Of a stretch of 23,084 nt of DNA, positions 1 through 23,084 are shown piece by piece. Where the stretch lies: the IMG/VR virus record IMGVR_UViG_3300013325_000001, positions 62,001-85,084 of that record; one strand, given 5' to 3'. A model generated the notes under the pieces. The model saw only the letters and a list, made by a program, of their open reading frames with translations. It was not told where the DNA came from and searched no databases. The position numbers and the translations under genes were made by a program. The DNA is from an uncultured virus (IMG/VR IMGVR_UViG_3300013325_000001) (lineage: Duplodnaviria; Heunggongvirae; Uroviricota; Caudoviricetes). Every line of letters begins with the position of its first letter. Within the stretch, counting starts at the first letter, position 1.

Positions 1-59
1 ATGCCGCGCTGAATGACGCCAGGCGGGGCGCCGTCCCAAGGTTGTATTGCGGTGCTCAT
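1..59 (-). CDS. 5' end of leftward gene, hypothetical (MSTAIQPWDGAPPGVIQRG...), truncated by the window edge
   Basis: ATG (CAT at 57-59) with GGAG 8 nt upstream on the minus strand; open to the window edge; downstream of a leftward promoter. Confidence 0.6.
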   Translation of the reverse strand, partial: MSTAIQPWDGAPPGVIQRG

Positions 60-91
60 GTCTCGTGCTCCGTGGGTTCCAAGTGACGGAG

Positions 92-120
92 ACAATAGCA
101 ACCGCTATTGAAACTGGCAA
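92..120 (-). promoter_or_regulatory. Leftward sigma70 promoter overlapped by operator copies
   Basis: Minus strand TTGCCA-17 nt-TATTGT; operator-like 12-mers at 96-107 and 119-130. Confidence 0.65.
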
Positions 121-244
121 GCACCTGTTAGCAGAAAAAACAAATCAAACGAGCGGGACTTTCCGTATCACCTGCTATACGATGACCCTAGCTATCAGTC
201 CTGATGACGTTTAGACTGATCGGGAAAGTTGATAGAACGGTCGA

Positions 245-273
245 TTGAGGCAGTAGGTAGCATTCGTTATATT
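245..273 (+). promoter_or_regulatory. Rightward sigma70 promoter with an operator overlapping the spacer and -10
   Basis: TTGAGG-17 nt-TATATT; TAGCATTCGTTA at 258-269. Confidence 0.65.
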
Positions 274-310
274 CCTGCGCTCAATTGGAGTTTAACGATG
301 GAGACCATCA

Positions 311-661
311 ATGGCGTCCGTGAATCCGGGCCTTAAAGAACAGGAGCAGGACTTTCTCAAGGAGAGGGAGGAGCGCGTAGATCGAGTGATCGCTCTGCTG
401 CGTGAGTTCTTCAAGCGAGAGGATCTTGAAACCAAGCGCCAGCGTGATCGGTTCGCAAAGGCGTGCGGGACAACCTGGGGCAATTTGCAGCAAATTATCC
501 AGCGGCAGCGGAACATCCCTGTCTGGCTGGCCATCAATCTCGACCGCGAGTCAGGCGGCGAACTCCCGATGACCGAGCTGTCCGTAGAAGTGGACCCTCG
601 CCATAGAATCGACTGGGAGTACGTGCGCAAGGCGATGCGGAGAAAAATAACGAAGGCGTGA
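311..661 (+). CDS. Cro/YdaS-like HTH transcriptional regulator
   Basis: FAKACGTT..LQQI...LAINLDRESGG...IDWEY pattern typical of Cro/YdaS-like proteins; GGAG RBS; first gene after the rightward promoter. Confidence 0.75.
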   Translation: MASVNPGLKEQEQDFLKEREERVDRVIALLREFFKREDLETKRQRDRFAKACGTTWGNLQQIIQRQRNIPVWLAINLDRESGGELPMTELSVEVDPRHRIDWEYVRKAMRRKITKA

Positions 662-662
662 C

Positions 663-932
663 ATGCGATCCCAATACGACCGGGTGCTGGCGGTACTGAA
701 AGCGGCTGCGAAACCTCTGAGCCTCTTTGAGATCAGAGAGGCCATTACGGCCAGGTTCGAGCGTATGGATTCGGAGGCGGCTATATCGGCGCGCATTCGC
801 GATATACGCCACGATCTGGAGCGAAACCAGACGGGCACCATCTGCGCCGTGCGTGAGCAGGGCAAGGCGTGGTGTCGATATAGGGTCGAAAAGGTTACAG
901 GTGCTCAAGACCAAGGCCGGCTGATCTGCTGA
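663..932 (+). CDS. Small winged-helix-like phage protein
   Basis: 89 aa with PLSLFEIREAI...DSEAAISARIRD HTH-like segment; starts 1 nt after the previous stop. Confidence 0.6.
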   Translation: MRSQYDRVLAVLKAAAKPLSLFEIREAITARFERMDSEAAISARIRDIRHDLERNQTGTICAVREQGKAWCRYRVEKVTGAQDQGRLIC

Positions 933-936
933 TCTA

Positions 937-952
937 CTGGCTAAATATACAG
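937..952. promoter_or_regulatory. LexA (SOS) box
   Basis: TA-CTGGCTAAATATACAG-TA fits the gammaproteobacterial CTG-N10-CAG consensus with an AT-rich core (reverse strand CTGTATATTTAGCCAG). Confidence 0.75.
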
Positions 953-1344
953 TAGCATTGTGCTGAACGGCACGGTGCTCTGCATCAGTGGCCGCGTTCT
1001 GTCTAACGCGGCTGCAGGCGGCTAGGTCGGGACTAGCTATCTCGGCTGAAAGGGCATGTACCTCGCTCCAAGCGCCCTGTCGCCTGCATCTGAGAGGGAG
1101 CGAGGAATCAGTAGCAGCCGAGCTAGACGGCTTGGTAAACCTTTTGAGCGAGGTTCTTAGATGGATTTTTCAAAAGCGTCTTTAGTGGCGGCGGGATCTT
1201 TACGCCACAAATCCGACGAACACCTATCACGCGATAGATCGAATATCCTGATAATCCGCGCCGGTTGTGTGGTCACTTTTGGAGTATTGACCAATGCGTA
1301 ACGCTTTATCAGGTCAAGCAGTGGAAGCTAGCGGCAACACGCGC

Positions 1345-1364
1345 AGCGGATCTATCCGCTTTTT
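1345..1364 (+). terminator. Putative intrinsic terminator or attenuator upstream of the initiator gene
   Basis: AGCGGA-tcta-TCCGCT followed by TTTT. Confidence 0.45.
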
Positions 1365-1430
1365 CGATTGGTTCGGGCAGGATGCTAGCAAGTCAGTTGC
1401 GGGCTCTTGGGTAGTGCAGGGACGACATTA

Positions 1431-2450
1431 ATGGCTGGCATCAGACGGGCGCCACGCCCCGTAGACGAGTTTTTCTATCGGCTGGACAAGCGCATCAGCG
1501 AAGACCTTCGGCTGTCCTGGGAGGCGCGCGGGCTGCTGATCTTCCTGCTCGGAAAGCCGGATCACTGGATTATCTCGGTATCGCATCTAATCGAGCAGAC
1601 TAAGCGATCCCTGCGTAAAGGCTCTGGTCGCGATGCGGTGCGGGCGATCCTGGGTGAGCTGGTGGAGGCGGGTTATCTGCAGACAGAGACGGCGCGCAAT
1701 GATGGCGGCCAGTTCGGCGGGGTGGACTACGTGGTGCATGAAGTGCCGCTCTACCCTCAGCAAGTGGCAGGCGATGAACCGAAGCCGGATTATCCGGCGC
1801 CGGCTGAACCGAAGCCGGATTATCCGGCGCCGGCAAATCCCCTACTAGTAAAGACTGAAAGAGCAGTAAGGACTGAAAGAGCAAAGAAAGGCACCTCTGC
1901 CGAGGCGCCCATCTATGCGCAGGCCAGTTCCAGCCCCTCGAAGTCTTCGAGTGCATCGAGCGACACAGGGCACAGCTCAGCAGCCACTTCGGCCGCCACA
2001 TCGAACAACCCGATCAGCCAGGCGAGCCTGTCAGGTGTCGAGCCGGCAGTCGGCAAGGTTGAAAAGAAGACCGGTAAGGCAAAAGCGACTAAGGGGTCTT
2101 TGGTCACTGTAGGCATGCTGGCAATCCCTGAATGGTTACCCGTTGATCGTCTTCAAGCGTTTCTTGATTACCGAGTGGATATCAAAAAACCGATGACAAA
2201 ACATGGGGCTGAGCTATTGATCGGCGAACTAACGAAACTGAGGGCTGCCGGGCACGACCCTGTGGATTCGATAAATCGCTCGATTATGAGTGGCAAATGG
2301 CTCGGAGTCTTCCCGCCTCGTCCAAATCAGACACTTGGTTACAAAGAAAAGTTCAACCCACACGACTACGTAAACGGATATTACAACCGCGAGGAGCCTA
2401 GCCATGCCGCAGACGATTGCATCGACGTCTCAGCTGTCCGCCTGGACTGA
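1431..2450 (+). CDS. Phage replication initiator (O-like, N-terminal HTH)
   Basis: N-terminal DLRLSWEARGLLIFLLGKPDHW...ELVEAGY motif, low-complexity linker carrying iterons, C-terminal FLDYRVDIKKPMT domain; start set at ATG 1431. Confidence 0.8.
   Translation: MAGIRRAPRPVDEFFYRLDKRISEDLRLSWEARGLLIFLLGKPDHWIISVSHLIEQTKRSLRKGSGRDAVRAILGELVEAGYLQTETARNDGGQFGGVDYVVHEVPLYPQQVAGDEPKPDYPAPAEPKPDYPAPANPLLVKTERAVRTERAKKGTSAEAPIYAQASSSPSKSSSASSDTGHSSAATSAATSNNPISQASLSGVEPAVGKVEKKTGKAKATKGSLVTVGMLAIPEWLPVDRLQAFLDYRVDIKKPMTKHGAELLIGELTKLRAAGHDPVDSINRSIMSGKWLGVFPPRPNQTLGYKEKFNPHDYVNGYYNREEPSHAADDCIDVSAVRLD
1775..1890. repeat. Putative replication origin: two 30-bp tandem iterons plus purine-rich repeats
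   Basis: TGAACCGAAGCCGGATTATCCGGCGCCGGC twice (1775-1834), each with the inverted repeat GCCGGAT-T-ATCCGGC; GACTGAAAGAGCA twice (1853-1865, 1871-1883). Confidence 0.7.
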
Positions 2451-3249
2451 CCGTCGCATCAAGGTGCCGAACCCTGATCCGCGCGAGAACAACACGGTGA
2501 TGATTTCGCCGATGATGAAGCTGTGGCAGCGCTTCGACGGCGCAATGCCAGGTTCCTGGGCGTCCAACTTCACCCGCCCTGGCGCGATAGATAACTGGGC
2601 CGAATCCTGGGCGCATGTGTTCGTCAAGCAGCAGCTGACGATGGCAGAGATCGCCAGGGGCCTCGACAACCTCGACCAGATCCCGGCGAACGACGCTCGG
2701 TATGGACGCATCAGTGTCCAGCAATTCATCGCGCTGTGCCGCCCAAAGCTGAGCGACGAAGACGCCTATCACGAGGCCATCAAGCAGCTGCACAAGCGCC
2801 GCACGCCCTTCGAGCGTGATGGCCGGATGGTCACTGCCGACGTCTGGAGCGAGCCCGCGATCTACTGGGCAGCCATCCGCATGGAGAGCGATCTGCTCAC
2901 TCAGCCGTATGAGCGGATCAAGGGGCGCTGGGCGCGGGCACTGGACTACGCCAGAACGCATCCGAAAGGTGAGGTGCCCTTGTACATGCTGGCGCTGCCC
3001 GAGAAATCGAGCGTCGGCCTGAGCGAGGTGGAGCAGCGCGCCGCCGAAGTCAAGCAGCAAGCGGTCATGGCGGAAATTCTCGCCAAGCTCGGAAAGCGCT
3101 CGCCGGAAGCAAGCCCCAAGGGCCGGAAAATGAAGACCTTGAGCGATGACGATCTGACCGCGCGCAAGGCTGCCCTCGATCAACTGCTGGCGGCCAAGCA
3201 GCAGAGAGAGAGGCAGCAGGGTGAAGGGGAGAACGCCGAGCAAGGCTGA
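2404..3249 (+). CDS. Replication protein P-like helicase loader
   Basis: Follows the O-like gene; QFIALCRP...AYHEA...WSEPAIYWAA motifs resemble lambdoid P; GAGGAG RBS. Confidence 0.6.
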   Translation: MPQTIASTSQLSAWTDRRIKVPNPDPRENNTVMISPMMKLWQRFDGAMPGSWASNFTRPGAIDNWAESWAHVFVKQQLTMAEIARGLDNLDQIPANDARYGRISVQQFIALCRPKLSDEDAYHEAIKQLHKRRTPFERDGRMVTADVWSEPAIYWAAIRMESDLLTQPYERIKGRWARALDYARTHPKGEVPLYMLALPEKSSVGLSEVEQRAAEVKQQAVMAEILAKLGKRSPEASPKGRKMKTLSDDDLTARKAALDQLLAAKQQRERQQGEGENAEQG

Positions 3250-3586
3250 GAGCGATTGGCATGACCTGATCGCGACCAATATCGGGTGCCAGGCCTGTCA
3301 CAAGGAGACCGGCACCCGCAACACCTACGTCTCCATTCACCACATCGACGGCCGAACAAAGCCGGATGCCCATTGGCTAGTGCTGGCGCCCTGCGGCGGT
3401 CACCACCAGAAGGGCTACGGCGCCGACCCGAAGATGCCGGCCATACACGGCAGCTTGCGCGAGTTCGAGCGCCGCTATGGAACCGAAATGGAACTGCTCG
3501 CCGAAGCGGCAAGCGACTTGCTCGAAATGGGCTATCAGGTTCCGGCGCGCGTGCTGGAGCTGACCGGACTGGACGTCACCGCATGA
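3221..3586 (+). CDS. ref: Ref-family RecA-dependent HNH nuclease
   Basis: MKGRTPSKAE...GCQAC...IHHIDGRTKPDAH..VL.PC..HHQ matches the P1 Ref family. Confidence 0.8.
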   Translation: MKGRTPSKAESDWHDLIATNIGCQACHKETGTRNTYVSIHHIDGRTKPDAHWLVLAPCGGHHQKGYGADPKMPAIHGSLREFERRYGTEMELLAEAASDLLEMGYQVPARVLELTGLDVTA

Positions 3587-3840
3587 AATCAATCATCCAT
3601 CGCTGCCGGCGCCTCGCGCGGCTGGCGCGTAAGGGCTACCTGTGGTTCCAGATCCGCGTTCGCGGCATCCAGACCACCAAGGTCTGCCCGAAGTGTTTCG
3701 ACGAGAGCATGGTTCCCCTGCGCTCGATCAACCTGAAAATCTGCCCGAGCTGCCAGCACGAGATCCCCTGGCAGCTGGGGCACGACCAGCAATCCACTCT
3801 GCAGCCCAGTCGGGCGACCCGAAAAGGAATCCTTGTATGA
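3583..3840 (+). CDS. Zn-ribbon hypothetical protein
   Basis: ATGA overlaps at both ends; CPKC...CPSC motifs. Confidence 0.65.
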   Translation: MKSIIHRCRRLARLARKGYLWFQIRVRGIQTTKVCPKCFDESMVPLRSINLKICPSCQHEIPWQLGHDQQSTLQPSRATRKGILV

Positions 3841-4274
3841 AATCCTCCCTGAGCGCTATGCGCACCCATCTGCATAGCCTGCCGTTGCCCGCGCAGATGA
3901 CAGCTGGCGCCGCTGGTTTCGATCTTCGCTCGACCGTCGCGCACGTTCTGCAGCCAGGGGAGCGATTTTGTGTTCCGACAGGCTTTGCCTGGGATTTGCC
4001 GGATGAGTTTTGTGGGCAGATATGGCCGCGCTCGGGCCTCGCGGTAAAGCACGGCATCGACGTACTCGCAGGGCTGATCGACCCCGATTACATTGGAGAG
4101 ATCGCTGTGGTGTTGATCAATCACGGGTCTGAGCCGTTCGAGATCAGGGTTGGTGATCGGATTGCACAGATGATTCTGACGCTATTTGTGCGCGGCACCT
4201 TAGAGGAGTGCTGCACGGCGCTGAAAGAGACCGAGCGCGGCGAGGGTGGGTTCGCCAGTACCGGTATCGCCTGA
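3837..4274 (+). CDS. dut: dUTP diphosphatase (trimeric dUTPase)
   Basis: Motifs AGFDL, PRSGLA, GLIDPDYIGEI, GDRIAQ, RGEGGFASTG. Confidence 0.95.
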   Translation: MKSSLSAMRTHLHSLPLPAQMTAGAAGFDLRSTVAHVLQPGERFCVPTGFAWDLPDEFCGQIWPRSGLAVKHGIDVLAGLIDPDYIGEIAVVLINHGSEPFEIRVGDRIAQMILTLFVRGTLEECCTALKETERGEGGFASTGIA

Positions 4275-4474
4275 TGGCCAGGGTCGAGCAACCTTGCACG
4301 GCGCCGCTTCACGAGGCCGCGCTGCGCACGCTGATCAGCCAGGGGTTCACGGTCGTGCAGCGTAAAGAGCGGTACGCCATCGTCGAGCGGGGCAATGACC
4401 GCCGCAAGATCGACCCCGACGGCAAAGCCTGTCGTGCGCTGGGTGCCAAGCCCCTCGTCAGGCGGCGCCGGTAA
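4274..4474 (+). CDS. Hypothetical protein
   Basis: TGATG coupling to dut; 66 aa. Confidence 0.55.
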   Translation: MARVEQPCTAPLHEAALRTLISQGFTVVQRKERYAIVERGNDRRKIDPDGKACRALGAKPLVRRRR

Positions 4475-4478
4475 CGCC

Positions 4479-4934
4479 ATGCGCATGTCGGCCGAGGATT
4501 ACGTCGAGTTCGAGCGCAAGCGGCTGGCTGCAAAGCCTGCGCGCACCAAGGCGCCCGTCTCGACTCAGCCTGGCGCGCTGAGTGCTACCGCCCGCATGCA
4601 ATCGAAAGGGCGGCTGGCGCCTGGGCAGATGAACAAGAGCGAGACGGCTTACTCGACCGTGCTCGATCAGCGCAAGCAGGCCGGCGAGATCCTGTGGTGG
4701 GCGTTCGAGGGCATCAAACTCAAGCTGGCGCCCAATACGCACCTGACCATCGACTTCACCGTGCTGCTTGCCAATGGCGAGTTGCAGATGCACGACGTCA
4801 AGGGTGCGAAGGCGATCATTCAGGATGACGCGAAGGTCAAGATGAAAGTGGCGCGCTCGATGTTCCCGTTCGCGATGTTCTATGCCTTCCCGCCCAAGCG
4901 TAAGGGTGATGACTGGACGCTGGAGGAGATATGA
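4479..4934 (+). CDS. DUF1064-like PD-(D/E)XK endonuclease
   Basis: GQMNKSETAY...FEGIKLKLA...IDFTV...HDVKG motifs. Confidence 0.75.
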   Translation: MRMSAEDYVEFERKRLAAKPARTKAPVSTQPGALSATARMQSKGRLAPGQMNKSETAYSTVLDQRKQAGEILWWAFEGIKLKLAPNTHLTIDFTVLLANGELQMHDVKGAKAIIQDDAKVKMKVARSMFPFAMFYAFPPKRKGDDWTLEEI

Positions 4935-5170
4935 CCGCATCCCTGCACGACCAGTACATATCTCATGTCATGGGCTGCCGTGGCTGCTATGCGCCTCGGG
5001 CGCGCTACTGCGATCAGGGAAAGGCGCTTTGGTCGGACTATCTTGTGGACTTCATCATGGCGCAGCCTGATCGGGTCACGCGCCGCGCGCTGATGGTGAC
5101 CGAGAAACGGCAGAATCCGCACCTGTTCCCGCTGCTGAACGAGAAGGTGCGCGCTCAGCTCGTGAATTGA
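4931..5170 (+). CDS. Hypothetical Cys/His-containing protein
   Basis: ATGA overlap, GGAGGAG RBS, H...CRGC...C pattern. Confidence 0.65.
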   Translation: MTASLHDQYISHVMGCRGCYAPRARYCDQGKALWSDYLVDFIMAQPDRVTRRALMVTEKRQNPHLFPLLNEKVRAQLVN

Positions 5171-5178
5171 GGTAACCC

Positions 5179-5649
5179 GTGGATATCTACGTCCGCAAGA
5201 CGCTCGACGGCTCCCTGCGGCCCGTGTCTGATGAGGACGCCGAGGCCTTGAGAACGATCAAGCTCGGCGAGCCGATAAAGGTCAAGGTCACCAAGCCCCG
5301 CAACTACAAGTTCCTGCAGAAGACGATGGTGCTGTTCGGCATCGCCTACGACCATTTTTGCGAGTTCGGTATCTCCGAGGCGGTTTACCGTGGGCGACCC
5401 GTGGTGCCGTGCAAAGAGACCTTTCGCAAAAACCTGATCGTCCTGGCCGGTCACTATGATCCGGTGTTCGACGTGAGGGGTAGGGTCAAGCTGGTGCCGC
5501 ACTCGCTGTCGTATGCGAAATGCACCGAGGAGCAGGCGCAGAAAATCTACAGCGACGTGATCAATGCGGTGCTCGCTAACGTGTACCGGGGCAACCTGAG
5601 CGAGGAGGAGCTGAACAAGCGCGTGATGGAGGTTCTGTCCTTTGCGTGA
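5179..5649 (+). CDS. DUF1367-family protein
   Basis: KPRNYKF...FRKNLIVLAGHYD...SLSYAKC...YSDVINAV pattern; GAGG RBS. Confidence 0.75.
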   Translation: MDIYVRKTLDGSLRPVSDEDAEALRTIKLGEPIKVKVTKPRNYKFLQKTMVLFGIAYDHFCEFGISEAVYRGRPVVPCKETFRKNLIVLAGHYDPVFDVRGRVKLVPHSLSYAKCTEEQAQKIYSDVINAVLANVYRGNLSEEELNKRVMEVLSFA

Positions 5650-5675
5650 CGGTGCAAGCAGGCCTAATTGCAGTA

Positions 5676-5750
5676 GAGCATCTGCTAAATAAAAAAGTTC
5701 CCATCTGCTAGCGAAAAACCGTTGCGGCCGGATTAATCCCGCTATAACAT
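5676..5750 (+). promoter_or_regulatory. Operator pair and promoter of the XRE regulator/HU/ncRNA unit
   Basis: GAGCATCTGCTA (5676-5687), TCCCATCTGCTA (5699-5710); TTGCGG-17 nt-TAACAT (5722-5750). Confidence 0.55.
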
Positions 5751-5786
5751 GCGCTATATGATTCACCGCGTCTGGATGGGACGGAA

Positions 5787-6467
5787 ATGACCGCTACGAT
5801 TCTGCAGGAAGACGTTGATTCTCTTTGGAAAGTTATCGCCACGCGGCTATGTGCTGCGCGTCGCGTGTCTGGCATGAAACAGCCGCAAGTAGCGGCGGCT
5901 GTCGGTCAGAAGAACATGACCCAAGTGTCCCTGTGGGAGAGTGGCGAACGCCGCCCCAAGCTGGCCGATCTGATTATGATGGCCAAGCTGTATGGCGTGC
6001 CGATGGACTTCCTGTGTGGCCTGTCTAATGACCCGCTCGCTGATGCGCCTGAGAATAATCAGGGGTTCCTGGCGAACATGATCACCAAGGCCATTCAGAC
6101 CAATCACATGAGCTGGGTTCAGGCCACCTCGCAGTCAGTCGCGGCTACGATCAAGAATCACGGCCAGGACCGCAGCGATCTGGTGCAGGCCGGCAAGATT
6201 CTTAACGACTTGTTCAAGGCATACAACCGGATCAAGGAACTCAACCCTGAGTTCGATGACGAGGTTCGCGGGGCGTCCAAGTTCGAGTCGGAGCTGGCGC
6301 GCCTGTATGACCTGATCAGGGTAGCCGAGCACCGGATCGACGAGGAGCGGCGGCAGTGCGAGATCATCGACCGCGAGGTGGGCATCGCCAGCGGAGAGTT
6401 CGAGCGTAATGCCCAGCGCGACGCGGCGGCGACCGTCAACCAGATGATGTTGGATATCTCCCGGTAG
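5787..6467 (+). CDS. XRE-family HTH transcriptional regulator with a helical C-terminal extension
   Basis: [21 protein letters not shown]...[12 protein letters not shown]...[11 protein letters not shown] is a classic XRE/HTH_3 domain. Confidence 0.85.
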
Positions 6468-6504
6468 CAATCCATTTGCAGTTTCAACCCAACGAGGCGA
6501 CACC

Positions 6505-6777
6505 ATGAACAAAGCGGAATTGATCGACGCCATCGCGGCGAATGCGGATATCAGCAAGGCGGCAGCCGGTCGGGCGCTCGATGCGTTCACTGACACCATT
6601 GAAAAGACCCTGGCTACCGGTGATAGCGTCGCCCTGGTCGGTTTCGGCACCTTCACCGTGAAGTACCGCGAGGCCCGCACTGGTCGCAACCCGCAGACCG
6701 GCGAGCCGATGGAGATCAAGGCAAGCACCGTCCCAGGCTTCAAGCCAGGCAAGTCCCTGAAAGACGCCGTAGCGTGA
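6505..6777 (+). CDS. hupB: HU histone-like DNA-binding protein
   Basis: [11 protein letters not shown]...VALVGFGTF...[10 protein letters not shown]...[13 protein letters not shown]. Confidence 0.95.
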
Positions 6778-6784
6778 TTGATCG

Positions 6785-7512
6785 GCCCCGGCGAATACCG
6801 GGGCTGTATCGGAGAGTGATCTGCCGTAGGCGGTAGAGCTGGATTCAGCCGGAGACGGCTTACTGGCAAGTGTGGCGAAAGCCCTCAGATCATTCCCCGA
6901 TGCAGAGTTTCTGCATCACCGCAGTGGCATGCGGTTATTTAGCACCCGATCCCAGGCAGGGTTATGCCGCAGCTTGGGGAGTATGGGCTAGGGTTTCCTG
7001 GCCGACGCCGAGCAACTGCACCGTGAAGCGGTCGGCGATCCCGTAAGGGGGCTTGAGACACGGCGAGGCGTTTGACCGAGGCAGCGTAATGGCCTCCCCG
7101 CATACGGTAAGCGGGACGAACATGGCGAAAGCCGAACGACTCTACCCCTGCTTGCGTCATTGTGGGTATTCAGGCCGAAAGAGCAGATAGGCCGGCTGTC
7201 ATAGGCACGTAGCAGCGCCGTCATCCCCTGGCGCGGTAGGCCCCTATGAGGTAAGCGTGATGCGAGTGGCGACGTAATCGCCCTGATCACCTCGCAAGAG
7301 GCTGCATCGGTGGATGCCCTGCCCAACAACCCTAACCAGTTGTCTCGGTAGCACGAACGGGCAGGCTATCCACCCATGCAGGCGTGCCCAAGCGGGCTGC
7401 ACCGTTAGGATTCGCAAAGACCCGTAAACCTCCTGAGCCGGTATGAGCGAGACGGCCAAGACCAGAAATGACGGCGGGACGTAAGCGGGAGTAGCGCCCC
7501 GGTGCCTGCATG
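6785..7512 (+). ncRNA. Candidate large, highly structured ncRNA (GOLLD/ROOL-like size class; family not identified)
   Basis: No credible ORF; several GNRA-capped hairpins, nested long-range helices with G-U pairs on the + strand, and possible pseudoknots (see findings). Boundaries are approximate. Confidence 0.65.
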
Positions 7513-7888
7513 ACCCATTCAAAGCAACTGAGAAGCATTCAAAGCCAGATCGGCAGGCTTCCCATGCACGGGCAACGCTCCATCCCCTCCGTAGTGCTCA
7601 ATATCCCCATAGAGCGGGAAACCCCCAAGGGGCAGCGCACCCTCCCGGTAGTACCTTCAATCCCGCAGGTGTGTCTGTTCACCCGCAACCCGGTAGGCCA
7701 TTCCGGTTCCCTGAGTGTTAGCCAGGCTCTGATCGCCTAGAACGCCGAACGCATGGCATTGCGCTAGGGGGCGCACAAGGGGGCAATAAACACCGACAGC
7801 CAAGGGAATCCATCTGCCCTCCTTGCCAGGCGCCGCGCTGGTTGGCGAAACAGCGGCATCACCCATCACCACTACCCAGGATCACGCC

Positions 7889-8848
7889 ATGGCTGCACAG
7901 ACCCCAGCCAAGCCGGCAGCTGCCAAGAAGGCCGGCACCAAGCCCAAGGCGGGCACCGCCCCCAAGGGCGCCACCAAGCGCGCACGTAAGCCGGAGCCAG
8001 CCAAAGGCCCCGCTATTGGTGATCGCAATCCCGAGACAGTCGAGCTGTCACCCGAAGATCAATTGCTCGCTGAAATGGACCCGAGGCATGTCCAGTTCGT
8101 CGAGCACTACCTGATTGAGCTGAACCAGACCAAGGCATACCAGGCAGTGTTTGGGCGCGATATGAGCCCCAAGGTTGCGTGTGTATCGGCCCATCACCTG
8201 CTAAAAACTCCTAACGTGACCCGCCTAATGGCTATGCGGGTTAGGGCCATGTTTGAGCGAACCGAAGGGCTGCAAGACCGCATGCTCGCGCAGCAATTCG
8301 CGCTGGCCTTTGCTGACCCGAACGAACTGGTCGAGCACCGTCGCGAGAGTTGCAGGTACTGCTACGGCATCAATCACGAATACCAGCTCAAGCCCAGCGA
8401 GCAGGATCAACGCCGGATCGAGTGGCAGAAGGAAGTACGCGCCGCGCTGGCTGAGAAAGAGGAGCCGCCGGAGTGGGATGAATTGGGCGGCGTCGGCTTC
8501 GATCCGCGCAGAGAGCCCGTCGATACGTGCCCTGAGTGCTATGGCGAAGGCGTTCCGCGCATCGTGATGAAAGACACCCGCGATCTGTCACCTGCTGCGA
8601 AAGCCCTTTATGCCGGCGCCAAGTGGGGCAAGGACGGCATGGAAATGCTGATGCACAGCCAGGAGAAGGCCCGCGACGTGCTGCTCAAGATCCTCAAGCT
8701 GTACGACGACAAGGCAGAGGTGGTGCTGGGCGTCGTGCCGCAGGAGAAACTGGACTCGCTGTACGCCGAAGCACTGGCTAACGCCATGGCGGGGCGCGAA
8801 CGCACCCAGGGGCGCAAGATCGACGCAGCCCAGGAAGGCGTCAAATAG
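7889..8848 (+). CDS. terS: Terminase small subunit with a Zn-finger insertion
   Basis: FVEHYLIELNQTKAYQAVF...SAHHLLKTPNV TerS N-terminus; CRYCYG...CPECYGEG; DTRDLSPAAKALYAGAK. Confidence 0.85.
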   Translation: MAAQTPAKPAAAKKAGTKPKAGTAPKGATKRARKPEPAKGPAIGDRNPETVELSPEDQLLAEMDPRHVQFVEHYLIELNQTKAYQAVFGRDMSPKVACVSAHHLLKTPNVTRLMAMRVRAMFERTEGLQDRMLAQQFALAFADPNELVEHRRESCRYCYGINHEYQLKPSEQDQRRIEWQKEVRAALAEKEEPPEWDELGGVGFDPRREPVDTCPECYGEGVPRIVMKDTRDLSPAAKALYAGAKWGKDGMEMLMHSQEKARDVLLKILKLYDDKAEVVLGVVPQEKLDSLYAEALANAMAGRERTQGRKIDAAQEGVK

Positions 8849-8961
8849 CGCGCTGGTGAGCTTTTCTAGCCTCACCCGTGGCGACGGTATAGCTAGGGTG
8901 CGGTTCGAGCCGTGAGCCGCAGCGCACGAAGCCGGCAAGCAAAACGCTGATCACCACCAAC

Positions 8962-8987
8962 GAAGGCCCGCCATGCGCGGGTCTTTT
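8962..8987 (+). terminator. Intrinsic terminator after terS
   Basis: GAAGGCCCGC-catgc-GCGGGTCTTTT. Confidence 0.7.
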
Positions 8988-9002
8988 GCTATGCGTAAAA
9001 TA

Positions 9003-9044
9003 TAACAGATGCTACTTGACGCCTTGAGCGGATGAGGCGAACAT
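9003..9044 (+). promoter_or_regulatory. Operator plus possible promoter for the accessory operon
   Basis: TAACAGATGCTA (9003-9014) next to a TTGACG -35 (9016-9021); the -10 is weak. Confidence 0.5.
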
Positions 9045-9132
9045 TGTTCGTAGAAAGTGACCTATAGCCGGGCGCATCCGAACAAGAGTCGTTTGAGGCC
9101 GGTTCGCCAGGCATCACTCAAGAGGAAAGGAC

Positions 9133-9324
9133 ATGAGCAATTACTCTATATCACCGCAAGTTGCGGCGCAGGTTGTGCTAGGGACTCGCCCTGTAAATAG
9201 CGCCGAGCTAACTGCGCCAGACAGAAAGATGATCGCTCGCATGGAGTTATGCGGTGCTCGTGATGCAGAGGGTCTTGAGAGATACGCCCGCATGTACATG
9301 GATATGTTCCGTGCCAGTCCCTAG
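9133..9324 (+). CDS. Hypothetical protein
   Basis: AGAGGAAAGGA RBS; 63 aa. Confidence 0.55.
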   Translation: MSNYSISPQVAAQVVLGTRPVNSAELTAPDRKMIARMELCGARDAEGLERYARMYMDMFRASP

Positions 9325-9455
9325 GCGGATCGGCAGCTACCTCCGAACCCACCGCCCTGCCGCTCGCAGGGCCTCCCGAGAGCCGATTCGATGAGTCGGC
9401 TGCCGAGAGCTGGAATATCACGCCAGCGCCGCCTGGACTGCCAAGGAGCGACACC

Positions 9456-9827
9456 ATGTCCGCCATCTGCAACATTGCTGCGTCTAGCGCCTTTCGCTAC
9501 CCCGAGCGACCGACTGCCGAGCTGGTCTACCGCATCGACTTCGCCGACGAAGGCCAGGACTTCACCAGCTGGTTCGTGTGCAACGGCGTGGTGATCGACT
9601 GCCAGCCCTTTCAGGGGCGCGCATGGGTCGGCACGCTGATCCTCAGCCCGGTGACGCTGGGCAGCTGCCTGCGCATCGCCTCCCGCGAGACGTGCCGCGA
9701 GCTGGTGCTGAACCATGCGGTCACGGCTTTCGAGACGCTTGGGGAATCCGAGTCGCTGGAGGTCGTCGGTATCGGCCGAAAATGGGCCAACACGCTGGGC
9801 ATTCCAGCCTCAGACCTGGGCCTCTGA
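9456..9827 (+). CDS. Hypothetical protein
   Basis: AAGGAG RBS; host-like codon usage. Confidence 0.7.
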   Translation: MSAICNIAASSAFRYPERPTAELVYRIDFADEGQDFTSWFVCNGVVIDCQPFQGRAWVGTLILSPVTLGSCLRIASRETCRELVLNHAVTAFETLGESESLEVVGIGRKWANTLGIPASDLGL

Positions 9828-9858
9828 GCCCGCAATTCATTTGCACGGGAGAACAGCC

Positions 9859-10155
9859 ATGCAAGCACAACAGCAAGCTATTGCCATGCCGCACAACTTC
9901 GCCGGCCCCAAGCCGTCGCCCGTCGCCAGCCTGCGCCCCGTCGTCGTGTCGGGTCGCGTCAAGGAAGGCGTCACCTTCGTAACTAAGGAAATTGCACGCG
10001 GCCGGTTCCACGGCTGGGGCAAGGAGTTCGAGGAGTTCGGTGACGGCGCCTGCGAGGTGTCGGTCGCCATCGTCGAGCTGGAAAACGGCGACGTCGAAAC
10101 CTACTGCGCCAATCAGGTCCGCTTTTTGGATCGGGAGCCCGATGGCAAAGCCTAA
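9859..10155 (+). CDS. Hypothetical phage protein
   Basis: GGGAG RBS; GRFHGWG.EFEEF...SVAIVELENG pattern. Confidence 0.7.
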   Translation: MQAQQQAIAMPHNFAGPKPSPVASLRPVVVSGRVKEGVTFVTKEIARGRFHGWGKEFEEFGDGACEVSVAIVELENGDVETYCANQVRFLDREPDGKA

Positions 10156-10342
10156 GCGCCCAACCAAGGAACAGGTCATCGCTGCCCGCGCGCAGTCGGG
10201 CCTGTCCGCAGCCAAGGCGGCCGAAGTGATTTGCGTCACAGGTCGCCAGTGGCAAAAGTACGAAGCCGGCGTAGCCAGGATGCACCCGATCCTGTGGCGC
10301 TGGTTCTGTCTGCAATTCGGGTTGATCGAGGAGAAGGTCTGA
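10142..10342 (+). CDS. Small XRE/Cro-type HTH protein
   Basis: AARAQSGLSAAKAAEVICVTGRQWQKYEAG..RMHP..W; GGGAG RBS. Confidence 0.75.
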   Translation: MAKPKRPTKEQVIAARAQSGLSAAKAAEVICVTGRQWQKYEAGVARMHPILWRWFCLQFGLIEEKV

Positions 10343-10572
10343 TGGCCGAGCAACAGCTGACGCTGCTGGTTGAAGTTCATTTTCAAGGGGAGGGTCACGA
10401 GCGCGAGCCGATGGGCCTGAATCTGACCCTGAGCGACACAAACCCCAGCGATGAAGATATCGCAGGCGCCGTTTACGACGAGGTGCTGGAACACCTGCAG
10501 AAGCACCCGCGCCAAGTGCCGGAGCAAACCCGCTGCGACAAGACCGTCGATATGTTCGGGGGTGAGTCGTGA
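10342..10572 (+). CDS. Hypothetical protein
   Basis: TGATG coupling; GAGGAG upstream; C-terminal RCDKTVDMF. Confidence 0.6.
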   Translation: MAEQQLTLLVEVHFQGEGHEREPMGLNLTLSDTNPSDEDIAGAVYDEVLEHLQKHPRQVPEQTRCDKTVDMFGGES

Positions 10573-11180
10573 CCGTAACAGACATACGCAGTCGTCAGCT
10601 GGTGCAGGTTGCGGATGCCGATCTGCTGACGGTCATTGGCGCTGCGCTTAGCGCGAAGGTCGCGTATAGCGCGGACGGTCAGTGCGAGATCAGCCCTTGG
10701 GACAAGGAGAATCCGTCGCCGCTCGCCAGTATCTTCGATTCGATGTTTGCGGGCCGAAGGTTTGCCAATCTGCAGTCGCTCGCCTCGGTAGTGGTCGATA
10801 TGCAGCTGGAGCAGCTGGATATGGCGCAGAAGGATGCGGCCCGTTATCGGTGGTTGCGCAGCGCGGATCGCAGCAGTGATGCAGCGGTCGAGGACATGGG
10901 GCCGGCCGGCACGATTGGTCTGGTCTATGTCTCGTCGGGTAATGGCAGTGCGGCCGCAGTGGATGGTGATGCGCTGGATAGGGCGATTGATTCTGCTATC
11001 GAGGCAGACCTGCACATGACGCCCGATCTGCCCGAGGGCTTTCGCAGGATTGACGGCGAAGTGCATGCCGTGTGCTGCTGCTGCGAGCAGTGGAAGCCCC
11101 TGCCCGTTGGGCTGGATGAGATCGGCGACCCTGAGAACTACCAGCACCATTGCGGTGGATCGCCGAGGTGCTGCCCATGA
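10569..11180 (+). CDS. Hypothetical mosaic phage protein with a Cys-rich C-terminus
   Basis: GTGA overlap; KDAARYRWLR...LDRAIDSAI module; CCCC...CGGSPRCCP. Confidence 0.7.
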   Translation: MTVTDIRSRQLVQVADADLLTVIGAALSAKVAYSADGQCEISPWDKENPSPLASIFDSMFAGRRFANLQSLASVVVDMQLEQLDMAQKDAARYRWLRSADRSSDAAVEDMGPAGTIGLVYVSSGNGSAAAVDGDALDRAIDSAIEADLHMTPDLPEGFRRIDGEVHAVCCCCEQWKPLPVGLDEIGDPENYQHHCGGSPRCCP

Positions 11181-11563
11181 GCCATGCACAACGAATCCCC
11201 GCCGGCCTGTATGCCGAACTGGAAGCCCTGCGCCAGCTGCGCGACAGCGTGCAGGAGTACGCCAAGCGCTACATGCGCGACGAGATCGAAGACGAGGATA
11301 TGTGCTCGCCCGAGCAGCACGAGCTGGCCGCCGAGCTGGGTGAGCGCCTGAAAGCCGCTTATGCCGTCCAATGGAAGGGTGGCGCAGCCGTTGCGGCTCC
11401 GTTCGTGGTCGAGCTGCCGCCAGCGATAACCGCAGCCGATGCGCGCGAGGCTATTGGGTTTGAAGCTGACGATGACTGGGCGGTGGGCGCTGCGAACATG
11501 GTCAACGGGGCAATAGAAGCTTGCGGGTCATTCATAAAGGCCGCAGGCGGGACGGTGAAATGA
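11177..11563 (+). CDS. Hypothetical protein
   Basis: ATGA overlaps at both ends. Confidence 0.65.
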   Translation: MSHAQRIPAGLYAELEALRQLRDSVQEYAKRYMRDEIEDEDMCSPEQHELAAELGERLKAAYAVQWKGGAAVAAPFVVELPPAITAADAREAIGFEADDDWAVGAANMVNGAIEACGSFIKAAGGTVK

Positions 11564-11682
11564 TGGCTTGGCATGAGTGGCTTATGTTCATCCTTTTCTC
11601 AGTCTTCGTGTTGGTGATACCGGCGGTCATGGATTGGCGGGAACGCGACAGAGACGAAGGGCATGCGGGGGTGAATTGGTAA
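11560..11682 (+). CDS. Small membrane protein (40 aa)
   Basis: MMAWHEWLMFILFSVFVLVIPAVMDWRERD...; ATGA overlap upstream and TAATG downstream. Confidence 0.55.
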   Translation: MMAWHEWLMFILFSVFVLVIPAVMDWRERDRDEGHAGVNW

Positions 11683-11966
11683 TGGCCTATCTACGATCCA
11701 ACGGTCTGAATCACCCTCGCGAGGTGCGTATGTGTGCCCGTGTCCAGAAGGCTCGCCAACGCACGGGAGTGACACCGTACAAGGTCATGGTGGCCGGTGG
11801 CAGCCTGCGGCGTCTATCTGTCGTCAGGGCGGCTCCGCATTGGCTCTACGTGGCAATCGTCTGGCGGAACCTGGGCGGCTGTCGGCGAAGCGTCGCGGGC
11901 CATCTGCCGCCATTCATCCGAAGGCAAAGCCGCAAAAGGCGGCGAATCAAGCGAGGGAAAGCATGA
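11682..11966 (+). CDS. Basic hypothetical protein
   Basis: TAATG start; ATGA overlap with DHFR. Confidence 0.55.
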   Translation: MAYLRSNGLNHPREVRMCARVQKARQRTGVTPYKVMVAGGSLRRLSVVRAAPHWLYVAIVWRNLGGCRRSVAGHLPPFIRRQSRKRRRIKRGKA

Positions 11967-12433
11967 TCACCATCATCGCCGCCGTGGCGGATAACGGCGT
12001 CATTGGCCATCAGGGCGATCTACCCTGGCGCCTGCCCGAGGATCTGCGCCGTTTCCGTGCCGCCACCATGGGCAAGACCTGCATCATGGGTCGCAAGACC
12101 TGGGAGAGCCTGCCCGAGACCAAGCTGCCAGGCCGGCTATGCGTCGTGCTGAGCCGTGACCCTGAGCGCGTAACCGACGCGCTGGCATACGCCGCGCCAC
12201 CGTTCGAGTTCGAGCAGCTGGATAGCTATACGCAGTCGCTGGAGATCATGGTCATCGGTGGCGCGGAAATCTACGCCATGGCCTTGCCGCACGCCTCGCG
12301 CATGCTGCTGACCCGAGTGCATCAGTCGCCCGAGGGCGATGCGTTCTTTCCGGCCTTCGATGCGTCGTGGTCGCTGGTGTCGAGCGAGCCTGGCGACGGC
12401 TGCACCTTCGAGACCTGGGAGCGTGCCGCATGA
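11963..12433 (+). CDS. folA: Dihydrofolate reductase
   Basis: [26 protein letters not shown]...[11 protein letters not shown]...LPGR...VIGGAEIY...GDAFFP. Confidence 0.95.
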
Positions 12434-12522
12434 TGCGCGCGCTCGTTTTCCTGCGGCTAGCGTGCGGTGGTGCCATTGTGGCGATCTGCCTGGCCAATCT
12501 ACTGTTCGATGCGGGGTGGTGA
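12430..12522 (+). CDS. Very small hydrophobic protein (30 aa)
   Basis: [34 protein letters not shown] overlap; fills the gap between neighbours. Confidence 0.4.
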   Translation: MMRALVFLRLACGGAIVAICLANLLFDAGW

Positions 12523-12524
12523 TA

Positions 12525-13451
12525 ATGGGTAGCTGGTTCAACTTGGCAATCGGTGCGGCGCTGATCGGATTGGTGGTGTTCAACCTGTGCTTGGCGAAAG
12601 CGTATCGGGCTCGCTGGAAAGCTGCGCAGGCCGAGGCGTACCGATACCGCGACACGATCCGGTTGGCTAGCCGAAAGCTGGAATCCTACCCTGAGTCGAT
12701 TGCAGTGCTGACCTGGGTGCGTGAGCAGTCCGAGGGCGGGCTATACCAGCCGCACACGATTGACGTTCTTCGCGAACAGGTGAAGGCGGGTCGTCAGGCC
12801 TATATCGAATGGGTGGCTAAGCACGCCTCGCCTCGCTATGACCCCGAACCGCCGGCTGTGACGATTCAGTGGCACGAGTCACCGGAATCGGTGCATCGCG
12901 CCATGTGGGAGCCGGTCGCTATTGGCGAAGGCATGACCTATGACGAGCTGATGGCCGACAGCGTTATGTGCGGCGAGGATGAGCACGGGCAAGAGTACGA
13001 GCTGGAGGGCGGCGCCGATATCAAGGGTATGCGCATGCAGGGCTGCTGGGCGTTCGTCGATACGAGCACCAACACCATCCATGCCTGGGCAGATCCGGCG
13101 ACCGAGGACGCCTTGGTGCTGCACATGCTGGCGCATGAGATCGGCCATATCACGGGAACACCGGCAGCGGATGACATGCAGGAGGAAATGCGTGCTGAGC
13201 AGTTCGGTCGCGCAGCTCGTCGAGCATTCGAGTTGCTGGACGGTCGCCCAGGTGTCGGCGTGACTCGCTGGTGCTTCAAGTGCAACACGCATAAGCCGCT
13301 CGATCAGTTCACGCCAGCGGCCCCCGATAGCCCGACTCGCGACGGCTATAACTACGGCTGCAACACCTGCACGGCAGGCCTGCCGAAACTACGTCGATGC
13401 CCCACAACGCGGCGCATGTACGACCCTGCTGATATGCCAGCTGGCGTCTAG
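12525..13451 (+). CDS. Membrane-anchored protein with a HExxH metallopeptidase-like motif and C-terminal Zn finger
   Basis: N-terminal hydrophobic helix; LAHEIGH with downstream EEMRAE; CFKC...CNTC. Confidence 0.65.
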   Translation: MGSWFNLAIGAALIGLVVFNLCLAKAYRARWKAAQAEAYRYRDTIRLASRKLESYPESIAVLTWVREQSEGGLYQPHTIDVLREQVKAGRQAYIEWVAKHASPRYDPEPPAVTIQWHESPESVHRAMWEPVAIGEGMTYDELMADSVMCGEDEHGQEYELEGGADIKGMRMQGCWAFVDTSTNTIHAWADPATEDALVLHMLAHEIGHITGTPAADDMQEEMRAEQFGRAARRAFELLDGRPGVGVTRWCFKCNTHKPLDQFTPAAPDSPTRDGYNYGCNTCTAGLPKLRRCPTTRRMYDPADMPAGV

Positions 13452-13483
13452 CGTCTGTTATTGGTATGTGCTAGCATTCGCTA
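13449..13483. promoter_or_regulatory. Operator pair
   Basis: TAGCGTCTGTTA (13449-13460) and TAGCATTCGCTA (13472-13483). Confidence 0.55.
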
Positions 13484-13494
13484 CGCATAAAGAC

Positions 13495-13527
13495 AAAGCG
13501 TCGTCCATCATGCAGGCGGCGTTTTTT
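13495..13527 (+). terminator. Intrinsic terminator
   Basis: AAAGCGTCGTC...GGCGGCGTTTTTT (stem includes G-U pairs). Confidence 0.55.
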
Positions 13528-13556
13528 CGTTTCTGGATCAAGCCAAAGGGGGCTCT

Positions 13557-13919
13557 ATGGAGTGTGAAAACAAGGGGCAGGTGTTCGAGCGTGATGCGCT
13601 CGATCCTCGACAGTGGACAGACCGGCAGGTGCTGGAATTTCTAGGCACAGCCCTTAGAAATGTTGACCTTGTTGGAGAGGTGCGCCTAAGCGAGATCCGC
13701 CAAGGTTTCGAGGTCGTAATGGGGCGAGCGGCCCCATCCCAGCAGGCCGAGCCGGATAATGAAATTCCTGAGTTCACGCCAGGCAACGGCAACAGGGCGC
13801 GGCGCCGCATGGAGTCGCTAGGCCTGACAGGTGCTGGTCTGCTCCATTCCCTGTCCGGCGGTCGCCATGGCGCGCCAGATACTGATATCGACGTAAGCGA
13901 GGGCGGCCACTGTGACTAA
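13557..13919 (+). CDS. Hypothetical mosaic phage protein
   Basis: AAGGGGG RBS; overlaps the next gene. Confidence 0.6.
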   Translation: MECENKGQVFERDALDPRQWTDRQVLEFLGTALRNVDLVGEVRLSEIRQGFEVVMGRAAPSQQAEPDNEIPEFTPGNGNRARRRMESLGLTGAGLLHSLSGGRHGAPDTDIDVSEGGHCD

Positions 13920-15093
13920 AGCAAACGACTTGCTGCGCGAGATCCGCCGGCACAACAGCAGCGGGCTGACGAAGGACATGCAGGGCCGCATTGACGCTGT
14001 TTTATCCCAGCAGGTCGAGCCAATAGAGCCAGTATCAGGGAGGCAGCCCATGAATAACGCCGTGACACTGCCACGCGAGCTGGCGGAAATGATCGAAAGG
14101 ACATGGCGGGCCAAGCTGGGGTCGGGGCAGGACAATGTTATTCACGGCCTTATCCGGCTTCGTCTGATTCTCGCTCAGCAGGCCGAGCCGGTAGAGCCAA
14201 CCCCAGCGAAGTACAGTGACCTTGTTTCTGATGGCGGCATGGACCCACGAAACGAGCCAGCCCTGGCGCAGGATGAGCGGGAGTTGTCAGCCGAGGAAAT
14301 CCTGATGATCTTCGAGCGAAACGGCTTTCACATCGAGTCAGGTGCCAGCTATTCAGCGAAGGGCCAGATTGCGCAGCTGCTGAACGCGGCCGGCGAACTG
14401 CTGCGCCTCAACGATAACCGCCCCGCGCAGACCGAGCAGCAGCCGGTGAAGTTGCAGCACATGGCTTGCGCGGAGGACGGCGTTCTTCGATGGTTGACCG
14501 GCCGGAAGATTGGCAACTGCGAACTGTACGCGATGCCGGATTTTGGCAAGGCGCCAACACTCTACACCGCCCCCATCGCGCAGACCGCCCTCCCGGTAGA
14601 TCGCTTAGTCGAGGGCCTAGACGAAATCTCTGCCCTGACACGCTATCTACGCCAAGGAGGCTGTGACGCCACCGACTTGCCAGGGCTGGAAGAAGGACTC
14701 ACCCACGCCACTGACATGGCCGATGAGCTGCTGTCCTTGATCGCAGGTTCTGTCTTCACGCAGACCGCCCCGCAGGATGATTGCGACTGGTGCGCCGGGG
14801 CTGGGCATGACTATTACGGAGAGAAGTGCCAGCACTGTCGGACCGCCCCGCAGCCGGAGCAGAGTGGGCGTTACACCTGCATCGGCAAAGGTGGTGAGTA
14901 TGAGCTGATCGGGCGGGCGACTACGGCTGGCGTACTCAAGGCGACAGGCCGTTTTGCGGATGAGGTGATCGTCTATCGCGACACCCAATCAAGCGCGCTC
15001 TACTGTCGAGAGCCGGGAGACTTCCGACTGCGAATGGCCAGCGCCGCCCTGTCCGCCACACCTAGCCCCAAGCAGGAGAGCAGCCATGACTGA
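13912..15093 (+). CDS. Mosaic (Ea-type) phage protein built from short modules
   Basis: 393-aa ORF with repeated QQ(A/V)EP and QTAPQ linkers; CDWC...CQHC; YTCIGKGGEYELIG module. Confidence 0.7.
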   Translation: MTKANDLLREIRRHNSSGLTKDMQGRIDAVLSQQVEPIEPVSGRQPMNNAVTLPRELAEMIERTWRAKLGSGQDNVIHGLIRLRLILAQQAEPVEPTPAKYSDLVSDGGMDPRNEPALAQDERELSAEEILMIFERNGFHIESGASYSAKGQIAQLLNAAGELLRLNDNRPAQTEQQPVKLQHMACAEDGVLRWLTGRKIGNCELYAMPDFGKAPTLYTAPIAQTALPVDRLVEGLDEISALTRYLRQGGCDATDLPGLEEGLTHATDMADELLSLIAGSVFTQTAPQDDCDWCAGAGHDYYGEKCQHCRTAPQPEQSGRYTCIGKGGEYELIGRATTAGVLKATGRFADEVIVYRDTQSSALYCREPGDFRLRMASAALSATPSPKQESSHD

Positions 15094-15373
15094 GCAGGCA
15101 GAAAACATCATCGGGATGCGAAAGAAGATGAAAGCGCAGGCTGAGCATGTGCGTCGCCTTGAGAAGCGTATTCGAGAATTGAAGCAGGCCGCAGCGCAGG
15201 GCGAGCTACCGGATGAGCTGTTCGACGGCCACGCTGTATACCAAGAAACGGTACGCCATCGCAGGAACAGCGGCCTGGGCGTGCGTACATCACCGGAAAA
15301 CGTATCGGACGCCCTAGATGCGGTTGTTCGCTTGATCAAGTCACGCCGCGCAGCCCACGGCGGTGACGCATGA
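15086..15373 (+). CDS. Hypothetical protein
   Basis: AGGAG RBS; overlaps both neighbours. Confidence 0.7.
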   Translation: MTEQAENIIGMRKKMKAQAEHVRRLEKRIRELKQAAAQGELPDELFDGHAVYQETVRHRRNSGLGVRTSPENVSDALDAVVRLIKSRRAAHGGDA

Positions 15374-15780
15374 GCGGCAAGGCACTCAGCGCGATCATTC
15401 GCCACGAGCGGGCAGCGCAGGAAGTTGCCGGCCTGACCCGTCGCATAGGCGTGAAGCTGGGGCATTGCCCGATAAGCCGCATGCCAGCGGATAACGAGTG
15501 GATGCTCGACGAAAAGGGCCGTCTCAAAACGCACCTTTGGCAAGCGTTCAACCATCGGGAGCCAAGCGATTGCGGTTACGGGGAAACGGGCCTGGGCGAA
15601 GACGGCATCGCCGACGCCTTGAGTGCGGGTAGCGAGTTTGCTTGCCGCCACTGCAAGCGCGCCTATCAGCTGATCCTGCGCCGGAAAACGGCAAGGCAGG
15701 AGCTGGGTAACGCAAAGCGCGCAATCCGCACCTTGGGGCGCTCTGCCCTGGCTGCCAAAGGAGGCGCGACCCATGCTTGA
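15370..15780 (+). CDS. Hypothetical protein
   Basis: ATGA overlap; CRHC motif. Confidence 0.7.
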   Translation: MSGKALSAIIRHERAAQEVAGLTRRIGVKLGHCPISRMPADNEWMLDEKGRLKTHLWQAFNHREPSDCGYGETGLGEDGIADALSAGSEFACRHCKRAYQLILRRKTARQELGNAKRAIRTLGRSALAAKGGATHA

Positions 15781-15949
15781 GCGCGCATCCCCCGCAGAGA
15801 TCCGCAAGGCGCTGGAAGTGGCTCGGGAGCTGGCGCAGGCCGGCATCCTGTTCGTACCGGTGCCGGTGCTCGATCAGCAGGACAAGGCGCAGATGGGCGC
15901 CCTTCTGCAGAACCAGATGGCCCGATTCGAGGAGGCTGCGAGCGAATGA
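15773..15949 (+). CDS. DUF1382-like protein (missed by the ORF track)
   Basis: MLERASPAEIRKALEVARELAQAGILFVPVPV...; AAGGAGG RBS; ATGA overlap downstream. Confidence 0.7.
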   Translation: MLERASPAEIRKALEVARELAQAGILFVPVPVLDQQDKAQMGALLQNQMARFEEAASE

Positions 15950-16140
15950 ATGCTCAGCTCGACGAAAAGGTACTGACGCACCTGCGCGGCGTTCAAGGCT
16001 CTACGGCCTGGGCAATGCGCGGGAGCATAGGCGAGAGTCGCGAAACGATCAGTAAGGCCCTGCAGCGTTTGAAAAGAAAGGGGCTCGTGGGCTGTGATGG
16101 TGCTTATTGGAGCGCTGAGGCGCAGGGAGAGGCGAAGTGA
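15946..16140 (+). CDS. Small winged-helix protein
   Basis: STAWAMRGSIGESRETISKALQRLKRKGLV; GAGGAGG RBS. Confidence 0.65.
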   Translation: MNAQLDEKVLTHLRGVQGSTAWAMRGSIGESRETISKALQRLKRKGLVGCDGAYWSAEAQGEAK

Positions 16141-16850
16141 ACAGTGATCCAATTGGAACAATGCACGTTGTTTATGCCGCGTGCGGGCACGTTGTCGCGG
16201 CGTGCTGGGTAGAGGGCAACGAGGAAGGCGCTGCCGAGTTCAAGCGCCGCAAGCTGGCGGCGGGCGAGCGCATGGAGACAATCGAGCGATACCGCGCTGA
16301 CCCTTGCCCGGAATGGTGCTTTTCAGGCTGTAGCCGCCGCGCCAAGCCTGTAGGTGCGGAAGGGGTTACCCCTTGGTCAGGCCTGAGACTGGCGGCGGAA
16401 GTAGCCCAGGAGGATGGCCCGTGGGAGCCAGGCATCGGCATGACCAACTGCGAGAAGGCATTCGCCCAGTCTGCCGGACCCGCCACCGTGCTGCAGATGA
16501 TCGACGCGCTAGAGGCTGCAGAGGCTGAGCGCGACCAGCTGCGCGCCCAGGTCGAGGCGCTGCAAAAGGACAAGACGCGACTAGATGCCATCGAGCAAGA
16601 GTGCTGGGACGTGCGCTTTCTCAGCAGCCCGAACGGCGACGCGGGCGACAGCAGCATCAGCATCGAGATCGTCGGGCACTTCATGGCTGAGCCGTGCGAG
16701 CGCGTGGTGGGAGAGAACTACAACGAGAATCTGCGCGCCGCGCTAGATCAGGCGATGACCGCAGAGGCCTATCCGCCAGCGAGGCCGGAGTACGACGAAC
16801 GTGGGCGTCCGGTGCGCGCCATGGCCGCAGCGGAGACCGGCAATGGGTGA
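16137..16850 (+). CDS. Ead/Ea22-like mosaic protein
   Basis: FAQSAGPATVLQMIDALEAAEAERDQL coiled-coil module typical of Ead/Ea22. Confidence 0.65.
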   Translation: MNSDPIGTMHVVYAACGHVVAACWVEGNEEGAAEFKRRKLAAGERMETIERYRADPCPEWCFSGCSRRAKPVGAEGVTPWSGLRLAAEVAQEDGPWEPGIGMTNCEKAFAQSAGPATVLQMIDALEAAEAERDQLRAQVEALQKDKTRLDAIEQECWDVRFLSSPNGDAGDSSISIEIVGHFMAEPCERVVGENYNENLRAALDQAMTAEAYPPARPEYDERGRPVRAMAAAETGNG

Positions 16851-16944
16851 ATACAACGTACCCATAGCCGTCCTGGTCATTGTGGTGCTGTGGGGCCTGG
16901 TCGTGTGGCTCGATCATGTCGGCGGCCCGATCCTGGCACCATGA
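16843..16944 (+). CDS. Small membrane protein (33 aa)
   Basis: MGEYNVPIAVLVIVVLWGLVVWLDHVGGPILAP; GGAG RBS; ATGA overlap downstream. Confidence 0.55.
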   Translation: MGEYNVPIAVLVIVVLWGLVVWLDHVGGPILAP

Positions 16945-17237
16945 CCGCCCGCGTGCTGTATCGCACCTGCGACTGGCTCGACGTCATCGACCTCGTGGAG
17001 CTGATCAGCGAGGCGCCGCAATCATGGCAGGTGCGCGAGATCAGCACGTCCGGCGCGCTCGGCCCGACCCGCTACATGAAGGGTGGCCCGAACCAGCTTC
17101 ATCGGTCCTGGGAGGCGGCGCATGCCCATCTTGTAAAGCGAGCCGAAAAGCGGGTGCAGGAGGCGGTGCAGAATGTGGCTTTCCTGCAAACCGACCTTGA
17201 AAGGATCAAAGCCATGCAGAAGGTAGCCCTTCAATGA
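16941..17237 (+). CDS. Hypothetical protein
   Basis: ATGA overlaps at both ends. Confidence 0.65.
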   Translation: MTARVLYRTCDWLDVIDLVELISEAPQSWQVREISTSGALGPTRYMKGGPNQLHRSWEAAHAHLVKRAEKRVQEAVQNVAFLQTDLERIKAMQKVALQ

Positions 17238-17866
17238 CCATGCCCGCCAAGCCGACCGCTGCGGGCATCCTGCAAGCGGGTATCGACCACCTGGCAGAAC
17301 GTGCCGTCACCTATGACAAGCCCCAGGGCGAACGCTCCGTCGGCAAGGTGATCGCCATGTTCAATGAGCTAATCGCCGAAAAGCTCAAGGTGCCGCTGTC
17401 CGAGGAGGACGGCTGGAACTTCATGGAGCTGCTGAAACTGGTGCGCTCCAAGCAGGGCGCATACAAGTCAGATTCTTTTGAGGATCGCGCTTGCTACGCG
17501 GCCCTGGCGGCTGAGGCTGCTTTTAGGGACCGCGTGGCACTGCCGATGATCGGCGAGTGCATGGGCGGAGACCGTGAGCACAAGCTGGCGCCCGACCTCG
17601 GGCCGGTTGAAGGGAAGCCTAGGCAGGCACCAGCGGGGCCTGCATACACCCTGGAAGCGCGCCGCTGCATGGTCTGCCATGGAGAGCACGGCGGCGGCAT
17701 GTCATGCCCTTCCATGCGTCCTATGAGTACGTTGCGCGAGCTTGCCGGCGCTGATCTGCGTTTCGATCAGACCGGTCGCCAGGATGCGGTCGATCAGAAT
17801 GGCAACACCGGCGAGCATTACACCATGACCCTCGGTGAGGATGGCATGCCATGCTCTGCGAAGTGA
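17234..17866 (+). CDS. DUF6378-like domain protein with a C-terminal extension
   Basis: ERAVTYDKPQGERS...GWNFMELLKLVR...DSFEDRACYAAL. Confidence 0.7.
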   Translation: MTMPAKPTAAGILQAGIDHLAERAVTYDKPQGERSVGKVIAMFNELIAEKLKVPLSEEDGWNFMELLKLVRSKQGAYKSDSFEDRACYAALAAEAAFRDRVALPMIGECMGGDREHKLAPDLGPVEGKPRQAPAGPAYTLEARRCMVCHGEHGGGMSCPSMRPMSTLRELAGADLRFDQTGRQDAVDQNGNTGEHYTMTLGEDGMPCSAK

Positions 17867-18033
17867 CCGAGCACCAGCCCAAAGGCTCCATGTGCCGCGC
17901 CTGCACCAAGCAGCTCGACGATTGCAGCGCACTGCCGTTCGCATCCATGCAGGTGATCAAGCGCTATCCCGATGGCGTTAAGGCTGTGAAGTGCGAGGCG
18001 TTCAATCCAGCCAGGCCAATCCAGCCGCAGTAA
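17851..18033 (+). CDS. Small Cys-rich hypothetical protein
   Basis: HQPKGSMCRAC...CSALPFASM.VI...VKC; GAGG RBS. Confidence 0.6.
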   Translation: MLCEVTEHQPKGSMCRACTKQLDDCSALPFASMQVIKRYPDGVKAVKCEAFNPARPIQPQ

Positions 18034-18053
18034 TTCATCCCCAGCGACAAGCG

Positions 18054-18086
18054 AAGCGCGGGCCAGCAATGGTGCCGCGCTTTTTT
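18054..18086 (+). terminator. Intrinsic terminator
   Basis: AAGCGCGG...CCGCGCTTTTTT. Confidence 0.7.
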
Positions 18087-18111
18087 GTGCCTGCTCGACC
18101 TTTCCGAAACA

Positions 18112-18180
18112 TAGCAAAAGCTAAACAAAACAGATAACGGACGCTTTACACTTGCAAGTCGCTTGCTATAGCATCTGCTA
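18112..18180 (+). promoter_or_regulatory. Promoter with three operator copies
   Basis: TAGCAAAAGCTA (18112), TAACGGACGCTT (18135), TAGCATCTGCTA (18169); TTTACA -35 (18145-18150) and a TATAGCAT -10 region. Confidence 0.65.
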
Positions 18181-18216
18181 CATCGAATCAGCCACCCATC
18201 GAGCGAGGGAATGCCC

Positions 18217-18429
18217 ATGACTACCGCCACCCTTCACTGCATCAAGCGCGCCCGTATCGCCCGCGATATGCGGGTTAAGCGTTGCACTGCAAGTCGCTTT
18301 CACGAAGCCATGGCGCTGCCTGGCGTGCGCATCGTCATAACCCGCAGCAACAGCGTGCTGGTCAAGCGGGGTGACGTCGTGATCGCGGCTGCGATGGCTG
18401 AAAACTACTTCATCGACTCGGCCGCGTAA
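18217..18429 (+). CDS. Hypothetical protein
   Basis: GAGGGA RBS; first gene after the promoter. Confidence 0.6.
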   Translation: MTTATLHCIKRARIARDMRVKRCTASRFHEAMALPGVRIVITRSNSVLVKRGDVVIAAAMAENYFIDSAA

Positions 18430-18444
18430 GGCCTGGGGGAAACC

Positions 18445-19011
18445 ATGCGTACCTACAAGACAACCGATCAGAAGGTCATTGCCGCCAATCGCCAGTACGA
18501 GGCCGATTGCGAAACCCTGCAGCAGCTGGGTCAGGCCTTTGCCGCGCGCTACCCGAACGCCAAGGCGGTGTTCATCACCAGCGTGGACGGTCGAGAGTTT
18601 TACGGCTTGAGGTTCACGCCGGCGATGACTGATCCGCTGTGGACAAAGCCGCTCCCGGCGCGCGGTGGCATTCAGACGCCGCGCACCGCGCCAAACCGTG
18701 GCAGCAAGGGTGCAGAGCGCCGCCAGCAGATCGAGCAGCTTGCCGAGCTGAATACCCGCTACCGCGAGCACCGGCCCGAGTTCAAGGCTGACCGCGACCC
18801 GCTGTGGGAGGCGCTGGGCACCGATTGGGGCTCGATCCTGATGGGTGGCTTCCAGTCGTTCGAGCAGGACGGTGCGCTGTATTTCAAGACCGCCGTAACC
18901 GAGCGCGAGGGCTGGGTCGAGATCCTGGGCAGCGAGTACGACCTGGCGCTGGCGACCCACAAGGCCATGCTGGCCGCCAGCAAGACGCCGGCGCAGCAGG
19001 CCGCCGCGTGA
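18445..19011 (+). CDS. Hypothetical protein
   Basis: 188-aa ORF with strong GC3 bias; GGGGA RBS. Confidence 0.75.
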   Translation: MRTYKTTDQKVIAANRQYEADCETLQQLGQAFAARYPNAKAVFITSVDGREFYGLRFTPAMTDPLWTKPLPARGGIQTPRTAPNRGSKGAERRQQIEQLAELNTRYREHRPEFKADRDPLWEALGTDWGSILMGGFQSFEQDGALYFKTAVTEREGWVEILGSEYDLALATHKAMLAASKTPAQQAAA

Positions 19012-19193
19012 GCCGCCTGATGACGATGCTGGCCGTAGCGCTCGCATCTACCGCAGGACTCGCCATGCGACCGTCGGGCGCTAAGCCCGCCCGCCATGCC
19101 GCCACCCAAGACAAGCAGGCCGCCGCGACTGCCATCGCTGCCGCCGAAGCCAAACGAAAGCGCCGCCAAGAGAAGCGCAGGAGCCAGCTGTAA
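19008..19193 (+). CDS. Small basic hypothetical protein
   Basis: GTGA and TAATG coupling; AAAEAKRKRR C-terminus. Confidence 0.6.
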   Translation: MSRLMTMLAVALASTAGLAMRPSGAKPARHAATQDKQAAATAIAAAEAKRKRRQEKRRSQL

Positions 19194-20179
19194 TGACCGA
19201 GCCAACACGTAACAACACCATCGCCAGCATGCTCAGCGCGAAGCTGATCAAGCGCACCGACAAAGGCATGTTCATCGCCCTGTCGAACATTCTCATCGAC
19301 CAAGGGTTCAACAAGCGCCGCGAGGGCGAGCGTCTGGACAAAAGCATCCGCGAATTGGCGGACTTCCTGATCGACCGTGACGCCGAAGCGCGCGGCGAGA
19401 AGAAACTCAAAGACCTGGCGCAGTACCTGCCGCAGATCGAAGCCTACCCGCACCCTGAGAACGGCATCATCGTCGTCGAGGGGCATCGCCGCACCCGCGC
19501 CCTACGCTTGCTCGAAGCCGAGGGCTACGAGATCCCCATGGTGCCGTTCAAGCCGTTCGCTGGCAGCGCGCTGGAGCGCAAGGCGCGCATCGCCACCAGC
19601 AACAGCCAGCTGGAGCTGGAGCCGCTAGACCTGGCCGACCTGTACATGGACTTTCAGGACAACGACGGGCTGAGCCCCGACGAGATAGCTAGGCTGGTCA
19701 ACAAAACCCGTCAGCATGTCGAGCAAATGCTCAAGCTGGGGCGCGCCGGTGAGGACGTGCATGCGCAGATCGCCGCCGGCCTGATCGCCCCAGGCACCGC
19801 CGTCAGCATCATCCGCCAGCACGGTGAGAACGCCGCCGCTGAGATACAGCGCCAGCACGAGGAGGCCAAGAAACAGGGCAAGGCCAAAGTCACCAGCTCG
19901 ACCATCAAGAAGGCCACGGCGCCCAGCGTGCCGAAGGCCCTGGCCACTGATCTGGCCGTCGCCGCCACCCGCCTGGCGCAGGAGGTGCCCGAGGAGGTGC
20001 TGGCGCTGGTCGAGCGCTACCGCAGCGGCGAAAGCACGCTTGGCGATCAGTCGGTGTCGGTCAGCATTCGCGCACTTAACGCGCTGCTAGCCACCGCTGC
20101 GCACTGGCAGGACGTCAAGGCAGAGGCAGAAGCCAAGGCGGCGAAGGATCTGAATCAGGCGCTGGAGAAGGCCGCATGA
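19193..20179 (+). CDS. ParB/Srx-like N-terminal domain plus HTH protein
   Basis: GFNKR...IVVEGHRRTRA box-II-like motif; GLSPDEIARLVNKTRQHVEQML HTH. Confidence 0.8.
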   Translation: MTEPTRNNTIASMLSAKLIKRTDKGMFIALSNILIDQGFNKRREGERLDKSIRELADFLIDRDAEARGEKKLKDLAQYLPQIEAYPHPENGIIVVEGHRRTRALRLLEAEGYEIPMVPFKPFAGSALERKARIATSNSQLELEPLDLADLYMDFQDNDGLSPDEIARLVNKTRQHVEQMLKLGRAGEDVHAQIAAGLIAPGTAVSIIRQHGENAAAEIQRQHEEAKKQGKAKVTSSTIKKATAPSVPKALATDLAVAATRLAQEVPEEVLALVERYRSGESTLGDQSVSVSIRALNALLATAAHWQDVKAEAEAKAAKDLNQALEKAA

Positions 20180-20499
20180 GCCCGCTGCGCATTGGCGACC
20201 TCGCCATCATCATCAGCTGCGGCGTGCCCAGCTACATCGGCCGCACGGTTCAGGTCGAGGCGCTGTTCACCGAAGGGCATGAGCTGGTCGCCTACGACAA
20301 CGACGTGTTCCAGACGCGCGGGCCAGTGCCTCATGCCGGTGTCGTGCTCTGCAAGGGCCTGTTCGATAAGAACAGCACGGTCAGCGGCAAGCCGTTGTTA
20401 CCAAGCAAGCGGTCCGTGTTCCGTTGCAGCAGCCTGCAGCGGATCAGCCCTGACCAGATGCGTGCCGAGCAGGGGCAGTATCAGGAGCTGAGCTTGTGA
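20176..20499 (+). CDS. Hypothetical protein
   Basis: ATGA overlap; LRIGDLAIII...IGRTVQV pattern. Confidence 0.65.
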   Translation: MSPLRIGDLAIIISCGVPSYIGRTVQVEALFTEGHELVAYDNDVFQTRGPVPHAGVVLCKGLFDKNSTVSGKPLLPSKRSVFRCSSLQRISPDQMRAEQGQYQELSL

Positions 20500-20666
20500 G
20501 CCTGGATGCTGCCATAACCGCCTACTGGGTCGGCGTGGTGCTGACCGCGATCAACTCAATGCGCAGCCCGTTCGGCGTGTTCGTTCGCCGCGCCTACCTC
20601 TGGCCGCTGTTCTGGCTCGTGGTGCTGGTCAAGTTTGCGCAGGAGGCGCATCGCGCATGGAAGTGA
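20496..20666 (+). CDS. Small membrane protein (56 aa)
   Basis: GTGA overlap, AGGAG RBS; two hydrophobic stretches (AYWVGVVLTAI; YLWPLFWLVVLV). Confidence 0.55.
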   Translation: MSLDAAITAYWVGVVLTAINSMRSPFGVFVRRAYLWPLFWLVVLVKFAQEAHRAWK

Positions 20667-21160
20667 AAACCCCCTGGAACCCAAGCAAGAAGGCCATCGC
20701 GCGGGTGAAAGACCCGCTGCCGATCCCGACCATCTGCCGGTACTGCAACGGCGATGTTCGTATTGTTGGCCATGCGGCGATCTACGGCGGCCGCACCTAC
20801 GGCGATTGGCCATGGGTCTACCGCTGCGAGTGCTGCGGCGCCCGCGTGGGTCTGCATCCGTTCACGAACCTGCCGCTGGGCACACTGGCTGACGAGAAGC
20901 TGCGCGAGGTGCGCAACGTCTGCAAGAAGCCGTTCGAGCAGCTGTGGCAGAGCGGCGGCATCATGGGGCGCAGCGAGGCCTATCGCTGGCTGGCTGAGCA
21001 AATGAGCAAGTCAGTTGCGGATTGCCATTTCGGCCTGTTCGATGAGGCCGACTGCGAGCGCGCCAGGGCGATCTGCGAGATCCGCCTGACGGCATCACCC
21101 GAGGAGGCGGCGAACGCCATGCAGCAGGCGTTCAGTGCAGCCAGGAGACGGGGCGCATGA
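20657..21160 (+). CDS. DUF3268-like zinc-finger protein
   Basis: PTICRYC...YRCECCGARVGLHP.T..PLGTLAD...RSEAYRWLA...CHFGLFD. Confidence 0.8.
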   Translation: MEVKTPWNPSKKAIARVKDPLPIPTICRYCNGDVRIVGHAAIYGGRTYGDWPWVYRCECCGARVGLHPFTNLPLGTLADEKLREVRNVCKKPFEQLWQSGGIMGRSEAYRWLAEQMSKSVADCHFGLFDEADCERARAICEIRLTASPEEAANAMQQAFSAARRRGA

Positions 21161-21429
21161 GTGAGTTCGCAGTCGCTCAGCGTAATCGGCGCGTACTGGA
21201 GGCGCGCTGGCCTGAGCTGAATACCCGCAAGACCCCGGAAGGCACCGAGAAACTGTGCGGCCAGTGCCAAGAATGGCTGCCGCTCGATGAGGAGTTTTTC
21301 AGCTTCATCCCGTCGCAGGGGCACTACCGCAGCTGGTGCAAGTGCTGCGAGGCCGAGAGCGCAAGGCTACGCAGAGCCATTAAGCGCGCGCCATCCATTG
21401 CCGGGAAAGTAGCCGACAGGGCGGCGTGA
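21157..21429 (+). CDS. Zn-finger hypothetical protein
   Basis: KLCGQCQEWLPLDEEFF...SWCKCC. Confidence 0.7.
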   Translation: MSEFAVAQRNRRVLEARWPELNTRKTPEGTEKLCGQCQEWLPLDEEFFSFIPSQGHYRSWCKCCEAESARLRRAIKRAPSIAGKVADRAA

Positions 21430-21470
21430 TGGCTGCCATATCCTCAGCCTCAGAACTATGGGGCTGGGAT

Positions 21471-21800
21471 ATGAAAACAACGGTCGCGAAATATGATCGG
21501 ACGCCGTTCGTGCGGGGTGACACCCTGCTCGGGTGGAGTGTGCAGATCAGCGTAGACGGCGAGCCTGCACAGCTGCTTTCGGCGCGATTGCAGCTACGCA
21601 CAGGTAACGGCGGCCTGGTGTACGACTGGCCGGCTGTGGTGAGCGGCAATCTGGTCAGTCTGCCTGACGTAGCGGCAGAGGTAACGGCAGGCTGGCCGGT
21701 GGGGCGGCTCGAATACGATCTCGAAGTCACCTTGGCGGGCGGTCGAACCGTAACCTGGCTGTGCGGCGCTCAGCCTGTCATTCCCGACAGGACACGCTGA
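21471..21800 (+). CDS. Putative virion or tail-associated beta-rich protein
   Basis: RGDT...ARLQLR...YDLEVT...TWL.G pattern common upstream of tail-fibre genes; start uncertain (21426 or 21471). Confidence 0.55.
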   Translation: MKTTVAKYDRTPFVRGDTLLGWSVQISVDGEPAQLLSARLQLRTGNGGLVYDWPAVVSGNLVSLPDVAAEVTAGWPVGRLEYDLEVTLAGGRTVTWLCGAQPVIPDRTR

Positions 21801-21801
21801 C

Positions 21802-22101
21802 ATGGCCAGCACCGTCACTCTCACGGTCAACGACCGCGCCGACGCCACTCAGCTGACGGTCACCGACACCACCCAGACGGTGGTACTGACCATCACCGAG
21901 GCCAAAGGCGACCCCGGCAAAAGTGCATATCAGGTCTGGCTTGATCAGGGCAATAGCGGCTCGATAGAGGCGTACTTCCAGTCCCTGGCGCCCGTCAGCC
22001 CGGCTGCCAATAACCGCCTGGAGAGCCGCCCGGACGGCCTCTACGTCCGTGACGACCTCACCCCCGACCCGCTCGCCTACTACATTCTTGCAAAGGGATA
22101 A
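21802..22101 (+). CDS. Putative tail-fibre-associated protein
   Basis: KGDPGKSAYQVWLDQGNSGS motif; NRLE...DGLYV; DPLAYYILAK. Confidence 0.65.
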   Translation: MASTVTLTVNDRADATQLTVTDTTQTVVLTITEAKGDPGKSAYQVWLDQGNSGSIEAYFQSLAPVSPAANNRLESRPDGLYVRDDLTPDPLAYYILAKG

Positions 22102-22104
22102 CCC

Positions 22105-22590
22105 ATGAGTCTCGAAACCAAACTGATCGCCCTGGCACAGGCCGTGGGTGCCGACATCAAGGCTACTCGTGGTCAGGTCGGCGACCTTTCCAGCCTGCCG
22201 ACCACCACCAAGGCCAGTCTCGCGGCTGCGCTGGCTGAGCTGTTCGAGCTGACCAATTCGCTAATCAATGACACCGCTGGCGACGGCACGCTCGACGCCA
22301 CCTGGTCCGCCGATAAGATTCACGAAGAGCTGTCGCTGCGCCTCGCCGCGCTGCGCACCGAGCTGACAGATGGCGCCTCTGGGGCGCTGGACACATTCCG
22401 TGAATTGGCCGCGGCCATGGGTGACGACCCCAACTTCGCCCAGACCATCGCCACCGGCCTGTCCAATCGTGTGCGTTTCGATGAGGCGCAGGTGCTCAGC
22501 ACCGCACAGAAATTGCAGGCCTGCCAGAACATCGGCATCGGCGATCCAGAAACGGATTTCACCGCAGCCTACGTCGCAGCGAAGGCCTAA
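22105..22590 (+). CDS. Tail-fibre-related protein
   Basis: TWSADKI...ALDTFRELAAAMGDDPNFA...QACQNIG motifs seen in tail fibres. Confidence 0.7.
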   Translation: MSLETKLIALAQAVGADIKATRGQVGDLSSLPTTTKASLAAALAELFELTNSLINDTAGDGTLDATWSADKIHEELSLRLAALRTELTDGASGALDTFRELAAAMGDDPNFAQTIATGLSNRVRFDEAQVLSTAQKLQACQNIGIGDPETDFTAAYVAAKA

Positions 22591-22593
22591 ACC

Positions 22594-23084
22594 ATGGGTA
22601 AGCTCGTCGATGCCATCGAGGCCGGCTTCGCCGCAGTCGGGGCGGACATGCGGGCCAAGCAGGACGCCTTGGTCTCCGGCACGAACATCAAGACCATCAA
22701 CGGCGCGCCACTTCTGGGTTCCGGCGATCTGGTGATTGAGAGTGGTGGAGGAGGCCAAGCGATTGGCGATATCCTGCTTACTGCTAGAGACGTAGTGCCA
22801 GGATATCTACCAGCAGACGGTAGCCTGTATTTGCAATCGGCCTACCCTGACCTGTACGCAGAGGTGGGGCTGATCGGCGATCCATACTTCGAGTTTGCCC
22901 AGCGCTTGCTGCCAGTCAGCTCGAACTGGTACTCAGTGTCCTACGGCAACGGGCTGTTCGTCGCAGTAGCCAGCAACAGCGCCATCGCGGCCACCTCACC
23001 CGATGGCATTACCTGGACGCAGCGGGCGCTACCAGTTAGCGCGACCTGGTACTCAGTGACCTATGGCAACGGGCTGTTCGTTGC
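22594..23084 (+). CDS. Tail fibre or receptor-binding protein (partial) with a collar-like segment and 40-aa repeats
   Basis: KQDALVSGTNIKTING; GYLPADGSLYLQSAYPDLY collar-like motif; repeats WYSV(S/T)YGNGLFVA and SPDGITW; open at the window end. Confidence 0.75.
   Translation, partial: MGKLVDAIEAGFAAVGADMRAKQDALVSGTNIKTINGAPLLGSGDLVIESGGGGQAIGDILLTARDVVPGYLPADGSLYLQSAYPDLYAEVGLIGDPYFEFAQRLLPVSSNWYSVSYGNGLFVAVASNSAIAATSPDGITWTQRALPVSATWYSVTYGNGLFV
22900..23084 (+). repeat. 120-bp period coding repeat in the tail fibre gene
   Basis: CTGGTACTCAGTG.CCTA.GGCAACGGGCTGTTCGT at about 22927 and 23047. Confidence 0.75.

Follow-up and report, generated by a model that had tools for sequence, protein, structure and literature searches.

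A covarying 138-nt RNA domain in a modular non-coding region between the HU and terS genes of an uncultured tailed phage

Results

Gene content and structural features of the HU-terS gap

The DNA stretch analyzed here (23,084 nt; hereafter the window) is the final 23 kb of a virus record 85,084 bp long, which carries terminal repeats and has a G+C content of 62%. On its plus strand, a NinB/Orf-like gene (5179–5649) is followed by the gene of an HTH_3 regulator without S24 domain (5787–6467) and by that of an HU-type DNA-binding protein (6505–6777; Pfam Bac_DNA_binding, E 1.7e-35), the product of which shares 92% amino acid identity with the HU protein of the relative L148. The downstream neighbor, the plus-strand gene of the small terminase subunit (terS, 7889–8848, with an alternative TTG start at 7823; Pfam Terminase_2, E 2.8e-14; PHROG 51, E 1.7e-19), opens a plus-strand gene run that crosses the record end into the structural genes. 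About 570 nt of the gap (about 1 kb) between the HU end (6777) and the terS start (7823/7889) had been described as devoid of a credible open reading frame, and none of the five mechanical ORFs (58–113 aa) in or beside the region matched a Pfam or PHROG family, and the alignment gaps were 1–2 nt long, which counts against coding. A consensus scan of positions 6400–8000 revealed neither a sigma-70 promoter nor a terminator; ARAGORN reported no tRNA or tmRNA gene in the window.

Just 3' of the HU stop codon, a G+C-rich hairpin without U-run (6784–6805, plus strand) was read from the sequence, as was the adjoining plus-strand 5' module (6806–6939); the putative hairpins of the latter, without comparative support, are a second GGCGAAAGCC (6874–6883), GAUGCAG/CUGCAUC (6899–6917) and CCGCA/UGCGG (6919–6934). 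The sequence that follows can be divided, on the plus strand, into module A (6940–7111; putative structure with hairpins including CGCCGA/TCGGCG and CCC-GUAA-GGG), module B (7112–7251; a short island, GAACAUGGCGAAAGCCGAAC, with the hairpin 7124–7133, and the UCAUAGG/CCUAUGA hairpin), module C (7252–7374; hairpin 1 at 7268–7282, hairpin 2, CCUC-GCAA-GAGG, at 7290–7301, and a long hairpin, 7302/7309–7374/7381) and the conserved core domain (7375–7512). The remaining segment up to the alternative terS start (7513–7822, no strand assigned) is distinguished by repeated C-rich CNGTAR words and is conserved in L148 (263 of 322 columns identical, 22 gap columns); since a region resembling it is also carried by the relative L172, which lacks the RNA core, it belongs with terS and not with the RNA.

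A preliminary description had listed numerous hairpins and helices, all of which were found on the plus strand where it had placed them when the sequence was read directly: the GNRA-type hairpins CCC-GTAA-GGG (7040–7049), GGC-GAAA-GCC (7124–7133) and CCTC-GCAA-GAGG (7290–7301), the further hairpin GGCGA-CGTAA-TCGCC (7268–7282), the closing helix TCATAGG/CCTATGA (7199–7205/7243–7249), the long hairpin (7309–7374) and the helix CATGCAGGC/GCCTGCATG (7375–7383/7504–7512). GNRA-closed hairpins numbered four on the plus strand and none on the minus strand; dinucleotide-shuffled sequences contained a mean of 1.09, and 32 of 1000 shuffles reached four. Their density peaks at this locus (seven in the 573-nt frame starting at 6801, versus a median of one in the 23-kb window). 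The folding energy of the whole 573 nt did not stand out from that of shuffled sequences (z −1.41, 10 of 100 shuffles as good; minus strand: z −0.32). Among its parts, positions 7252–7384 folded far better than their shuffles (z −4.82; none of 200 as good), the core gave z −1.48 (18 of 200 as good), and 6985–7111 and 7112–7251 yielded z −0.54 and +1.46, respectively. The evidence beyond chance is thus mixed, with thermodynamics weak on its own and comparative support decisive: this support is strong for 7375–7512, moderate for 7252–7374 and hardly any for 6940–7251.

A covarying RNA domain at positions 7375–7512

The 138-nt core is a real structured RNA with five covarying helices and invariant loops, as established by covariation and by the covariance model R1. 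Its plus-strand elements are the closing helix P1 (7375–7383/7504–7512), the hairpin P2 (7384–7400), P4 (7406–7410/7431–7435) with the invariant loop CGCAAAGACCCGUAAA (7413–7428), P5 (7437–7440/7453–7456) and P6 (7486–7489/7498–7501), to which a possible CCCGU/GCGGG pseudoknot of invariant pairs (7421–7425/7474–7478) can be added. P1, P2, P4, P5, P6 and this candidate pseudoknot were tested on 24 aligned sequences, the shared islands of which were extracted by anchors; MAFFT alignment of two sequences or of whole regions mis-aligned them. In the resulting alignment 94.6% of the cells paired (27–51% with the partners slid), compensatory changes occurred at 21 of the 36 pairs (2–5 in the slid controls), and the covariation score was reached by none of 500 shuffles; the covariation among homologues for which the preliminary description had suggested a test was found in the core. 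Model R1 gave 36 matches in 43 sources. The 33 distinct rows, which lean towards the structure because their alignment was fitted to R1, showed pairing in 94.1% of the cells (23–46% when slid) and compensatory changes at 21 of 31 pairs. The match of R1 to the window (7368–7521; 142.3 bits, E 8e-37, model positions 1–153) arises partly by construction, the window being among the 24 seed sequences; loci outside the seed (L068, L092, L178–L183, L194) scored 67–152 bits.

The invariant columns of the 24-sequence alignment comprise the loop GCAAAGACCCGU and the GGCGGGA and GUAGCG stretches; the invariant unpaired stretches of the core are CGCAAAGACCCGU, CCAAnACC, GGCGGGA and GUAGCG. The invariance of the P4 loop is in part a matter of ascertainment, since most members were found with a pattern derived from that loop. 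The possible pseudoknot joins two invariant stretches and pairs in 99% of the cells, with no variation; because its pairs are invariant, covariation neither supports nor refutes it. Conserved G-U pairs place the core RNA on the plus strand, the strand of HU and terS.

Distribution of the core among phages and prophages

Members of the core family are carried by temperate phages and by prophages of Pseudomonas, Alcaligenaceae and Enterobacterales. A distant BLAST search against phage records gave a single match, to Citrobacter phage phiNP (77% identity over 92 nt), lying in a gap of 1 kb that has no annotation and follows the gene of a CI-type repressor. The 16-mer CGCAAAGACCCGTAAA from the core retrieved 25 IMG/VR loci, 14 of which are true members in which the same downstream motifs continue; a plus-strand ORF lies 3' of the core in 13 of these 14 inspected loci (the fourteenth is cut). 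A degenerate 16-mer pattern matched at 21 places in species-representative genomes, and 15 of these proved to be true members: seven in named Pseudomonas species, one in a Proteobacteria MAG with the same core type, one in an Alcaligenaceae genome and six in Enterobacterales (Pectobacterium, Kosakonia, Superficieibacter, Buttiauxella, Phytobacter, Brenneria). By BLAST, the core was present in nine of 401 Pseudomonas genomes, at ten places. A class-wide covariance model search of 151 sampled genomes matched the centre genome alone, and the element is accordingly sporadic, as prophage cargo would be. The only ARAGORN call in 38 related loci was a tRNA-Met gene right after the core in L006.

Gain, loss and exchange of modules among relatives

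Comparison of related phages showed that the modules have been gained, lost and swapped. L148, the TerS protein of which is 85% identical at the amino acid level, is without the counterpart of 6778–7251: its match to the window (spanning 7252–7822) begins at window position 7253, a few nucleotides after the HU stop codon, and comprises an identical 7253–7308 segment (56 of 56 positions), a long hairpin and a core (120 of 139 positions identical). In the apical part of this long hairpin the L148 sequence is different (45 of 70 columns identical) and still pairs, G-U pairs included; together with the low folding energy (z −4.8), this compensatory hairpin swap moderately supports module C. L172 (TerS 69% identical) has the same HU-terS arrangement and lacks the whole RNA, and in Pseudomonas prophages the core stands alone, with a closing helix of up to 19 bp. 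Mosaic break-points were also apparent in contigs from public sequencing runs. A 14.6-kb contig of run X2 matches 6985–7792 at approximately 90% identity, with 6817–6984 replaced by 140 other letters, and a contig of run X1 begins to match at 7112 after unlike sequence, so that the breaks fall at 6816/6985 and 7112. No RNA run was among the public runs listed as containing the stretch, and run X7 yielded only short contigs of relatives.

The upstream modules have few relatives. Module A is missing from L148, and a BLAST search with it against the 401 Pseudomonas genomes returned only four short matches (window approximately 6992–7040), two of which appeared coding-like on close reading. The pattern GTCATAGGCACGTAGC, designed for relatives of modules A and B, gave three IMG/VR matches, all by chance and in coding-looking sequence. 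The island of module B (GAACAUGGCGAAAGCCGAA) is identical to enteric prophage leaders at 23–24 of 24–25 nt, and it appears from these sequence comparisons that this 24-nt island, common to enteric phages, is the only link of modules A and B (6940–7251) to other sequences. Its 16-mer is shared by 118 IMG/VR loci, 63 of them of enteric type. Hairpin 2 of module C recurs with its flanks, and with a GCAA or GAAA loop, in six of the 401 Pseudomonas genomes, all without the core, where it stands before other cargo hairpins.

These observations do not support the single ornate RNA of about 570–730 nt that had been proposed: the core occurs alone in Pseudomonas, L148 retains only 7252–7512, and L172 has none of it. 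The two long-range pseudoknots proposed along with it fared similarly, as the complementary words are present in the window, but the partners are absent or different in L148 and thus not conserved; one of them, GTTAGG, forms the 5' strand of helix P4, which covaries. The gap RNA is therefore most likely a chain of separable modules and not a single GOLLD/ROOL-like RNA. It should be added that R1 detected the core in only eight of 86 sources, seven of which came from the set of 80 full-length loci retrieved by the island pattern. The island module precedes the core both in this GC-rich phage and in seven enteric loci, and such a co-occurrence could also reflect a larger functional unit.

The core as a cassette of enteric prophage leaders

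In enterics, the core is one cassette of a long non-coding leader and lies beside DicF-like and sRNA-17-like cassettes. The enteric array follows a repressor gene with HTH and Peptidase_S24 domains, its terminator and an operator-flanked promoter, and precedes RdgC- or YfdQ-type early genes; its cassettes are bounded by GUUGUG...CACAAC, and some possess tRNA-like T-arms. In phiNP (L001, 3142–3195), a DicF-like hairpin with a terminator lies immediately 3' of the core; its 20.5 bits fall short of the gathering score of 48. The array of the window occupies another position, after the HTH_3 regulator and HU genes and before terS, and BLASTP detected no similarity between the HTH protein of the window and the phiNP repressor (E 15). 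Two cassettes are common to the window, phiNP and its relatives, namely the core and, with 23 of 24 nt identical, the island hairpin.

Comparison with known RNAs

A cmscan search of the whole window with Rfam 15 gave no match at gathering score, and the kinship with GOLLD and ROOL put forward in the preliminary description is not sustained. At E≤10, positions 6700–7950 produced five junk matches (best 17.9 bits), three of them to two miRNA models, one to a lncRNA and one to a Caulobacter sRNA. Group I and II introns, RNase P and tmRNA were found neither in the window (gathering score) nor in 6700–7950 (E≤10), no match to the DicF model was obtained in the window at E≤10, and 12 homologous loci gave nothing at or near gathering score. 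As neither Rfam matches nor ARAGORN tRNA or tmRNA calls were obtained, GOLLD, ROOL, introns and RNase P are unsupported. The core founds an uncatalogued RNA family that is absent from Rfam 15 and extends over several orders of Proteobacteria; the earlier reading of the region as structured RNA is supported, with a conserved unit of 138 nt.

The immunity RNAs c4 of phages P1 and P7 and CI of phage P4 are small, stable RNAs that are processed from the leader of their own phage operon and act by antisense pairing within the same transcript. The core differs from them in that no such antisense sites and no Rfam match were found for it. Further parallels are offered by two prophage RNAs. RNase III and RNase E are reported to process DicF (RF00039, Qin prophage) from the dicBF transcript (10.1101/2023.04.14.536235); it is similar in being a prophage non-coding RNA of a repressor-controlled operon that is released from a polycistronic transcript, but neither its sequence nor its structure resembles that of the core. 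sRNA-17 of E. coli K1 RS218, compared here by means of a 12-nt motif and a published alignment, is reported to be a Northern-verified RNA of 193 nt from a gap of more than 1 kb in an mEp460-like prophage, the deletion of which raises yfdP and yfdR expression (PMC7719688). It stems from the same kind of leader as the enteric core arrays. It is nevertheless a separate cassette: R1 does not match sRNA-17-type cassettes (GAAUGCGCAGGCUGAUGCGC...GCCGGAGAUCAGCnCCGGCC), which L151 and L154 carry 3' of the core and L172 carries upstream of HU, and the sRNA-17 motif does not occur in the whole 85-kb phage record.

Discussion

The best explanation of the locus, in which we place about even confidence, is an array of co-transcribed modules, each of them released by cleavage at its closing helix and active in trans. 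The array would be transcribed together with HU, ahead of the long plus-strand block starting at terS; host RNases would cut each module at its closing helix, by analogy with the release of DicF from dicBF (though the presence of a closing helix does not by itself point to cutting by RNase III), and the stable core RNA would then use its invariant loops to act in trans on a component conserved across these hosts. This component could be a protein or a ribonucleoprotein. The complement of the invariant loop was no commoner than a control pattern in five host genomes, and the search for an antisense target in the phage genome found only 9-mers; binding by the loop is therefore likelier than base-pairing with an mRNA.

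The main rival to excised trans-acting modules, to which a clearly smaller though appreciable probability is given, is a cis-acting operon leader that alters transcription of the downstream block, either by processive antitermination or anti-Rho activity like that of the HK022 put RNAs or by an attenuator-like helix switch. The enteric array lies in the place of nutL/N or putL, just after the repressor-controlled early-left promoter, and that of the window precedes the plus-strand gene run from terS; the L172 phage, however, keeps the HU-terS arrangement without the RNA, the distances of the core to promoters and to the next gene vary widely, and no terminator follows the core in the window. 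A switch would be in line with the three-strand complementarity of CUGCAU (7302–7307), AUGCAG (7376–7381) and CUGCAU (7506–7511), with its enteric equivalent CACAAC/GUUGUG/CACAAC and with the upstream pairing used in the minimum free energy fold of the whole region: the complementarity of the P1 5' strand to an upstream word hints at alternative pairing and hence at a cis-regulatory switch. Yet L004 and L006, in which P1 has a changed sequence, lack this upstream word. The put RNAs are reported to consist of about 70 nt with two stems, to bind the zinc-binding domain of the RNA polymerase beta' subunit and to act in cis without protein factors. They resemble the present case in their position at the start of a phage operon and in the lack of a dedicated phage protein, but differ from the core with its 138 nt and five helices, and no likeness between the two was seen (PMC9378689).

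It is improbable, in view of the modular exchange described above, that all modules co-fold into one large ornate RNA of about 570–730 nt. GOLLD (RF01998) and ROOL (RF03087) are likewise phage-associated, non-coding and rich in GNRA hairpins, and the region has the densest GNRA-closed hairpins of the 23-kb window (seven versus a median of one), a putative word resembling the 11-nt receptor motif, GAAA loops, and the same order of island module and core as the seven enteric loci. Against such an RNA stand the absence of matches to the Rfam models of GOLLD, ROOL or other large RNAs, the occurrence of the core alone in Pseudomonas prophages and with only module C in L148, the unconserved long-range pseudoknots and the unremarkable folding energy of the whole region; unlike in GOLLD and ROOL, the conserved unit is 138 nt long, the rest is interchangeable, and the hosts are Proteobacteria. 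A riboswitch-like ligand sensor or a self-processing ribozyme within the phage transcript is a still more doubtful identity for the core: its invariant unpaired stretches, a complexity akin to that of known aptamers and the possible pseudoknot between invariant stretches (paired, invariantly, in 99% of the cells) would suit such a function, but in three lineages the sequence 3' of the core shows neither a conserved expression platform nor a terminator or an RBS-sequestering helix, and no Rfam ribozyme or riboswitch model matches. The least credible of these readings is a DNA-level element (packaging site, origin or recombination site) with inverted repeats that only resemble RNA helices. The region does adjoin terS, and the module boundaries bear short inverted words that could serve recombination; the helices, however, pair via G-U, equivalent to A-C mismatches on the other strand, the cores of enteric and Pseudomonas prophages are nowhere near terS, and L172 has terS together with the region upstream of it but no core.

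A more specific thought concerns the invariant loop, which resembles domain V of 23S rRNA (Pseudomonas 23S positions 2038–2063; presumably the strand from about A2058 into helix 74 in E. coli numbering). The loop of the Pseudomonas core reads GCUAGGAUCGCAAAGACCCGUGAACCU and the rRNA GCUAGACGGAAAGACCCCGUGAACCU, and in five of five lineages tested the best local match of the loop was this same rRNA site. The loop-rRNA score was reached by 0 of 500 (L156) to 79 of 500 shuffles (L157), with 10 of 500 for the window, and the colinear chain score of core versus rRNA was significant only for L156 (z 4.07; window: −0.12), so that mimicry of 23S rRNA by the core loop is weakly supported by this sequence resemblance. 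That the core constitutes a new class of phage RNA, a decoy or sensor mimicking the 23S rRNA segment, has accordingly a very low probability; if true, the mimic could titrate a host factor by which this segment is recognized, for example a modifying enzyme, a defence nuclease aimed at the ribosome, or an assembly factor.

In temperate phages, long non-coding leaders tend to be set aside as spacer or taken for N/nut-type regions. Here, such a region contains a 138-nt domain that is conserved to the degree of a ribozyme or riboswitch, is common to phages of distant hosts and behaves like a mobile cassette of RNA arrays in which DicF-like and sRNA-17-like RNAs are found as well. The occurrence of this cassette system in a GC-rich 85-kb phage, in a different genomic slot, extends its reach past the enteric lambdoid prophages. 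With R1 and defined coordinates at hand, the function of the arrays, for which host takeover, anti-defence and transcription control are candidates, becomes directly testable.

Genomic surroundings of the RNA array

The phage encodes a dUTPase, a DHFR, a NinB/Orf-like protein, HU and a ParB-HTH protein; a large plus-strand block, assumed to hold the structural genes solely on the basis of its position and the sizes of its ORFs, begins at the first base of the record, with terS approximately 15 kb upstream of it. The region adjoining terS (window 7513-7822) contains repeated C-rich words that end in CNGTAR (CCGTAGTGC, CCGGTAGTACC and CCGGTAGGCC). This region is kept in the related locus L148 (263/322 columns) and, in outline, in the relative L172, which is devoid of the RNA. 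It could serve in packaging or in late regulation.

Unusual copies of the core and likeness of its P4 loop to 23S rRNA

Two copies of the core (L178 and L194; 89% and 79% identity to the core of the window) were present at separate chromosomal places in one Pseudomonas genome. The core of L183 is diverged (67 bits with the covariance model) and carries a long insertion, apparently located within the P6 loop according to the alignment fitted to that model. The invariant P4 loop (window 7411-7435) resembles a strand of Pseudomonas 23S rRNA, GACGGAAAGACCCCGUGAACCU (L196, rRNA positions 2038-2063); the score of this likeness was reached by 0/500 to 79/500 shuffled sequences, according to lineage.

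Related leader cassettes and their possible links to tRNA

A cassette of the type of sRNA-17, the Northern-verified RNA of an E. coli K1 prophage, has the sequence GAAUGCGCAGGCUGAUGCGC ... GCCGGAGAUCAGCnCCGGCC and is conserved from E. coli through Pseudomonas to L172 (positions 1-95); it is also present in L184, L185, L147, L151, L154, L078, L053 and L038. One Pseudomonas variant shows a compensatory change in the first hairpin (CCCGGGCUGACGGG).

In L006, a tRNA-Met gene (2606-2681) starts approximately 10 nt 3' of the 3' strand of the core closing helix, and in SPN9TCW a tRNA-Arg is abutted by a different module, one of those known from Citrobacter phage phiNP; these adjoining tRNA genes hint at a shared, tRNA-type processing. 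Some cassettes bounded by GUUGUGG...CCACAACC in L041 and L038 (enteric/other leaders) hold D-arm-like and T-arm-like hairpins (GGUUCGAGUCC, GGUUCGAAUCC); they are devoid of an anticodon loop, and no tRNA was called in them by ARAGORN. One phiNP leader module matches the plus strand of the ban operon of phage P1 (L145, 2001-2107), just 3' of tRNA-Thr. The predicted genes plp and upl lie antisense to this match, and a non-coding RNA may underlie both of these ORFs.

Repeated words at module boundaries

The words CUGCAU/AUGCAG are repeated at the module boundaries of the window (7302-7307, 7376-7381 and 7506-7511; also 6899-6917), and this recurrence gives the 5' strand of closing helix P1 a pairing partner on each side, one upstream and one downstream. 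The same boundary topology exists with different words in the enteric arrays (CACAAC/GUUGUG/CACAAC) and in Pseudomonas prophages (CCGAUGC/GCAUCGG); it may represent a switch or the footprint of recombination.
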